Shown here piece by piece: positions 1 through 64,000 of a stretch of 64,000 nucleotides of DNA. Within the stretch, counting starts at the first letter, position 1. Every line of letters starts with the position of its first letter. The stretch comes from Aquificaceae bacterium. Its GTDB lineage: Bacteria > Aquificota > Aquificia > Aquificales > Aquificaceae. The translations under genes were made by a program, and so were the position numbers. The DNA lies in assembly GCA_037925075.1 (NCBI GenBank), contig JAXSNR010000001.1:384001-448000 (forward strand), written 5' to 3'. Under the pieces are notes generated by a model. It searched no databases. It saw only the letters and a list, made by a program, of their open reading frames with translations, and was not told the DNA's origin.

Positions 1-252
1 CAGTATTCAAAAGCCATAAGGTACGCTCAAATTATGGCTGAGTTGATGAAAAGGGAGGGTAAAAGTTTTAGACTCTACAAACTTCTTTTTAATCCCCTTT
101 GGCACTTTTTTAAGATTTATTTTCTTCAGTTAGGGTTTCTTGACGGTGTGAGAGGGCTTTTGGTGGCTTTTTCCGCCTTCTTTTATACCTTTCTCAAATA
201 CAAGTTTCTTTACGAGCTTGAACTGAAAGATAAGAATCCAAAGCTATGGTAA
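1..252 (+). CDS. Glycosyltransferase family 2, C-terminal part (5'-truncated by window edge)
   Basis: Frame open from base 1; P-x-W-x-FFK-x-Y-F-x-x-x-GFLDG-x-x-G motif typical of the C-terminus of LPS GT2 enzymes. Confidence 0.75.
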   Translation, partial: QYSKAIRYAQIMAELMKREGKSFRLYKLLFNPLWHFFKIYFLQLGFLDGVRGLLVAFSAFFYTFLKYKFLYELELKDKNPKLW

Positions 253-1097
253 GTGTGGTAATTCCAGTTTTTAACGGTGAAGAATACATAGCTCAGGCTA
301 TACAATCTGTACTTGAACAAAGCAAAAAAGTGGATGAGATAATAGTCATAGACGACGCTTCTACAGATAAGACTGGTCAAATAGTAAAAAGCGAGTTCTC
401 TCGTTGGATAAACTACAATCGCAATCACAAAAACATGGAAAGGTGCTATTCAAGAAACTTGGGAGTAAGTATGGCAAAGGGGGAGTACGTTTTTCTCCTT
501 GACCACGATGACCTTTGGGAGAAAAACCATGTGGAAAAGCTTTTGGAAGCCTTAAAAGATGCGGACATAGCCTACAGTTTTCCTAGAACCTTAATAGATT
601 CAAAGGGTAATCTAATAAGGGTTTCAAAAAAGAAACTGCCAGAGGACCATAAGGTTTTAGTTTTTTCTGGTATGGTGGGTTATCCTTCTGCCACAGCCTT
701 TAGGAAAGGGAGTTTTTTAGGCTACAAGGATGAGTTTATGCTTAGAGAAGACTGGGAGTTTTTCATAAGGGCTGTTATCAAAAATCTTAGGGTAAAGGTT
801 TGTGATATAAACACTGTAAAGATAAGAGAGCATGGGAAACGGAGTAGTAAAAATATGAGAAGGTTTTATGAGGGAACTATGGCTATTTACAAAACATACA
901 AGAATTTCATCCCTGAAGAGTACCTGCCATACTTTTTATTCCATGTGGGGGATATATGTATGAGGGCTGGAAGGCTAAAAGAAGGCTGGGGGTTTGTGGG
1001 TAGTGCCATAAGGAAAAAGCCTGAACTTTTGCTATCTGCAAGGAACTGGCTTATTCTGTTAAAAAGGGGATTAAGATTTTGGAGGAGTTATGCTTAG
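246..1097 (+). CDS. Glycosyltransferase family 2
   Basis: VSVVIPVFN, IIVIDDASTD, RNLG, FLLDHDD, EDWEF motifs. Confidence 0.92.
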   Translation: MVSVVIPVFNGEEYIAQAIQSVLEQSKKVDEIIVIDDASTDKTGQIVKSEFSRWINYNRNHKNMERCYSRNLGVSMAKGEYVFLLDHDDLWEKNHVEKLLEALKDADIAYSFPRTLIDSKGNLIRVSKKKLPEDHKVLVFSGMVGYPSATAFRKGSFLGYKDEFMLREDWEFFIRAVIKNLRVKVCDINTVKIREHGKRSSKNMRRFYEGTMAIYKTYKNFIPEEYLPYFLFHVGDICMRAGRLKEGWGFVGSAIRKKPELLLSARNWLILLKRGLRFWRSYA

Positions 1098-1821
1098 CGT
1101 TCGTATGAGGGCGGAACTAAAAGGAGAACATGTATCCGGTGCGGAAAGGCTCATAAAACCGGACCAGCTTGATAGGGTGGTTAAGGAGCTTATAAGAAGA
1201 CCCAAAGCCTACGACAAGATGGTCATAACCCTTGAAAAGGTTGAGCATGTGGATTTAATACCAAAGGCACTAACCATATACAGCTACGACTTTGAGGACG
1301 TGGAGAAATCTCACGCCTTTGCGGTAAAGAAACTTAAGGAGGAAGGCGTGCCAGAAGAGATAGCCCTAAAAGCCCTTGAGCTTCTAAAAAAAGGTCCAAG
1401 CCCAAAGGGTGGAAATATGAGGGGAGCGGTTTTGATGGATATACATGGCGGTGAGAGGCTTGAGCCGGATATGGAAAGAGGTATAAGAACTGTAAGGGTT
1501 GATTGGAAGGACAGGGAGATGGTTAAAAAGCTTCTAAGAGAAAGAGGCTTAAAAAAACCATATTTGGAAAGGCTTCTTGATGCCCTTGCCCTTGCGACGA
1601 AGAACATACACTGTGGCGTTTTAGCGGAGCTGTGTTGGAGCGATGACCCAGACTATACAACGGGCTATGTTTCAGGCAAAAACATAGGCTATGTGAGGAT
1701 AAACCCTATGAAGGAATACCGCGTTCCCATAGGGGGGAGGGTATACTTTGTGAGGAAGGAGGGTTTAGAAAAACTTATAAAGTGTTTGCAGGAGAGGGCG
1801 GTTTTAATTGAAAGCTTATAG
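1090..1821 (+). CDS. bioW: 6-carboxyhexanoate--CoA ligase (pimeloyl-CoA synthetase)
   Basis: SVRMRA..HVSGAER, MRGAVL, AELCWSDDPDYTTGYV, GGRVYF motifs. Confidence 0.93.
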   Translation: MLSVRMRAELKGEHVSGAERLIKPDQLDRVVKELIRRPKAYDKMVITLEKVEHVDLIPKALTIYSYDFEDVEKSHAFAVKKLKEEGVPEEIALKALELLKKGPSPKGGNMRGAVLMDIHGGERLEPDMERGIRTVRVDWKDREMVKKLLRERGLKKPYLERLLDALALATKNIHCGVLAELCWSDDPDYTTGYVSGKNIGYVRINPMKEYRVPIGGRVYFVRKEGLEKLIKCLQERAVLIESL

Positions 1822-1939
1822 TAATATGCTGAAATTCTTATATAACACCAACTTAAAGCCTTATAAATCCTTTGAATTGCAAGCTAATCATCACAAGGTA
1901 TAGAATGTAAAAGAAAACCTTTAAAGGGAGGTAAAAGCT

Positions 1940-3184
1940 ATGAAAAAGGCACTTACTCTAACAGCCCTACTGGGCATGGCCGGACTTTCTTTTGCCACAA
2001 ACGGAGATAATCTTATAGGTGTTTCTCCAGCATCAAGGGGTATGGGTGGTATAGGCGTTGGTATGCCAGTAGGACCCACAGACTCCATCTTTAGAAACCC
2101 AGCATGGATGAGCCATTACAAGGGCTTTAACCTGAGCTTTGGTGGCATACTCTTTATGCCAAAAGTAAAGGCAAAAACCAACGTGACTCCAATGGGTCCT
2201 ATGAATCCTCCTGCCTCCGCGACCAGCGAAGCGGATATGTTTGTAGTCCCAGAGGTGGGCATAGTGCATCAGATCAACAACAAACTTACCTTTGGTATAG
2301 GTGCCTTTGGTGTCTCTGGTATGGGCGTGGACTACAGAAACAAGGACCCAAGGCTAGCCAACATGCACACAACGCTGCAGTTTATGAGGGTAATTCCAGC
2401 CCTCGCCTATAAAGTAAACGATGCTATCGCTCTTTCGGGTGCTCTTCATCTGGCTTACGGCTCACTGGACATGGGTGCAAACATGTGTCAGCCTATGACT
2501 ACCAACTGCTGGAACGCAGGAGGTGGACAATCTCAGACCTATGGCATAGGTGTTCAGCTTGGTATGTCTTACAACATGGCGGACTTTGTCTATGCAGGTA
2601 TCACCTACCAAAGCCCTGTGGCTATGACCTACAAGAGAGTTTTTGACAGCGATGGCAACGGGGTTCTTGAAAACCTCAAGCTTACTCAACCTCAAGAGCT
2701 TGCCTTTGGTTTAGGTGTAAAGCCCATGGATAACCTAAAGGTTGGTATGGACATAAGGTGGATAAACTGGAAGAACGCAAAGGGTTACAAGCACTTCCAG
2801 TGGAAAGACCAGTGGGTCATAGCCCTCGGTGGCGAATACAAGCCCACACAAAAACTAGCTTTGAGAGCTGGCTACAACTACGGAAAATCTCCCATAAGGG
2901 GCGGAGCGAAGAACCCTATGAATGCAAACAACATACCTAACTTCTCCGCACCCTTTAGCGACTTTAACATAGCATGGTTTAACCTCGTAGGTTTCCCTGC
3001 AATAACGGAACAGCATATAACCCTTGGTCTTGGCTACGAATTTACAAAAACCTTTGACATAGACTTGGCATACAAATACGCCTTTAACAAGAAGGTAAAA
3101 GCCACAGACCCCTCAGGAGCTTTCCTCGTAGAAGCACAAAATGCCCAAAACGCCATATCTATAGGTCTTAACTGGAAGTTTTAA
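1940..3184 (+). CDS. OmpP1/FadL/TodX-family outer membrane transport protein
   Basis: Signal peptide, RGMGG..NPA hatch motif, LRAGYNY, C-terminal Phe; SD GGGAGG upstream. Confidence 0.88.
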
Positions 3185-3192
3185 GGCACTTC

Positions 3193-3211
3193 GGGGAGGC
3201 TCTTCCTCCCC
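3193..3211 (+). terminator. GC-rich hairpin after the FadL-like gene, probable terminator
   Basis: GGGGAGG-ctctt-CCTCCCC 7-bp stem just after the stop; U-tract weak. Confidence 0.5.
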
Positions 3212-3219
3212 ACTTAAAA

Positions 3220-3262
3220 GGTGATTAGTCTCATACAAAACCTCATAGCTCTCTGGTAAAAT
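3220..3262 (+). promoter_or_regulatory. Candidate Crp/Fnr-family box plus extended -10 for the ferredoxin gene
   Basis: GGTGA-N6-TCATA at 3220-3235; TGgTAAAAT at 3254-3262. Confidence 0.45.
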
Positions 3263-3291
3263 CCTTTCAAAACTTTTCAAGGAGGTATCCG

Positions 3292-3624
3292 ATGGAATTT
3301 AGGCATGTTTTTGTATGCGTAAACCAAAGGCCACCGGGTCATCCCATGGGCTCCTGTGCGGAAAAGGGTGGAAGGGACATATACATGAAGCTCATGGAAA
3401 AACTGCAAACGGACCCTGAACTCTTTATGAGCACTGCCATAACTCCTACAGGCTGTCTTGGACCCTGTGGTCTTGGTCCCACCATAGTGGTATATCCTGA
3501 TGCGGTATGGTATGGCAATGTAAAGCCCTCAGATGTGGATGAAATAGTCCAAAGCCACCTCAAGGGTGGTCAGCCTGTGGAAAGGCTTGTGGTTTCTAAG
3601 GGCAAACCACCGGGCATGTTCTAA
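3292..3624 (+). CDS. Thioredoxin-like [2Fe-2S] ferredoxin
   Basis: HVFVC..SC..TGCLGPC..GP.IVVYPDAVWYG; SD GGAGG. Confidence 0.92.
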   Translation: MEFRHVFVCVNQRPPGHPMGSCAEKGGRDIYMKLMEKLQTDPELFMSTAITPTGCLGPCGLGPTIVVYPDAVWYGNVKPSDVDEIVQSHLKGGQPVERLVVSKGKPPGMF

Positions 3625-3633
3625 TAGATGGGG

Positions 3634-3876
3634 CTATGTAGCCCCCGGTACTCCTTCTTCTTCAAATTCTATCTCCATCTTTTCTGCTGGTATTATGGTT
3701 GTTATGGCATGTTTATAAACCAGTGTTTGTTGCCTTCCGTCTTCCATAAGAATGGTGTAGAGGTCAAAGGACCTTATCCTTCCCTGAAGCCTCACACCAT
3801 TAACAAGATAGATGGTAACCTTTACCCTTCTTTTCCTTGCGGTGTTTAAAAAAGCCTCCTGAAGCTTGTAAGCCAT
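3634..3876 (-). CDS. hfq: RNA chaperone Hfq
   Basis: LQEAFLN, IYLVNGVRLQG, FD, LVYKHAITT. Confidence 0.97.
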   Translation of the reverse strand: MAYKLQEAFLNTARKRRVKVTIYLVNGVRLQGRIRSFDLYTILMEDGRQQTLVYKHAITTIIPAEKMEIEFEEEGVPGAT

Positions 3877-3879
3877 ATT

Positions 3880-4869
3880 TCATCTCCTCCTTTCCAAAAA
3901 TTCCACAGTGGTATGGTAAAGCCTTTCTGCCAAAAGAATATAATACTCGTAGTTCTCCAACTTTTCAAGAAGTTCCAAAGGAAAAGCGTCAAGCCCGGCA
4001 TAAGCACCTACAAAGGAGCCCACAAGGTATCCTATGGCGTCTGTGTCTCCACCAGCCATTCCACAGGCATTGATACCCTCCCAAAAGGCTTCCAAAGGTT
4101 CATCCACATACCTTAAGAAGATAAAAACAGAAAGGGGCAGAGCTTCAAAGGCGTAGGTGGAGTTTCCTATAAGTCTTATGGCTTCCTCTGTGTCCGCTTG
4201 TTCCTCTAAAAGTTTTCTTATGTTCCATAGGTAGGCTTTGCTTTTTTGGTACTTTAAAAAAGCCTCAAGTCTATCAAGAAGATAGTACCTTTGGATAGGG
4301 TCCCTAAGGTCGAAGCTTTCGAGCAAAAGATAGCTAATCATGGCTGAAACTATGGCACTGGCGTCGTAAACTTCTTTGCTTCTGTGGGTTATCAGGCTCA
4401 CAAGCCTTCCTGCTTCTACCGCAAGATAGGGATTGTAGTAATGGAAAAGCCCTGTTATGGTACATCTGAGAACCCCCTCCACGGAAGAGGATACAAGCCC
4501 AGCCTCCTCAAGGCTTACGCCCGAAGATATAAGGTCAATGGCACTTAGCAATGCAGGATCAGGATACCGGTGGCTTTCTTCTTTGCCTGCCCATTCTCTT
4601 AACTTTTCAAAAAAGTGGTAGGGGTCTATTGCCTTTTTTTCCACTATGCTCTGGGCAAGAAGCACGCTTATGGTGGTCTCATCAGAAGTCTTTTCTGGCT
4701 CAAGCCCTACAGATGGGCTAAGAGGATGAGGCTCCACAAAACCCATAACCCTTCCACCGTAAAAGTCAAGCACATCAACGAAGGGCACATCCTCAAGGCT
4801 TTTCCCAATGGCATCACCTAAGGCACCGCCAAGGATAACACCCTTAAACTTATCAAGGAGTATGTCCAT
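3880..4869 (-). CDS. ADP-ribosylglycohydrolase family protein
   Basis: GGALGDAIG, SLITH, GGDTDAIG motifs. Confidence 0.85.
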   Translation of the reverse strand: MDILLDKFKGVILGGALGDAIGKSLEDVPFVDVLDFYGGRVMGFVEPHPLSPSVGLEPEKTSDETTISVLLAQSIVEKKAIDPYHFFEKLREWAGKEESHRYPDPALLSAIDLISSGVSLEEAGLVSSSVEGVLRCTITGLFHYYNPYLAVEAGRLVSLITHRSKEVYDASAIVSAMISYLLLESFDLRDPIQRYYLLDRLEAFLKYQKSKAYLWNIRKLLEEQADTEEAIRLIGNSTYAFEALPLSVFIFLRYVDEPLEAFWEGINACGMAGGDTDAIGYLVGSFVGAYAGLDAFPLELLEKLENYEYYILLAERLYHTTVEFLERRR

Positions 4870-4881
4870 TTAAACTCATAA

Positions 4882-6489
4882 TTATAGCTCCGATTTGACC
4901 TGAGAGAAGAACTCCCTTACCACCTCACGCCAATCCCTTTGCCCTTCCTCCACCTTATCAAGACCTTGCTCCATCTGACTGGTAAAGGCGTAGTCTATCA
5001 CCCTTGGGAAGTTTTCCTGCAAAAAGTCCATTACCTCAAAGGCTATCTCCGTGGGCTTTAGGTGTCCCTTTTCTTCTACCACATAGCCTCGCTCTTTTAA
5101 GGTTTTTACTATGGTGGCGTAGGTGGAGGGCCTGCCTATACCAAGCTCCTCAAGTTTTTTGATTAAAGAGCCTTCAGTATATCTGGGTGGGGGTTGAGTT
5201 TGTCTTTTCTCAAGGCTTATACTTTTGGGCTTTAAAATTTCTCCCTCCTTTAGGGTTGGCAAGTGCAAAAGCTCTTTTTTCTCTGGGTATATCTTCAAAT
5301 AGCCATCAAAAAGCATCTCTGAACCTACCGCCAAAAACTTTATGTTTTCGCCCCTCTTCTTTTCGTATATGGGCACGATTACCGCCTTCTTTTTCACAAA
5401 TAAGGCAGGACTGGAAAGGCTCGCAAGGGTCCTACTCAGTATAAGCATGTAAAGTTCTAACTCCTTTCCTTTTAGGGGTGGCTTTTTTAAGCCAGTGGGT
5501 CTTATACACTCATGGGCACCCTGAGAGGTTGCCTTTTCTTTAAAGCTTCTGAGCCTTCCCACGTATGCCTTGCCGTAGGCTTTTTCTATGTATCTCATAA
5601 ACTCTTCCGCCTTCTGAGGGTTCATCCTATGGCTGTCTGTTCTTGGGTAGGTTATATAGCCTTCTTCGTATAGCTTTTGGGCTATCTTCTGCACCTGATC
5701 CACGCTCAGCTTTAAAAGACCACTGGCTACAGCCTGAAGGCTTGAGGTTATAAAGGGTTTTGGGGGTTCTTCCCTTTCCTTCTTTTCTTCGTAGCTTATT
5801 ACTTCAAATAGGGCGTCTTTTAGCTTTTCAAGGTAGGGCTTGGCGTTTTCCGGCTTTTCAAACCTGTAATCCCATAGGGCGGAAAACTCCACACCATCCT
5901 TTTCAAAGACCACCTTTATGTAGTAGTACTCCTTCTTTCTAAAAGCCATTACCTCCCTTTCTCTTTCCACTATGAGCCTGAGAGCTGGAGACTGGACTCT
6001 ACCAAGGGAAAGGGTGTTTTTACCCAAAGCCCTCCAAAGATACGGCGACAGCTTGTAGCCTATAAGCCTGTCGAGGACCCTTCTTGCAAACTGAGCGCTT
6101 ACAAGGCTTAGGTTTATGTTGGTGGGCTTTTCTATGGAAGACCTTATACTCTGGGAAGTAACCTCATAAAAGACCACCCTGCTTATGGGCTTTTTTAGTT
6201 CCTCAAGGTCCCTATAAACAAAGTAGGCTATGGCTTCTCCTTCCCTGTCTGGGTCTGTGCCTATGTATATGGCTTCCGCTTTGCGAGCTACCGTTTTTAA
6301 CTTCGCCATAAGCTCCTTCTTACCCTTTACCCACACAAAGGTGGGCTTTATGTTCTCTTCGTCCACGCCAAGCCTGTCCCTTGGCAGGTCTCTTATATGA
6401 CCTAGTGTGGCTTTGACTACCCATCCCTTTCCTAAATACTTGGCTATGGTCTTCGCCTTGGTAGGGCTTTCCACTATAAATAGCCTCAT
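4882..6489 (-). CDS. topA: DNA topoisomerase I (type IA); start corrected to ATG at 6489
   Basis: IVESPTKAKTI, TDPDREGE, GRVQS, ITYPRTD (catalytic Tyr), AHECIRPT, GIGRPSTY. Confidence 0.96.
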   Translation of the reverse strand: MRLFIVESPTKAKTIAKYLGKGWVVKATLGHIRDLPRDRLGVDEENIKPTFVWVKGKKELMAKLKTVARKAEAIYIGTDPDREGEAIAYFVYRDLEELKKPISRVVFYEVTSQSIRSSIEKPTNINLSLVSAQFARRVLDRLIGYKLSPYLWRALGKNTLSLGRVQSPALRLIVEREREVMAFRKKEYYYIKVVFEKDGVEFSALWDYRFEKPENAKPYLEKLKDALFEVISYEEKKEREEPPKPFITSSLQAVASGLLKLSVDQVQKIAQKLYEEGYITYPRTDSHRMNPQKAEEFMRYIEKAYGKAYVGRLRSFKEKATSQGAHECIRPTGLKKPPLKGKELELYMLILSRTLASLSSPALFVKKKAVIVPIYEKKRGENIKFLAVGSEMLFDGYLKIYPEKKELLHLPTLKEGEILKPKSISLEKRQTQPPPRYTEGSLIKKLEELGIGRPSTYATIVKTLKERGYVVEEKGHLKPTEIAFEVMDFLQENFPRVIDYAFTSQMEQGLDKVEEGQRDWREVVREFFSQVKSEL

Positions 6490-6535
6490 GAGAATGTTAT
6501 AATATAAAAAGCCTAAGAAAAAAGAGGAGGTAGTT

Positions 6536-7681
6536 ATGAAGATAACCCTTAGCGTAATAAAGGCAGACATAGGGGGCTATGTAGGGCATTCCTCTGCCCA
6601 TCCCGATGTAGTGGAAAAGGTAAAAGAGATAGGTATAAGGGAAGTGGAAAAGGGAAACCTTATTGATTGCCAAGTGCTTGTTTGTGGTGATGATATAGCC
6701 CTTGTGATGACACATCAACATGGTGTGGACAGTGAACTGGTGCATGGCATAGCATGGAGAGCCTTTGAAGAGGGAACGGAGGTAGCCAAAAGGCTCAAGC
6801 TTTATGGAGCAGGTCAAGACCTTCTTTCTGATACCTTTTCAGGAAATATAAAGGGCATGGGTCCGGGCGTGGCGGAGATGGAGTTTGAAGAAAGACCTTC
6901 AGAGCCCGTAATAGTTTTCTTTGCGGACAAGACAGCACCCAGTGCTTGGAGCTTGCCTCTCTATGAGATGTTTGCGGACCCAATGGTCTGTGCGGGCCTT
7001 GTTATAGACCCAAAGATGCACGACGGCTTTACCTTTGAGGTGCTTGACACCTTTACCGGCAAGGCGGTAAGGCTTTCTACCCCCGCAGAACTTTATGATC
7101 TTCTTGCTCTAATAGGAACGGTGGAACGTTATGCGGTCAAAAGCGTCTGGAGAAACTCCGATGGTGAGATAGGTGCGGTTGCATCCACTCAAAGGCTTTC
7201 CCTTATAGCGGGCAAATATGTGGGAAAGGATGACCCGGTTATGATAGTAAGGTCTCAGTCGGGCTTTCCTGCCATAGGTGAAATTCTTGAGCCCTTTGCA
7301 AGGCCTTGGATAGTGGAAGGATGGATGAGAGGATCCCACAACGGACCTCTTATGCCCGTATCCTTCAAAAATGCGACACCTTCAAGGTTTGACGGACCTC
7401 CAAGGGTAATAGCGGCAGGCTATCAGATAGCCAACGGAAAACTCATAGGTCCGAGAGACCTCTTTGACGACCCAGCCTTTGATAAGGCAAGGGAGCAAGC
7501 CCAGATTATAGCGGACATACTCAGGCGTCAAGGCATCTTTGAACCCCACAGACTGCCCTCTGAAGAAATGGAATACACAACCCTTCCCAAAATACTCAAA
7601 AAGCTTGAAGGCAGGTTTTATGAGCTTGAAGAGGGCAAAAAGGCACCTACCGGTGAAGAACACCACACGGAGACCGACTGA
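6536..7681 (+). CDS. fbp: Bifunctional fructose-1,6-bisphosphate aldolase/phosphatase (class V)
   Basis: SVIKADIGG, LYGAGQDLL, YVGKDDP, GWMRGSHNGP, EMEYTTLP. Confidence 0.95.
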   Translation: MKITLSVIKADIGGYVGHSSAHPDVVEKVKEIGIREVEKGNLIDCQVLVCGDDIALVMTHQHGVDSELVHGIAWRAFEEGTEVAKRLKLYGAGQDLLSDTFSGNIKGMGPGVAEMEFEERPSEPVIVFFADKTAPSAWSLPLYEMFADPMVCAGLVIDPKMHDGFTFEVLDTFTGKAVRLSTPAELYDLLALIGTVERYAVKSVWRNSDGEIGAVASTQRLSLIAGKYVGKDDPVMIVRSQSGFPAIGEILEPFARPWIVEGWMRGSHNGPLMPVSFKNATPSRFDGPPRVIAAGYQIANGKLIGPRDLFDDPAFDKAREQAQIIADILRRQGIFEPHRLPSEEMEYTTLPKILKKLEGRFYELEEGKKAPTGEEHHTETD

Positions 7682-8136
7682 TGGAGAAAATATACAGCAT
7701 AGAGGAAAGGGTTGTCCTTATAGTGGAGGAGTTTTTTACAGACCTATCTTCAAAGGAGCCCTTTCCCTCCCTTCTTTCTGAGTACCGTTTTAGGCTAAAA
7801 TCCAAGTTGGTGGAGCTTATAAACCAGTTTCCCACGGACATGCAGGCAAGGAACGCCAGCTTCGACAGTGCTCTGGAGGGAATACTCAAAAGCCTCGAGG
7901 AAACCATAAATAAGACAAACTTGGAAAACAAGGAAGAACTCAGACGTCTCATAAGAGCTCTTGAAGAGACCAATGAGGTTTTAAAGGAATTCCTTTATGG
8001 CGATAGCATAAGGGATAAATCTTTTCTGTCAAAGGCGTCTGGTAGGATAGGCAACTGGGTAGAGAGCCTTAGTATGGAATTTAAAAGAAGGTTTGGGGGG
8101 CTCATAAATCGTATAAAATCCCTTTTTGGTAGATGA
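7681..8136 (+). CDS. Hypothetical protein (helical)
   Basis: Overlaps the fbp stop and the downstream start; typical codon usage. Confidence 0.75.
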   Translation: MEKIYSIEERVVLIVEEFFTDLSSKEPFPSLLSEYRFRLKSKLVELINQFPTDMQARNASFDSALEGILKSLEETINKTNLENKEELRRLIRALEETNEVLKEFLYGDSIRDKSFLSKASGRIGNWVESLSMEFKRRFGGLINRIKSLFGR

Positions 8137-8858
8137 TTCCCTTTCTTGTGGTCTTCTTTGCTTGGTTTTTTCAGTCCATAACTGGCTTTGGTGCGGGTAT
8201 ATTCATAATAGGAATACTTTCGCTTTTTTACGACCCCAAAATGGTAGTTGTGTCTTCCGCCATATTCAACCTCTTTGGGACCTTGAGCCTTCTTTATCAA
8301 AACAGAAGGGGTAGCGTGGATTTAGGTATGCTTTTTTCTTTAATAGCCGGTTCAATACCTGGTATACTTCTGGGTGCCTATCTTCTTGACACAGTGGACA
8401 CAAAAACCTTAAAGATGATCATAGGCATCTTTATCCTCGCTCTTGGTTTTTACAACCTATTGGTTCAAAAGGGTCTTTTTAAGATAAGGCTTGCTAGACA
8501 GATGGGGCTTCCAGTGGGTTTTCTGGGTGGCCTTTTTGCAGGTCTTGTGGGTATGGGAGGACCACCTCCCCTTGTTTTCCTTAGCCAGCATCTTTCGGAC
8601 CCATCCTCCATAAGGCTCATGTTGAACCTGTATTTCACCTCCAACATAATAATAAGGCTTGGCTTTTACCAAGGCTTTGATCTGGTTTCTCTTGATTGGG
8701 GGTTTATAGCCACGGGGATTGGGGGGCTAATTTTTGGAACCTTAGCGGGGGGCATCTTAGCCCGGAGAGTCTCTTCAAGGGCGTATTCCTCTGGGGTCTC
8801 TTTTGCGGTGCTTTTGTTGGGTGTAATGCTTCTAATCATGGCAGAGCTTGACTTATAA
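8133..8858 (+). CDS. Sulfite exporter TauE/SafE family membrane protein
   Basis: Multi-TM; GFGAG and GLVGMGGPP repeated motifs. Confidence 0.85.
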   Translation: MIPFLVVFFAWFFQSITGFGAGIFIIGILSLFYDPKMVVVSSAIFNLFGTLSLLYQNRRGSVDLGMLFSLIAGSIPGILLGAYLLDTVDTKTLKMIIGIFILALGFYNLLVQKGLFKIRLARQMGLPVGFLGGLFAGLVGMGGPPPLVFLSQHLSDPSSIRLMLNLYFTSNIIIRLGFYQGFDLVSLDWGFIATGIGGLIFGTLAGGILARRVSSRAYSSGVSFAVLLLGVMLLIMAELDL

Positions 8859-8866
8859 TGATTTTG

Positions 8867-9772
8867 ATGAAGGCAGGTTATGTAGCAATAGTTGGAAAGC
8901 CTAATGTGGGAAAGTCCACCCTGCTTAACCAGATACTGGGTACAAAGGTCTCCATCATCTCACCAAAGCCCGGAACCACACGCATCAGGGTGCTTGGTGT
9001 AAAAAACATACCCGGAGAAGCTCAAATAGTGTTTTTGGACACCCCCGGAATATACAGGCCAAAGGACGCCCTCGGTGAGGCCATGGTGCAGATGGCTAGT
9101 AGCTCCCTTGAAGATGCGGACATAATCCTTTTCATGATAGACGCAGAGGATGGCTTTAGGGATGATGACAGACAGGTCTTTGAAAATTACCTTAAACCAA
9201 GGGCGGGCGAAAAGTACCTTTTTCTTGTTATAAACAAGGTGGACAAAGTGGGAGGTGTTGAAAAGCTTTTGCCCCTTGCGGAAGAGCTATCAAAGGACTA
9301 CCCCCAGATAAAGGAAATAATACCCATAAGTGCCCTAAAGGGATATAACATAGATGAACTTTTAAGGACCATAGTTAAATACCTGCGGGAAGGCGAGCCA
9401 CTCTTTCCAGAAGATATGATAACAGACCTACCCTTTAGGCTCATGGCGGCGGAGATAATAAGGGAGAAGGTTTTGCTAAAGGTCCATCAAGAAATCCCAC
9501 AAGGTGTGGCGGTGCTCGTGACAGATGTTTCCGAAGGGACGCATGACCCGAGCGTCCTTGTGGTAAAGGCGGAAATAATAGTGGATAGGGAAAACTACAA
9601 GCCCATAATCATAGGAAAGGGTGGGCAGAGGCTAAAGTCCATAGGGAAGATGGCAAGGGAAGAGCTGGAGCTGATAACCGGCAGGAAGGTATACCTTGAG
9701 CTTTTTGTAAGGGTAAAGCCCGACTGGAAGAAAAGGCCAGAGCTAGTCAAGAGTTTTGGATACACCCTCTGA
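8867..9772 (+). CDS. era: GTPase Era
   Basis: GKPNVGKST, DTPG, NKVD, ISAL, KH domain IIIGKGGQRLK; start 8867 or 8858. Confidence 0.96.
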   Translation: MKAGYVAIVGKPNVGKSTLLNQILGTKVSIISPKPGTTRIRVLGVKNIPGEAQIVFLDTPGIYRPKDALGEAMVQMASSSLEDADIILFMIDAEDGFRDDDRQVFENYLKPRAGEKYLFLVINKVDKVGGVEKLLPLAEELSKDYPQIKEIIPISALKGYNIDELLRTIVKYLREGEPLFPEDMITDLPFRLMAAEIIREKVLLKVHQEIPQGVAVLVTDVSEGTHDPSVLVVKAEIIVDRENYKPIIIGKGGQRLKSIGKMAREELELITGRKVYLELFVRVKPDWKKRPELVKSFGYTL

Positions 9773-9919
9773 AAGCACTATAACCACATCCACCTTTCTT
9801 GGAAGATCCTTTTTAAGGTCCTCTTCTCTTTCCGCCTGAGCTACCACCAAGCCCTTCTTCAAAAGCCTGTCTGTTAGCCTCTTTGCCACCCTTTTGTCTT
9901 TTACATTTAACACCTTCAT
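9743..9919 (-). CDS. Small hypothetical protein (58 aa, MKVLNVKDKRVAKRLTDRLLKKGLVVAQ...), below the ORF-track cutoff
   Basis: ATG overlaps the DUF302 stop (ATGA); fills the gap; open for 58 codons. Confidence 0.7.
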   Translation of the reverse strand: MKVLNVKDKRVAKRLTDRLLKKGLVVAQAEREEDLKKDLPRKVDVVIVLSEGVSKTLD

Positions 9920-10296
9920 AGACTTTCCTCCATTATCTGTTCCATGAGGTCTTCCACTTCCTTGGCTATGTCCTCTAATTCCGGTCTTTCAAACATGGAA
10001 AGCATCTCAGTAGGGGCTATGGTGCTTAGCACCGTTTTGCCATCTTCCTCAAAAATTGCTATCCTACAGGGCATTGCGGTGGATATGTAGGGGTCTGCGG
10101 AGAGCACCTGACTGGCATGCCTTGGAGAGCAAACCTCAACTATTACACATCTGTAGCTTATAGGCACACCTTTGCTTTCCAACACCTTTGAAACCTCATG
10201 AACCGCCATAACTCCAAAGCCCTTTTCCTTTGCCTTTTCCTCAATGGCTTGTCTTACCTCATCAAGGCTCTTTTTGGTCTCATAGCTTATCAACAT
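9916..10296 (-). CDS. DUF302 domain protein
   Basis: KGFGVM..H, IVEVCSP..A, AMPCRIAIFE motif; strong SD. Confidence 0.88.
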   Translation of the reverse strand: MLISYETKKSLDEVRQAIEEKAKEKGFGVMAVHEVSKVLESKGVPISYRCVIVEVCSPRHASQVLSADPYISTAMPCRIAIFEEDGKTVLSTIAPTEMLSMFERPELEDIAKEVEDLMEQIMEESL

Positions 10297-10359
10297 CTCC
10301 TTACCTCCTTTAAGAATAATATTACTTCCCCTGTGTTAAGATTTCATTAAGACTTTCGG

Positions 10360-10521
10360 TCAAAACCTCCCCAAAAGCTGTAAACTATAGAGATTCCTCT
10401 TGTAGGCATAATAATTTATCGTAGAAATATTCCTCATGTATGTGTAGCCCAGCAGTAAGGAAAAGTTCTTGTAGAAGGCGAAACTAACAAAGGGAGAGAG
10501 GCTTATGTAGACATCCCTTCT
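10360..10521 (-). CDS. -1 frame continuation (53 aa, RRDVYISLSPF...LQLLGRF) completing the beta-barrel of the upstream ORF
   Basis: Open frame starts at the A7 run (10521-10527); amphipathic aromatic strands; terminal Phe. Confidence 0.8.
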   Translation of the reverse strand, partial: RRDVYISLSPFVSFAFYKNFSLLLGYTYMRNISTINYYAYKRNLYSLQLLGRF

Positions 10522-13500
10522 TTTTTTAGAAAGGCCTGATTTTCCTGAGTGTAGTTATAACCTTCAAGCGTACCTCTCATACCGATGGATAAATTCTTAA
10601 GCAATGCATAAGAAGACATGAGCTGTACGCCGGCGGAGAGGTTATCCCAGTTTTTGCCCTTTGCGTCTGTGTATTTTACAAAAAACTCGATGTTTGAATA
10701 GAGCTTATCCGAAAGATATTCGTATTGATGACCTCCCCTGAAAAAGTAGCCATCTCTGTTTTCAAAGTCAAAAGGCTGTGAAAGATAGTCCTGATAGCCA
10801 AGGCTTATATAAGGGGTGCCGTAGTTGCTTCTATAACCCAAACCTATCTGGCTTATGCTGGCATAAAAGTCCCCTCCTAAGGTTATATAATCGAACTTTG
10901 CAGGAAAAGAAAGAGTTCCAAGCCTCGGTTCAATCTCAAGGCTGTAATAGTTGATGTTATAGGAAGAGCCCTTTTCGTTGGAAGAAAGGTAAGCCCTTGC
11001 CCTTGTCTTTACGGAATCTCCATCGTATGAAGCGGATAGAGATGTAAAATACTTCCAAGTTTTTATCTTGGTTTCAAGCTCAAAGGCACCGAGAAGATTT
11101 GTATCGTACTCTGAACCAAGGGAGAGGTTTAGGTTTAGCCTTTTTCTATTTAGGTGGGAGTTTTTGAGGTTTTGACCATATATGTAGTACTCTGTGCCCT
11201 TTTGTATTGCTTCTACGCTTTTTTGCAATCTGTAGGTTTCGCCCTCCATTGAATATATCTGAGAGAGGTAAAACTGAGCTTCCGAGTAATGTTCAGAGGA
11301 GGGTTTTACCTTCAAAAGTGCATATTTTGCCTTTGTGTATTGACCTTCAAGCATATAGAGATGCCCTTTTGTAAATTGGTATGCATCCCCTTTATCTTTT
11401 ACCTTTTCAAGAAGACTCCAAGCCTTGTTTAAATCTCCATCCAATCCATACAAATACGCAAGCCTAAGCCTTAGTCTGTCGGATGGTATGAACTTAATGT
11501 CTTCCTCTACATGCTTTATAGCCTCCTTTGTCATACCCATCTTTAAAAGTAGGTATGACCTCAACAAGGACCTCTCTTCAGAAAGCCCTCTGGTTTTTAT
11601 AAGCTCTTCCAGCACCATGTGTGCCTCTTCGTATTCGCCTTCCTTTAGGTGCCTCTGCAAAAGCTCTTCGTTCGCAAAGGATGAAAGGTTTATGAGAAAA
11701 AGCACTGCCAAAAGCTTCATAAAGTTGAACCTTCTCAAAAACACAAACAAGGGCAAAAATAGCGTGAATATAAAAGACAGGTCCCTTGAATTGCCCATGC
11801 TACAACCTCCACTCTTTCTGTAATCTTCTGGTACCACCGCATAAACTAAGTTCTTTGTATCTACTTTACCGTTTATCACACCATCTCTATCAAGGATGCT
11901 ACCATCTTCTACCCTTATTTTCACAGACCTCCCTTCTATCTTGGAAAAGTCTGTTATATCAACGCAACCAGTATTTGTGCAAGCAAACACCTTTGCCCTT
12001 GGGTTCAGGTCTCTGTCGTAGGTTATGGTTAGGGTTGTGGAAAACTTCTCAGATTGCTTTGTAAGAAATGTGCCAACTCTTGAAGAGGGTGGCTCTATGC
12101 CGAGATGAATACCGCCAAACATGGGCACAAAGGTAGAAGGTGTAGGGCATTGAGCGGGTGGTACAAACTCCGCAGAGGTTATTTTTGCTTCATCCTGAGG
12201 CACTTGGACGTTTATGTTTATGTTTTCACCGTCAATGGTGATTGCTGGTATATTAGCGATATTTTCCGGGGGTGGGGGTGGTGGCGGGGGTGGTGGCGGG
12301 GGTTCTGGTGGTGGTATTATTATAGGACCTCCGCCTCCTCCACCACCAGAGGGTGGCGAGCTTGGATATATGGTGCTTATGGTTACAGAAAAATCATAGT
12401 TTGATGGCGTTGTGAGGGTTGTGAATGTTCCTGTATTTGATGTAGTACTTGTCGAAGAAGATGAAATAGATAAAGAGATAGTTTCGGTTGAAGCAGTATA
12501 AGGTGTGTATCCAGAAAAACCCGATATACCCGGTATGGCAAGGTTGTTGTCAGAAAAGGCTATGTAGGTTGAACCAGACCAAGTTAGTATATAGCCACCG
12601 GATATGGCAAAAGCTCCAAGACCGTAGCTTGGTGTTACCGTTTGGTAAGAAGCACCAGTTGATACATTAAGAGCAGTACCCACAGGTATAAAAACAGCCG
12701 TGGATGTGGATAAATCCATCCCGCTAACTATAAAACCTGTCCCTGTGCTGTTAGGATGTAGGTGGAGCGCATCTACGTTGTTTAGTTTTATACCACTGGC
12801 TGTTGTACCACTAACCTTAACCACACTGTAGGTTGAAGAAGAATCCCTTACTAAAAGAAAATCACCACCACTTAGACTCAAGGCGTCTTCCAAGTAAAAA
12901 TTACTTGCTGCGGTATAGTCCTGAATAGTCATATTACATGAAGAAGAGTTTATAGAGTACTGTCCTATTGTATTGGTACCGCTTACATCCCTGTGTCCAT
13001 AGGCAGTTATGGTTTCTGTTGCCGAAACCACACGACTTATTGAAAGCCCTGGAAGTGTATAAGAGCAACCGCTATATGTTGATAAATTGCTATCAAACCA
13101 TATAACAAAAGCACCTTGAATATTTCCACTACCACAATTTCCTGCACCTGTCATGTATATGTTGCTACCTATTACTTTTAAATCATCTATAGGAAGATAT
13201 GAATCGGTACACGGTATTTTCACAAGCGCACTAGTAGAGCCACTATCTCTGTCCACTTTTGCTATGTAGAAGCCTTCACCGCCTTTGCTACTTGCGAGTA
13301 TATATTCATTTGAGTATTCTACAACTTTTAACTCATTACCGGGTATTGCATAGACTTTTGACAATCTCAAAATACCATCGGAGTCAACTTTTATGATAAC
13401 TGGCGAGTTGGAACTCGTCCCATATATTACTACATTGCCACCACTATCCAAAAAGGTCCCATAAGGTGAAAATTGGTTTGCGGGTTGCACCTGTAAGATT

Positions 13501-13616
13501 GTTTGCGAAAGTGCCTTGGGTTTTAGGGTTTTTGATCTTGCATGCATTAGGACACCAAAGCCAAGTACAAGGACCACAAGTAGTAAAGGGATCAACTTGC
13601 TTTTCATTTCTTTCAT
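10503..13616 (-). CDS. Large exported protein: Ser/Thr-rich beta domain, Gly/Pro linker, surface domain with GGC-TM-RR sorting signal, then in-frame signal peptide, TPR and outer-membrane beta-barrel (frameshifted near the end)
   Basis: N-terminal hydrophobic segment; poly-Pro; DGSILDRDGVING; SGGCSMG..FIFTLFLPLFVFLRR; MKLLAVLFLINLSSFA at 11720; TPR-like helices; SLGSEYDTN barrel start. Confidence 0.75.
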   Translation of the reverse strand: MKEMKSKLIPLLLVVLVLGFGVLMHARSKTLKPKALSQTILQVQPANQFSPYGTFLDSGGNVVIYGTSSNSPVIIKVDSDGILRLSKVYAIPGNELKVVEYSNEYILASSKGGEGFYIAKVDRDSGSTSALVKIPCTDSYLPIDDLKVIGSNIYMTGAGNCGSGNIQGAFVIWFDSNLSTYSGCSYTLPGLSISRVVSATETITAYGHRDVSGTNTIGQYSINSSSCNMTIQDYTAASNFYLEDALSLSGGDFLLVRDSSSTYSVVKVSGTTASGIKLNNVDALHLHPNSTGTGFIVSGMDLSTSTAVFIPVGTALNVSTGASYQTVTPSYGLGAFAISGGYILTWSGSTYIAFSDNNLAIPGISGFSGYTPYTASTETISLSISSSSTSTTSNTGTFTTLTTPSNYDFSVTISTIYPSSPPSGGGGGGGPIIIPPPEPPPPPPPPPPPPENIANIPAITIDGENININVQVPQDEAKITSAEFVPPAQCPTPSTFVPMFGGIHLGIEPPSSRVGTFLTKQSEKFSTTLTITYDRDLNPRAKVFACTNTGCVDITDFSKIEGRSVKIRVEDGSILDRDGVINGKVDTKNLVYAVVPEDYRKSGGCSMGNSRDLSFIFTLFLPLFVFLRRFNFMKLLAVLFLINLSSFANEELLQRHLKEGEYEEAHMVLEELIKTRGLSEERSLLRSYLLLKMGMTKEAIKHVEEDIKFIPSDRLRLRLAYLYGLDGDLNKAWSLLEKVKDKGDAYQFTKGHLYMLEGQYTKAKYALLKVKPSSEHYSEAQFYLSQIYSMEGETYRLQKSVEAIQKGTEYYIYGQNLKNSHLNRKRLNLNLSLGSEYDTNLLGAFELETKIKTWKYFTSLSASYDGDSVKTRARAYLSSNEKGSSYNINYYSLEIEPRLGTLSFPAKFDYITLGGDFYASISQIGLGYRSNYGTPYISLGYQDYLSQPFDFENRDGYFFRGGHQYEYLSDKLYSNIEFFVKYTDAKGKNWDNLSAGVQLMSSYALLKNLSIGMRGTLEGYNYTQENQAFLKKEGMST
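12267..12350. repeat. Low-complexity GGT/GGC/CCA repeats encoding the Gly/Pro linker
   Basis: ggtggtggcggg repeats encoding GGGGGGGPIIIPPPEPPPPPPPPPPPP. Confidence 0.85.
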
Positions 13617-13637
13617 CTTAGATCCCTCCTATGTATA

Positions 13638-13666
13638 AGTATAACATCACAATATTAGCTTTACAA
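13638..13666 (-). promoter_or_regulatory. Sigma70-type promoter of the large surface protein
   Basis: TTGTAA-17 nt-TATACT with extended TG, followed by SD AGGAGG. Confidence 0.65.
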
Positions 13667-13696
13667 CCCTTATACCTTTAACCCCTAAACTCTATA

Positions 13697-14779
13697 CTAA
13701 TCTCCATACTTTTCTTTTATCCTAATGACTTCATCAATATTTTCCACAAACAGGTCAAATATGTGTGGGTCTAAGTGCGTCCCAGCGATACCTCTCATGT
13801 ATTTCAAAGCTTCTTCTACACTCCATGCAGGCTTGTATGGGCGTTCGGAGGTTAAGGCGTCAAATATGTCCGCAATGGCGGTTATACGAGCTTCTGTACA
13901 TATATCTTGTCCCTTTTTACCGTAGGGATATCCTGTCCCGTCGTATTTTTCATGATGTTCTAAGGCTATACGCGCCGCCATCTGTAAGAGTTCACTACTA
14001 CTACCACTTAGTATCTCGTAGCCTATAATGGTATGCCTTTTCATTATTTCCCACTCCTCTGCGTCAAGCTTACCCTTTTTTAGCAGTACATTGTCTGGAA
14101 TACCTATCTTGCCTATATCGTGCATAGGTGCTGCTAGCTTTATGTTATAACAATAATTTTCATCAAAACCCATCTTTTGAGCAATAAAGCTTGAGATTAG
14201 ACCTATGCGAATAATGTGGTTGTATGTTTCTGGATCCTTGTATTCCGCAGCGTATGAGAGCCTTGTTATGGTTTCTTCGTATGCCTCACGCAATTTCTTA
14301 TGGAGCATACTGGCTTCAAGAGAATCAGAAGCATAAACTGACAAAAGCGTTAGAAATTCCACATCTTCCCTGTTAAAATCTCCTTTTAGCTTGTTTATTG
14401 CCTGAAAAACTCCAAAAACTTTGCCTTTACTATCTATAAGAGGAGAAGTAAGTATATTTTTAGTGTGATAGCCCGTACGCGAATCAACTTCTCTGTTGAA
14501 TTTTGGATGGGCGTATGCGTCGTTCACAATAAGAGGTTCTCCGGTTCTAAAGGATTCACCCACTATTCCTGTATCCGCATCCACCTCTATTCTTATACCA
14601 CCGTGGGCTACGATGGTATAAAGCTTATTTGATTTTTCATCGTACACGAAGAGGCTACATCGGTCAACGTCAAGCATACTTTTTGCAAGGTCAGCCAGCA
14701 TTGGTATTAGCTTTTCTGGATCCTTCTCCTTTGCTATATTTCCCGCAAAGCTCAACAGGGTTTTAACCTTATTATACAT
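13697..14779 (-). CDS. GAF + HD-GYP phosphodiesterase (c-di-GMP-type)
   Basis: [59 protein letters not shown]. Confidence 0.92.
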   Translation of the reverse strand: MYNKVKTLLSFAGNIAKEKDPEKLIPMLADLAKSMLDVDRCSLFVYDEKSNKLYTIVAHGGIRIEVDADTGIVGESFRTGEPLIVNDAYAHPKFNREVDSRTGYHTKNILTSPLIDSKGKVFGVFQAINKLKGDFNREDVEFLTLLSVYASDSLEASMLHKKLREAYEETITRLSYAAEYKDPETYNHIIRIGLISSFIAQKMGFDENYCYNIKLAAPMHDIGKIGIPDNVLLKKGKLDAEEWEIMKRHTIIGYEILSGSSSELLQMAARIALEHHEKYDGTGYPYGKKGQDICTEARITAIADIFDALTSERPYKPAWSVEEALKYMRGIAGTHLDPHIFDLFVENIDEVIRIKEKYGD

Positions 14780-15464
14780 GGGCTATACTTCTCAAGTAAG
14801 ACCTTAGCCTGTTGGGATTTAGCTTTATCGTGTAAACTGTATCTTCCTTGCCCTCTTCTTGTATATTCTGCACGTTTTCTATCTTGACGATACCGGGCTT
14901 TGTAAGTACATTGAGCACCTTCTCCACTGTTGAAGGCTCCATGTTGTACTCTATTGAGAACTTTTTTATGTATAGTTGAACCGTTCCCTCTTCGGGAGTA
15001 TAGTATGGATTTTCTTCTAATTGTAGGTTTTCCAACAAATAAGTACCAATAACGTAAACAAGTTTTGATGTGGCAATGTTTGTTACCCTTTTATTAAGAT
15101 TATTCACCCTCTTGGAAAACTCCTTTAGCATAATGTAGGAGATTTCAGGCACCTTACTAACTACCTCTAAAAAGCTATCAGCTTCAAAAGCTATAGTAAC
15201 AACATTAGAAGATGCCCTTGCTGTTGCGGTTCTCTCACCCTCAAGAAACAATCCCATTTCACCTATTACGCTACCCGGACCAGCCAAGCCTACAAAAACA
15301 TCCTCACCGCTCGGGGTTTTTTTAAATACAGAAACATGCCCACTTACTACTACGTGAACTTGGTCAGCCTTTTCACCTTCCCTGTATATAATGTCACCCA
15401 TATTAAATTTCATCTCTTTACCCATATCCTTGATCTTGGCTATCATATCTTCTTTAAGCTCCAT
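14772..15464 (-). CDS. Crp/Fnr-family cNMP-binding regulator
   Basis: cNMP domain with GEMGLF..RTATARA phosphate-binding cassette; C-terminal winged-helix-like region. Confidence 0.85.
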   Translation of the reverse strand: MELKEDMIAKIKDMGKEMKFNMGDIIYREGEKADQVHVVVSGHVSVFKKTPSGEDVFVGLAGPGSVIGEMGLFLEGERTATARASSNVVTIAFEADSFLEVVSKVPEISYIMLKEFSKRVNNLNKRVTNIATSKLVYVIGTYLLENLQLEENPYYTPEEGTVQLYIKKFSIEYNMEPSTVEKVLNVLTKPGIVKIENVQNIQEEGKEDTVYTIKLNPNRLRSYLRSIAHV

Positions 15465-15496
15465 GTACCACCTCCTCTACCTTATTAATATTAATT

Positions 15497-16285
15497 TTAA
15501 ACCCAAAGGGTCTTCTTTCCAACTAAGGGTATAACCTTTCTGTTCATGCTTTTAAGCTCATCCGCGATTTCTTCTTCGTAGGCGGGTTTAAGATGGACAG
15601 CGTAAATTTTCACATCCTTTCTTTTTAGGAAACTAAGGTCTTCTCTGAGGCTCTTGGGTGTATTGTGCAAGCTTACGTAAGCTATCTTGGAAAGATAAGA
15701 GGGAAAAGAGACATCCACCAAAACAAGTTTTATCTGGGTATCTTCTTGGACCATCTGCCACAGTCGTGGGTTCCTGTGTGTGTCTGAGGTGTACACAAAC
15801 CCTTTCTTATCCTTTTTAACTACAAGGCTTATGGTAGGAACCGTGTGGTTGCTCATAATGGGTAAAATAGAATACCCATCTATTTCTAATTCCTTCTCTG
15901 GGTGTATTTCTACATACTCTATTGCATACTCCTCGTTAAAAGGGAGTTTAAGCGAGCCAAACTCTGGCCATATGTCCCAGTTCATAATATTCCTTCTAAG
16001 GGATTCAAGGGTCTCCGGAAGGCCATAAACCTTTAAAGGTCTATCTCTCAAACCGTATGTGTAGTCTATTAAAAAGGGGATGTCCACTAAATGGTCTAAG
16101 TGTGAGTGGGTTATTATTATGTGGTAAATATTTAAAAGCTCTTCTCCTTTTAGGGCAAAGACATTGCCAGCATCTATAAGCAAACTGGGAGGAAGGTAAA
16201 GACACATGGTATGTCTCCCTTCTACCTTGCCCCCAGAACTGCCCAGTAATTTAAAAGTCCAGCTTTTACTTTTCTTTTGCCACAT
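15497..16285 (-). CDS. Class II 3',5'-cyclic nucleotide phosphodiesterase (metallo-beta-lactamase fold)
   Basis: LLGSSGG, LLIDAG, THSHLDH, NWDIWP, HTVP, TSDT, HLKP. Confidence 0.87.
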   Translation of the reverse strand: MWQKKSKSWTFKLLGSSGGKVEGRHTMCLYLPPSLLIDAGNVFALKGEELLNIYHIIITHSHLDHLVDIPFLIDYTYGLRDRPLKVYGLPETLESLRRNIMNWDIWPEFGSLKLPFNEEYAIEYVEIHPEKELEIDGYSILPIMSNHTVPTISLVVKKDKKGFVYTSDTHRNPRLWQMVQEDTQIKLVLVDVSFPSYLSKIAYVSLHNTPKSLREDLSFLKRKDVKIYAVHLKPAYEEEIADELKSMNRKVIPLVGKKTLWV

Positions 16286-18323
16286 AAACGCCCTCCCAAG
16301 AGATTGGTGGTTCCATTATCAAGCTTTTGCACCTCTCAAGCATGGTGCTCGAGGGTCTATCTTTATATGTTATAACAAGTTGTTCAAAACCTTTCATCGC
16401 CTCTTCAAAGTTTCCCTCAAAGTACTCTTCTAAACTTCCCTTGTAAAGTTCTGCCAATGATCTGTTTATCGGTGTATCTTCCATAAGTTCATAAAGTAGG
16501 ACGGGCTTTTTCTTCCCTTTAACCGCCACCTTGTCCAAGGGTCTTAGCAAGAATTTATCCATAACATACTCCGCGGTGTATTCGCTCAGTATAATATTGG
16601 TGCCATAAAGCTTGTTCAGCCCCTCAAGCCTAGAGGCCAAGTTTACCGTATCGCCTATTGCGGTGTAGTCAAACCGTAGATTAGAACCCATATTGCCAAC
16701 AATGGCATAGCCGGTGTTTATGCCCACGCCTATGTCTAAATTGAGCTTATACTCTTCCACAAAGATGGTATTTAACTCCCTTAATTTTTCAAGCATACGC
16801 AGTGCGGTTCTGCATGCCCTCATGGGGTGTTCCGGAAGGTCTATGGGTGCGTTGAAAACCGCCATAATGGCATCTCCTATGTACTTGTCAAGCATTCCTC
16901 CCTCTTCAAGGACTATGTATGTCATAGGTTCAAGGTACTTGTTAAGTACGGAGACGAGAACCTCCGGTTCCATGCTTTCCGACATGGTTGTAAAACCTCT
17001 TATGTCAGAAAAAAGCACCGTTATTTGTCTTCTTTCACCCCCAAGCCTAAGCCTTTCTGGGTTTTTTAGTATTATTTCCAAAAGCTGCGGAGAAACATAG
17101 CTTGAAAAAGCTTTCCTAAGTTCTGCAACCCGCCTTTCTGATGCGTAATAGAGATAGGCTTCAAGGCTTAGGTAGGAAAAACTGAGGGATAAAATTGGGT
17201 AGAAAAAGGGAACATATGTCTTAAGATACACAAAGCTGAGCAAAGGTATGGCTACAAAGATAAAAACAACTATAAAAAAGGCAATTGCCCTGCTTCTTAA
17301 CCTTTTTAGCTTTTTAAACAGGGGAAGAAGTAAGATAGGTGCGGGTACGGTCGCGTAAGCACTCCAAGAAAGGTCCTTTATGAGCTCACCTTTGAGAAGG
17401 TTAGAAAGAGCTATGTAGTGCAAGAAAACTCCCGGTGTTGATGAATCAATTGGCGTAGGCCTTATATCATATATGCCTATCTCGGTTGCACCAAAGAAGA
17501 CTATCTTTTTCTCCAGATTTACCCTACCCTTGAGAACATCCACCGCAGGGACCACCTTTACATCTGTAAGCTTGGGTAGGTTCAACAGCACATGGGAGTT
17601 TCTGGAGACGGGTATCTCCATCTGTCCAAAGCTTGCCCTTTGTACGCCTTTTTTTGAGAGAGTTAGCTCAAGGTCCTTGTTAGTATAAAGCCTGTAAACC
17701 TGAAAAGCCATAGAGGGGAAAAAGCTTCCTTGAAACATGTAGGCTATGGGGTAGGTCCTGTAAAGTCCGTCCGCATCCGGTTCTGAATTGAAGGGTGCCT
17801 GCATCAGAGCGGAGGTGGCAATAACGGGAATACTGACTTCTACAAAAGGGAACTCCCTTAAACCCACCTTCTGGTCAAGTTTTTTAACTCTCAAAAGCTC
17901 ACTATTTCTAAGATAATCAACCTGTTCTGTGGAGGTAGCCTGCGTAGCAACTCCTCTGAAAAAGAAACCAAGCACTACATTTCCGGAAAATTCTATAGCC
18001 CTTGCTAATTCTTGGTCTCCTTGAGAGGGTTCGGAGAACACCACATCAAAGGCAACAAGCTCTGCGGTAGACATTTTCTCTACGATCCTTGCCATGATCT
18101 CCCTGCTCCATGGCCACCTGCCCAGCTCGTTTACGCTCTTTTCATCCACCGCCACCACCATAAGGTCAGGGTGAGGTTTGTGTTGATTTCCAAGTATATG
18201 CTGGAGGTAGTATAAAATGTCTTCAAACCTCAGTCTTACCGCTTCCGCAAAAACAAAACGAAAGTGCAGCAAAGCTAATAGAAAAAGCACCAAAAACAGG
18301 TTGAAAATTACTACCTTACGCAA
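16266..18323 (-). CDS. CHASE2-domain class III adenylate cyclase
   Basis: CHASE2 VAVDEKS..LGRWPWSR, FDVVFSE, DADG.YR; 3 TM; LFSDIRGFT, DKYIGDAIM, YTAIGDTVNLASRLE. Confidence 0.93.
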   Translation of the reverse strand: MRKVVIFNLFLVLFLLALLHFRFVFAEAVRLRFEDILYYLQHILGNQHKPHPDLMVVAVDEKSVNELGRWPWSREIMARIVEKMSTAELVAFDVVFSEPSQGDQELARAIEFSGNVVLGFFFRGVATQATSTEQVDYLRNSELLRVKKLDQKVGLREFPFVEVSIPVIATSALMQAPFNSEPDADGLYRTYPIAYMFQGSFFPSMAFQVYRLYTNKDLELTLSKKGVQRASFGQMEIPVSRNSHVLLNLPKLTDVKVVPAVDVLKGRVNLEKKIVFFGATEIGIYDIRPTPIDSSTPGVFLHYIALSNLLKGELIKDLSWSAYATVPAPILLLPLFKKLKRLRSRAIAFFIVVFIFVAIPLLSFVYLKTYVPFFYPILSLSFSYLSLEAYLYYASERRVAELRKAFSSYVSPQLLEIILKNPERLRLGGERRQITVLFSDIRGFTTMSESMEPEVLVSVLNKYLEPMTYIVLEEGGMLDKYIGDAIMAVFNAPIDLPEHPMRACRTALRMLEKLRELNTIFVEEYKLNLDIGVGINTGYAIVGNMGSNLRFDYTAIGDTVNLASRLEGLNKLYGTNIILSEYTAEYVMDKFLLRPLDKVAVKGKKKPVLLYELMEDTPINRSLAELYKGSLEEYFEGNFEEAMKGFEQLVITYKDRPSSTMLERCKSLIMEPPISWEGVYVAKEK

Positions 18324-18925
18324 GGTGGGGTTACTTCTGGCACCGGTGGCCGTTCTGGCTCCCTTATGAGTGGTGTTTGAGTCTCGGTAGGTATGCTAAC
18401 ATTCTTAACAGCTTCAGAAGTGGCAACATAACCAGCGCCCGGCGTAGCTACAAAGCTCACGTTAGGATTGTTTATTGGCAGTATTTGGACTGCCCCCGTG
18501 AAAACTACTACCAGTGTAGCTGTGGGGCTCACATCAACCAAAAAGGTTGTACCCTTGACACCAAGTATGGCGGTAGGCGTCCTAACCTCAAAGCCTTCGC
18601 CTGATTTCAATTTAGTGACTTCAAACAAAACCCTACCGCGTGTGACATTTATGGTTTTCTTGGTCTGATAGTCTATCACATCAAGCCTTGTAAGTGGTCC
18701 AAGCTCCACATTGTTACCATCTATGAAAGAAATCTTTGCCGTGCCGTCGCTTTTTGTCCTTAGTACATCCCCCACAGAAAGTGCAACATCCGCCTGAGTT
18801 AGAGGCTGGGGTCTGACCTGACCCTTCTGTAGCTTGTCTACCTTGCCACTGAAGCTATCCACCTTGCCCACATCAAGTGCAAAGGAATACCAAATTACTA
18901 CAAGTAGAAGCAAAATACCTATCAT
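18311..18925 (-). CDS. Exported FecR-domain protein
   Basis: Signal peptide MIGILLLLVVIWYSFA; GDVLRT..DG.A.I.F.DG, FEVRTPTAILGVKGTTF, VVVFTGAV. Confidence 0.85.
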   Translation of the reverse strand: MIGILLLLVVIWYSFALDVGKVDSFSGKVDKLQKGQVRPQPLTQADVALSVGDVLRTKSDGTAKISFIDGNNVELGPLTRLDVIDYQTKKTINVTRGRVLFEVTKLKSGEGFEVRTPTAILGVKGTTFLVDVSPTATLVVVFTGAVQILPINNPNVSFVATPGAGYVATSEAVKNVSIPTETQTPLIREPERPPVPEVTPPCVR

Positions 18926-18967
18926 GGCACATGCCTCGCAAACCAGAGTGTACATAATTGCACTCTG

Positions 18968-19092
18968 GGCTGGGGGATTTGTATCCCGCCTTTTTAAGTT
19001 GGCTCAGTCCCCAGCCGGCGGTATTTGAGCCAACTGTAGCTAAAAAGTCCTTCCTCTTTTGTCCTCTGAAAAGCCCCCTTAGAGCTTTCCAG
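18968..19092 (-). promoter_or_regulatory. Putative structured RNA leader (hairpins/pseudoknot) upstream of the cAMP cluster
   Basis: Stems at 19066-19092 and 18997-19035; the loop of the second is complementary to 18968-18975. Confidence 0.4.
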
Positions 19093-19146
19093 TGTTCGCC
19101 CTTTGGATCCACAGCATGATACCTCCCAGTAAAAATATAATACTCT

Positions 19147-21078
19147 CTATGTTAGAATTTTACTAACATCTTCAAACCTCTGACAGCTTTGACCTTCGCA
19201 AACCACAAGCCCATCCACTTCAGATTTGAGAACAAACTTAAAGGGTCTAAAAAGCCTGAGTGCCTCTTCAAAAAAGTCCCTTGTCTCCACCTTGTATATG
19301 CCCTTCAGATAGGCGTAAAGGCTAATAAGATAGGAATGAGACACCATTGGAACTTCTCCGACAAACCTTGAAAAAGCCTGAAGCGTCTTTTCCGCATAGT
19401 CTATGAAGGTGCCATCTCCTGTAAGACTTCCCAAAAGTAAAAGCGTGTAGCCTGCGGAGCCATTCACCGACTGGGTAGGCGTATCTTGTAGGTTTTTTAG
19501 CCTTATGCTTAAAAGTCCATTGCCCGTTTTTGCTGTGTCATAAAAGCCCCAGTCCCTTTTGTCCCAGAAAAGCTCTATAGCCCTTTTTGTTATCTCCACA
19601 GAAAGCTCAAGATACCTTTTCTCTTGGGTGAGTTCAAAAAAGGAAAGAAGAGCTTGTGCCAAGAAAAGGTAGTCTTCGGAAAAGCTTTCAACTCCTTCCT
19701 TGTGCAAAAGCACGCCATCCTTGTAGTGTGTTGCCAAAAGTCTTTCTGCGGTCTTCTTTGCGGAATTTAAAGCCCAACCATCTGAGAAAACCTTCCAGTA
19801 ATCACACATGGCGGATATCATAAGAGCGTTCCAGTTTGTGTATAGGGTCTTGTCTATGTAAGGCGTTTGTCTTTTTTCCCTGTGTTGAAGAAGCTTAGCC
19901 TTTGACAAGTTTAAAAGCCTTTTAGCTTCTTCAAGCTCAATCCCGGTAGCCTTTGAGACCTCTTCTTCCTCCATGTTTATGTAAAGCACCTTCTTTTCAG
20001 TTTCGTGTGGCATGCTTGCAAGGCCAAAGTGAATACTAAAAACCCTTATCTCTTCAGGACTCAAAAGACTCTCAATTTCCTTCCGGGTAAAGGTGTAATA
20101 TCCTCCTTCCTCCAACACTCCTATATCTGCATCTTGAGAGGCGTAAAAGCCACCTTCTGGGTCATAGCCATAAAGCCTGTAGTAGCGCACTATGCCTTCG
20201 GCGGTCCTTCTGTAAAGTTCCTTACCAAAGACCTTGTAAGCTATTGAGTACAGGCTAAGGAGTTCTGCGTTATCGTACAGCATCTTTTCAAAATGGGGTA
20301 TGTGCCATTTTTCGTCGGTGGAATACCTAAAAAAGCCACCAAGAAGATGGTCATAAACTCCACCTTTAGCCATGGCGTCAAGGGAGCTTATGATGGCTTT
20401 TTGCAAAAGCGGTGATGGAGAAAAGTGGTTGTGATAGATGAGAAGCTCAAAGGCTTTTGCATGATGAAACTTGGGTGCGGATCCTACACCTCCCCATTGG
20501 TAGTCTATGCTGGCAAGGAGTGTAGATATTCCCTTCTGGAGGAGTCCTTCATCTACGAAGTCCTTAAAGCTTTGCCTACTGTAGTTTATAAGGCTTTCGT
20601 ATATGCTTTCCGCTGACCTCAGAATTCGCTGTCTATCCTCTTTCCAAAGCTGGGCTATTCTCAAAAGCAGGCTCTTAAAGCCCGGTCTTCCCCAACGGTC
20701 CTCAGGTGGAAAGTAGGTACCACCAAAAAAGGCTTTTCCATCAGGAGTTAGAAATACAGTCAAAGGCCATCCTCCAGAGTTTGTAAGGGCTATAACCACC
20801 TCCTGATATCTCCTGTCCACATCGGGGCGTTCATCTCTGTCCACCTTTATGGGAACAAAGTTTTCGTTTATTATCTTTGCAATCTCTGGGTTTTCAAAGC
20901 TTTCGTGAGCCATCACATGGCACCAGTGGCACCAAACTCCACCTATGGACAACAAAATAGGCTTGTCCTCTTCCTTAGCCCTTTGAAAGGCTTCCTCCGA
21001 CCACTCATACCAATCCACCGGTTGATAGGCAGACTTTTGCAAATAGGGACTTTTTGAGTTTATAAGTCTGTTGGGCAT
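19147..21078 (-). CDS. Thioredoxin-domain YyaL/SPATA20 (DUF255) family protein
   Basis: NRL..SPYL, CHWCHVMAHESF, KVDRDERPD, GGWPLT, GGFFRYSTD..W.IPHFEKMLYDNA. Confidence 0.93.
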   Translation of the reverse strand: MPNRLINSKSPYLQKSAYQPVDWYEWSEEAFQRAKEEDKPILLSIGGVWCHWCHVMAHESFENPEIAKIINENFVPIKVDRDERPDVDRRYQEVVIALTNSGGWPLTVFLTPDGKAFFGGTYFPPEDRWGRPGFKSLLLRIAQLWKEDRQRILRSAESIYESLINYSRQSFKDFVDEGLLQKGISTLLASIDYQWGGVGSAPKFHHAKAFELLIYHNHFSPSPLLQKAIISSLDAMAKGGVYDHLLGGFFRYSTDEKWHIPHFEKMLYDNAELLSLYSIAYKVFGKELYRRTAEGIVRYYRLYGYDPEGGFYASQDADIGVLEEGGYYTFTRKEIESLLSPEEIRVFSIHFGLASMPHETEKKVLYINMEEEEVSKATGIELEEAKRLLNLSKAKLLQHREKRQTPYIDKTLYTNWNALMISAMCDYWKVFSDGWALNSAKKTAERLLATHYKDGVLLHKEGVESFSEDYLFLAQALLSFFELTQEKRYLELSVEITKRAIELFWDKRDWGFYDTAKTGNGLLSIRLKNLQDTPTQSVNGSAGYTLLLLGSLTGDGTFIDYAEKTLQAFSRFVGEVPMVSHSYLISLYAYLKGIYKVETRDFFEEALRLFRPFKFVLKSEVDGLVVCEGQSCQRFEDVSKILT

Positions 21079-21145
21079 AGTTTCCTCCTGTAATAAATTT
21101 AGACTCTTGTTAAAGGCTCAGTGTGAGTAAGCTCAGCTTTGTGGA

Positions 21146-21622
21146 TTACTGAAGCATGTAATCGTAGTTAACCTTCCAAGTTTTTCCCTTATCATCTTTT
21201 ATATAGATGTTTATGGAGTAAAGCCCCTTCTCTTCCATCTGAAACCATCCCCCAAAGTTATCACCATGTGTGTGAGGGTACTTATGAAGCTCCCTTCTTT
21301 GAGCCCTTAGTATGGGAGACCTAACTTCCGCCTCAACCTTAAAGTTTGAAAGATAGACTATCTTGTCCCCTTCCTTTTTCCATACGGCTACAGCCAAGTG
21401 ATGGGTGTCGTGTTTCGTGGGTACGCCGTGATGCTTTTCAAGAAGATTGTAAGCCCTTGGAAAGGTTTTCTTGAGTTCCTCAATACTCACCACGCCTATG
21501 CTTACATTAAAGCTTTCAAGCCTTTTGGTAAGCGGTGTCTTTATAAGTACCTCCTCTTCCTGAGCAAGGGATAAGACCACAAGCGTAAAAAGTATTAGCA
21601 TGTATCTTAGCATTTTCCTCAC
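21146..21622 (-). CDS. Hypothetical exported His-rich protein
   Basis: Signal peptide; HHGVPTKHDTHHLAV and HKYPHTHGDNFG; strong SD. Confidence 0.75.
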   Translation of the reverse strand: MRKMLRYMLILFTLVVLSLAQEEEVLIKTPLTKRLESFNVSIGVVSIEELKKTFPRAYNLLEKHHGVPTKHDTHHLAVAVWKKEGDKIVYLSNFKVEAEVRSPILRAQRRELHKYPHTHGDNFGGWFQMEEKGLYSINIYIKDDKGKTWKVNYDYMLQ

Positions 21623-21705
21623 CTCCTCCTATTTAGAATAGGAAAACACCACTCAAGAGGCAATTAGATGTATTTAAAGGGTGGATAAGCATATCTTATA
21701 TTCCT

Positions 21706-22986
21706 ATGCGTATAAATCTTTTGCCAGAAGAAGTGAAAAATCGTATAGCTTCTGGGGAAGTAATAGAGGGGCCTGCGGAGTGTGTCAAAGAGCTCATAGA
21801 AAATTCCCTTGATGCAGGTGCCACCCTTGTTGAGGTGGAGATAACAAAGGGGGGTAAAAGGTACATAGGTGTGCGGGACAATGGCGTGGGAATACCTTCG
21901 GAGGACATCAATAAGGCAGTTATGAGCGGAGCAACGAGTAAACTAATAAGCATAGAAGACCTTCAAAGCCTCTCCACTTACGGCTTTAGAGGTGAAGCCC
22001 TTCATGCCATCAGTCTTGTAAGCAAAATGGTGCTCAGGTCAAGGTTCTTCCAAGAAGAAGTGGGCAAGGAGATAAGGTTAGAAGGTGGTAGGGTGGTAAG
22101 CGAGAGAGCGGTCGGCATGTCCGTAGGGACACATGTGGAGGTGTACGATCTCTTTTACAACATGCCTGTAAGGGGTGCCTTCCTTGGCAGAGAAGACACA
22201 GAAAGGAGGAAAGTATACAGGGTACTCAAAGCCCTTGCACTGGCAAACCCAAAGACCTCCTTTCGCCTAAGGGCAGAGGGAAGAGAAATATACCACCTAA
22301 AGCCTGCACAAAACATAAAAGAAAGAGCAGAAGAACTTTTCCAAACCAAACTGGAACATATAACAAGGGAAGAAGGTCCTTTTAGGGTTGACCTCCTGAT
22401 TTCGGTAGATGGAAGAGGAAAAGACTTTTTCCTCTTCGTAAACGGAAGACCAGTGCAGAATAAAGGCCTCTCTGAACACATCAGGAAGATATATGGCAGA
22501 GTGGGTCTTCTTCTGTGCTATGTGTATCTTCCCCCATACCTTTTAGACATAAACATTCATCCAAAGAAAACAGAGGTAAAAATTTTAAAAGAAGGTAAGA
22601 TAAGGTCCATAATAAAGTCTTCCTTTGAGCTTAGACACAGCTATAGTCCTGCTCTGCTCCGTCAAAGAGGAAAGGAATACAAAATAGAACCAGAGCTTAT
22701 TGGTATAATAGATAACACTATAATCGTGGCAAAGTTTGGAGAGTATCTGTATTTCTTTGACCAGCATCTTCTTTCTGAAAGATACAACTATGAAGTTCTC
22801 AAAATGGACGCGGAAAAAGCGTGTAGGTTATCCATAAAGGCTGGAGACAAGCTTGATGAAAGGAGGGCAAAGGACCTTTTGAACCTGTGGCTATCCTTTG
22901 AAAACAAGGAAACATGCCCTCACGGCAGACCACTATACTACAGAATTTATCTTGGTGAGATTTACAAAAGACTACAAAGGAGCTGA
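21706..22986 (+). CDS. mutL: DNA mismatch repair endonuclease MutL (short Aquificae type)
   Basis: [41 protein letters not shown]. Confidence 0.96.
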
Positions 22987-22987
22987 T

Positions 22988-23749
22988 ATGTTAGCAAAGA
23001 GGATAATACCCTGTCTTGATGTGGACAAGGGAAGGGTTGTCAAAGGTGTAAGGTTTGTAAACCTTGTGGATGCAGGGGATCCGGTGGAAGTAGCCATAGC
23101 CTACGAAGAGCAAGGTGCGGACGAGCTGGTCTTTCTTGATATAACCGCCTCCGCGGAAGACAGGAGGATAACCCTTGAAGTGGTGAAAAAAGTGGCCGAG
23201 AATGTTTTTATGCCCTTTACCGTCGGCGGTGGCATTTCAAGCCTTGAGGATATGAGAAGATTATTAGAAGCGGGTGCGGACAAGGTTTCCATAAATACCT
23301 CCGCGGTTAAAAACCCTCAGCTTGTCTACGAAGGGGCAAAAAGGTTTGGCTCTCAGTGTATTGTGGTGGCAATAGATGCAAAAAGAAGGGGTAACGGCTG
23401 GGAAGTTTATATACACGGTGGTAGAACTCCTACGGGGCTTGATGTGGTTGAGTGGGCAAAGAGGGTAGAGGGTTTGGGTGCCGGTGAAATACTTCTTACC
23501 TCCATGGACAAGGACGGTACAAAGTCTGGGTACGACATAGAACTAACAAGGGCAGTCTCTGAAGTGGTAAATATACCCGTTATAGCTTCAGGAGGTGCTG
23601 GCTCTATGGAGCACTTTTATGAAGGCTTTGTGGTTGGTGGAGCGGATGCTTGCCTTGCAGCTTCCCTATTTCATTTTAAGGAAATAACCATACCTGGCCT
23701 GAAAGCCTACCTTGCTTCAAGGGGTGTGCCTGTAAGACTTTCTGCATAA
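22988..23749 (+). CDS. hisF: Imidazole glycerol phosphate synthase subunit HisF; start corrected to ATG at 22988
   Basis: [39 protein letters not shown]. Confidence 0.97.
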
Positions 23750-24435
23750 TGGTATTCATCAAGACAGGCAAGGTTTCTGCTTAAGAAAAGTCTTACCACA
23801 CTCATGGCTCTTTCTTTTGCTATTCTTTCGTTTATACGGATTTTGCCCACCGAGTCCGCATAGCCTTTTACTCTTATCTTATATTCTTCACCATAGGGCA
23901 GCAAACTTGTCTCTAACATCAACCTTTCAATAAATTGTCTGCTTAGCGTAAGCTTACCTATGGGGAATTGAAAGCTATACCTTTGATTTTACACTGTATT
24001 CAAACTGTAGCTGTTCGCCTGCGTATATAACCGGAGCACCTATGTAAAGATTTCCTCCTTCTATCTTGTAAGGAGCGGTTATAAAGTCCTCCACTATAAG
24101 AGGATTTCTGGACAGCACACGCCTTGCCCTTACTAAGCCTTCAAAACTACCTTCAAGCCTATGGGAGATAACTACATCTCTTATTGGTTCATTGCTTTTG
24201 TTAATCACCTCAACCTTTACTACGCCTTATAAGACAACCTGCTATCTGGTAAAACACTGCTTACCTTTTCTATTTTCACTATATCCACATCCACCCTTCT
24301 GTACTCTCTACCCACCTTTGGAGAAACCTCGTAGCTCCAAGAGATTTTGGGCAAACTAACAGGGCATGAAAGAGATGGTGTAGCCACAATTAAGGAACTT
24401 AGAAGGGCTATAAATTTAAAAACTTTTCCATCCAT
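23707..24435 (-). pseudogene. Exported protein with C-terminal OmpA-like domain, split into three frames
   Basis: Signal-peptide fragment 24435-24220; middle fragment GVVKVEVINKSNEP; last fragment YSFQFPIGKLTLS..KGYADSVG..NERIAKERA; junctions near 24225 and 23980. Confidence 0.7.
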
Positions 24436-24445
24436 CCACCCTTAG

Positions 24446-24473
24446 ATTTTATATCACAAAAATGTTGTGTCAA
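24446..24473 (-). promoter_or_regulatory. Sigma70-type promoter of the OmpA-like gene
   Basis: TTGACA-16 nt-TAAAAT. Confidence 0.55.
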
Positions 24474-24479
24474 GCTTCT

Positions 24480-24503
24480 AAAAGGGGGCAAGAAGCCCCC
24501 TTT
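24480..24503 (-). terminator. Intrinsic terminator of the por operon
   Basis: AAAGGGGGC-ttctt-GCCCCCTTTT just after the porG stop. Confidence 0.75.
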
Positions 24504-24510
24504 AGATTTC

Positions 24511-25224
24511 TCATGCTATTACCTTTTTGGGTGGGGGTGGTAAAAAGGGTTCAAGGCCTTGCTCTTGTGCCCACCTTTGGGCAAGCTCGTAGGCTGCCTT
24601 TGCAGTGTTGAGGTTTTTTTCTATTAGCTCTAACTTCTTTTTAAACTTCCTCTCGAGGGCAGAGTCAAGGGATGCTGTACCTCCTGAAGCCACAAACTTT
24701 TTGAGAAACCTTGATTTTATACCTTCCTCTATAGCCTCAACTCCCACTGCACCTATGGTTCCAAAAAGGGCACCTATCATCGCCATGTTTGTGGAAAGCT
24801 CTGTACCTGCTATATCTATGGCAAACTTGGTCGCGGGAAAGTTAAAGACCTTTACTTCAAGCTCCTCAAGCCTTTCCTTATCTTCTTCTGTAAGAAGGTC
24901 TTCCTCTGTGTTTATTATAATTAGCCCCTTTCTCTTTATTCCCGAGTAGAAGGGCATGGTATAGGACTTGCCCATGGTTATAACCTGAGGATGAAAAACC
25001 ATAATAACGTCCGGATAGACAACTTCTCCTCTATCGTATATAGGCTCTGTGCCTATGCGTGCATAACTTTCTGCTGGTGCCATCCTTTTTTCCGCACCGA
25101 AGAATGGGTTGGAAACCGCATAGTAGCCTTCGTAGTCTGCAGCTGTGGCTATTATATGAGCCGCTGTAACCGCTCCTTGACCACCCAAAGCTGGCATTCT
25201 TATGTTTACCCTTCTCCTCTTCAT
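24511..25224 (-). CDS. porG: 2-oxoacid (pyruvate):ferredoxin oxidoreductase gamma subunit
   Basis: LGGQGAVTAA, PFFGAEKRMAP, NMAMIGA. Confidence 0.88.
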   Translation of the reverse strand: MKRRRVNIRMPALGGQGAVTAAHIIATAADYEGYYAVSNPFFGAEKRMAPAESYARIGTEPIYDRGEVVYPDVIMVFHPQVITMGKSYTMPFYSGIKRKGLIIINTEEDLLTEEDKERLEELEVKVFNFPATKFAIDIAGTELSTNMAMIGALFGTIGAVGVEAIEEGIKSRFLKKFVASGGTASLDSALERKFKKKLELIEKNLNTAKAAYELAQRWAQEQGLEPFLPPPPKKVIA

Positions 25225-26081
25225 AGCAATCCTTCCTCCTTCTTCCTGTTTATAACCTCCTCTGCTTGAGGTGAGGCATATTCAAAGAAGGTAAACCTCT
25301 CCTTGTCCCTTTGCCTCATCTCATCAAGAGCATCATCTGAATTTAGCCCTATCTCAAGTATGCATGGAGTATAGAGATGTACATAGGTGGGTCCCACCTC
25401 TCTTGCCACGTATATGGCTTTCTTAATAACCGTTTCCACCCTCTTGGGAGAAGACACGGTAAGCCTTGCCACATAGTGGCATCCTGAATCTATGGCGAGT
25501 TGCCACATGGGAACCTTATCCCACTGTTTACCCTTTGGTGCCATCTTAAAGACATGACCTTTCACAGTAAGACCGCTTTCCTGACCGCCTGTATTGGCAT
25601 AAACCTCGTTGTCAAAGCATATGGTGGTTATCTTCTCTTGCCTGAAAAAGGACTGAAGCGTGCAATCAAGACCTATATCAACGGTAGCACCATCTCCTGC
25701 GAGCACTACCACATCCTTTACCTTGTCGGGAAACCTCCACTCAAGCACCCTTTTAATGCCAGAAGCCACCGCATTCTGATTTCCAAAAAGGGAATGGACC
25801 GTATGAAGGGCTATGTGGGGGAAGACCAAGGAGGTGCAACCCGTAGAGTTTATTATTATGGTGTCCTCTGGGTTTGGCAAAGAGGCAAGGATGTACCTAA
25901 GAGCCATAGACTCTGGGCATCCTGCACATAGAGAGTGCTCCTCTATAAGCTCCTTTGAATAAGGGAGGTCCATAACGCCTCTTTTGGGATTGCCCCAAGT
26001 GGCTTTGAACTGCAGGTCCCTTATCTCCTGAGGCATAACATCCAAAAGTTCCTCGTTTATTTCATAGATCTTATATGACAT
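25221..26081 (-). CDS. porB: 2-oxoacid (pyruvate):ferredoxin oxidoreductase beta subunit
   Basis: HSLCAGC, TGC, TPP motif GDGATVDIG..DNEVYANTGGQ. Confidence 0.9.
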   Translation of the reverse strand: MSYKIYEINEELLDVMPQEIRDLQFKATWGNPKRGVMDLPYSKELIEEHSLCAGCPESMALRYILASLPNPEDTIIINSTGCTSLVFPHIALHTVHSLFGNQNAVASGIKRVLEWRFPDKVKDVVVLAGDGATVDIGLDCTLQSFFRQEKITTICFDNEVYANTGGQESGLTVKGHVFKMAPKGKQWDKVPMWQLAIDSGCHYVARLTVSSPKRVETVIKKAIYVAREVGPTYVHLYTPCILEIGLNSDDALDEMRQRDKERFTFFEYASPQAEEVINRKKEEGLL

Positions 26082-27276
26082 GCTTTACCTCCTTTCCTGT
26101 AAGCTTGATAACTTCCCTTGCTATAACCTCCGCTGGCATGGTCATACCACCAGCTACCCTTGGTGCACCTATAACTTCCGCATCTGAATGACCATATAGA
26201 TACCTTCTTACTTCTCTTTCAAGCCATCCCACCACGTTAAACTCAGGCACAAATATATACTTTGCGTTTTTAACCGCTTGCCTAAGTTCCTCTATGGGGA
26301 AGGGTCTAATAGTTTTTAGCTTTACCACCCTTGCTTTTATGCCCTCCTCTTCAAGAAGCCTGACCGCCTCCTTTGATTGAGCTGATGCAGTACCACACGC
26401 CACAAAGACAATGTCAGCTTCTGGGTCTCCAAACTCTTCTATAAGACCTCTAAGGTAGTGTTTGGCGTAGGGTCTTGACCTTTCAATGGCGGATCTCACC
26501 TCCCACTGCCAACTGGCATGAGTTGCATAGGATATGTAGTTGGACTTCATCACGAATGGGTCTCTAAGAAACCTTCCCGGTGGCACCTCCGCATCTATAA
26601 CAGGCATGGGTGCCCTGTAGGGATTGTAGGGTGGTAGGGCTATATCATCGGGTGGTAGCATTATGGCTTCCCTTGTGTGTGAGACAAAAAAGCCGTCTAT
26701 GGCTGTTATAACCGGCACATGTACATCTGGCTGTTCCGCCACCACAAAGCCTGCCAGTATCATATCAAAAAGGTCTTGAGCGGTTTCCGCATACCATATC
26801 ATGCAACCAGTATCAAGCAAAAAGCCCACTTCAAGGTTGTCTGGCTGAATAGTAAGGGGGGCGTTTACACCCCTTGCCATCAAAACCAACTGCACCGGTA
26901 TCCTTGTACCAGCCCACATGGGAAAGTTTTCAAAAGCCCTCAGAGTTCCGGGTCCTGATGTGGTGGTTATTGTCCTTGCACCAGCCATAGCACAACCTGC
27001 AACCTCAGACATAACGCCAAACTCTGACTCACCTCTAAAATATACACCCACATACCCTTCTACCCAAAGCTCTCCAATAAGGTGTGCCGCCTCTGACTGT
27101 GGAGTTATAGGGTAGGAAACAGACGCATCTACAGAGGCTCTCTTAACCGCCTCCTTTACAGCCTCGGAACCAGTCATAAAGTGCTTGGTTCTGGGAGCCT
27201 CAAAAAGAAGATAGTCGGGCGAGACCACCTTTTGCCCTGCCCTGTTGTATATACAAGTCTCGGTAGCGGTTTGCAT
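26071..27276 (-). CDS. porA: 2-oxoacid (pyruvate):ferredoxin oxidoreductase alpha subunit
   Basis: YPITPQSE, ESEFG, TTTSGPG, DGFFVSH, IRPFP; E-D-A-B-G order matches the five-subunit por cluster. Confidence 0.9.
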   Translation of the reverse strand: MQTATETCIYNRAGQKVVSPDYLLFEAPRTKHFMTGSEAVKEAVKRASVDASVSYPITPQSEAAHLIGELWVEGYVGVYFRGESEFGVMSEVAGCAMAGARTITTTSGPGTLRAFENFPMWAGTRIPVQLVLMARGVNAPLTIQPDNLEVGFLLDTGCMIWYAETAQDLFDMILAGFVVAEQPDVHVPVITAIDGFFVSHTREAIMLPPDDIALPPYNPYRAPMPVIDAEVPPGRFLRDPFVMKSNYISYATHASWQWEVRSAIERSRPYAKHYLRGLIEEFGDPEADIVFVACGTASAQSKEAVRLLEEEGIKARVVKLKTIRPFPIEELRQAVKNAKYIFVPEFNVVGWLEREVRRYLYGHSDAEVIGAPRVAGGMTMPAEVIAREVIKLTGKEVKHVI

Positions 27277-27341
27277 AGCCTTACCTCCTTAAAGGTTTGT
27301 TTTAAATTTATAAAAAGCCCACATAAATAAGCTGATTTTTA

Positions 27342-27887
27342 TCACTGGAAAAGCTCCTCCAGTTCTACGCATAGCCCTTCAATAAGTTTTGAGCAAGCCT
27401 TGCCCTTTTCACAAGCAAAGGAGAAAGCCTTGTATTTACCCTCCTCCAAGGTAAGCACCTCAACAATCTTTAATTCTGGAAGCACAAGCCAATACTCCCT
27501 CACGCCATAACTTGCGTATAGCTCCTTCTTTTCCTCCGTGTCCCTTTTATAGGAAAGGGAAGAAACGACCTCCACCACAAGGTCTGGAGCTCCAAAGACG
27601 CCTTTATCTTGCACTATGGACAGGTTTTCCTTTAGTACCACCACAAGGTCAGGTTGGAGAACATCTTTATCTGAGAGCACCACATCTATGGGAGCGTAAA
27701 AAACCTTGCCAAGTGAGCTATCCACTACACTATGGTAGAACTTCACGTATAATCTTCCCGATATTTCCTGATGCCTTACACTCGGTGCGGGCATTTCAAC
27801 GAGCCCCCCTTGGATTATCTCATACCTTTTCTCGTCCTCTATCTTTAGGTATTCTTCATAACTCCAAAGCTTTTCTTGGGTTTTCAT
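27342..27887 (-). CDS. Uma2/DUF820 family endonuclease (copy 4); start corrected to ATG at 27887
   Basis: RYEIIQG.LVEMPAP..HQ, QPDL, PDLVVEVVS, YASYGVREYWLV; ATGA overlap with the porD stop. Confidence 0.9.
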   Translation of the reverse strand: MKTQEKLWSYEEYLKIEDEKRYEIIQGGLVEMPAPSVRHQEISGRLYVKFYHSVVDSSLGKVFYAPIDVVLSDKDVLQPDLVVVLKENLSIVQDKGVFGAPDLVVEVVSSLSYKRDTEEKKELYASYGVREYWLVLPELKIVEVLTLEEGKYKAFSFACEKGKACSKLIEGLCVELEELFQ

Positions 27888-28453
27888 CTTCCAAGCTCCC
27901 TTTTTACCTCTTCCGCAATCTTTATAAACTTTTCCATCTCCTCTACGTGCTGGTCTCTGAGGGTTATCATGGCATCCTCGTGTCCTGCCATACCGCACAT
28001 GGCTATTGTAAAGCAATCGGTTTCAGCCCTTATTATCTTTAAAGCAACGTTGGCATAATGACAATGAACACCCACAAATATACAAGCCTTTATCTTGTTA
28101 TGCCATATGGTTAGGTTTGGGTGGTTAGGGTTTATCTCAACCGCCGGGTTTATTTTGGGATACTTGGGCCTATAGTCGTACATGGGAATTATCTTTGCAC
28201 CAAGGACTTCCGCCATCTTTTTAACGAGCCTTGCCTTTTCCTTTGCCTCTTCATTCCAAGCGTAGAGTACCTGAGGACCCGGGAATATGGTGGGGTTGTC
28301 TCTTGTGAGCATAGCCTTTGCCGCCTCTTTCATGGCTGTCTCTTCATCCACTATTTCGTTGAACATAAGAGCCTTACCCGGTGGTGGGTTTAAAACACCC
28401 TCATAAACCGCCACAGGATAGGGTGAAAAGCCTGACGGTCCAAGTGTTGCCAT
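27884..28453 (-). CDS. porD: Five-subunit 2-oxoacid:ferredoxin oxidoreductase delta subunit
   Basis: NPTIFPGP, MYDYRPKYPKI, EINPNHPNLTIWHNKI, GVHCHYAN. Confidence 0.82.
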   Translation of the reverse strand: MATLGPSGFSPYPVAVYEGVLNPPPGKALMFNEIVDEETAMKEAAKAMLTRDNPTIFPGPQVLYAWNEEAKEKARLVKKMAEVLGAKIIPMYDYRPKYPKINPAVEINPNHPNLTIWHNKIKACIFVGVHCHYANVALKIIRAETDCFTIAMCGMAGHEDAMITLRDQHVEEMEKFIKIAEEVKRELGR

Positions 28454-28464
28454 AATCTACCTCC

Positions 28465-29025
28465 TTAGAAAATTTCTTCCAAGTTTATGCAAAATCCTTC
28501 AAGTATGCTTGAACAAACTTTACCCTTTTCAAAAGCATAAGAGAAGACCTCATACCCACCTTCTTTTAAAACAAGTACTTCCACCACCTTTTCCTCTGGA
28601 AACACAAGCCAGTACTCTTTTATGCCATGCTTAGCATAGAGCTTTCTCTTGTCTTCTGTGTCCTTTTTAAATGTTGAAGGTGAAACCACTTCCACCACAA
28701 GGTCCGGAGAATCAAAGATGCCCCTGTCTTTTGCTATAGATAGTCTGTCCTTTGAAATATACACTATATCAGGCTGGACAATATTCTCATCAGATAGAAC
28801 CACATCCACAGGAGCAAGGTAGAAGTCTCCGCAGTTTGTGGCTTCCTGAAACCTTCTAAAGGCATAGGCAAGATTCCAAATTACCTTTTGATGTTTCAAG
28901 CTTGGTGCTGGCATTTCAAGAAGCTCCCCGTTGATTATTTCATACCTTTTTTCATCCTCAAGCTGTAGGTAGTCTTCATAAGTCCAAGGCTTTTCCTTTA
29001 ATACGATCGCCATACCTTGCCTCAT
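28465..29025 (-). CDS. Uma2/DUF820 family endonuclease (copy 3)
   Basis: RYEIINGELLEMPAP, QPDI, PDLVVEVVSPS, GIKEYWLV; ATGA overlap (alternative start 29013). Confidence 0.9.
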   Translation of the reverse strand: MRQGMAIVLKEKPWTYEDYLQLEDEKRYEIINGELLEMPAPSLKHQKVIWNLAYAFRRFQEATNCGDFYLAPVDVVLSDENIVQPDIVYISKDRLSIAKDRGIFDSPDLVVEVVSPSTFKKDTEDKRKLYAKHGIKEYWLVFPEEKVVEVLVLKEGGYEVFSYAFEKGKVCSSILEGFCINLEEIF

Positions 29026-29585
29026 GAAAAAACCTCTTCCAAATTTATGCAAAATCCTTCAAGTACGCTTGAACAAACTTTGCCCTTTTCAAAGGCGTAA
29101 GAAAAGACTTCATATTCACCTTCTTTTAAAACAAGTACTTCCACCACCTTTTCCTCTGGGAACACAAGCCAGTACTCTTTTATGCCATGCTTGGCGTAGA
29201 GTTTTCTCTTGTCTTCTGTGTCTTTTTTGAAGGTAGAAGGTGAAACCACTTCCACCACAAGGTCCGGAGAACCAAAGATGCCCCTTTCCTTGAGTATGGA
29301 GTAGTTTTCTTCAAAAACCACCACAAGGTCAGGCTGAAAAACCACATCCTCAGATAAAACCACATCAACCGGTGATATGTAAACTTCACCTCCACGCTGG
29401 CTTTCCATGAAAGTGGATAAAAGTTTATATAGCTTTCCTGCTATTTTTTGATGTTTCAAGCTTGGTGCGGGCATTTCAAGAAGCTCCCCGTTGATTATTT
29501 CGTACCCTTTTTCCTCTTCAAGCTGTAGGTAGTCTTCATAAGTCCAAGGCTTTTCCTTTAATGCGGTTGCCACGCTATGCCTCAT
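29022..29585 (-). CDS. Uma2/DUF820 family endonuclease (copy 2)
   Basis: Same motifs; ATGA overlap with the copy 1 stop. Confidence 0.9.
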   Translation of the reverse strand: MRHSVATALKEKPWTYEDYLQLEEEKGYEIINGELLEMPAPSLKHQKIAGKLYKLLSTFMESQRGGEVYISPVDVVLSEDVVFQPDLVVVFEENYSILKERGIFGSPDLVVEVVSPSTFKKDTEDKRKLYAKHGIKEYWLVFPEEKVVEVLVLKEGEYEVFSYAFEKGKVCSSVLEGFCINLEEVFS

Positions 29586-30127
29586 GAAAAGACCTCTTCC
29601 AAGTTTATGCAAAAGCCCTCAAGTAGCTTTGAGCAAACTTTGCCCTTCTCAAAGGCGTAAGAAAAGACCTCGTACTCACCTTCTTTTAAAACAAGCACTT
29701 CCACCACCTTTTCCTCTGGAAACACAAGCCAGTACTCTTTTATGCCATGCTTGGCGTAGAGTTTTCTCTTGTCTTCTGTGTCTTTTTTGAAGGTAGAAGG
29801 TGAAACCACTTCCACCACAAGGTCCGGAGAACCAAAGATGCCCCTTTCCTTGAGTATGGAGTAGTTTTCTTCAAAAACCACCACAAGGTCAGGCTGAAAA
29901 ACCACATCCTCATATAAAACCACATCAACCGGTGAAAAATACACCTTGCCAATACCCTTGCCCATAACATGCTGAACAAACATTAGGCTTAGATTTCTCA
30001 AAACTTCCTGATGTTTCAAGCTTGGTGCTGGCATTTCAAGAAGCTCCCCGTTGATTATTTCGTACCTTTTTTCATCCTCAAGCTGTAGATAGTCTTCATA
30101 AGTCCAAGGCTTTTCCTTTACTACCAT
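29582..30127 (-). CDS. Uma2/DUF820 family endonuclease (copy 1)
   Basis: Same motifs; starts 3 nt after the ferredoxin-subunit stop. Confidence 0.9.
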   Translation of the reverse strand: MVVKEKPWTYEDYLQLEDEKRYEIINGELLEMPAPSLKHQEVLRNLSLMFVQHVMGKGIGKVYFSPVDVVLYEDVVFQPDLVVVFEENYSILKERGIFGSPDLVVEVVSPSTFKKDTEDKRKLYAKHGIKEYWLVFPEEKVVEVLVLKEGEYEVFSYAFEKGKVCSKLLEGFCINLEEVFS

Positions 30128-30130
30128 ACC

Positions 30131-30361
30131 TTACTTCTCCACATGTACCTCCGGCATGACCATGTGGATTGCATTTCTCTTTAGAAGATTTACGCAAACA
30201 TAAACACATAGAGCACAGCCCTTACACCGCTCCTGAACTACAAAGGCGTGATGCTCCTCATCCGTGTACATTAGGGTGTTAGGCTCGGGGCAGAATAGGG
30301 TACACTGCTTGCAGTTGTACTTGCTACATTCTTCGTTGATTACCTCCGCCACATAGTACAT
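30131..30361 (-). CDS. porE: [4Fe-4S] ferredoxin-like epsilon subunit of the oxidoreductase
   Basis: CSKYNCKQCTLFCP and CKGCALCVYVC; first gene of the E-D-A-B-G cluster. Confidence 0.82.
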   Translation of the reverse strand: MYYVAEVINEECSKYNCKQCTLFCPEPNTLMYTDEEHHAFVVQERCKGCALCVYVCVNLLKRNAIHMVMPEVHVEK

Positions 30362-30409
30362 GCCTTGCCTCCTGAAAAGTTAATATCAGGTGTTTATAAG
30401 TTATAACCC

Positions 30410-31558
30410 TTGAAGCTTTTGTCAATAGAATTATATTTGTTAAGTCGGATACTTATGAGTGCATACATTCTTTTTATGCTTTTGCTTCTTCATATATCCT
30501 TTGCAGGGGAGGACTGTTCTAAGGAGGAGCTTCTCAGGAGGATGGCCACTCTTATGGAAAGGCATTATCTTTGGTGGGATAAGATAAAGGATACACATTG
30601 GAAGGATGAGCAGGAACTTATAGATAAGCTAAGAAGGATTGGCGACCGCTGGACCTCTATAACAAGGCGAGAGGAAGACAGGCTATGGTATTCAAGCTCA
30701 AAGATGGTGGGTCTGGGGGTGCGATGGGATGACAAGGGTTATGTGGTAAAGGTTTTTCCCGGGTCGCCCGCGGAGAAATATGGTGTCAGGGAGGGAGACC
30801 TGATACTGGCTATAAATGGTGTATATGACAAAAACCAGTGGAGGAAGGCCATAAGGGAAGTAGAAAAAGGGGGAATTATAAGCCTTGAGATAATAAGAGA
30901 TGGGCTATTTACAGAGATAAGGGTGGTAAAGGGTGAATTCTCCGTGCCTGTGATAGAAGAAGTGATGTTAAAGGAGCATGAGGGCAAAAAGACAGCATAC
31001 ATAAAGCTTGCAAACTTTACACAGCCAGCGGTAGAGCAGTTCAGGGAGGCTATGGAAAAATTCAGTGGTGCAGACATACTTATCCTTGACTTAAGGGATA
31101 ACGGTGGCGGATTGATATCCGTAGCCAAAAGCATATTGGATATGCTAATAGGAGGGGAGGGTGTTATGTTCTACCTTGAAGGCAGGGAGGGAAACTTGGG
31201 GGTCTATCAGTTTGCAAGCAAAAGGGGTTTTGACAAACCTATTGTTGTGCTTGTTAATAAAAATACCGCTTCTGCGGCGGAGCTCGTTGCCAGTTTGCTT
31301 AAAAGGTATGCGGGGGCGGTCATAGTGGGAGATAACACTGTGGGTAAGTATGTGGGTAGCAACATGTACCCCCTTGACTCCTGCGGTAGTATGCTAAGGC
31401 TTATCACCTTTGAGATGAGGCTTCCAACTGGTGAGAGGATAACCACCGAAAAGGGTTTAAGTCCAGACTGTAAGTTAGAGGGTAAAAACCCTATAGAACG
31501 TTCCCTTGAATGCCTTTCTGGTCGTTTTCTTGGAGTATCTCCCACAGGACAGCCATAA
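30410..31558 (+). CDS. S41-family C-terminal processing peptidase with PDZ domain (true start may be 30455 or 30476)
   Basis: GLGV..GSPAEKYGVREGD PDZ; DLRDNGGG, TASAAE, G.NTVGK. Confidence 0.88.
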   Translation: MKLLSIELYLLSRILMSAYILFMLLLLHISFAGEDCSKEELLRRMATLMERHYLWWDKIKDTHWKDEQELIDKLRRIGDRWTSITRREEDRLWYSSSKMVGLGVRWDDKGYVVKVFPGSPAEKYGVREGDLILAINGVYDKNQWRKAIREVEKGGIISLEIIRDGLFTEIRVVKGEFSVPVIEEVMLKEHEGKKTAYIKLANFTQPAVEQFREAMEKFSGADILILDLRDNGGGLISVAKSILDMLIGGEGVMFYLEGREGNLGVYQFASKRGFDKPIVVLVNKNTASAAELVASLLKRYAGAVIVGDNTVGKYVGSNMYPLDSCGSMLRLITFEMRLPTGERITTEKGLSPDCKLEGKNPIERSLECLSGRFLGVSPTGQP

Positions 31559-32033
31559 GTTCATCTTTGGTTCTGTTTGTGTTTATGGGTATGGTATAGT
31601 TGGGTGGGACAAACCTCTCCTTTTGCCTAAGGTAAACCTCCACACCCGCATCTGAAACATCCTGCCTTTCTCTTAATCTTCTTATTACCTCCTTTTCTTC
31701 CGCGTAAGCTAACAAAAATATAGCATTCGGGAAACTGTCTTTCACCTTTTGTCTTTGCCACTCTTCAAGAAAGGTGGCATCCAGAACTACCTTTTTGCCC
31801 TTTTGTGCCAGCTCTTTGGCTCTCTTAACCATCTCTTCGTAAACCCTTCTTGTCCATTCCTCCGAGTATATGCCCTCACCGTAGCCCGCTTTAACCCTTT
31901 GAGAGGGCTCAATACCCGCAAGCTCCTTTCTTATAACATCACTTCTGAGCCATTCAAAACCAAACTGTTCATGAAGTATGCGTGCAAGAAAGGACTTACC
32001 TGAGCCAGAAAGTCCCATGACCACCACTATCAT
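31491..32033 (-). CDS. P-loop kinase (AAA_33 family)
   Basis: GLSGSGKS, RSDVIRKEL, VVLDATF, SDA. Confidence 0.85.
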   Translation of the reverse strand: MIVVVMGLSGSGKSFLARILHEQFGFEWLRSDVIRKELAGIEPSQRVKAGYGEGIYSEEWTRRVYEEMVKRAKELAQKGKKVVLDATFLEEWQRQKVKDSFPNAIFLLAYAEEKEVIRRLRERQDVSDAGVEVYLRQKERFVPPNYTIPINTNRTKDELMAVLWEILQENDQKGIQGNVL

Positions 32034-32527
32034 CTTATTCCAAGATGTTCCAAAAGGGCTGGGCTGTAGCCCTCTATGACCTTGTAGCTTCCAAGGATTA
32101 TGTTGTAGGGGGTTCCCTGCACGTTAAGCTTTTCAGCAACCTTTGTATGCTCATAAACAAGCGGACATTCTTTTACCTGTGGAGGTCTTCCGTCAAACCT
32201 TCCAGATAGCACCTCATCAAGAGCCTGTAGCTTGTCCTTTGAACAGGCTATGTAGTAAGCTTTGGCATGACTTTCTGGAAAGCTCCTAAAGGGAAGAAGA
32301 AAAATGTAAAGCTTGACCTTTTTCAGATGAGGTCTTAGGGCTTGCCACTCCTTCCGACAGTGTCCGCAATCGGGGTTGATAAAGGTTATAAGCTCCCTTT
32401 TCCCTTTGCCTACCACGATAGCTTTACTGAGTGGTATTTCCTTAACCTGAGATTTTACAAACTCCGTGTATAGGTCTTGAGAAAAGCCAAGACTAAGAAC
32501 AAAAAGAAGCACAAAAAACAGCCTCAT
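32030..32527 (-). CDS. DsbC/DsbG-like thiol:disulfide interchange protein
   Basis: Signal peptide, NPDCGHC, VQGTP. Confidence 0.87.
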   Translation of the reverse strand: MRLFFVLLFVLSLGFSQDLYTEFVKSQVKEIPLSKAIVVGKGKRELITFINPDCGHCRKEWQALRPHLKKVKLYIFLLPFRSFPESHAKAYYIACSKDKLQALDEVLSGRFDGRPPQVKECPLVYEHTKVAEKLNVQGTPYNIILGSYKVIEGYSPALLEHLGIR

Positions 32528-32535
32528 GTTAAAGA

Positions 32536-33396
32536 TTATAAAAGCATGCTTTTTATTTTGTCCACCACCTGTTTTATTATCCAGTCGGGGGTGGATGCAC
32601 CTGCGGTAAGCCCTATTTTCTCCGCTCCTTCAAACCATTCCTTTTTAAGCTCTTCGCAGGTTTCTATGTGGTAGCTTTTTGGGTTTAGGGACTTTGCTAT
32701 CTCATAAAGCCTTCTTGTGTTCCCACTATTTTTGCCACCTACCACTATCATAACATCCACATGGGGGGCAAGCCTGTACACATCTTCCTGACGTTCAGAG
32801 GTCGCGTTGCATATGGTGTTTATCACCTTCACCTCTCTTGCCCAGAGGGCTATCTCACCGACCACCTCCTTAAAAAACTGTTCATTCTGCGTGGTCTGTG
32901 CCACTATGCCTACCTTGTCCTTTCCAAGGACTGCCTTTAGGTCTTCCTTGTTTTCTACCACCGCACCTCTTCCACCGCATTCCTTAAGGTATCCAAGGGT
33001 TCCGATCACCTCCGGATGGTTCTTTTCTCCCACCAGTACCACAAAGTATCCCTCTTGGCTCAGTTTTACCACCGCCTCATGTACCGCCTTCACAAAGGGA
33101 CAGGTCGCATCCACTATCTTTACGCCTTTTGACAAAAGCTCCCTTTCCTTCTCAGGTGGTATTCCGTGAGAACGCACTATGGCTATACTGTTTTCGTCTA
33201 ACTTGCTTTCCTCCTCCAAAAGCATCAGACCCTTATCTTCAAGCCTTTTAACTTCCTGTGGATTATGTATGAGAGGTCCCATACTGAAGACCCTCCTGCC
33301 CAGCTTTGCCTCTTTTACCGCCTCCTCCGCAAGGTTTATAGCCCTTCTTACTCCAAAACAAAAGCCCGCATGCTCCGCGACTATTATCTGTACCAT
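32536..33396 (-). CDS. ispH: 4-hydroxy-3-methylbut-2-enyl diphosphate reductase
   Basis: GFCFGVRRA, DATCPFV, HPEV, QTT, TICNAT..RQ, TAGASTP. Confidence 0.97.
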   Translation of the reverse strand: MVQIIVAEHAGFCFGVRRAINLAEEAVKEAKLGRRVFSMGPLIHNPQEVKRLEDKGLMLLEEESKLDENSIAIVRSHGIPPEKERELLSKGVKIVDATCPFVKAVHEAVVKLSQEGYFVVLVGEKNHPEVIGTLGYLKECGGRGAVVENKEDLKAVLGKDKVGIVAQTTQNEQFFKEVVGEIALWAREVKVINTICNATSERQEDVYRLAPHVDVMIVVGGKNSGNTRRLYEIAKSLNPKSYHIETCEELKKEWFEGAEKIGLTAGASTPDWIIKQVVDKIKSMLL

Positions 33397-33436
33397 GGCT
33401 TGAAATTATATGCTCCTATATCTGTTTATCTGTGAG

Positions 33437-34282
33437 CTATCTCATGCAAGTAAGGTCCCGCTCAAAAAGAAAACCTTCAAAAACCCTACAAACCGCACCC
33501 TCAAGAAATACCTCTTTTAGGTCGTCGCTAAAGTCTATCCTTAAAAGCTCACCACCTTTTGTATGAACTTCAACGGGTTTTTCCTTTATCAACCCTTTCC
33601 TATAGGCAACTATGGCGGAGGCGGTAGCACCAGTGCCACAGGCAAGGGTTTCTGACTCCACACCCCTTTCGTAGGTCCTTATGCGTATAGCCCTCTCTGA
33701 CGCAGGCTTTATAAAATTCACATTGGTGCCCTTTGGCTCAAACTCCTTATGAAACCTTATGGACCTTCCCAGCTTTACCACATCCAACTTCTCAAGCTCA
33801 TCAACCACCACAACGAAGTGAGGTACCCCAGTGTTTATAAAACTTCCCTCTATCCTTTGACCATCCACATCAAGAGAAACCTCTCTGTAGTCCTTTGGGT
33901 TTGTAAGCTGGACCTTTACCCTCTTACCACCATCAAGAACCCATGCTTTTATAACGCCTGCAAGGGTTTCAAACCTTACCTCTTCTCCCACTATACCCTT
34001 CTCATAGGCAAACCTCACCGCACAACGTGAGCCGTTGCCACACATCTCCGCCACAGAGCCATCGGAGTTAAAAAACTGCCACTTGAAATGGTTTTTTGGG
34101 TCTTCCGGTTTTTCTATTAGTATAAGTCCGTCCGCACCTATACCCGTATGTTGCTTACAAAGGGCCACCACAAGGTCCTTTATATCAATCCCGAGCTTTT
34201 TTATAATTTGATAAACTTTTCCATCCCTGTTGTCAATAACTACAAAATCGTTTCCAGACCCTTGCAATTTGGTAAATTCCAT
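33437..34282 (-). CDS. dapF: Diaminopimelate epimerase
   Basis: GSGNDF, GADG, EMCGNG, ERGV..ETLACGTGA. Confidence 0.97.
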   Translation of the reverse strand: MEFTKLQGSGNDFVVIDNRDGKVYQIIKKLGIDIKDLVVALCKQHTGIGADGLILIEKPEDPKNHFKWQFFNSDGSVAEMCGNGSRCAVRFAYEKGIVGEEVRFETLAGVIKAWVLDGGKRVKVQLTNPKDYREVSLDVDGQRIEGSFINTGVPHFVVVVDELEKLDVVKLGRSIRFHKEFEPKGTNVNFIKPASERAIRIRTYERGVESETLACGTGATASAIVAYRKGLIKEKPVEVHTKGGELLRIDFSDDLKEVFLEGAVCRVFEGFLFERDLTCMR

Positions 34283-34377
34283 GCTATATTATTATATCCC
34301 AATCCCCCCAGCAACCCCATGGCTCACCTCCTCCCTCACCCCCTGCCGGGGGTGAAAATATGCTAAGATATTAAGCC

Positions 34378-35379
34378 ATGCTTCTTTTAAAAAGTCTAAA
34401 AGGCGAAAAAATTCCACGCTTTCCCGTGTGGCTTATGCGTCAGGCGGGCAGGTACATGCCCCAGTATAGAGAGCTTAGAGAGAGGGAAAGGGATTTTCTT
34501 AGCTTTTGTAAAAATGTGGAGCTTGCAAGCAAGGCAAGCCTTTTACCCGTGGAGCTTTTGGGTGTAGATGCGGTGATAATCTTTTCAGACATACTCGTCC
34601 CCCTTGAGCCTATGGGTGTAAGGGTGGAGTTCCTTGAGGGCGAAGGTCCAAGGCTTGAGTGGGATGGAAATCTGAAAGGTCTAAGAAAAATATCCTTTTC
34701 TCAGGTGGAGTTTGTGGGAGAGATAATAAGGAAGGTAAAGGCTCAGGTGAGGGATTTGCCTGTAATAGGCTTTTGCGGTGCACCCTTTACCCTAATGGCT
34801 TACATGTTGGAGGGTGGTTCAAGCAGGGACTTTAAGAAAACAAAGCTCTTTTTATGGCTTTCAGAGGATTACAAAGGGCTTATGCCCTTGCTTGTTGAAA
34901 ACCTTGTGGAGTACCTTTTGGGTCAGGTAAAGGCTGGTGCAGACCTCTTGCAAGTATTTGATAGCTGGGCTATGCACCTTTCTTACGAGGATTTTGAAGA
35001 GTACGCCAAGCTTTATCTGAAAACCCTCTTTGAAGAAATCAAAAAACACACGGACAAGCCCATCATATACTTTTTCAGAGGCTCTGGCTCTTTTCTGAAG
35101 GCTCTTGAAAGCCTCCCTGTGGATGCCCTTTCTGTGGATTGGACGGTGGATATGGTAAGTGCCATGAGGGAAAGCTCAAAAGCCTTTCAGGGAAACCTTG
35201 ACCCTGCGGTGCTTTACTGTGATGAAGAGACACTGCAAAGGAAAGCCCTTGAGCTTCTTTTGTGCATACCAAGAAAAACTCGGTACGTTTTCAACTTAGG
35301 TCATGGGCTTATGCCCGATATGGAGCTTGAAAAGGTAAAGCTACTTGTGGAGACGGTAAAAGGCTACAAACTTTCATGA
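34378..35379 (+). CDS. hemE: Uroporphyrinogen decarboxylase
   Basis: PVWLMRQAGRY, IFSDIL, GAPFTL, QGNLDP, FNLGHG. Confidence 0.97.
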   Translation: MLLLKSLKGEKIPRFPVWLMRQAGRYMPQYRELRERERDFLSFCKNVELASKASLLPVELLGVDAVIIFSDILVPLEPMGVRVEFLEGEGPRLEWDGNLKGLRKISFSQVEFVGEIIRKVKAQVRDLPVIGFCGAPFTLMAYMLEGGSSRDFKKTKLFLWLSEDYKGLMPLLVENLVEYLLGQVKAGADLLQVFDSWAMHLSYEDFEEYAKLYLKTLFEEIKKHTDKPIIYFFRGSGSFLKALESLPVDALSVDWTVDMVSAMRESSKAFQGNLDPAVLYCDEETLQRKALELLLCIPRKTRYVFNLGHGLMPDMELEKVKLLVETVKGYKLS

Positions 35380-36497
35380 TAAGGGAAGGTAAGGTAATCT
35401 TAGACCTTGAAATTCCAGAGGTACCCTCTTCTAAGATGCAAGTTTTTTACAACCCTCACATGCGGGGGAACAGGGATTTAAGCCTTCTTGTGCTTTTGGC
35501 ATTACCTGAAGAAAGCCTTACCGTCTGCGACCCGATGGGTGCAAGCGGTGTAAGACTTTTGAGGTTTTTACTGGAGACCAACAAGGTTAAAAAAGCCATA
35601 TACAACGACATAAGCCCCTCAGCGGTGGAGTTTTTTACAAGGCTCTTAAAGGCTCACGGCGTGGAACAAGAGAGGGTTGAAATATATAAGAAAGATGCGA
35701 GCATTCTACTTAGAAAACTTAGAAACTGCCATTATGTGGATATTGACCCCTTTGGCTCACCTGTACCCTTTTTGGAAAGTGGCATATTACCCGTTGCAAG
35801 ATATGGCGTGCTTGCGGTAACCTCAACTGATACCTCTGTGCTTTCTGGAACCTATCCTGAGACCTGCCTTAGAAGGTACCACTCAAAGCCTCTTCTTTCT
35901 GCGGAGTTTTACCACGAGGTGGGACTGCGCATACTTATAAAAAAGGTCATAGAAGAGGGTGCAAAGTTGGACTTTGCCCTAAAACCCATCTTTTCCTACT
36001 CTTACAGGCATTACATGAGGGTCTTCTTTTTAAAGGACATAGGACCAAAAAGGGTAAATAGGCTTATGGAAAAGATAGGCTTTCTTCTGTATTGCAAAGA
36101 GTGCCTTTACAGGGAGGGTGTAGCTTTGGAGGAGCTAAGGCATACCTGCCCATACTGTGGAAATGAGCTTTTGGTCGCTGGCCCCTTGTGGCTTGGAGAG
36201 CTCTGGGATCAAAGGTGGGTGGAAAGCATGTGGGAGCTTAGAGGTATGGTGGATATATGGGAAAAAACCTGCAAGCTTCTAAGATACATAAGACAGGAGA
36301 CTAAGCTTCAGACTCTTGGCTTTTACACCGTACCCTCCTTGTGCAGAGCCTTTCGCATAGGACAACCGCCACCCATAGAAAAGTTTCTTGAAATCTTTAA
36401 CGGCATCAGGACCCACTTTAATCCGCAGGGTTTTAGGACAAGCCTTAGCCATCAGGAAGTGATAAAAAGAGCCCATGAGCTATTACAAAGAGCTTAA
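35376..36497 (+). CDS. trm1: tRNA (guanine-26/27 N2)-dimethyltransferase Trm1
   Basis: VFYNP.M..NRD, ASGVR, DIDPFGSP, EVGLRIL, Zn-ribbon CxxC..CxxC, GPLWLG. Confidence 0.93.
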   Translation: MIREGKVILDLEIPEVPSSKMQVFYNPHMRGNRDLSLLVLLALPEESLTVCDPMGASGVRLLRFLLETNKVKKAIYNDISPSAVEFFTRLLKAHGVEQERVEIYKKDASILLRKLRNCHYVDIDPFGSPVPFLESGILPVARYGVLAVTSTDTSVLSGTYPETCLRRYHSKPLLSAEFYHEVGLRILIKKVIEEGAKLDFALKPIFSYSYRHYMRVFFLKDIGPKRVNRLMEKIGFLLYCKECLYREGVALEELRHTCPYCGNELLVAGPLWLGELWDQRWVESMWELRGMVDIWEKTCKLLRYIRQETKLQTLGFYTVPSLCRAFRIGQPPPIEKFLEIFNGIRTHFNPQGFRTSLSHQEVIKRAHELLQRA

Positions 36498-37014
36498 GGA
36501 CCTTATCCTTGAGCTAAAGGACTGCTTTTTTCTCTCTCCAAGAGACCGTTGGTTTTTGAAGTTTCTTGAAGAAGAGGGCTACCCCCTTGAGGTGGTAAAG
36601 GAAGGTATAAAAAGGTTTTTCCTTTTCCATCCACCGGAAAGAAGGTCTAAGCTACCCTTACACATGAGCTTTGGAGAGATAAAAAGACTGAAAAAACTTC
36701 ATATAAAAAAGCCTTCGGAGGGCATAGATTGGAAAGATAAGTTTTTGAAAAAGCTGAGGCTTGCGGAGGAAATCCTCCAGAAAAAAGTGGAAATAGACGT
36801 GCCAGAAAGCATAGAAAAGGCTGAAGAAATACTCCAAGACCTTGAAGCTCAAATAGCCAAAAGATTGTGGGAAAGCCTTAGCAAGGAAGAGAAGGCAAGG
36901 CTCTTGAAGAAGTTCGCACCCTTTAAAGAAAGGCAAGACCTTTTTAAAGCCATGGTCAAAAGGGAGCTTTTTAGAGAGAAGGGTATAAGGAGTTTATCCC
37001 TCTTCTTGGATTGA
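36475..37014 (+). CDS. Hypothetical protein
   Basis: Overlaps the trm1 end; 179-aa charged helical ORF. Confidence 0.75.
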   Translation: MSYYKELKDLILELKDCFFLSPRDRWFLKFLEEEGYPLEVVKEGIKRFFLFHPPERRSKLPLHMSFGEIKRLKKLHIKKPSEGIDWKDKFLKKLRLAEEILQKKVEIDVPESIEKAEEILQDLEAQIAKRLWESLSKEEKARLLKKFAPFKERQDLFKAMVKRELFREKGIRSLSLFLD

Positions 37015-37488
37015 TGGAAGAGATTCAACCTCCTCCCTTTTCAATCTAAATCCAAAGGCTTCAAGCCCAAGCCTTTTACCTTCTTCGTCAGGTTCAAACC
37101 TACAAAGATACCAATCTTCCTTCTTACCGATTTTATAGGTACCAAACACATACTGAAAAACTCCCCTCTTCCTTTTCACCATAAGGTCTCCAAAGGCTCT
37201 GAACACAATCTCATAAGGCTTTTGTGTAAGGTCCTCTTCACTGAGCTTAAGTTTGGAAACTACGATATTTCGTATTCTATTTTCAATAAACTGCTTTTTC
37301 TTTTCAGCAAGCTTTTCAAACCACTTTTTCTTCTCCTCAGCCTCTCTTTGGTCTCTTAAACTCGTAAGAAGGGCAAGGAGTATAGCAAGTATCAAAATAG
37401 TAAAGAGCAATTTAACAATTCCCACACCTCTAAACAGCTCGGGAATAAGAAAAAAGGAAGAGCCCCTCCTTCCCCTTCTTGCCCTCAT
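36994..37488 (-). CDS. Hypothetical membrane-anchored protein
   Basis: ATGA overlap with trpE; single N-terminal TM. Confidence 0.7.
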   Translation of the reverse strand: MRARRGRRGSSFFLIPELFRGVGIVKLLFTILILAILLALLTSLRDQREAEEKKKWFEKLAEKKKQFIENRIRNIVVSKLKLSEEDLTQKPYEIVFRAFGDLMVKRKRGVFQYVFGTYKIGKKEDWYLCRFEPDEEGKRLGLEAFGFRLKREEVESLPSIQEEG

Positions 37489-38975
37489 CCCTTTTCTTCT
37501 TGGACCAATTCCGCCATGGCGACCGCCTTCATCAGAGCCTTGGCTTTGTTAATGGTTTCCCACCATTCCTTTTCTGGGTCTGAGTCTGCCACTATGCCAG
37601 CACCAGCCTGAAGAAAAACCTCATCCCCCAATACCAGAGCGGTCCTTATGGCTATTGCCATGTCCATGTTGCCATCAAAGGATATATAACCTACCGCACC
37701 CGCGTATATGCCCCTTCTTTCCTTCTCAAGCTCCTCTATTATCTGCATGGCTCTTACCTTTGGTGCACCGGATACCGTTCCCGCAGGAAACAGAGCCTTG
37801 AGTACATCCACCGCGGAAAGCCCCTCCTTTAACTCTCCCACCACATCGCTCACTATGTGCATAACATGGGAGTATTTTTCAACCCTCATAAAGCCTTCTA
37901 CCCTCACGTTTCCGGGCTTGCTTACCTTTCCCACATCGTTCCTTGCAAGGTCTACAAGCATGAGGTGTTCAGCTCTCTCTTTTTCATCGGAAAGTAGCTC
38001 CACTTCTAACCTTAGGTCCTCTTCTGGAGTATTCCCCCTTTTTCTTGTGCCCGCTATGGGCCTTGTTTCTATCCTGCTTCCTTCAAGCCTTACCAAAACC
38101 TCTGGAGAAGAGCCTATAACCTTTAGGTCTCCCAAGTCCATATAGTACATATAGGGTGATGGGTTCAGGTACCTTAGGGACCTGTATATGCTTTCTGGCT
38201 TACCGCTAAACCTTTTCCTAAACCTCTGAGAAAGTACCACTTGAATTATATCGCCCTGCTCCACATACCTCTTTGCCCTTTGAACCGCCTCTAAAAACTC
38301 CTCCTTACTGTAGTTGGAGGACCACTCCTGTATATTGGCTTCCCTTTCAGGGAAGTGTATGGGATAAATACAGCTCGTGAATATCTTGTCTTTAAGGGTC
38401 TGAATTAGCCTAAAAGCCCTTTTGTACTCTTTATCTACGCCTCTTTCCACAAAGATGGGAACCACTATCTTTATACTTCCGCTTAGGTTATCGTGGATTA
38501 CGACCGCATCGCTAAGGACAAAGAAAAGGTCAAAAACCTCTATTGGGTCTGTTTTTTTGTCTTCCACTGGCTCGTAGCACTTTATCACATCGTAGCCCAC
38601 ATAGCCCGCATATCCACCCCAAAATCTGGGAAGCGAAGGGTCATGATAGGGTTTTATTAGCTTGAGAAGCTCACCAAGTGGTTTTAGGGGGTCTACTTCT
38701 CTAAAAAGCCGAACCTTGCCACCTTTGTATATGTACCCTATCCCACCTTTCCAAGAATAATGGAAGCTGGAAGAAAGCACTATAAAAGAATACCTTCCCC
38801 ATTTTATACCCCCTTCCGCACTCTCCAAAAGCAAGCTGTACTTCCAGCCTTCTCTTAGTTTTAGATACAGGGAAAGAGGTGTTTCTGTATCCGCCATAAG
38901 CTCTGTGAAGATGGGAATAAGGTTGTAGTCTTTGGAGAGCTCTTCTACCTGTCTCTGGTTAAGGTTTAAATGCAT
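37485..38975 (-). CDS. trpE: Anthranilate synthase component I
   Basis: LLES, NPSPYM, RPIAGT, AEHLMLVDLARND, PAGTVSGAPK. Confidence 0.95.
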   Translation of the reverse strand: MHLNLNQRQVEELSKDYNLIPIFTELMADTETPLSLYLKLREGWKYSLLLESAEGGIKWGRYSFIVLSSSFHYSWKGGIGYIYKGGKVRLFREVDPLKPLGELLKLIKPYHDPSLPRFWGGYAGYVGYDVIKCYEPVEDKKTDPIEVFDLFFVLSDAVVIHDNLSGSIKIVVPIFVERGVDKEYKRAFRLIQTLKDKIFTSCIYPIHFPEREANIQEWSSNYSKEEFLEAVQRAKRYVEQGDIIQVVLSQRFRKRFSGKPESIYRSLRYLNPSPYMYYMDLGDLKVIGSSPEVLVRLEGSRIETRPIAGTRKRGNTPEEDLRLEVELLSDEKERAEHLMLVDLARNDVGKVSKPGNVRVEGFMRVEKYSHVMHIVSDVVGELKEGLSAVDVLKALFPAGTVSGAPKVRAMQIIEELEKERRGIYAGAVGYISFDGNMDMAIAIRTALVLGDEVFLQAGAGIVADSDPEKEWWETINKAKALMKAVAMAELVQEEKG

Positions 38976-39017
38976 GGTTTATATATGGTAGCATAATAGC
39001 TAAATCACGGAGAGGAG

Positions 39018-39311
39018 GTGACCATGATTAAGAAGACATATCTAAAAAACAAGAACATATGCGTGGTAACCTTTTACGTGAAAAAGATTGATGCTGAAAA
39101 AATGGAGCTTGTGGGTGAGTGGAACCAGTGGAAACCCGAACCCATGAAAAGAAAAAAGGATGGCACCTTTTGGCTTAGCAAAAGGCTAAAAACGGGAAGA
39201 GGCTACAGGTTCAAATACCTTATTGATGACACTTACTGGGAAAACGAGCTGTCCGCAGACCAGCAAGTACCCAACCCCTTTGGTACCACGGACAGCCTGA
39301 TCCTTATCTGA
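39018..39311 (+). CDS. Stand-alone CBM48/isoamylase early-set domain protein
   Basis: VTF, LVGEWNQW..PM...DG.F, YRFKYLID..W, NPFG. Confidence 0.85.
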   Translation: MTMIKKTYLKNKNICVVTFYVKKIDAEKMELVGEWNQWKPEPMKRKKDGTFWLSKRLKTGRGYRFKYLIDDTYWENELSADQQVPNPFGTTDSLILI

Positions 39312-42300
39312 GAATATCCCTTTGCACCTCCTCTGGTGTGGGAAGCTTTTCTATCCTTTTGACCCTGCTGGCGTAGTACATCACGGGTATGAGCACAAGC
39401 GTGAGGGTTGTAGAGCCGATGGTTCCAAATATTAAGGATATGGCAAGGCCGTTAAATATGGGGTCAAAGATTATCACAAAGGCACCCACTATAACCGCCA
39501 CCGCGGTGAGCAGTATGGGTCTGGTCCTTATAACACCCGCCTCTATAACCGCAAGATGAGGTGGAACTCCGTCCTTGATCCTCTCTTCCGCAAAATCCAC
39601 CAAGAGGATGGAGTTTCTTACTATTATGCCCGCAAGGGCGATAAAGCCTATCATGGAAGTGGCGGTAAAGAAGGCACTCATTATAAGGTGTCCGGGGATG
39701 ATACCTACCAAGGTAAGGGGTATGGGTGCCATGATGATGCTGGGAACTCTAAAGTCTTTAAACCAACCCAGTATGAGCACATACATAACAAAGAGGGCTA
39801 CTCCAAAGGCTATGCCTAAATCTCTAAAAACTTCTAAAGTTATATGCATCTCTCCGTCCCATTTTACATATATGCCATCCTCTACAAGCGGTAGGGACAT
39901 CCAAAGCTCTTTCACCTCTCCGTATGGATTGGGAAGGCTCTTTATCTGGGACCTAACATCAAGGATACCGTAGAAGGGTGCCTCCTCTCTTCCTGCCACA
40001 TCACCTATTACATACACCACACGCCTGAGGTTTTTGTGGTATATGGTGGTGGGTACTGTATCTTCTTTGACTTCTACTAGCTCAGAAAGTGGTACCCTTT
40101 TCCCGTCCCTTGTGGTTATCTGAAGCATCTTTAGAGTTTCAAGGGTTCTGTACCTTTCGTCAAATCTTACAATTATGGGCGTGTGTTGCGTGTCTGTGTT
40201 TTGCATTATACCAGCCTGATAGCCTCCAAGAAGGGCTTGTAGAATATGGACTATCTCTTGCTTTGAAAGACCTGCCAGCTTTGCCTTGTCCTCCTTTACT
40301 ACAAGCTTGACCAGTGGAGCTGGGTCCTCAAGGTATATGCCTTCATCGGTTATGCTTTTACTCTCCTTAAATACTCTTAGCACCTCCCTTGCAAAGTTTT
40401 GCTGAACTTTTAGCTCTGGACCGTAAACCTCCGCCACTATGGGAGATAGGACTGGTGGTCCGGGTGGAACCTCCACTACCGCCACATACTTTGCACCGTA
40501 CCTTTTGGCAATCTCATGGACCTTGGGCCTTGTCCTTTTGGCAAAGTCGTGAGACTGCTCCTCGCGTTTATCTTTGCTTATAAGGTTTACCTGAATATCC
40601 GCAAGGTTTGAGTTTTGGCGTAGGTAGTAGTGTCTTACAAGTCCGTTGAAGTTAAAGGGTGCGGAGGTTCCCACGTATATCTGATAGTCGGTCACTATGG
40701 ACTGTTTTGAGATGTAATCTCCTACGGCTTTTGTAACCTCTAAGGTTTTCTCAAGGGGTGTGCCTTCTGGCATGTCTATAACTATCTGAAGCTCGCTTTT
40801 GTTGTCGTAAGGAAGCATCTTAACTACAACCACCTTTGTAAGCAAAAGCCCGACAGAAAGACCCATAAGGGCAAGAGTAAAGCCATAGAAGGCATACCTC
40901 TTGGGTTTACTGGTAAGCAAGGGAACCATGAGGCGTGAATAGAGCCTCCAAAAGAGAGTCTCCTTTATGTCAATCTCATGTTTTTCGTGCTCTTGGTCAA
41001 ACTTCTTCTTAAGGAGGAGGTAGCTTGCCCATGGGGTGATGATAAAGGCAACCAAAAGGGAGAAAAACATGGCAACGGAGGCGTTTATGGGTATGGGTCT
41101 CATGTAAGGACCCATAAGCCCTGTCACAAAAGCCATAGGCATAAGCGCCGCAATAACGGTAAAGGTTGCCAGTATGGTGGGGTTTCCTACCTCATCGGTT
41201 GCTCTCACGATAGCTTCTCTTGGCGTCTTTGTAAGCTTTAGTTCAAACCAACGATGCACGTTTTCCACCACCACTATGGCATCATCCACGAGGATCCCTA
41301 TGGCAAAGATGAGGGCAAAGAGGGTAACCCTGTTTAAGGTAAAGCCAAAGACTTGGCTTAGAAAGAGGGCAATGGCAAGGGTCACAGGCACCGCAATGCC
41401 TACCACTATGGCTTCTTTAAAGCCCAAGGCGACCGCGATGAGAAGTATCACGGAGAAGGTGGCTATTATGAGCTTCTTTATGAGTGTATCCGCCTTTTCC
41501 TTTGCGGTTTCTCCGTAGTTTCTTGTTATGGTAACCTCCAAATCCTTTGGTATTATCTTGCCTTTGAGATGCTCCACAAGTTCAAGCACTTCCTTTGCCA
41601 CTTCTACCGCGTTGGTTCCAACCCGCTTGGAAACTGCTATGGTAACCGCAGGGAAAAGCTCCCCTGAGCCAACACCTTTAATTCCCTTTTCCTCATGCTT
41701 TGGTCCAAAGCCCATAAAAACGTAATCCCTTGCCTCCGATGGTCCATCTATCACAGTAGCCACATCCTTCATATAAACAGGCCTTCCCTTATAGACCCCT
41801 ACCACGATGTTTTCCACATCTTCCTTTGACCTTAGAAACTCTCCCGTTCTTACCACGTACTCCCTTCCACCTTGGACCACCTTACCGCTTAGAGATTGAG
41901 CATTGGCAGACTGTATGAGCTGGACCATGTGAAGGGGCGAGATGTCGTAGGCTGTCATCCTTTGTGGGTCAAGTATTACACGAACCTGTCTTGGCCTTCC
42001 GCCTACAATAAACACATCCGCCACATTTTGAACCTTCTTTATCTCGTTTTCTATGGCTTCCGCTATATGTCTTAGGTCGTAGTGGTCGTAGTTTTTACCC
42101 CATAGGGTGAGGGTAAGTATGGGAACATCGTCTATGGATTTAGGTTTTATGAGAGGTGGTAGGATTACCCCCGGAGGTGCCAGGTCCATGGCGGACATCA
42201 TCTTGGTGTTGAGGTCCACAAGAGCCTTTACAGGGTCTGTACCCACATAAAAGCGTGCGGTCACAACCGCCATGCCTTCCATGCTGGCGGAGTATATGTA

Positions 42301-42546
42301 TTCAATGTCTTTGAGTTCCCAAAGTTTTTTCTCAAGGGGGGCCACCACTCTCCTTTCCACCTCCTCCGGTGTGGCACCTGGGTAGGAGATCATTATGTCT
42401 ATCATGGGAACCACTATCTGTGGCTCCTCATCCTTGGGAGTGGTAATAACCGCAAACAAGCCTAAAGCAAGAGAAACCAGTATTAAGATGGGTGTGAGCT
42501 TTGAGTCTATAAAGTAGTTGGCAAGCCTTCCCGCAAAGCCGTACAT
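39304..42546 (-). CDS. RND efflux transporter permease (AcrB family)
   Basis: GILVDDAIVVVEN, GIIVRNSILLVD, RTRPILLT. Confidence 0.95.
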   Translation of the reverse strand: MYGFAGRLANYFIDSKLTPILILVSLALGLFAVITTPKDEEPQIVVPMIDIMISYPGATPEEVERRVVAPLEKKLWELKDIEYIYSASMEGMAVVTARFYVGTDPVKALVDLNTKMMSAMDLAPPGVILPPLIKPKSIDDVPILTLTLWGKNYDHYDLRHIAEAIENEIKKVQNVADVFIVGGRPRQVRVILDPQRMTAYDISPLHMVQLIQSANAQSLSGKVVQGGREYVVRTGEFLRSKEDVENIVVGVYKGRPVYMKDVATVIDGPSEARDYVFMGFGPKHEEKGIKGVGSGELFPAVTIAVSKRVGTNAVEVAKEVLELVEHLKGKIIPKDLEVTITRNYGETAKEKADTLIKKLIIATFSVILLIAVALGFKEAIVVGIAVPVTLAIALFLSQVFGFTLNRVTLFALIFAIGILVDDAIVVVENVHRWFELKLTKTPREAIVRATDEVGNPTILATFTVIAALMPMAFVTGLMGPYMRPIPINASVAMFFSLLVAFIITPWASYLLLKKKFDQEHEKHEIDIKETLFWRLYSRLMVPLLTSKPKRYAFYGFTLALMGLSVGLLLTKVVVVKMLPYDNKSELQIVIDMPEGTPLEKTLEVTKAVGDYISKQSIVTDYQIYVGTSAPFNFNGLVRHYYLRQNSNLADIQVNLISKDKREEQSHDFAKRTRPKVHEIAKRYGAKYVAVVEVPPGPPVLSPIVAEVYGPELKVQQNFAREVLRVFKESKSITDEGIYLEDPAPLVKLVVKEDKAKLAGLSKQEIVHILQALLGGYQAGIMQNTDTQHTPIIVRFDERYRTLETLKMLQITTRDGKRVPLSELVEVKEDTVPTTIYHKNLRRVVYVIGDVAGREEAPFYGILDVRSQIKSLPNPYGEVKELWMSLPLVEDGIYVKWDGEMHITLEVFRDLGIAFGVALFVMYVLILGWFKDFRVPSIIMAPIPLTLVGIIPGHLIMSAFFTATSMIGFIALAGIIVRNSILLVDFAEERIKDGVPPHLAVIEAGVIRTRPILLTAVAVIVGAFVIIFDPIFNGLAISLIFGTIGSTTLTLVLIPVMYYASRVKRIEKLPTPEEVQRDILR

Positions 42547-42548
42547 CT

Positions 42549-43667
42549 TTAACCTCCTACCCTACAACCCTCGCAAGCCTTCTCAATCCCCTGAATAACT
42601 ATCCTCTCACCCTCCTTTAAACCCGACAGCACCTCTACCTTATCTCCCCTCCTTTCACCAAGCTTTACAAACCTTAGCTCTAAGGTGTTATCGGGCTTTA
42701 CAACCCATACACCTGTAAAGTCAAAACGTTTCACTATGGCTGATTCTGGAACAAGAAGCACATCCACTTTTTCAGGTATAAGTAGGTTGGCGTACATACC
42801 GCTCCTTATGCCTTCTGCGTTTTCAAGCTTCAGCTTTACTCTAAAAGTTTTGGTGACAGGGTCTAAGGCTTGAGAAACCTCTACTACCTTGCCCTTTATA
42901 GACTTTCCCAAGCTGGGTATATTCACCTCGTACTCTTGTCCCACCTCAACCCTGCCTGTGAACCTTTCTGGTAGGAAGGCTTCAAAGAGATACGGAGGTG
43001 CTTCCACCACAAGAAGTGGATGACCGGGTACTGCAAGGTCTCCCACATCCACCGTCTTCTGAACCACATAACCACTGATTGAGGAGGTTATGTTTGCATA
43101 CTTTAGATTGCTGGCGACCGCCTGCCTTTGGCTTTGCAAGGCTCTTATGCCGGCTTTTGCCTGTTCCACCTGTGCCTGAGCGGACTCAAACTGAGCTTTT
43201 ATCTGGTCAAATTCCTGTTGGGTGATGGCACCTTCCTTTAGAAGGGCGGAATATCTCTCAAAGGTCTTCTTTACAGCTTCGTAGTTGGCCATGGCGGACC
43301 TAAGATTTTGTTCAGCCTGTGATATCTGATGGCCTACCGCATCCGCCTGAGCTTGTACATCCTCCGCATCTACGCTTACAAGGATCTGACCAGCCCTTAC
43401 ACTATCACCCTCCTTTACAAAAACACCCTTCACTTTCCCCATGATCCTTGTGGAAACCTCCACCCTTTTGTCCGCCACTATCTGACCCGTGTACGGGCTT
43501 AGAACCTCCGACAGCCTTTCCACAGTGCCTAAAGTTATGCCTTGAACAGTTTTTATTTGTTTGGCAACCTCACCAGGCTTTTCCTTCTTTGAAAGAAAGC
43601 CCCCAAGCCAGACTATCATGGCAAGGATTATGAAAACGAAAACCACATACTTTATCCAACCCTTCAT
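42549..43667 (-). CDS. RND efflux periplasmic adaptor (membrane fusion protein)
   Basis: N-terminal TM, lipoyl-like VKEGDSV..GQ, coiled coil, GMYA, VEVLSGL. Confidence 0.93.
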   Translation of the reverse strand: MKGWIKYVVFVFIILAMIVWLGGFLSKKEKPGEVAKQIKTVQGITLGTVERLSEVLSPYTGQIVADKRVEVSTRIMGKVKGVFVKEGDSVRAGQILVSVDAEDVQAQADAVGHQISQAEQNLRSAMANYEAVKKTFERYSALLKEGAITQQEFDQIKAQFESAQAQVEQAKAGIRALQSQRQAVASNLKYANITSSISGYVVQKTVDVGDLAVPGHPLLVVEAPPYLFEAFLPERFTGRVEVGQEYEVNIPSLGKSIKGKVVEVSQALDPVTKTFRVKLKLENAEGIRSGMYANLLIPEKVDVLLVPESAIVKRFDFTGVWVVKPDNTLELRFVKLGERRGDKVEVLSGLKEGERIVIQGIEKACEGCRVGG

Positions 43668-44974
43668 TTCCTTACCTCCTCCACAGAACCTGCACTGTAA
43701 AGAACATCCATATAAGCCTTATGGCAGGCGTTTATTGCCTGTACTCTTTCAAGCCTTGCCTTATCAAGCTCCGTCTGGGCGTCCAGTATGTCCACCATTC
43801 TGGCAAGGCCGTTTTTGTACCTGACCTGCATAACCCTTAAAACTTCTTGACTACTCCTTATTCTTTCTTCTGCGGACCTGAACATACCAAGGGCATTTTC
43901 GTACTCTGCGTAAGACCTTTCAAGGTCAAAGACCGCGGAATCCTTTAGGAGTTTTAACCTTTCTTGAAGGCTCGCCTTTCTCTCAAGGTTTGCTTGAGCT
44001 CTTCTGAGGGTTGTGAGCCCTGTATCAAAGGTCCAAGATAGCCCTATTCCCGCAAGATAACCCCTTCCTTCTGCACCAAAGGGATAATCCTTTGAGTTGA
44101 GGAAATACTGTGCAAAGGCAAAAACATGTGGCAGGTTGTCCGAGAGGGTAAACCTGTAAGCTTCCTCAAGGCTCTTGATCCTCTCCTCTAAGGATTTTAT
44201 GTCCCCTCTGTTTTGAACCTTTTCTTTTAGAGCCCTTATGTCTACCTCAGGACACTGTCCTACAGATTGAACTTCAAAATCCCCAAGCGGAACACCCACC
44301 ACCACCTCAAGCCCCTTCTTTGCCACCTGATAACCTCTTATGGCCTTTTCAAGGTTCTCTTCCGCCTTTGAAAGATACACCTTTGCCCTCAGCACATCAG
44401 AAAGCAGGGCAAGACCTACCCCATGCATCTGCTCCGCAAGCCTGAGGTGCTCCTTTGCATCTTCCACCGCTTGCTTGGCTACCCTTATGCTTTCCTTGGC
44501 AAGGACTGCACCCATGTAAGCCTTGTACGCCTGCCCTATGACCTCCTCCTCCCTTCTTTCCAGCTCCAAGCTCATAGCCCTGTACTCGTACTGTGCCATT
44601 CTATTTGCAGATTGAAGCTTACCACCTATCCATATGGGCACCTCAAGGGTAAACTTTGTTTCAAAGTTGTTTATGGCCTTTGGGTTGTTTAACCTTGCTG
44701 GGTCAAAGTCCTGCATGGTTATCCTCTCCTGATTGAGCTTGTTCATAAAGGCGTAAGCGGGTACATCAGTTCTCGTATAGGTCTCTTCGAGCTTAATCTT
44801 AGGGAAAAGGGCACCCCTTACCGCCTTGAGCTCCAACTCCTGAGCTTTAAGGTCTCTCTGGGCAGACTTTATCAGAGGGCTGTTCTTAAGGGCAAGGTCC
44901 AAAACCTTCTTTATTTCAATCTCCTCCGCAAAAACTAAGCTTAGCGTGGTAAGTAGAAAAATCAAAACTCTCAT
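43664..44974 (-). CDS. TolC-family outer membrane efflux protein
   Basis: Signal peptide, ALKNSP, RYKNG...DILDAQ repeats; in operon with MFP/RND. Confidence 0.92.
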   Translation of the reverse strand: MRVLIFLLTTLSLVFAEEIEIKKVLDLALKNSPLIKSAQRDLKAQELELKAVRGALFPKIKLEETYTRTDVPAYAFMNKLNQERITMQDFDPARLNNPKAINNFETKFTLEVPIWIGGKLQSANRMAQYEYRAMSLELERREEEVIGQAYKAYMGAVLAKESIRVAKQAVEDAKEHLRLAEQMHGVGLALLSDVLRAKVYLSKAEENLEKAIRGYQVAKKGLEVVVGVPLGDFEVQSVGQCPEVDIRALKEKVQNRGDIKSLEERIKSLEEAYRFTLSDNLPHVFAFAQYFLNSKDYPFGAEGRGYLAGIGLSWTFDTGLTTLRRAQANLERKASLQERLKLLKDSAVFDLERSYAEYENALGMFRSAEERIRSSQEVLRVMQVRYKNGLARMVDILDAQTELDKARLERVQAINACHKAYMDVLYSAGSVEEVRK

Positions 44975-45014
44975 GACTTTTCAGATTATTATTATATCCT
45001 TATATTCTAATATG

Positions 45015-45614
45015 TCAAGCGCCTCCCAGCAACTCCTTAATGGTGTTTATAACGTATAGCCTTATCTTTGTGGAGTTAACATCGTCAACGTCGATCTCAA
45101 AGCTTAACTTTGAACTGTACTGGTTCTCTTCCATTATCCCCACTAGCCTTGCAGTGCCAAAGACTCCCGCAAGCTCTTCTCTGCCGGCAATTTTAAAATC
45201 AAAGCTTCTGTCTAGCATCCCGGGTACTATAGATGTATCCGTTAACCCAAGGGAGAAGCCTCCCTCCGATATATCAAGAGGTGTAAAAGCTCTGAAGATA
45301 CCGTCAATCTTGAGAAGTACTACGAAAGTCCTATCCTTTTGAACTGGAACCCTTGGCTTGCTTCTGTCCCCAAACCTCTTCTCGCCAGCGTAAAAGATAT
45401 CCACTATGATTTGTTCGTTTTTACCTACAACCCTTCCTGGAAGTACAAAGCACATGTATCCAAGGTTTATCACATCTCCAGTGAGTATTAACCTTCTGGC
45501 AAGTGGTGTGGCGCTCAGGTAGACCTTCCCTTCTTGATACTTGATCTTTTCAAGCCTTGCATGAAATAGTACACTCCCCTCAAGGGTTTTGTACACGTCA
45601 ACAAAGTCTGCCAT
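45015..45614 (-). CDS. PilZ-domain protein
   Basis: RxxxR (DRSKPR) and DxSxxG (DISEGG). Confidence 0.75.
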   Translation of the reverse strand: MADFVDVYKTLEGSVLFHARLEKIKYQEGKVYLSATPLARRLILTGDVINLGYMCFVLPGRVVGKNEQIIVDIFYAGEKRFGDRSKPRVPVQKDRTFVVLLKIDGIFRAFTPLDISEGGFSLGLTDTSIVPGMLDRSFDFKIAGREELAGVFGTARLVGIMEENQYSSKLSFEIDVDDVNSTKIRLYVINTIKELLGGA

Positions 45615-46914
45615 TAAGCATTCCCTCCACCAACTTTTCCATCTTCATGCTCCTTGAACCCTTAAAAAGTATAACAGCTTCTTTGTTAGCATGCTCAAGA
45701 AGCCACTGAAGAAGCTCTTCATATGCTTTAAAGAATAAGCATCTTCCGCCCAGCTCCTTGCACGTCTCATAGGCGTGTTTCATAGCGTTTCCAAAGAATA
45801 GGCATAAATCTATGCTAAACTCAACGCACAGTCTTCCCACCTCTCTGTGGTATCTTTCAGAATCTTCCCCAAGCTCTAACATATCCCCTAACACCGCAAC
45901 CTTTTGCCCTCTGAACAGGCTCAAGCTCCTTAGAGCCATCCTTACAGAAGGTGGATTGGCGTTATAGGTATCATCTATGAGTGTTAGCTCACCCACCTTC
46001 AAAAGGCGAAAGCGTCCCTCCACTGGACTAAAGTCCGCAAGGTCCTTGTAGAAATCCTTACAATCAAGACCAAGAGCCTCAAGTATGGCAAAGGCACACA
46101 AAGCATTTTCTACTACCGCAAGGCTTGGAACTGGAATAAACACACGCACCCCATCTACCTTGAAGCTTACACCTTCTTCTGAAAGCTCTATTTCTTCAGC
46201 TTTGAGCCTTCCCTCACCAAATATAAGCTTTCTTGGTATTTGGTAGCAATGAGACACATAGGCAGGGCATATGCCACAATCCTCTTGTCCCATCTGATAG
46301 AAAATCTCACCGTTTCCAAGCACCACATCATCAAGGCACCCAAAGGTCTCAAGATGCTCCTCACCTATGGCGGTTATTGCCCTTACATGGGGCTTTACCA
46401 GTTGTACAAGCTTTTTTACATCTCCCTTTTGGCTTGCTCCCATCTCCACAACCCAAAAAGGGCAGTCCTCTTCAAAGTTGGCTATTGAGAAGGGAACACC
46501 AATCTGAGAGTTGTAATTTCTGGGAGTTTTGCATACCTTGCCTACTTTTGAAAGCAAAAAGGCTGTAAGCTCTTTTGTGGTGGTTTTACCAGCAGAGCCC
46601 GCTATGGCAATAACCTTGCCTTTGAAGTTTTCCCTTCTCCAGCTTGCAAACCTTCTTAAAGCTTCTACAGAGTCTTCTACTATCAACTGTGGAACATCCC
46701 CTGAAATCTCAAGCCTTCTTTCACATACCACCCCCACAGCCCCTTTCTTTATAGCCTCCATAGCAAAGTCATGACCATCATGAACCCTTCCCCTTATTGC
46801 CACGAATATTTGACCCCTTTGCACGCTTCTACTGTCAATGGAAAAGCCACTGAAAGGTGCTGGCTTTCCAAGATGTTTAGCCTCAAGAAGCTTAGCCAGC
46901 TCAAAGGTGGTCAT
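45598..46914 (-). CDS. murF: UDP-N-acetylmuramoyl-tripeptide--D-Ala-D-Ala ligase
   Basis: [40 protein letters not shown]. Confidence 0.96.
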
Positions 46915-48017
46915 AGAATTATATTATAAAGCTCAAGTAATTTCTTCTTTGTAAACTTAAATATTCTTTCAATAGCCTCATCATAACTTGAAAAGCTCCC
47001 AGGATAGTTCATTTGTATGTAATCCACATCAACATCCACTTGTTTCATACTTTTAACCACACCAAGAACCTTCTCACTTGGAGGTATATAAGGTGCTATA
47101 ACCGCGAACTCATCACCCCCTATACGGAATATAACCGGGCTCATTATGTCTATAACATCTTCCTTCATGAGTTTTAGCACCACATCTTTTATATCATGCA
47201 TAGAACAGCACTCAAGATTTATAGCCCATACAAGCCTTTTAAGTACTTCATTTCCCCCTTCCCAACCCCTCTGTAGATTTATCTCCGTTAAGTTTCTTAT
47301 ATCAAAAACCGTAAGACAAAAGGTGTCTTTTTGCTCCACAAAGGCTTTCAAAGCAGGAAGGAAAAGGTCACCCCTTATGGCACCCGTTGGGTCAATATAC
47401 TGAAAGCTCCATCTTATTTTTTCTATCTCTTGGTTCACATGTGAAGGGTTTACGCTAACGTATTCAAGGCTACGCAGGGCTTTTATTGCATAGGGTACCA
47501 CATCGGGATCAAAGTGCATTGAAGCAAGCTCCTCCATCTCACGGAAAGCCTCTTCCCAAGTTTTCGCCTTCTTGTATATCCTTCTTGAGGTCATGGCTTC
47601 AAAGGAATCCGCCACCGTGTATATCCTTGCAAGAAGGGGTATTTCTTCACCCTTGATACCAAAGGGATAACCGGTTCCATCGTACTTTTCCTGATGGTAG
47701 AGAGGCACCTCCAAAGCTTCTTTAGGTATGTCTGAATCTTTCACCATTTCATAGCCAAGTCTCACATGCAACTTCATTATTTCAAATTCCTCTTTGGTAA
47801 GCCTTCCCGGCTTAAGGAGTATTACATCGGGTATGGCTATCTTCCCCACATCGTGGACCATACCACCAATACGAAGATGTTCAAGCTCTTTGGCGGATAG
47901 TCCCATACTCTCCCCTATTTTCAGGGCATAAAACACCCCTCTATCCGTATGCCCCCTTGTGTAAACATCTCTATACTCGAGAACCTTAAGCAGTGTATGT
48001 GCTATATTTAACTGCAT
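46911..48017 (-). CDS. HD-GYP + GGDEF domain protein
   Basis: [24 protein letters not shown]. Confidence 0.88.
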
Positions 48018-48046
48018 CTGGCATCAGCACAAATATATACCAGTTC

Positions 48047-49252
48047 TCACCGCTTCGCAAGATTAGACTTTGAAGTAATTTTCAGGCCACTAAACCAGAA
48101 AAGGCCAAGCACAACCCATATAAAGACAGCTATAAGTGCAATAGAGCTCATGTAATGGTATCCATGCTTTAGCACATAGCCTCCCCAAAAGCCTCCAACA
48201 AAGGCTCCAAGGAACTGGGTAGTGTTAAAAAAGCCAAGGGACAAACCCCTTATATCCTTGTGGGTCAATTTGGTAAGAAGAGAAGGTATGATGGCTTCAA
48301 GCAGGTTAAAGCCCAAAAAAAAGAAAAGGACCATAAGCACTATGCCCACAAAGTTTTCAAGTAAGGCAAAGGAGAGAAAAGAAAGCCCCAAAAGAAGGGC
48401 TCCCAGCATAAAAACCTCTCTGAACTTTCCCCTTTTTTCCGCAAAGACCACCGCAGGCACCATAAAGGCAAGGGCAAGGAGTATGGTAGGTAGGTATATC
48501 TCCCAGTGTCTAAGCTTGGGAAAGTTGTAAAGATAAACAAGCTCGTAGGGTACTACGGTGAATATAACCACCATGAAGGCATGAGTGAGGGCTATGGAGA
48601 GGTTTAAGAAAAGCTGGTTTTTGTCCGTAAGTAGCATGGTGATGTTTTTGATGGATGGGTCTATTTCCCTTTCCTTGGATCTATGGGTAGGTTCGGGAAC
48701 AGTTAGCACAAGCACTACGACCACAAGAAGGCTCAAAAAGGCAGTAAGAAAAAACAGAAAAGGAACTCCAAACTTACCCGCAAGCACTGGAGCTATTGTG
48801 ATGCTGAGGGCAAAGGTAAGCCCTATTGAGGCTCCTATATGGGCAAAGGCTCTCGTCCTTACCTCTTCTCTGGTTAGGTCCGCAGATAAGGCTATCATGG
48901 CTGAAGAGACCGCACCAAAGCCCTGAAGGAAACGTGCAAAGACCATACTCCATATGTTTGAAACCAAACCCGCCATAAGGCTACCTATGGCATAGGTGAG
49001 CATGCCTACCAGTATGATGGGCTTTCTTCCGTACTTGTCGGAGAGATAACCAAAGGGTATCTGAAGAAGGGCTTGTGCAAAACCGTATATACCTATGGCA
49101 AAGCCTATAAGCTGAGGAGTTGCACCCTCAAGGGTCTTAAGATATGGAGAAAGCACGGGAAGAAGAAGGAAAAGACCGAGCATACGCACCATAACCGCAA
49201 AGGTTATGCTCAGTACTACCTTTCTTTCTTGTGGTGCAAAGTCTTTAAGCAT
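48047..49252 (-). CDS. MFS transporter (YajR-like)
   Basis: RMLGLFLLLPVL, GYLSDKYGRKP, 12 TM. Confidence 0.92.
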   Translation of the reverse strand: MLKDFAPQERKVVLSITFAVMVRMLGLFLLLPVLSPYLKTLEGATPQLIGFAIGIYGFAQALLQIPFGYLSDKYGRKPIILVGMLTYAIGSLMAGLVSNIWSMVFARFLQGFGAVSSAMIALSADLTREEVRTRAFAHIGASIGLTFALSITIAPVLAGKFGVPFLFFLTAFLSLLVVVVLVLTVPEPTHRSKEREIDPSIKNITMLLTDKNQLFLNLSIALTHAFMVVIFTVVPYELVYLYNFPKLRHWEIYLPTILLALAFMVPAVVFAEKRGKFREVFMLGALLLGLSFLSFALLENFVGIVLMVLFFFLGFNLLEAIIPSLLTKLTHKDIRGLSLGFFNTTQFLGAFVGGFWGGYVLKHGYHYMSSIALIAVFIWVVLGLFWFSGLKITSKSNLAKR

Positions 49253-49254
49253 GA

Positions 49255-50268
49255 TTAAAATTGCTTTAGAAACCTAAGGTCGTTTTCAAAGAAGAGCTTT
49301 ATGTTGTCTATGCCAAAGTATAGCATGGCGAGCCTTTCTACACCCATTCCAAAGGCAAAGCCTTGATATTCTTCAGGGTCTATGTTGCAGTTTTGAAGCA
49401 CCGCAGGATGCACCATACCACAGCCCATCACCTCAAGCCATCCGCTTTCTTTGCAAACCCTACAACCCTTTCCACCGCATATAACACAGCCTATATCCAC
49501 CTCAGCGGATGGTTCTGTAAAGGGAAAGTAAGAAGCCCTAAACCTGACGGGTATATCCCTTTTAAAAAACTCCTTCAAAAAGGTTTCTATGGTGTATTTC
49601 ATATGTCCAAAGTTTATGTCTTTGTCTACCGCTAAGCCCTCCACCTGATGGAACATGGGTGAATGCGTTGGGTCGTCATCCCTTCTGTAGACCCTTCCCG
49701 GTGCAATCATGTATATGGGGGGCTTTTGAGAAAGCATAGTTCTTATCTGAACGGGGGATGTATGCGTACGCAAAAGATAGCCCTCTTTGTTGACATAAAA
49801 GGTATCCTGCATATCTCTGGCTGGATGCTCCTCTGGTATGTTGAGCATATCAAAGTTGTACTCTTCGAGCTCCACCTCGGGACCTTCCATCACAGAAAAG
49901 CCCATGCTCACGAAAATGTCCCTTATTCTTCCCATCGTTTGAGTTATGGGATGAAGGCTCCCAACAGAAGGCTCAAGGGGGACCGAAAGGTCAAGCCACT
50001 CTTCAGAAAGCCTCCTTTCAATCTCAAGAGCCTTTAGCTTTTCTTCTTTTTTTCTAAAAAGCTCTTCCGCAAACTCCTTTAACTTATTTACCCTAAGCCC
50101 GTACTCTCTTCTGTCTTCCGAAGGTAGATCCTTTATACGGGCTATTGCTTGGGTTATAAGACCCTTTTTTCCAAGATACTTGGCTTTAAGCTCTGAAAGC
50201 TCGTTAAGTCCGCTTATCTTAGAAATACTTCCCTCAAGCTCTTCCTGTATTTTCTGAAGGTCTATCAT
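49255..50268 (-). CDS. pheS: Phenylalanine--tRNA ligase alpha subunit; start corrected to ATG at 50268
   Basis: [34 protein letters not shown]. Confidence 0.97.
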
Positions 50269-50624
50269 ACAGCCTGAGCCAAGGCTTCCTTTGCCTTGCT
50301 TACCACCTGAGCAAAGCCCTCTGGGTCTCTTACCGCCATCTCCGCAAGCATTTTCCTGTTTAGCCCTATACCAGCCTTGGAAAGGCCCTTCATAAACTTG
50401 CTGTAAGAAAGCCCATGAGCCCTGACCGCTGCGTTTATACGAGCAATCCATAGTCTTCTGAACTGTCTTTTTCTCTGCCTTCTGTCTCTGTATTGGTACT
50501 GAAGGGCTCTAAACACATACTCCTTTGCCCTCCTGTATACATTTTTACGCTGACCTCTAAAGCCCTTTGCAAGCTTTAGTATCTTCTTTTTAAACTTCCT
50601 TGAAGAAGGACCCTTTACACGCAT
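50265..50624 (-). CDS. rplT: 50S ribosomal protein L20
   Basis: [29 protein letters not shown]. Confidence 0.98.
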
Positions 50625-50662
50625 CTTAGCCTCCTACACTTTCTTGAAAACCGAATTCTAAA

Positions 50663-51487
50663 TTATACCATAAAGTCCTCCGCATGGTAAGAAGACCTTG
50701 CCAAGGGCTTGGAAAGAACATTTTTAAAGCCCATTTCAAATGCCATCTCTTCAAGCCTTTTGAAGTCCTCCTCATGATAGAGCCTTTTTACAGGGTAGTG
50801 TCTTGAGCTTGGTCTAAGATACTGTCCTATAACAAGAAGGGACACCCCTACGCTTCTTAGGTCTTCCATGGTTTTTATTATCTCCTCCCAGCTTTCACCA
50901 AGGCCAAGCATTATGGCAGACTTTACGGGAGATACCTTTGCTTCCGAGTAGAACTTGAGCACCTTCAGGCTTCTTCTGTAGTCTCCTTGAGGTCTAACCT
51001 CTTTGAAAACCCTCTCCACCGTTTCTATGTTATGGGAAAGTACATGGGGCTCTGCCTTTACTATCTGCTCAAGGGCTTTTTCAGAACCCTGAAAGTCTGG
51101 AGTTAGCACCTCAACTTTTAGGCTTTTGTCTCTTGACTTTAAAAACTCCACACACCTTTTGAAGTGTCCAGACCCAAAGTCCGGCAGATCATCTCTGTCC
51201 ACAGAGGTTATCACCACATGCTTTAGCTTAAGCTCTCTTACCGCATGGTAAAGTCTGAGGGGTTCTGAAGGGTCTGGGGGCTGTGGCTTCCCACTGGACA
51301 CATGACAGTACTTACAGGCTCTTGTACAGACCTTCCCTAATATTAGAAAAGTCGCTGTCTTCTTTGAAAAGCACTCTCCCATGTTGGGGCAAAGAGACTC
51401 CTCGCAGACGGTATTGAGAGAATACCTTTTTATCACCTTCAATGTTTCTCCAACAAGATCCAACTGTGGTGCCCTAACTAAGAACAT
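50663..51487 (-). CDS. lipA: Lipoyl synthase
   Basis: CEESLCPNMGEC, CTRACKYC, TSVDRDDL, RSSY. Confidence 0.95.
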   Translation of the reverse strand: MFLVRAPQLDLVGETLKVIKRYSLNTVCEESLCPNMGECFSKKTATFLILGKVCTRACKYCHVSSGKPQPPDPSEPLRLYHAVRELKLKHVVITSVDRDDLPDFGSGHFKRCVEFLKSRDKSLKVEVLTPDFQGSEKALEQIVKAEPHVLSHNIETVERVFKEVRPQGDYRRSLKVLKFYSEAKVSPVKSAIMLGLGESWEEIIKTMEDLRSVGVSLLVIGQYLRPSSRHYPVKRLYHEEDFKRLEEMAFEMGFKNVLSKPLARSSYHAEDFMV

Positions 51488-52025
51488 ACCTTAACAGCTC
51501 CCTTTTTCCTCTACCCTCTTTCGCAGAAGTAAGTATAACCTCCGCATGAGATATATCTCTGACCTTTTTAAGAGTTGAGCTAATATCCCTTTGACTTGCC
51601 TTGTCGCATTTGGTGAGGGCTATCAAGTAGGGAAGCTTAAGGCCTTCTAACCAGTGGATGCCCTCCCTATCCAGCTCGGTGGGACCTACAAGACTGTCAA
51701 TTAGTAGGACTACAAGCCTTATGTTTTTCCAACAAGTATGAAAGTATTTTTCTATCCTTCTTCTCCACTCTTCTCTCAACTCCTTTGAAACCTTAGCAAA
51801 GCCATAGCCCGGAAGGTCCACAAGATAAAGCTTATAATCCTCAAGTAAGAAGAAGTTTATGGCCCTTGTTCTTCCCGGCTCTTTGCTAACCCTTGCTATA
51901 TCCGTTCCCACAAGCATGTTTATAAGGGAAGACTTTCCCACGTTTGACCTACCCACAAAAACCACATGGGGCAGCTCATCCTGTGGAAACTCTTCCAAAA
52001 AGCTCCCCACAAACCTGACCTTCAT
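51474..52025 (-). CDS. engB: GTP-binding protein EngB/YihA/YsxC
   Basis: GRSNVGKSS, PGRT, DLPGYG, TKCD. Confidence 0.95.
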   Translation of the reverse strand: MKVRFVGSFLEEFPQDELPHVVFVGRSNVGKSSLINMLVGTDIARVSKEPGRTRAINFFLLEDYKLYLVDLPGYGFAKVSKELREEWRRRIEKYFHTCWKNIRLVVLLIDSLVGPTELDREGIHWLEGLKLPYLIALTKCDKASQRDISSTLKKVRDISHAEVILTSAKEGRGKRELLRYVLS

Positions 52026-53245
52026 ACCTTCTGCTTTTCCAAGACTTCCTTTATCTCTCCCACAAGATATAGAGAGCCAAGCACCAAAAGGTCCTCTTCT
52101 ATCTCAAGCACCTGCTCTGAGCCATCAAGGACGGTGATCTCTCTAAAGCCCAAAGCCTTTGCCCTCTCGTAAAGAATTGGCATATCTTCGCCTCTGTGAT
52201 GTCTCAGTGGGACAAGGTATATTCTGTCAGATAGCTCTCTCAGGTAGGGAAGGGAAAGCTCCCATTCCTTGTCTTTTAATGCGGTAAATACGGGAGTAAT
52301 CCTTCCCATGTGTTTTTTTACTTCTCTTACCACCCTTGCAACACCATCGGGGTTGTGGGCTCCGTCCAGCAAAAGCAAGGGCTTTTCTCTGACCACCTCC
52401 ATCCTACCTTCCCATTTTGTGGTTTTTAGGGCATCTCTTAGGGCATTTTCTTTTAGGTCTATGAGCAATCCCGCAGCCCTTATGGCAAGGCTTGCGTTAT
52501 CCACCTGATACCTTCCCCATAGACCAAGCTCCACACCATCAAGCCTTAGCCCTTCATCCTCGTAAAACTCCATAAGTGTTTTTGTACCTTCAACCCTGCC
52601 GTAGGAGAAAAAGTCAATACCTGCAACCAAAAGGTCCCTTTTGTCGCATATCTCCAAAGCCTTTGGATAGAGGGGGAACCGCATACTTCCAAGAGCTAAG
52701 GGTTTTCCCTCCCTGTATATGCCCAGTTTTTCCATAGCCCTGCTTTCACAATCCCTTCCCAGCCATTTTGTGTGGTCCCTTTGGACGTTGGTTATAACGC
52801 ATACTTCGGGCTGGCATACCTTAGTGGCATCCCATCTTCCACCCATGCCCACTTCAAATACTGCAAAATCCACCTTCTCCTCTTCAAAGTACAAAAGGGC
52901 TATAAGGGTGCATGCTTCAAAGTAGGTAAGCTCAAACTTTTCAAAAATGTGCTTTAACCTTTCCACGTATTCAGAAAGCCTTTGTTCAGATATCTTTTCT
53001 CCGTTTATCCTCCACCTTTCCCTCTCATCAAAAAGATGGGGAGAGACAAACCATCCCACCTTATAGCCATGGTGTTTAAGTATGTTCTGGGCAAAGGCAC
53101 AGGTGGAGCCCTTTCCATTAGTGCCACCCACTTGAAGGGAGATGTATGAAGGTCTAAAAGAAAGATAGCTTACAGCTTTCTCTATCCTATCCAGAGTGGG
53201 AACTATACGGTAATCTTTACCCTTGTAGAGGTCATAAAGTGGCAT
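52022..53245 (-). CDS. folC: Folylpolyglutamate synthase/dihydrofolate synthase
   Basis: GTNGKGST, SPHL, EVGMGGRWDAT, DGAHN. Confidence 0.95.
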   Translation of the reverse strand: MPLYDLYKGKDYRIVPTLDRIEKAVSYLSFRPSYISLQVGGTNGKGSTCAFAQNILKHHGYKVGWFVSPHLFDERERWRINGEKISEQRLSEYVERLKHIFEKFELTYFEACTLIALLYFEEEKVDFAVFEVGMGGRWDATKVCQPEVCVITNVQRDHTKWLGRDCESRAMEKLGIYREGKPLALGSMRFPLYPKALEICDKRDLLVAGIDFFSYGRVEGTKTLMEFYEDEGLRLDGVELGLWGRYQVDNASLAIRAAGLLIDLKENALRDALKTTKWEGRMEVVREKPLLLLDGAHNPDGVARVVREVKKHMGRITPVFTALKDKEWELSLPYLRELSDRIYLVPLRHHRGEDMPILYERAKALGFREITVLDGSEQVLEIEEDLLVLGSLYLVGEIKEVLEKQKV

Positions 53246-53259
53246 AAAGTTTAATTATA

Positions 53260-53275
53260 GCCCCCCGAAGGGGGT
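53260..53275 (-). terminator. UUCG-loop hairpin after the cold-shock gene
   Basis: CCCCC-TTCG-GGGGG on the minus strand, 5 nt after the stop; no U-tract. Confidence 0.45.
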
Positions 53276-53280
53276 AAGGT

Positions 53281-53490
53281 TTAAGACAGGACTCTTACGT
53301 TCTTTGCCCTTAAACCCTTTGTATCTTGTTCTACCTCAAACTCAACCCTTTGCCCTTGTTCAAGGGTTTTGAAGCCCCTTTGCTGTATGGCGGAGAAGTG
53401 AACGAACACATCCCCCTGATTGTCATCACGGGTTATAAAGCCATAACCCTTTTCCTTGCTGAACCATTTGACTGTGCCTGTAAGTGACAT
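53281..53490 (-). CDS. Cold-shock protein
   Basis: [21 protein letters not shown]. Confidence 0.96.
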
Positions 53491-53577
53491 GGAACAAAAA
53501 CCTCCTTAAAATAAAGTATTAATGAGCAAGCTCAGAAAGGTAGGCGCCCTCCCTTTCTTTACTTACTCTAAAACATA

Positions 53578-53622
53578 ATCATAAACCCACCTCTTGTCTT
53601 TGTCAAGGGGCAGGCATATAAT
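53578..53622. promoter_or_regulatory. Overlapping divergent sigma70 promoters (csp and tatA)
   Basis: Minus: TTGACA(53606-53601)-17-TATGAT(53583-53578); plus: TTGTCT(53594-53599)-17-TATAAT(53617-53622). Confidence 0.7.
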
Positions 53623-53644
53623 TAAAAGGCAAGGAGGTAAAAGC

Positions 53645-53824
53645 ATGCACTTTCCATTACCTTGGCAGATAGTCCTTATACTTCTTGTGGTCCTTGTTAT
53701 ATTTGGTGCTTCAAAGCTACCCGAGTTTGGTAAGGGCTTGGGTGAGGGCATAAGGAACTTCAAAAAGGCTCTTGCGGGCGAGACAGAGGAGGAGAAAAAA
53801 CCTGAAAAGAAGGAGCAGGCATGA
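53645..53824 (+). CDS. tatA: Twin-arginine translocase TatA/E subunit; start corrected to ATG at 53645
   Basis: TM + FG..KLPE.GKGLGEGIRNFKK; SD GGAGG. Confidence 0.94.
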   Translation: MHFPLPWQIVLILLVVLVIFGASKLPEFGKGLGEGIRNFKKALAGETEEEKKPEKKEQA

Positions 53825-54018
53825 TACCACAGCTCTCCTTTACTGAAATCCTGCTTATACTGGTGGTGGTTATGGTCTTGTTTGGAGCGGGTAGGCTTCC
53901 AGAGGTTGGAAGAGCCCTCGGCGAAGGCATAAGAAACTTCAAAAGGGCCTTCTCCGGTGAGGAGGAAAAGGTAAAGGAGGTAAAGGGCCAAGAAGTGAAA
54001 GAGGGAGAAAGAACTTAG
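53821..54018 (+). CDS. tatA: Second TatA/E subunit
   Basis: TM + FG..RLPE.GRALGEGIRNFK; ATGA overlap. Confidence 0.93.
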   Translation: MIPQLSFTEILLILVVVMVLFGAGRLPEVGRALGEGIRNFKRAFSGEEEKVKEVKGQEVKEGERT

Positions 54019-54431
54019 CCTTCACCTAACTTTTCCCTTACTACCCTTCCCAGTATACCGTTTACAAACCTTGCGGATTTTTTACCCGCGTACTTTTGTG
54101 CCAACTTTACATAGTCAGAAACTGTAAGCTTGGGGTTTTTCACACCCACATACAAAAACTCCGCAAGGGCTATCCTTAGTATGTTCCTTTCTATGTAGCC
54201 AACCCTGTCTATGTCCCACCCTTCTGAGAGCTCCGCTATAAGCTTGTCAATGTTGGTGGAGTTATCCATGTAGGTCCTTACCAGTTTTCTGATGTATCTT
54301 CTGTGGTCTTGTAGGCTTATGCGGTTTGCAGATATGTATTCCTCCACAAGGTCTTCCATGGGTTCGCCCTTCATATCCCACTGATAGAGGACCAAAAAGG
54401 CATCCCTTCTTGCTTTTGGCTTGTATATCAT
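54015..54431 (-). CDS. nusB: Transcription antitermination factor NusB
   Basis: [23 protein letters not shown]; follows ribH. Confidence 0.94.
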
Positions 54432-54892
54432 TCAAGGTTTCTCAGAAGATTTACCATTTCTATGGTGGAAAGTGCTGCCTCCCAACCCTTGTTGCCTTGC
54501 TTTGTTCCCGCCCTTTCTATGGCTTGCTCCAAGGTGTCCGCGGTTATAATACCAAAGCTAACAGGCTTACCTGTTTCAAGGCTCACCATGGCAAGACCCT
54601 TGGCTACCTCACTGGCTATGTATTCAAAGTGAGGTGTCTGCCCTCTTATGAGAACTCCAAGGGCAATAACGCCATCCACCCTTTTCCTGTTTATGAGCTC
54701 CTTCACAGCAAGAGGGATCTCCCAAGAACCGGGAACCCTAACAAGGTGTATGTTTTCTTGGACACCTCCATGCCTGAGTATGCAGTCCATAGCACCTTCT
54801 ATAAGCCTGTCCACAAGAAGATGGTTAAACCTGCTTGCCACAATGCCAAAGCTTATACCCTCTGCCTTCAGTATACCTTCATACTTCTCCAT
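54428..54892 (-). CDS. ribH: 6,7-dimethyl-8-ribityllumazine synthase
   Basis: [34 protein letters not shown]. Confidence 0.97.
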
Positions 54893-55739
54893 CGCCTAAC
54901 CTCCAGTTATCTATTAGCCTTGTGTCACCTACCCACACGGCAAGAAGTATTCTATCACCCACCTTCGCCTCGCTAACAGGCCTCAGCTCAGGGTCTGTTA
55001 TTTCCACATAGTCTACACCCTTTACATGGGGATGCCTTAATATAAACTCTCTTATAGCTTCTTTGAGAAGGGAAGCTTCTGTGTTGCCACCCTTAAAAAG
55101 CTTCTCCGCCAGAAGAAAGGACCTGTACAGGGAAAGGGCCGACTCCCTTTCCTCTGGGGAAAGGTAGGTGTTCCTTGAACTAAGGGCGAGCCCGTCAGGG
55201 TCTCTAACTGTAGGGACAGGTACTATTTCTACAGGCAGGCTAAAGTCCTTTACAAGCCTTTGGACCACCTTGAGTTGCTGATAGTCCTTTTCTCCGAAGT
55301 AGGCTCTGTCGGGTTGTATGATGTTAAATAGCTTTAGAACCACATTACATACACCACTGAAGTGTCCTGGTCTGAACTTCCCCTCCAATATGTCCGTTAG
55401 ACCCTTTATCTCAATGCCTACCAGAGGCTTTTCTGGATACATATCCTCGTCCGAGGGAGCAAAAACCACGTCCACGCCCTCCTCCTCGCATATACTTATG
55501 TCCCTTCCTAAGTCTCTGGGGTATCTTTCATAATCCTCGCCTTCACCAAACTGGAGGGGGTTTACGTATATGCTCACTACTGTTATGTCGTTCTGCATTT
55601 TTGATTCTCTTATGAGCCTTCTGTGTCCCTCATGAAGATAGCCCATGGTGGGTACAAAGCCTATACTCTGCCTGTTTTCACACCTTATAGACTTCAGATA
55701 ATTCCTTATCTCCCTTGGCTTTTTAAAAAGTGTAGGCAT
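54879..55739 (-). CDS. panC: Pantoate--beta-alanine ligase
   Basis: [37 protein letters not shown]. Confidence 0.97.
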
Positions 55740-55772
55740 GGCACATGGTTTAAGAAGATATAATTATAGCAC

Positions 55773-56351
55773 ATGTCTGCAAAAGGCACCTTTCTTATTC
55801 TTAGAAGGTTCAGGGCGGGCGACGAAGACATAATCCTGAAGGTTTATGGAACCTGTGGGCTCACCAAGGCTTTCGTGCCCAGTGGTCTTAGGGTAGAAAA
55901 GGGACTTTTGGGATATACGGAACTCTTCAACCTTATAAGCATTGTGTACAAACAATCGGGAGGCGTAATAATCCTTCAGGACCTTCTTGAAGTGGATTTT
56001 TTGTCCTATCTATCGCTTAAAGATTACAAAAGATATGTATGGATGAGTTCTCTTGCCCTTTTTGTGGAGAGGTGGTTTTTGCAGTATGACCCTGAGCTTT
56101 TTAATATGCTCCTTTTCTACATGAGCCTAAATCCAGAAAATCATGGAGTTTTCCTACTAAGGTTTAAGTTGGAGTTTCTAAAGCGTCTTGGACTCTATAA
56201 GGAAGATATTTTTGAGGAAAAGTTCAGGGGTTTTGTGAAAAAATTGGTAGAAGAACAAGCCATAAAAAGGCTTGAAAGGCTAAGGATAAGCCAAGAGCTT
56301 CTTACAAGGCTTGACCAAGCCATAAACTTTCATCTTTCTTCTTCTTTGTAA
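55773..56351 (+). CDS. recO: DNA repair protein RecO-like (short)
   Basis: N-terminal OB-fold pattern ILRR...GDEDIIL.VY...G...A...G..ELFN. Confidence 0.65.
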   Translation: MSAKGTFLILRRFRAGDEDIILKVYGTCGLTKAFVPSGLRVEKGLLGYTELFNLISIVYKQSGGVIILQDLLEVDFLSYLSLKDYKRYVWMSSLALFVERWFLQYDPELFNMLLFYMSLNPENHGVFLLRFKLEFLKRLGLYKEDIFEEKFRGFVKKLVEEQAIKRLERLRISQELLTRLDQAINFHLSSSL

Positions 56352-56809
56352 AGCTCCAATATCCTTTGGATGATCTTAGAAGTGGAGATATCAAACTCAA
56401 ACTCAACCCTTTCCACTCTCCCACCGTAGGAAAGTACCACGTCCGCACCTACTATATCTTTTATATCCCAGTCCGCACCCTTTACAAGCACATGCGGTCT
56501 TATGCTTTTTATAAGTTCAAGGGGTGTGTCTTCTTCAAACACCACCACATAATCCACGGGTTTGAGGCTGTCAAGCAAGTAAGCCCTCATGTGCTGGGGA
56601 ACTATTGGCCTTTTTGGACCTTTTATTCTTCTTATGGAGTTATCGGAGTTTAGTCCTACCACCAACACATCACCAAAGCTCTTTGCCTTTGCAAGGTAAT
56701 GGGCATGCCCCGCATGAAGCAGGTCAAAGCATCCATTGGTAAAGACTATCTTCTTATCTTTTCTCAGTGGCTCAAGAACCTTTAAAAGCTCCTCAAGACT
56801 AAGAACCAT
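56330..56809 (-). CDS. rfaE2: D-glycero-beta-D-manno-heptose 1-phosphate adenylyltransferase
   Basis: VFTNGCFDLLHAGH, GLNSD.SI..IKG..RP, KGADW, STS.II. Confidence 0.93.
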   Translation of the reverse strand: MVLSLEELLKVLEPLRKDKKIVFTNGCFDLLHAGHAHYLAKAKSFGDVLVVGLNSDNSIRRIKGPKRPIVPQHMRAYLLDSLKPVDYVVVFEEDTPLELIKSIRPHVLVKGADWDIKDIVGADVVLSYGGRVERVEFEFDISTSKIIQRILELYKEEER

Positions 56810-58250
56810 ATCTTCTTAGCATTATGGCGGTTGAGTATATCCTTTCGTACTCCTTGGCACTCTTCTCCCAAGAGAAATCCCTTTTCATGCATCTCTTTAC
56901 TATTTCCTGCCATTCCCTTGAATGGTCGCACATTTGCATATCGTAGTAAACTCTCGCCTTTAAGAGGGCATGCATAAGGTCTTTGCTTGAATACTCCTCA
57001 AAGGTAAAGCCGTTTCCCTCGTGGGGGTTGTCTACAAAGTCCAACACCGTATCCTTTAGACCACCCGTTGACCTAACTATGGGAACAGTGCCGTACCTCA
57101 TGGCTATCATCTGTGAGATACCGCAGGGTTCAAAAAGCGAAGGCATGAGAAAAATGTCCGCACCCGCAAAGATCTTGTGGGCAAGCTCCTCGTTGTACTC
57201 TATCCTCACCCTCACGCTTTCTGGGTGCCTTTTCATAAATTCTATAAGCATGTCTTGATACTTCTCCTCGCCAGAGCCCAGAAAAACAAAATCAAAACCC
57301 TCTCTAACCGCCTCACGGATTATACCCTGAACAAGGTCAAGGCCCTTTTGTGCGGTAAGCCTTGAGACCATACCTACAAGAGGTCTTTCATTGGGTGTTT
57401 TCAGTCCAAAGGTTTCTTTAAGATACTTTTTGTTGGCCATTTTACCTTTGGAGAAGGTTTTCAGGTTGTAGTGGTGTTCTATAAACCTGTCGGATTCGGG
57501 ATTCCAAACATCGTAGTCTATGCCGTTGAGGATGCCAAAGAAGTACTTTTTCTCCCTTATAAGACCCTCAAGCCCATAGGCGTATTGCCTGAGTTCTTCC
57601 GCATAGGAAGGGCTAACGGTGGTCAAAACATCGCAAAAGGCTATGCCAGCCTTGAGAAAGTTGATCCTACCGTAAAACTCTATTCCCGTAAAAGGGTGAT
57701 AAACATCCCAAGGTAGGTTCAAAAGGGGCAAAAAATGCGGGTCGTATATGCCCTGATGGAAGGCGTTGTGTATAGTGAATATGGTGGGAATATGGTTTAG
57801 CTCTTGGTAGTATAGATTTTTGTAAAGGGGCAAAAGCCCTGTATGCCAGTCATGCACATGTATTACATCGGGTTCCAAACGAAGGTTCTTTATGACCTCA
57901 AGGCTCGCCAAGGACAGAAAGCCAAACCTGAGAGGATTATCCTCGTATTCTCCCTTTGGAGTTGAGTATATGTGTTCTCTTTTATAATACTCGGGAAAGT
58001 CCAAAAAATAGTACCTTACGTGATCCTTTATGTCCTCAAAGAGGTTAAACTCCAACCATTGGTTTGTTAAAAAAACCTTTCCCTTAGCCACATCTTTGGA
58101 CTCTACCCTTACCTTTGAGTATTTGGGCATTATTACATAGACGGTATGTCCAAGCTTGATAAGTGCCTTTGCGAGAGAATGAACCACATCTCCGAGACCA
58201 CCCGCCTTTACAAAGGCGGAGCTTTCTGAAGCGACGAACACTATTTTCAT
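56799..58250 (-). CDS. glgA: Glycogen synthase
   Basis: KAGGLGDV, HDWH, TIHN, SRLTAQKG, PSLFEPCG. Confidence 0.96.
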   Translation of the reverse strand: MKIVFVASESSAFVKAGGLGDVVHSLAKALIKLGHTVYVIMPKYSKVRVESKDVAKGKVFLTNQWLEFNLFEDIKDHVRYYFLDFPEYYKREHIYSTPKGEYEDNPLRFGFLSLASLEVIKNLRLEPDVIHVHDWHTGLLPLYKNLYYQELNHIPTIFTIHNAFHQGIYDPHFLPLLNLPWDVYHPFTGIEFYGRINFLKAGIAFCDVLTTVSPSYAEELRQYAYGLEGLIREKKYFFGILNGIDYDVWNPESDRFIEHHYNLKTFSKGKMANKKYLKETFGLKTPNERPLVGMVSRLTAQKGLDLVQGIIREAVREGFDFVFLGSGEEKYQDMLIEFMKRHPESVRVRIEYNEELAHKIFAGADIFLMPSLFEPCGISQMIAMRYGTVPIVRSTGGLKDTVLDFVDNPHEGNGFTFEEYSSKDLMHALLKARVYYDMQMCDHSREWQEIVKRCMKRDFSWEKSAKEYERIYSTAIMLRRYGS

Positions 58251-58273
58251 AGCTCCCCTTAAAATTATAGTCC

Positions 58274-59092
58274 ATGGTGGACAGCCTTCTGTTAAGATTT
58301 ATTGAAGAGGACTTGGGACGGGGAGATATAACCACAGAGGGCGTGTTCAGAGGCGAAAAGGCAAGGGGGGTTATAAGGGCAAAGGAAGGTGGAGTGCTTG
58401 CGGGTGTAGAGTTTGCCTTTAGAGTGTTCCAGCTTTTGGGAGAGGTGAGGTTGATAAGTGCCAAGAGGGACGGAGAGGAGTTTTCAAAGGGTGATGAAAT
58501 TTTGGTGGTTGAAGGTCCTGCCCATGTGCTTTTGATGGGTGAGAGGGTAGCCCTTAATTTACTTCAAAGGCTAAGCGGAATAGCAACCCTTACAAGAGAT
58601 TTTGCGAAAGCCCTTGAAGGTACCAATATAAGACTTCTTGACACAAGGAAAACCACGCCGGGCATGAGATACTTTGAAAAGTACGCGGTAAGGGTGGGTG
58701 GCGGTCTTAACCACAGGTATGCCCTCTACGATATGGTGCTTATAAAGGACAACCACAAGGTGGTGGCAGGCGGTATAAGGGAGGCGGTCAAAAGGGTAAG
58801 GGAAAGGATAAGCCCAGTTTATAAGATTGAGGTAGAGGTGGAAAGCCTTCAAGAGCTTGAAGAAGCCCTTCAGTGTGGTGTTGATATGGTTCTACTTGAC
58901 AACTTCAGCCCTGATGAGGTAAAGAGAGCGGTAGAGTTAGCAAAAGGTAGGGTTATGGTGGAGGTGTCGGGCAACATAAACCTTCGGAACATAAGGTACT
59001 ATGCGGTGGAGGGCGTGGATTTTATATCAAGTGGTGCTTTGACCCATTCAGCCAGATGGCTTGACCTGAGCATGAGGCTTTTTAGAATATAA
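58274..59092 (+). CDS. nadC: Nicotinate-nucleotide pyrophosphorylase (carboxylating)
   Basis: EDL..GDIT, ER.ALN, DTRKTTPG, LIKDNH, EVE, LLDN. Confidence 0.97.
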   Translation: MVDSLLLRFIEEDLGRGDITTEGVFRGEKARGVIRAKEGGVLAGVEFAFRVFQLLGEVRLISAKRDGEEFSKGDEILVVEGPAHVLLMGERVALNLLQRLSGIATLTRDFAKALEGTNIRLLDTRKTTPGMRYFEKYAVRVGGGLNHRYALYDMVLIKDNHKVVAGGIREAVKRVRERISPVYKIEVEVESLQELEEALQCGVDMVLLDNFSPDEVKRAVELAKGRVMVEVSGNINLRNIRYYAVEGVDFISSGALTHSARWLDLSMRLFRI

Positions 59093-59115
59093 TTATTTAG
59101 CTTAAGGAGGTTAGA

Positions 59116-59433
59116 ATGTTTCAGGTGCCTGAAGTTGGACCACAAGAAGCCAAAGAAATGCTTCGAGGGGATAAGGTTGTCCTTCTTGATGTTAGAACAC
59201 CGCAGGAACATATCCAACTTAGGATTCCCAACTCCGTGCTATTGCCCCTTGATGAGCTTAGGTATGCATACAAGGATCTTCCAAAAGATAAAACCTACAT
59301 AGTCTATTGTAGAAGTGGCGAACGAAGTGCCTTTGCGACATACTTTCTCAGGCACATGGGCTACGAAGCCTACAACCTTGCGGGTGGTATAATCCTGTGG
59401 CCCTACGAAAAGGAGTCTGGATCCCCTAAATGA
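59116..59433 (+). CDS. Single-domain rhodanese
   Basis: LLDVR, YCRSGERS, NLAGG..W. Confidence 0.92.
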   Translation: MFQVPEVGPQEAKEMLRGDKVVLLDVRTPQEHIQLRIPNSVLLPLDELRYAYKDLPKDKTYIVYCRSGERSAFATYFLRHMGYEAYNLAGGIILWPYEKESGSPK

Positions 59434-60173
59434 AAAGGCTCCTGCCTATTACCTTTCTCATAGCAGGCTGTGGCATCAAAGCAAAGCCAGAGGTGCTAAA
59501 GGACCCGGAAGTTGAAATTAAGAGGATAGGCAAAAGGGTATATGTGAGAAGCCTTTCCGGAGAGGTTCGTATAAAAGGCTTTGAAAGAGAAGGCGATTAC
59601 TGGGTAAAAGAGGAAGAAAAGCCCTTCTGTTTTGTGGTGGAAAGGATAGAGGAAGCTTCTAAAAAGTTCTGTTTGGATGGAGCCCTTAGGGAGGAGCCTT
59701 CTTTGAAACTTGTGGAAGAGGAGGGCTTTGTAAAGCTTTATCCTTCTGGCTTTGAAGCTTACAGACTGTACGAGCTTAAAAATGGCTCTATTTTACTTGA
59801 GACTTCTAAGACTTTTAGAGAGGCCATAAGGTTAGAAAAAGATTACTGGGAAAGGTGCTACGCCCTTACGGGAATAAAGGGGGGTGTGGAGAGTGAGCCC
59901 TTAAAGTTTTGCATAAAGCCAAAGCCACCGCCTCCAGTGCCTGAAGTTGAGAAGCTGGAGCTAAGAGTAGGAAAACATAGCATTTATTTAGTTTGGTTCT
60001 ACAAGGGGGAGTACAGGGAATTTGTGGTGTATAAGGACAGGAAGGAGATAGGTAGGACTACAGGCTTTTCCTTTGAGACAGAACCGCCAAAGGTAAAGAC
60101 TACCTTTACCGTAAAGGTTGTAAGCCCACTGGGCTTTGAGAGTAAGGGTATATCTGTGGATTACAATCCGTAG
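59430..60173 (+). CDS. Hypothetical lipoprotein (FN3-like beta domains possible)
   Basis: Lipobox IAGC then GIKAKP; GVES and GFES strand ends. Confidence 0.75.
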   Translation: MKRLLPITFLIAGCGIKAKPEVLKDPEVEIKRIGKRVYVRSLSGEVRIKGFEREGDYWVKEEEKPFCFVVERIEEASKKFCLDGALREEPSLKLVEEEGFVKLYPSGFEAYRLYELKNGSILLETSKTFREAIRLEKDYWERCYALTGIKGGVESEPLKFCIKPKPPPPVPEVEKLELRVGKHSIYLVWFYKGEYREFVVYKDRKEIGRTTGFSFETEPPKVKTTFTVKVVSPLGFESKGISVDYNP

Positions 60174-61588
60174 TATGCCGCAACAGCTGCGGATATTGCA
60201 AGGGCAAGGGTTTCGGGATCCTTTTCACCTTCTATTTCAAAATCATAGGTTGGTAGCTTTTCTTCTAAAAACCTTATGCCAAAGTTGCCCGATATGAAGT
60301 CTGGGTCTCTTATGATTTCCCTGTGGAGGGGTATATTGGTGGGAACGCCCCTTATTATAAACTCATCTATGGCCCTCCTTGCCCTTGCAACCACTCTGTC
60401 CCATGTAAGAGCCCAAACACTCATCTTGGCTATCATAGAGTCATAGTAGGGTGGTATCACATAGTCCTTATAGACACCCGCATCCATCCTTATACCCGGT
60501 CCTCCGGGTGAGTAATAGGCGGTTATCTTTCCGGGCGCTGGAGCAAAACTCCTTTTTGGGTCTTCCGCGTTTATCCTAAACTCAATGGCATAACCTCTAA
60601 AGGTTATATCGCTTTGCGTAAAGGGAAGGGGCTCACCCATGGCAACCCTTATCATGGTTTCTACTATATCTATGCCCGTTACCATCTCGGTAATGGTATG
60701 CTCCACCTGAAGGCGTGTGTTCATCTCTATGAAGTAAAACTCTCCACTTTTTAGGTCTACTAAGAACTCCAAAGTACCTGCACTGTAATAGCCCACTTGC
60801 ATCATTGCCCTTACGCTTAGCCCTAACATCTTCTGTCTTATATCCTTTGGAAGTACAGGGCATGGGGTTATTTCTATTACCTTTTGGTGTTTTCTTTGCA
60901 CAGAGCAATCCCTCTCACCCAGATGCACCACGTTGCCATACTTGTCTCCCAAAATCTGAACTTCTATATGCTTAGGATTGTCCAAATACTTTTCCACAAA
61001 AAGGTCACCCTTTCCAAAGAAGGTTTCCGCTTCTCTGTAGCCAGACTCAAAAAGTCTTGGCAGTTCTTCAAAGCTACGCACAACCCTCATACCCCTACCA
61101 CCGCCACCGTAGGCGGATTTAAGAATAATCGGAAGACCTATCTCTTTGGCGTAGTGCAAGGCATCTTCATAATTTTTTAGGGGTTCTGGAGAGCCCGGTA
61201 TGGTAGGAATACCAAGTTTTTGAAGTGCCACCTTTGACTTTACCTTGTCTCCAAAGAGTTCTATGTGTTCAGGAGAAGGTCCAATAAAAGTTATTCCCTT
61301 TTTCTCACAGTAGCGGGCAAAGTCTGCATTCTCCGCAAGAAAACCGTAGCCGGGGTGTATGGCATCCGCTCCTATGGACTTGGCAAGGTCTACAATTCTC
61401 ACATAGTCAAGGTAAGCCCTCACAGGATCACCGGGAATGAGGTAGGCTTCGTCCGCCTTTTTCACATACAAGGACTTTGTGTCCGCCTCCGAGTATATGG
61501 CTGCGGTTCTTATACCAAGCTCTTCACAGGCTCTTATGATTCTAAGGGCTACCTCTCCTCTGTTTGCTACAAGAACCTTTTTGAACAT
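60161..61588 (-). CDS. Biotin carboxylase subunit, probably pyruvate carboxylase subunit A
   Basis: ANRGE, HPGYGFLAEN, ERDCSVQR, EMNTRLQVEH, YYDSM; C-terminal AISAAVAAYYGL tail as in two-subunit 2-oxoacid carboxylases; substrate not resolvable by eye. Confidence 0.9.
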   Translation of the reverse strand: MFKKVLVANRGEVALRIIRACEELGIRTAAIYSEADTKSLYVKKADEAYLIPGDPVRAYLDYVRIVDLAKSIGADAIHPGYGFLAENADFARYCEKKGITFIGPSPEHIELFGDKVKSKVALQKLGIPTIPGSPEPLKNYEDALHYAKEIGLPIILKSAYGGGGRGMRVVRSFEELPRLFESGYREAETFFGKGDLFVEKYLDNPKHIEVQILGDKYGNVVHLGERDCSVQRKHQKVIEITPCPVLPKDIRQKMLGLSVRAMMQVGYYSAGTLEFLVDLKSGEFYFIEMNTRLQVEHTITEMVTGIDIVETMIRVAMGEPLPFTQSDITFRGYAIEFRINAEDPKRSFAPAPGKITAYYSPGGPGIRMDAGVYKDYVIPPYYDSMIAKMSVWALTWDRVVARARRAIDEFIIRGVPTNIPLHREIIRDPDFISGNFGIRFLEEKLPTYDFEIEGEKDPETLALAISAAVAAYYGL

Positions 61589-61605
61589 GGTTTAAATTTT
61601 AACTC

Positions 61606-62328
61606 ATGAGGCTTTTGCCTAAGAATCTAAGAAAAATCCTCAGAAGGCTTGGGAGAGATATGGAAAGGTACACGGGTAAAAACATATCCCTACTTCTTTT
61701 CGGTTCTTACGCCAGAGGGGATTTTCACTCAGGCTCAGATGTGGATATAGTGGTGTTGGTTCCAGAGGATTGGACAGAGGGGGACAAACAGAAAGCTATG
61801 GAGACCATCACCAAATACAATAACCTTTACGACACACTCATAAGTCCTCTTTTTGTTAAGAAATCGTTCTTTAGCAAACTTAACATAAAGCCTATGATAC
61901 CTGTATATGGGAGGTTAAAGAAAGGGGAAAGGTTTTCGGAAGGTAGTAAGTTAAGATATGCACAGATGCATATGTCTAAAGCCCAAAGGCATTTGCAAAG
62001 GGCAAAACAACTGCATGATCTAAATATATACACTTCTGCGGTTCATGAGGCTTACTACGCGGTTTTTCATGCCTCCAAAGCCTTTCTGTTTCTCTTTGGA
62101 GAAGACCCTCAAACCCATAAAGGTGTCAGGCAGTTGATGAACCTTTACCTTTTTAAGGAAAAGGAGTATATGAAACTTGCAAAAATATACGATGAAGCTA
62201 TGCATATGAAGCAGAGGGCGGATTATGATGTTATAGGAGATTTTATTGAAAAGGATGAGTGTGAAAAACTCCTTAAAGATGTGGAGTTTTATGTAGAAAG
62301 TCTAAAGGAATTGATAGAAAAGTCCTAA
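61606..62328 (+). CDS. Fused minimal nucleotidyltransferase (MNT) + HEPN domain protein
   Basis: LFGSYARGD..SDVDIVV; AYYAVFHA.KA.L..THKG..ADY. Confidence 0.87.
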   Translation: MRLLPKNLRKILRRLGRDMERYTGKNISLLLFGSYARGDFHSGSDVDIVVLVPEDWTEGDKQKAMETITKYNNLYDTLISPLFVKKSFFSKLNIKPMIPVYGRLKKGERFSEGSKLRYAQMHMSKAQRHLQRAKQLHDLNIYTSAVHEAYYAVFHASKAFLFLFGEDPQTHKGVRQLMNLYLFKEKEYMKLAKIYDEAMHMKQRADYDVIGDFIEKDECEKLLKDVEFYVESLKELIEKS

Positions 62329-62865
62329 CTACTCAAGCTTTTCAATAACAAAACTCTGGTTTGTGTATATGCAGATTTCGCCTGCAATTCTCAGAGATTC
62401 CTTGACTATATCCTCCGCGGACATGTTTGTGTTTTTGTACAGAGCCAAGGCGGATGCCCTTGCGTAATCTCCTCCAGAACCTATACCAAGCACAGGCTCA
62501 TCAGGCTCTATTATGTCTCCATTACCAGAAAGAAGTAGCATACGTTCTCTATCTGCCACGAGAAGAAGGGCTTCAAGTCTTCTAAGGCTCCTGTCCATCC
62601 TCCAGTCCTTTGCAAGCTCCACGCAAGCCCTCAGGAGGTTTCCCCTAAACTCCTCCAGCTTTGCCTCCAACCTCTCCATAAGAGCCAAGCCATCCGCCGC
62701 AGAACCCGCAAAACCCACCAAAACGTTATCTTTGTACAGTCTTCTTATCTTTCTGGCACCGTGCTTTATCACAGAAGAACCAAGTGTAACCTGCCCATCG
62801 CCCCCCATCACAGTTATACCATCTTTTCTAACCGCTATTATGGTGGTTGATTTTACTTTCCTCAT
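62329..62865 (-). CDS. hslV: ATP-dependent protease subunit HslV
   Basis: TTI..DGQVT, GFAGSAAD, LRRLEA, IGSGG.YA, ICIYTN. Confidence 0.97.
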   Translation of the reverse strand: MRKVKSTTIIAVRKDGITVMGGDGQVTLGSSVIKHGARKIRRLYKDNVLVGFAGSAADGLALMERLEAKLEEFRGNLLRACVELAKDWRMDRSLRRLEALLLVADRERMLLLSGNGDIIEPDEPVLGIGSGGDYARASALALYKNTNMSAEDIVKESLRIAGEICIYTNQSFVIEKLE

Positions 62866-62889
62866 TGTTATAATATTCTACAGCTTGCG

Positions 62890-64000
62890 GTGAGGAAAAA
62901 TCCAAACTGTTTGGAGCTGTACCAACAAACGCTTACATCAAATATAAGTTGTCTTCTTGAGTATGTACAAAAACTGGTCTACCTCTACGAGAGAAGGGGA
63001 GAAAGTCTTTCTCTGATTCTTTTGGATGTGGATAACATGAAACAGATAAACAGAAGGAAGGGATACAAGTACGGAAACTTTGTTCTTTTGAAAATCTCCG
63101 AGATAATATCCAACAGCATAAGGAAGAGTGATATAGCTGGTAAATATAAGGGTAGTTCTTTCCTTATATTGCTCCCAAACTCTGATAAAGAGGGTGCTAA
63201 TAAAGTAGTAGAGAGAATATTGGACAGAATAAAGAATGCTGATTTTGATTTACAGGTCAGCTTCACCATAGGTATTTACAGCTTTGTACCTAATAGACAT
63301 AGTGTTGAAGAGTTGCTAAATCTCATAGAAGCCCACTTGGCAAGGGCAAAAATCAAAGGTGGTGTAGTACTTATTCAAGAAGAACTTTCCAAAAGGTCCC
63401 TAAACCATCAAACACTCCTTGAAGCACTTAGTAAGGAGTCTATAGAGCCCGCTTTTCAACCCATATACAACCTTGAGAACGATAGGGTTGAAGGTTATGA
63501 GGTACTTATGAGACTCCTAACGGAAGATGGGAAAATTGTACCAGCCAGCTGTTTTATAGAGGACCTTTTAAAAACATCCCTTATGAGTCCTTTTGAGGAG
63601 GTTGTGCTTCAAAAGGCACTTTCAAAGTTCAGATCCTTTGGACTTGGGGGTAGGATATACATAAACTTTCCCTACAACTTCGTTAACCTTATAGCCAAAG
63701 GTAAACTCAAAGTTTCTGATTTTTATAGAGAGGTAATCTCTTATGGGTTTGAACCGTCCAGAGTGGTGTTGGAGCTACCTGAAAGTAAAATAACGGGAAG
63801 CACAGAAGACCTGGTGGAACTGGTAAAGGAGGTGAGAAGCTACGGCTTTGGAGTTGCGGTAGATGACTTTGGTGTTGAATACTCCTCAGTAGAAAGGCTG
63901 ATTAAAACAAAACCTGATATAGTAAAGCTTGACGGCTTTTTCCTTAAGGAAGCTCCTTCCATGCTAAAGTGGGTGGTGGTTGGACTTAAAAGGCTTGGAT
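62890..64000 (+). CDS. Degenerate GGDEF + EAL domain protein (3'-truncated; not in the ORF track)
   Basis: Open from GTG 62890 to the window end; LILLDVDNMKQIN..G, motif position reads KYKGSSF; FQPI, YEVLMR, INF, VDDFGVEYSS, VKLD. Confidence 0.88.
   Translation, partial: MRKNPNCLELYQQTLTSNISCLLEYVQKLVYLYERRGESLSLILLDVDNMKQINRRKGYKYGNFVLLKISEIISNSIRKSDIAGKYKGSSFLILLPNSDKEGANKVVERILDRIKNADFDLQVSFTIGIYSFVPNRHSVEELLNLIEAHLARAKIKGGVVLIQEELSKRSLNHQTLLEALSKESIEPAFQPIYNLENDRVEGYEVLMRLLTEDGKIVPASCFIEDLLKTSLMSPFEEVVLQKALSKFRSFGLGGRIYINFPYNFVNLIAKGKLKVSDFYREVISYGFEPSRVVLELPESKITGSTEDLVELVKEVRSYGFGVAVDDFGVEYSSVERLIKTKPDIVKLDGFFLKEAPSMLKWVVVGLKRLG

Follow-up and report, generated by a model that had tools for sequence, protein, structure and literature searches.

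Uma2 (DUF820) is a large protein family whose function has stayed unexplained for twenty years. The accessible text of PMC551604 defines the Uma2/DUF820/COG4636/TT1808 family and its active site, finds no link to methyltransferases, notes some tandem copies, proposes selfish spread, and puts the family at more than 2% of the genes in Gloeobacter. In the accessible part of PMC2701414, Uma2 is a likely solo toxin that forms cassettes of paralogs, and the available portions of PMC3424549, PMC9403480, PMC1274311, PMC4963859, PMC8136920, and PMC13485200 address distribution and expression only, including a DUF820 gene within a hox operon (PMC4963859). For a codon-optimized Microcystis Uma2 that was cloned in E. 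coli, the accessible text makes no mention of toxicity (PMC11855584).

In the Rpn system, as described in the available text of 10.1101/2023.05.02.539157, a PD-(D/E)XK nuclease is bound and blocked, via a variable dimer helix, by a short product made from within its own gene; the specificity is cognate, the genes form tandem arrays, and one member restricts phages. The same text cites Cas11d, made within cas10d, as a precedent, and Koonin posed the generality of the Rpn antitoxin-within-toxin design as a question (PMC10400984). Another point of reference is the movement of target recognition domains (TRDs), or DoMo, in Type I/IIG restriction-modification specificity genes (accessible part of PMC3077401). 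Tandem Uma2 paralogs and the selfish or solo-toxin ideas are already known; new in the locus described here are the cassette-limited divergence, the predicted dimer code, and the putative internal start, none of which was found for Uma2 in a literature search that had most subscription journals outside its coverage.

Uma2 array in an oxidoreductase operon

Within the window (the whole 64,000-nt stretch of DNA analyzed), a minus-strand 2-oxoacid:ferredoxin oxidoreductase operon carries four Uma2 genes at two sites. At site A, copies A1-A3 are placed between the genes for a ferredoxin-like subunit (porE) and a PF02552 protein (porD); at site B, a single copy, B1, is placed between porD and the alpha subunit gene (porA). 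Judging from gene order rather than alignment, B1 appears to be the positional counterpart of A. aeolicus aq_1194.

30131..30361, minus strand: porE (name used here), 4Fe-4S subunit of the 2-oxoacid:ferredoxin oxidoreductase operon, upstream of the array
29582..30127, minus strand: Uma2 copy A1, full-length form, 181 aa; His39, Asp80, Glu106, and Lys120 intact
29022..29573, minus strand: Uma2 copy A2, 183 aa; putative GTG start
28465..29013, minus strand: Uma2 copy A3, 182 aa
27884..28453, minus strand: porD (name used here), PF02552 protein between both array sites
27342..27887, minus strand: Uma2 copy B1, 181 aa, flanked by porD and porA, its start overlapping the stop of porD
26071..27276, minus strand: porA, oxidoreductase alpha subunit, downstream

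All four copies belong to Uma2 (PF05685), with scores of 108-126 bits against a curated cut-off of 27, and the structure model matches 6OKH (TM 0.93) and 9Y1L (Z 24.1, rmsd 1.5, 149 aligned residues), which identifies the PD-(D/E)XK fold. The H-PD-EXX-K residues are present in every copy, the catalytic labels used here being assigned by match to the motif of PMC551604. In Pfam searches of each copy, Uma2 was the sole family, with no match to an Rpn/YhgA-like domain; NCBIfam has no family for A1, the ESM Atlas gave no usable match outside PF05685, and the fold matches included no close relative with bound nucleic acid. At 50% identity, 17,875 clusters match the query at E up to 0.001. Profiles of PADLOC PDC-S03 match all four copies (best profile E 2e-45 to 8e-44); this is a candidate label, for which no description was found in the literature, and at most a hint of a defense role. 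The flanking genes encode oxidoreductase subunits and an S41 peptidase.

The genome of the window (G000), Aquificaceae-like judging from the named relatives that match it best, contains 16 Uma2 matches. A second triplet (G000:C2:46161-47722; period about 511 nt) belongs to a distant subfamily and has an equal mosaic with cassette indels; Asn replaces the conserved His, and one of its cassette types recurs at C2:599841-600374. Two copies are broken, one by a frameshift where the cassette ends (C2:628057-628610) and the other by an internal stop (C1:4120-4692). Single genes at C1:171250-171882, C1:376130-376804, and C2:595668-596222 are wedged, with overlapping starts and stops, between neighbors that appear, by eye, to form housekeeping operons.

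The sequence-only reading of this stretch had described a 560-nt period with near-identical flanks around unrelated cassettes of equal length, and this description holds. Three copies are spaced 560 nt apart, a single nucleotide of 215 differs between 29161-29375 and 29721-29935, and the 72-nt cassettes are alike at 29, 27, and 30 of 72 nt, with no gaps and with the translations that had been given. A further divergent stretch in A3, at about residues 70-95, had not been reported. The absence of indels in the cassette is confirmed among the window copies and does not extend to related arrays, where gap columns occur in 17 of 38 neighboring pairs. In the search for each cassette elsewhere in the genome that had been proposed, each of the four matched only itself at length, and no donor cassettes were found. 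The four neighboring copies differ almost exclusively in a patch of probable self-pairing.

29936..30007, minus strand: cassette of A1, residues 41-64; code E41/K61, R44/S47
29376..29447, minus strand: cassette of A2; code K41/E61, G44/Y47
28816..28887, minus strand: cassette of A3; code K41/D61, W44/A47; type also in G012, G022, and G074
27696..27767, minus strand: cassette of B1; code E41/K61, G44/Y47; type also in G012, G022, G042, and G074
28722..28800, minus strand: second divergent stretch of A3, about residues 70-95; borders approximate; residues 92-97 in the predicted interface

An assembly collapse or chimera, a concern raised with the original description, is very improbable. Near-identical flanks invite collapse, and no run contig among the matches listed spans the whole array. 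However, contigs from public runs (four of eight listed runs were compared, with 232 pieces beyond the listing) contain each cassette with its adjoining flank, letter for letter (exact matches X1 28682-28915, X2 29323-29488, X2 29883-30061, X7 29723-30076, and X1/X2 27200-28439; the best-matching run may be the source sample itself), synonymous differences are scattered between the copies, and an equivalent architecture is present in the related single-contig genomes G012 and G022.

Cassette exchange among related arrays

Of 38 neighboring pairs in related Uma2 arrays, which represent four subfamilies and exclude two non-tandem pairs, 35 show the mosaic. It was also seen in 19 of 30 pairs taken from WOR-3, Chloroflexota, Bacteroidota, and Nitrospirae (seven judged by one flank). 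Within arrays, copies of the same cassette type are rare: types differ in 68 of 71 pairs and are shared in only 3. In the set of 19 related genomes, wherever the operon could be viewed, site A holds 0-2 copies and site B holds 1-2.

In trees of 31 copies, the flanks cluster by genome or site, and the cassettes cluster by type across species. Congruence of the two trees, which had been named as part of what would count against the exchange, was not found: in AU tests, the cassette tree failed on the flank data (p=1e-60), and the flank tree failed on the cassette data (p=2.9e-6; 31 copies). In several genomes, the points of exchange lie at codons 41 and 64-65. The tree conflict, the shared borders, and the generality of the pattern bear out the proposed recombination through conserved flanks.

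Between different-type neighbors within a genome, pS and pN are 0.25 and 0.02 in the flanks and 0.86 and 0.49 in the cassette. Same-type cassettes of G000 and other species give 0.75 and 0.13 (pN/pS 0.18), against 0.62 and 0.11 for the flanks and a pS of 0.58-0.66, i.e., about 0.6, for porD (pS and pN are uncorrected proportions from seven non-independent pairs each). Because of this contrast, we infer that the flanks are being overwritten by conversion while old cassette types are kept under purifying selection. The cassette had been called hypervariable and the array a diversifying repertoire; the first term is misleading and rapid diversification does not fit, given that same-type cassettes of other species evolve at the flank rate and that the types are old and conserved across species. 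Hypermutation or ongoing positive selection in the cassette is ruled out by the same-type pN/pS.

Several arrays among the relatives merit separate mention. In G042 (L047, on C101), pairs are identical over cassette and core at both array sites, reflecting either recent whole-gene conversion or assembly collapse. Two loci with no site-A copies (L056:4575-4680 and L057:4190-4308) have porE-porD spacers 70-90 nt longer than those of relatives, possibly scars of lost copies. The Chloroflexota arrays L128 and L142, with five or six Uma2 genes, combine varied helices with C-terminal flanks that share about 90% of their sequence.

The cassette as a predicted pairing surface

In the structure model (pLDDT 95.9), the cassette lies on a helix (residues 37-57) and a strand (60-64). 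A two-copy prediction scored 0.43, compared to 0.01 for the best of three controls; this is only just over the dimer mark of 0.42, a mark that 20 of 30 solved pairs attain, as does 1 of 23 single chains, and the score may reflect solved Uma2 structures. The runs of the dimer model agree in at least 91% of contacts, with pLDDT of at least 83. The predicted dimer is two-fold, with helix residues of one chain against strand residues of the other, and its interface comprises residues 34-38, 40-41, 44, 47-48, 51, 61-68, and 92-97. The dimer is predicted with good confidence, and the cassette coincides with its two-fold interface.

Covariation, part of which was present in the alignment fed to the model, gives a compatible picture. 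Residues 41 and 61 carry opposite charges in all 26 doubly charged types among 45 (defined from 84 of 91 copies, 7 distant copies being dropped) and in 70 of 74 cases in a broad set of 50%-identity representatives (153 of 161 domains). By mutual information in the 153 domains, the pair 41/61 ranks first, 44/47 third, and 44/64 fifth. Side-chain volumes at 44 and 47 anticorrelate in 44 Aquificaceae types (rho -0.63) and weakly in the broad set (-0.16). The 41-61 contact appears to be inter-chain, the separation of the two residues within one chain being judged from secondary structure. Residues 45 and 55, which share one helix at a distance of ten residues and are not part of the predicted interface, covary in both charge and size, which perhaps points to a second interface or another dimer geometry.

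These charge and size pairs point to partner specificity. The cassette would be inherited as a single block with sharp borders because its surface must complement itself. The four copies of the window use all four combinations of the 41/61 and 44/47 switches, and because these combinations all differ, all six mixed pairs clash on a crude rule. Across genomes, selection for extra insulation among co-resident copies was considered and rejected: 51 of 66 co-resident pairs are mismatched versus 739 of 957 pairs of types from different genomes, i.e., no excess (G012_B1 was dropped for a gap at 47).

This lack of excess is what would be expected if there were no adaptive repertoire at all and the paralogs were selfish or nearly neutral, with flanks converted and the cassette sheltered by interface epistasis and low homology. 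The patchy copy number (0 to 27 Uma2 matches per genome), the identical duplicates in G042, and the selfish spread proposed in the accessible text of PMC551604 agree with such a scenario. Nevertheless, we regard it as improbable, considering that types persist across species at a porD synonymous difference of about 0.6 under purifying selection, that arrays nearly always combine different types, and that selection on an internal start across phyla (see below) needs a function.

It had also been proposed that the cassette is a DNA-target module akin to a TRD. The exchange through flanks and the conservation of types across species are compatible with a cassette that determines which DNA or RNA is targeted, whether directly or via dimer geometry; moreover, type-specific residues also occur outside the interface (for example at 45, 52, and 55-59), the helix starts at the predicted active-site His39, and A1 and A2 are nearly one protein outside the cassette, so that any functional difference must lie within it. 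The positions most divergent between array neighbors, however, include 41, 44, 47, 48, 51, 61, and 63, which belong to the modeled interface and covary with one another, although 52 and 56 are equally divergent and lie outside it. At 24 residues, the cassette is far smaller than a TRD, and target specificity would leave the internal start unexplained. No methyltransferase is encoded among the neighboring genes scanned, nor is one linked to the family in the accessible part of the PMC551604 survey. With a predicted homodimer interface and self-complementary charge and size pairs, a TRD-like role is unlikely, and an effect of the cassette on substrate choice is possible as a secondary one.

Ten proteins (P0002, P0003, P0008, P0011, P0014, P0027, P0028, P0034, P0060, and P0119) consist of two fused Uma2 domains with different cassettes and represent natural linked pairs; some of the first domains lack the conserved His.

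Putative internal starts and a possible Rpn-like lock

Each copy in the window contains a putative ribosome-binding site (RBS) followed by an in-frame start near codon 32, a feature that the sequence-only reading had missed.

30032..30049, minus strand: putative internal RBS (GGGGAG) and ATG32 of A1; short form 29582-30034, 150 aa; sequence signal only
29472..29489, minus strand: putative internal RBS and ATG of A2; short form 150 aa
28912..28929, minus strand: putative internal RBS and ATG of A3; short form 149 aa
27792..27809, minus strand: putative internal RBS (GGGGGG, with Gly in place of Glu28) and ATG of B1; short form 150 aa

Among 91 Aquificaceae copies, the codon eight or nine positions before the conserved His is ATG in 84, GTG or TTG in 4, ACG or ATA in 2, and absent in 1. 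Upstream of it, Gly27 is encoded by GGA or GGG in 78 of 89 copies, versus 36% at other Gly codons of these genes, and Glu28 by GAG in 74 of 82, versus 51% elsewhere. The Met32 subfamily mostly has GGG GAG and the Met31 subfamily GGA GAG, with the spacing staying at 8-9 nt; WOR-3 copies mostly have GGG AGG and an ATG in 25 of 25.

The signal extends to many phyla. When each locus is represented by a single gene, an ATG, GTG, or TTG lies within codons 29-33 in 80 of 81 loci, whereas control windows give 7, 17, 49, and 27 of 81 (of two further loci that were dropped, one has the region absent and one was mis-anchored; a single locus is cyanobacterial). Beyond Aquificaceae, WOR-3, and Bacteroidota/Chlorobi (39 loci), the Gly27 codon is GGA or GGG in 36 of 38 (17.2 expected; control Gly 136 of 312 versus 137.8 expected), and Val31 is GTG in 12 of 12 (3.8 expected), whereas Val adjoining an existing ATG is GTG in 2 of 14 (3.2 expected). 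Bacteroidota/Chlorobi keep the start in 18 of 19 loci, at codon 29-30 in the Bacteroidota clade, with Val30 as GTG in 8 of 9 (3.3 expected), but show no Gly27 bias (8 of 15 versus 5.8 expected; Gly lost in four). These lineages seldom use Shine-Dalgarno sites, and a start retained without the Gly27 bias fits this weak use. Independence among the loci is incomplete, and a few from Aquificaceae may be present in more than one set, which makes P values too favorable. A duplex-energy test with an assumed 16S tail was positive in Aquificaceae (17 of 17) and WOR-3 (24 of 25) only; Chloroflexota gave 10 of 21. In all three window copies scored (A3 was left out), the internal sites are at least as strong as the upstream ones.

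From these codon patterns, the internal start at about codon 32 is under selection, and a short form (S) is very probably translated from it. An internal promoter was considered as well: promoter-like matches precede the internal start in A1-A3, but 6 sites versus 4.9 expected is chance level. Phage-borne decoy short forms received no support, with one full-length locus in IMG/VR and one phage record.

The predicted S (149-150 aa) lacks the N-terminal subdomain and retains the predicted catalytic residues His39, Asp80, Glu106, and Lys120. Solved chains of 151-153 residues (9Y1L and 1WDJ chain B) have the core ordered without this subdomain: neither chain of 9Y1L shows order before about residue 36, just past its Met, and those of 1WDJ have 186 and 152 ordered residues. 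Disorder would explain these shortened chains equally well. A Bacillus plasmid gene (L170:956-1444) lacks the N-terminal subdomain altogether and might be a stand-alone short form, like stand-alone RpnS.

The retained catalytic residues, the unequal chains of 1WDJ, the Bacillus gene, and the Cas11d precedent would all be compatible with S being the active form, the N-terminal subdomain acting as a lid, or with S being required as a partner of the full-length nuclease (L) in an L:S complex. This is a minority prospect in our assessment: conserved residues in the subdomain (Arg21 in 109 of 147 and Glu23 in 120 of 147) suggest that it contributes to function, and with internal sites as strong as or stronger than the upstream ones (three of three), a constitutive uninhibited nuclease would be costly.

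By a narrow balance of probability, we favor an Rpn-like lock, in which the short form binds its own full-length nuclease through a copy-specific interface. The proposal builds on the mosaic, the tree conflict, the purifying selection within types, the covariation, and the internal-start selection, all established at the level of sequence. Each Uma2 gene would be a gene within a gene, encoding the PD-(D/E)XK nuclease L and, from about codon 32, an S that drops the conserved N-terminal subdomain and retains the core and the cassette. The cassette would serve as a self-complementary two-fold pairing surface, such that S pairs with its own L and mostly not with those of its neighbors. By analogy with RpnS and RpnL, S may act as a dominant-negative inhibitor of L, an assignment only slightly likelier than its negation: S would occupy L via the cassette, and L:L dimers would be released once S is lost or a trigger competes. 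The flanks would be kept alike by tandem duplication and gene conversion, while distinct cassettes keep the copies separately keyed. Crossovers inside the cassette would break helix-strand complementarity and be purged, and therefore whole 72-nt blocks would be transmitted and old types would persist.

The array with its hidden second starts suggests a self-contained toxin-antitoxin or defense switch. Each copy would be an independently locked toxin, plausibly for abortive phage defense; a defense role of the array is possible and somewhat doubtful. Several points weigh against the lock reading: the array sits in a metabolic operon, not a defense island; S, unlike RpnS, keeps all four residues predicted to be catalytic; aq_1194 of A. 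aeolicus was hardly seen by proteomics; the accessible text on the cloned Microcystis gene mentions no toxicity; identical duplicates occur in G042; co-resident types show no excess of mismatches; the duplex-energy signal is confined to Aquificaceae and WOR-3; the dimer score only just passes its mark; and the 45/55 covariation lies outside the predicted interface.

If the internal start is real, cloned native genes would co-express their own inhibitor, which could explain why the accessible papers report no Uma2 activity. More broadly, and quite tentatively, this broad clade of the Uma2 family could be a second, much larger class of gene-within-gene toxin-antitoxin or anti-phage systems. In such a system, a near-full-length internal product would lock its own nuclease via a dimer code of 24 residues that recombines, and each tandem array would be a set of locks with independent keys, maintained because phage triggers or mimics drive an arms race. 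If true, this would answer the question of Koonin (PMC10400984) on the generality of the Rpn design. The cassettes would also provide a natural library of mutually distinct homodimer interfaces on a single scaffold, and the family-wide internal-start signal makes the long-standing Uma2 puzzle directly testable by silencing the internal start.

Compared with described systems, the copies share the Pfam family, fold, motif, and tandem paralogs with Uma2 (PF05685; PDB 6OKH, 9Y1L, 3OT2, and 1WDJ). In DoMo, as given in the accessible part of PMC3077401, a variable segment likewise moves by recombination in conserved flanks; a TRD, however, is a whole DNA-reading domain tied to a methyltransferase, whereas the Uma2 cassette has 24 residues and is a predicted protein-protein interface. 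With Rpn, Uma2 shares the PD-(D/E)XK nuclease, patchy spread, tandem arrays, an internal start with an RBS, and a variable helix at the dimer interface that the long and the short form each contain, the Uma2 interface being predicted for L:L. RpnS is a small C-terminal helical domain that varies by 4-residue repeats; in contrast, the Uma2 short form would comprise 83% of the protein, keep the catalytic core, and vary by substitution in a recombining cassette. Rpn function was demonstrated experimentally (available text of 10.1101/2023.05.02.539157; PMC10400984), whereas that of Uma2 is only proposed here. The array consists of members of Uma2, not of Rpn, most plausibly with an Rpn-like mode of working.
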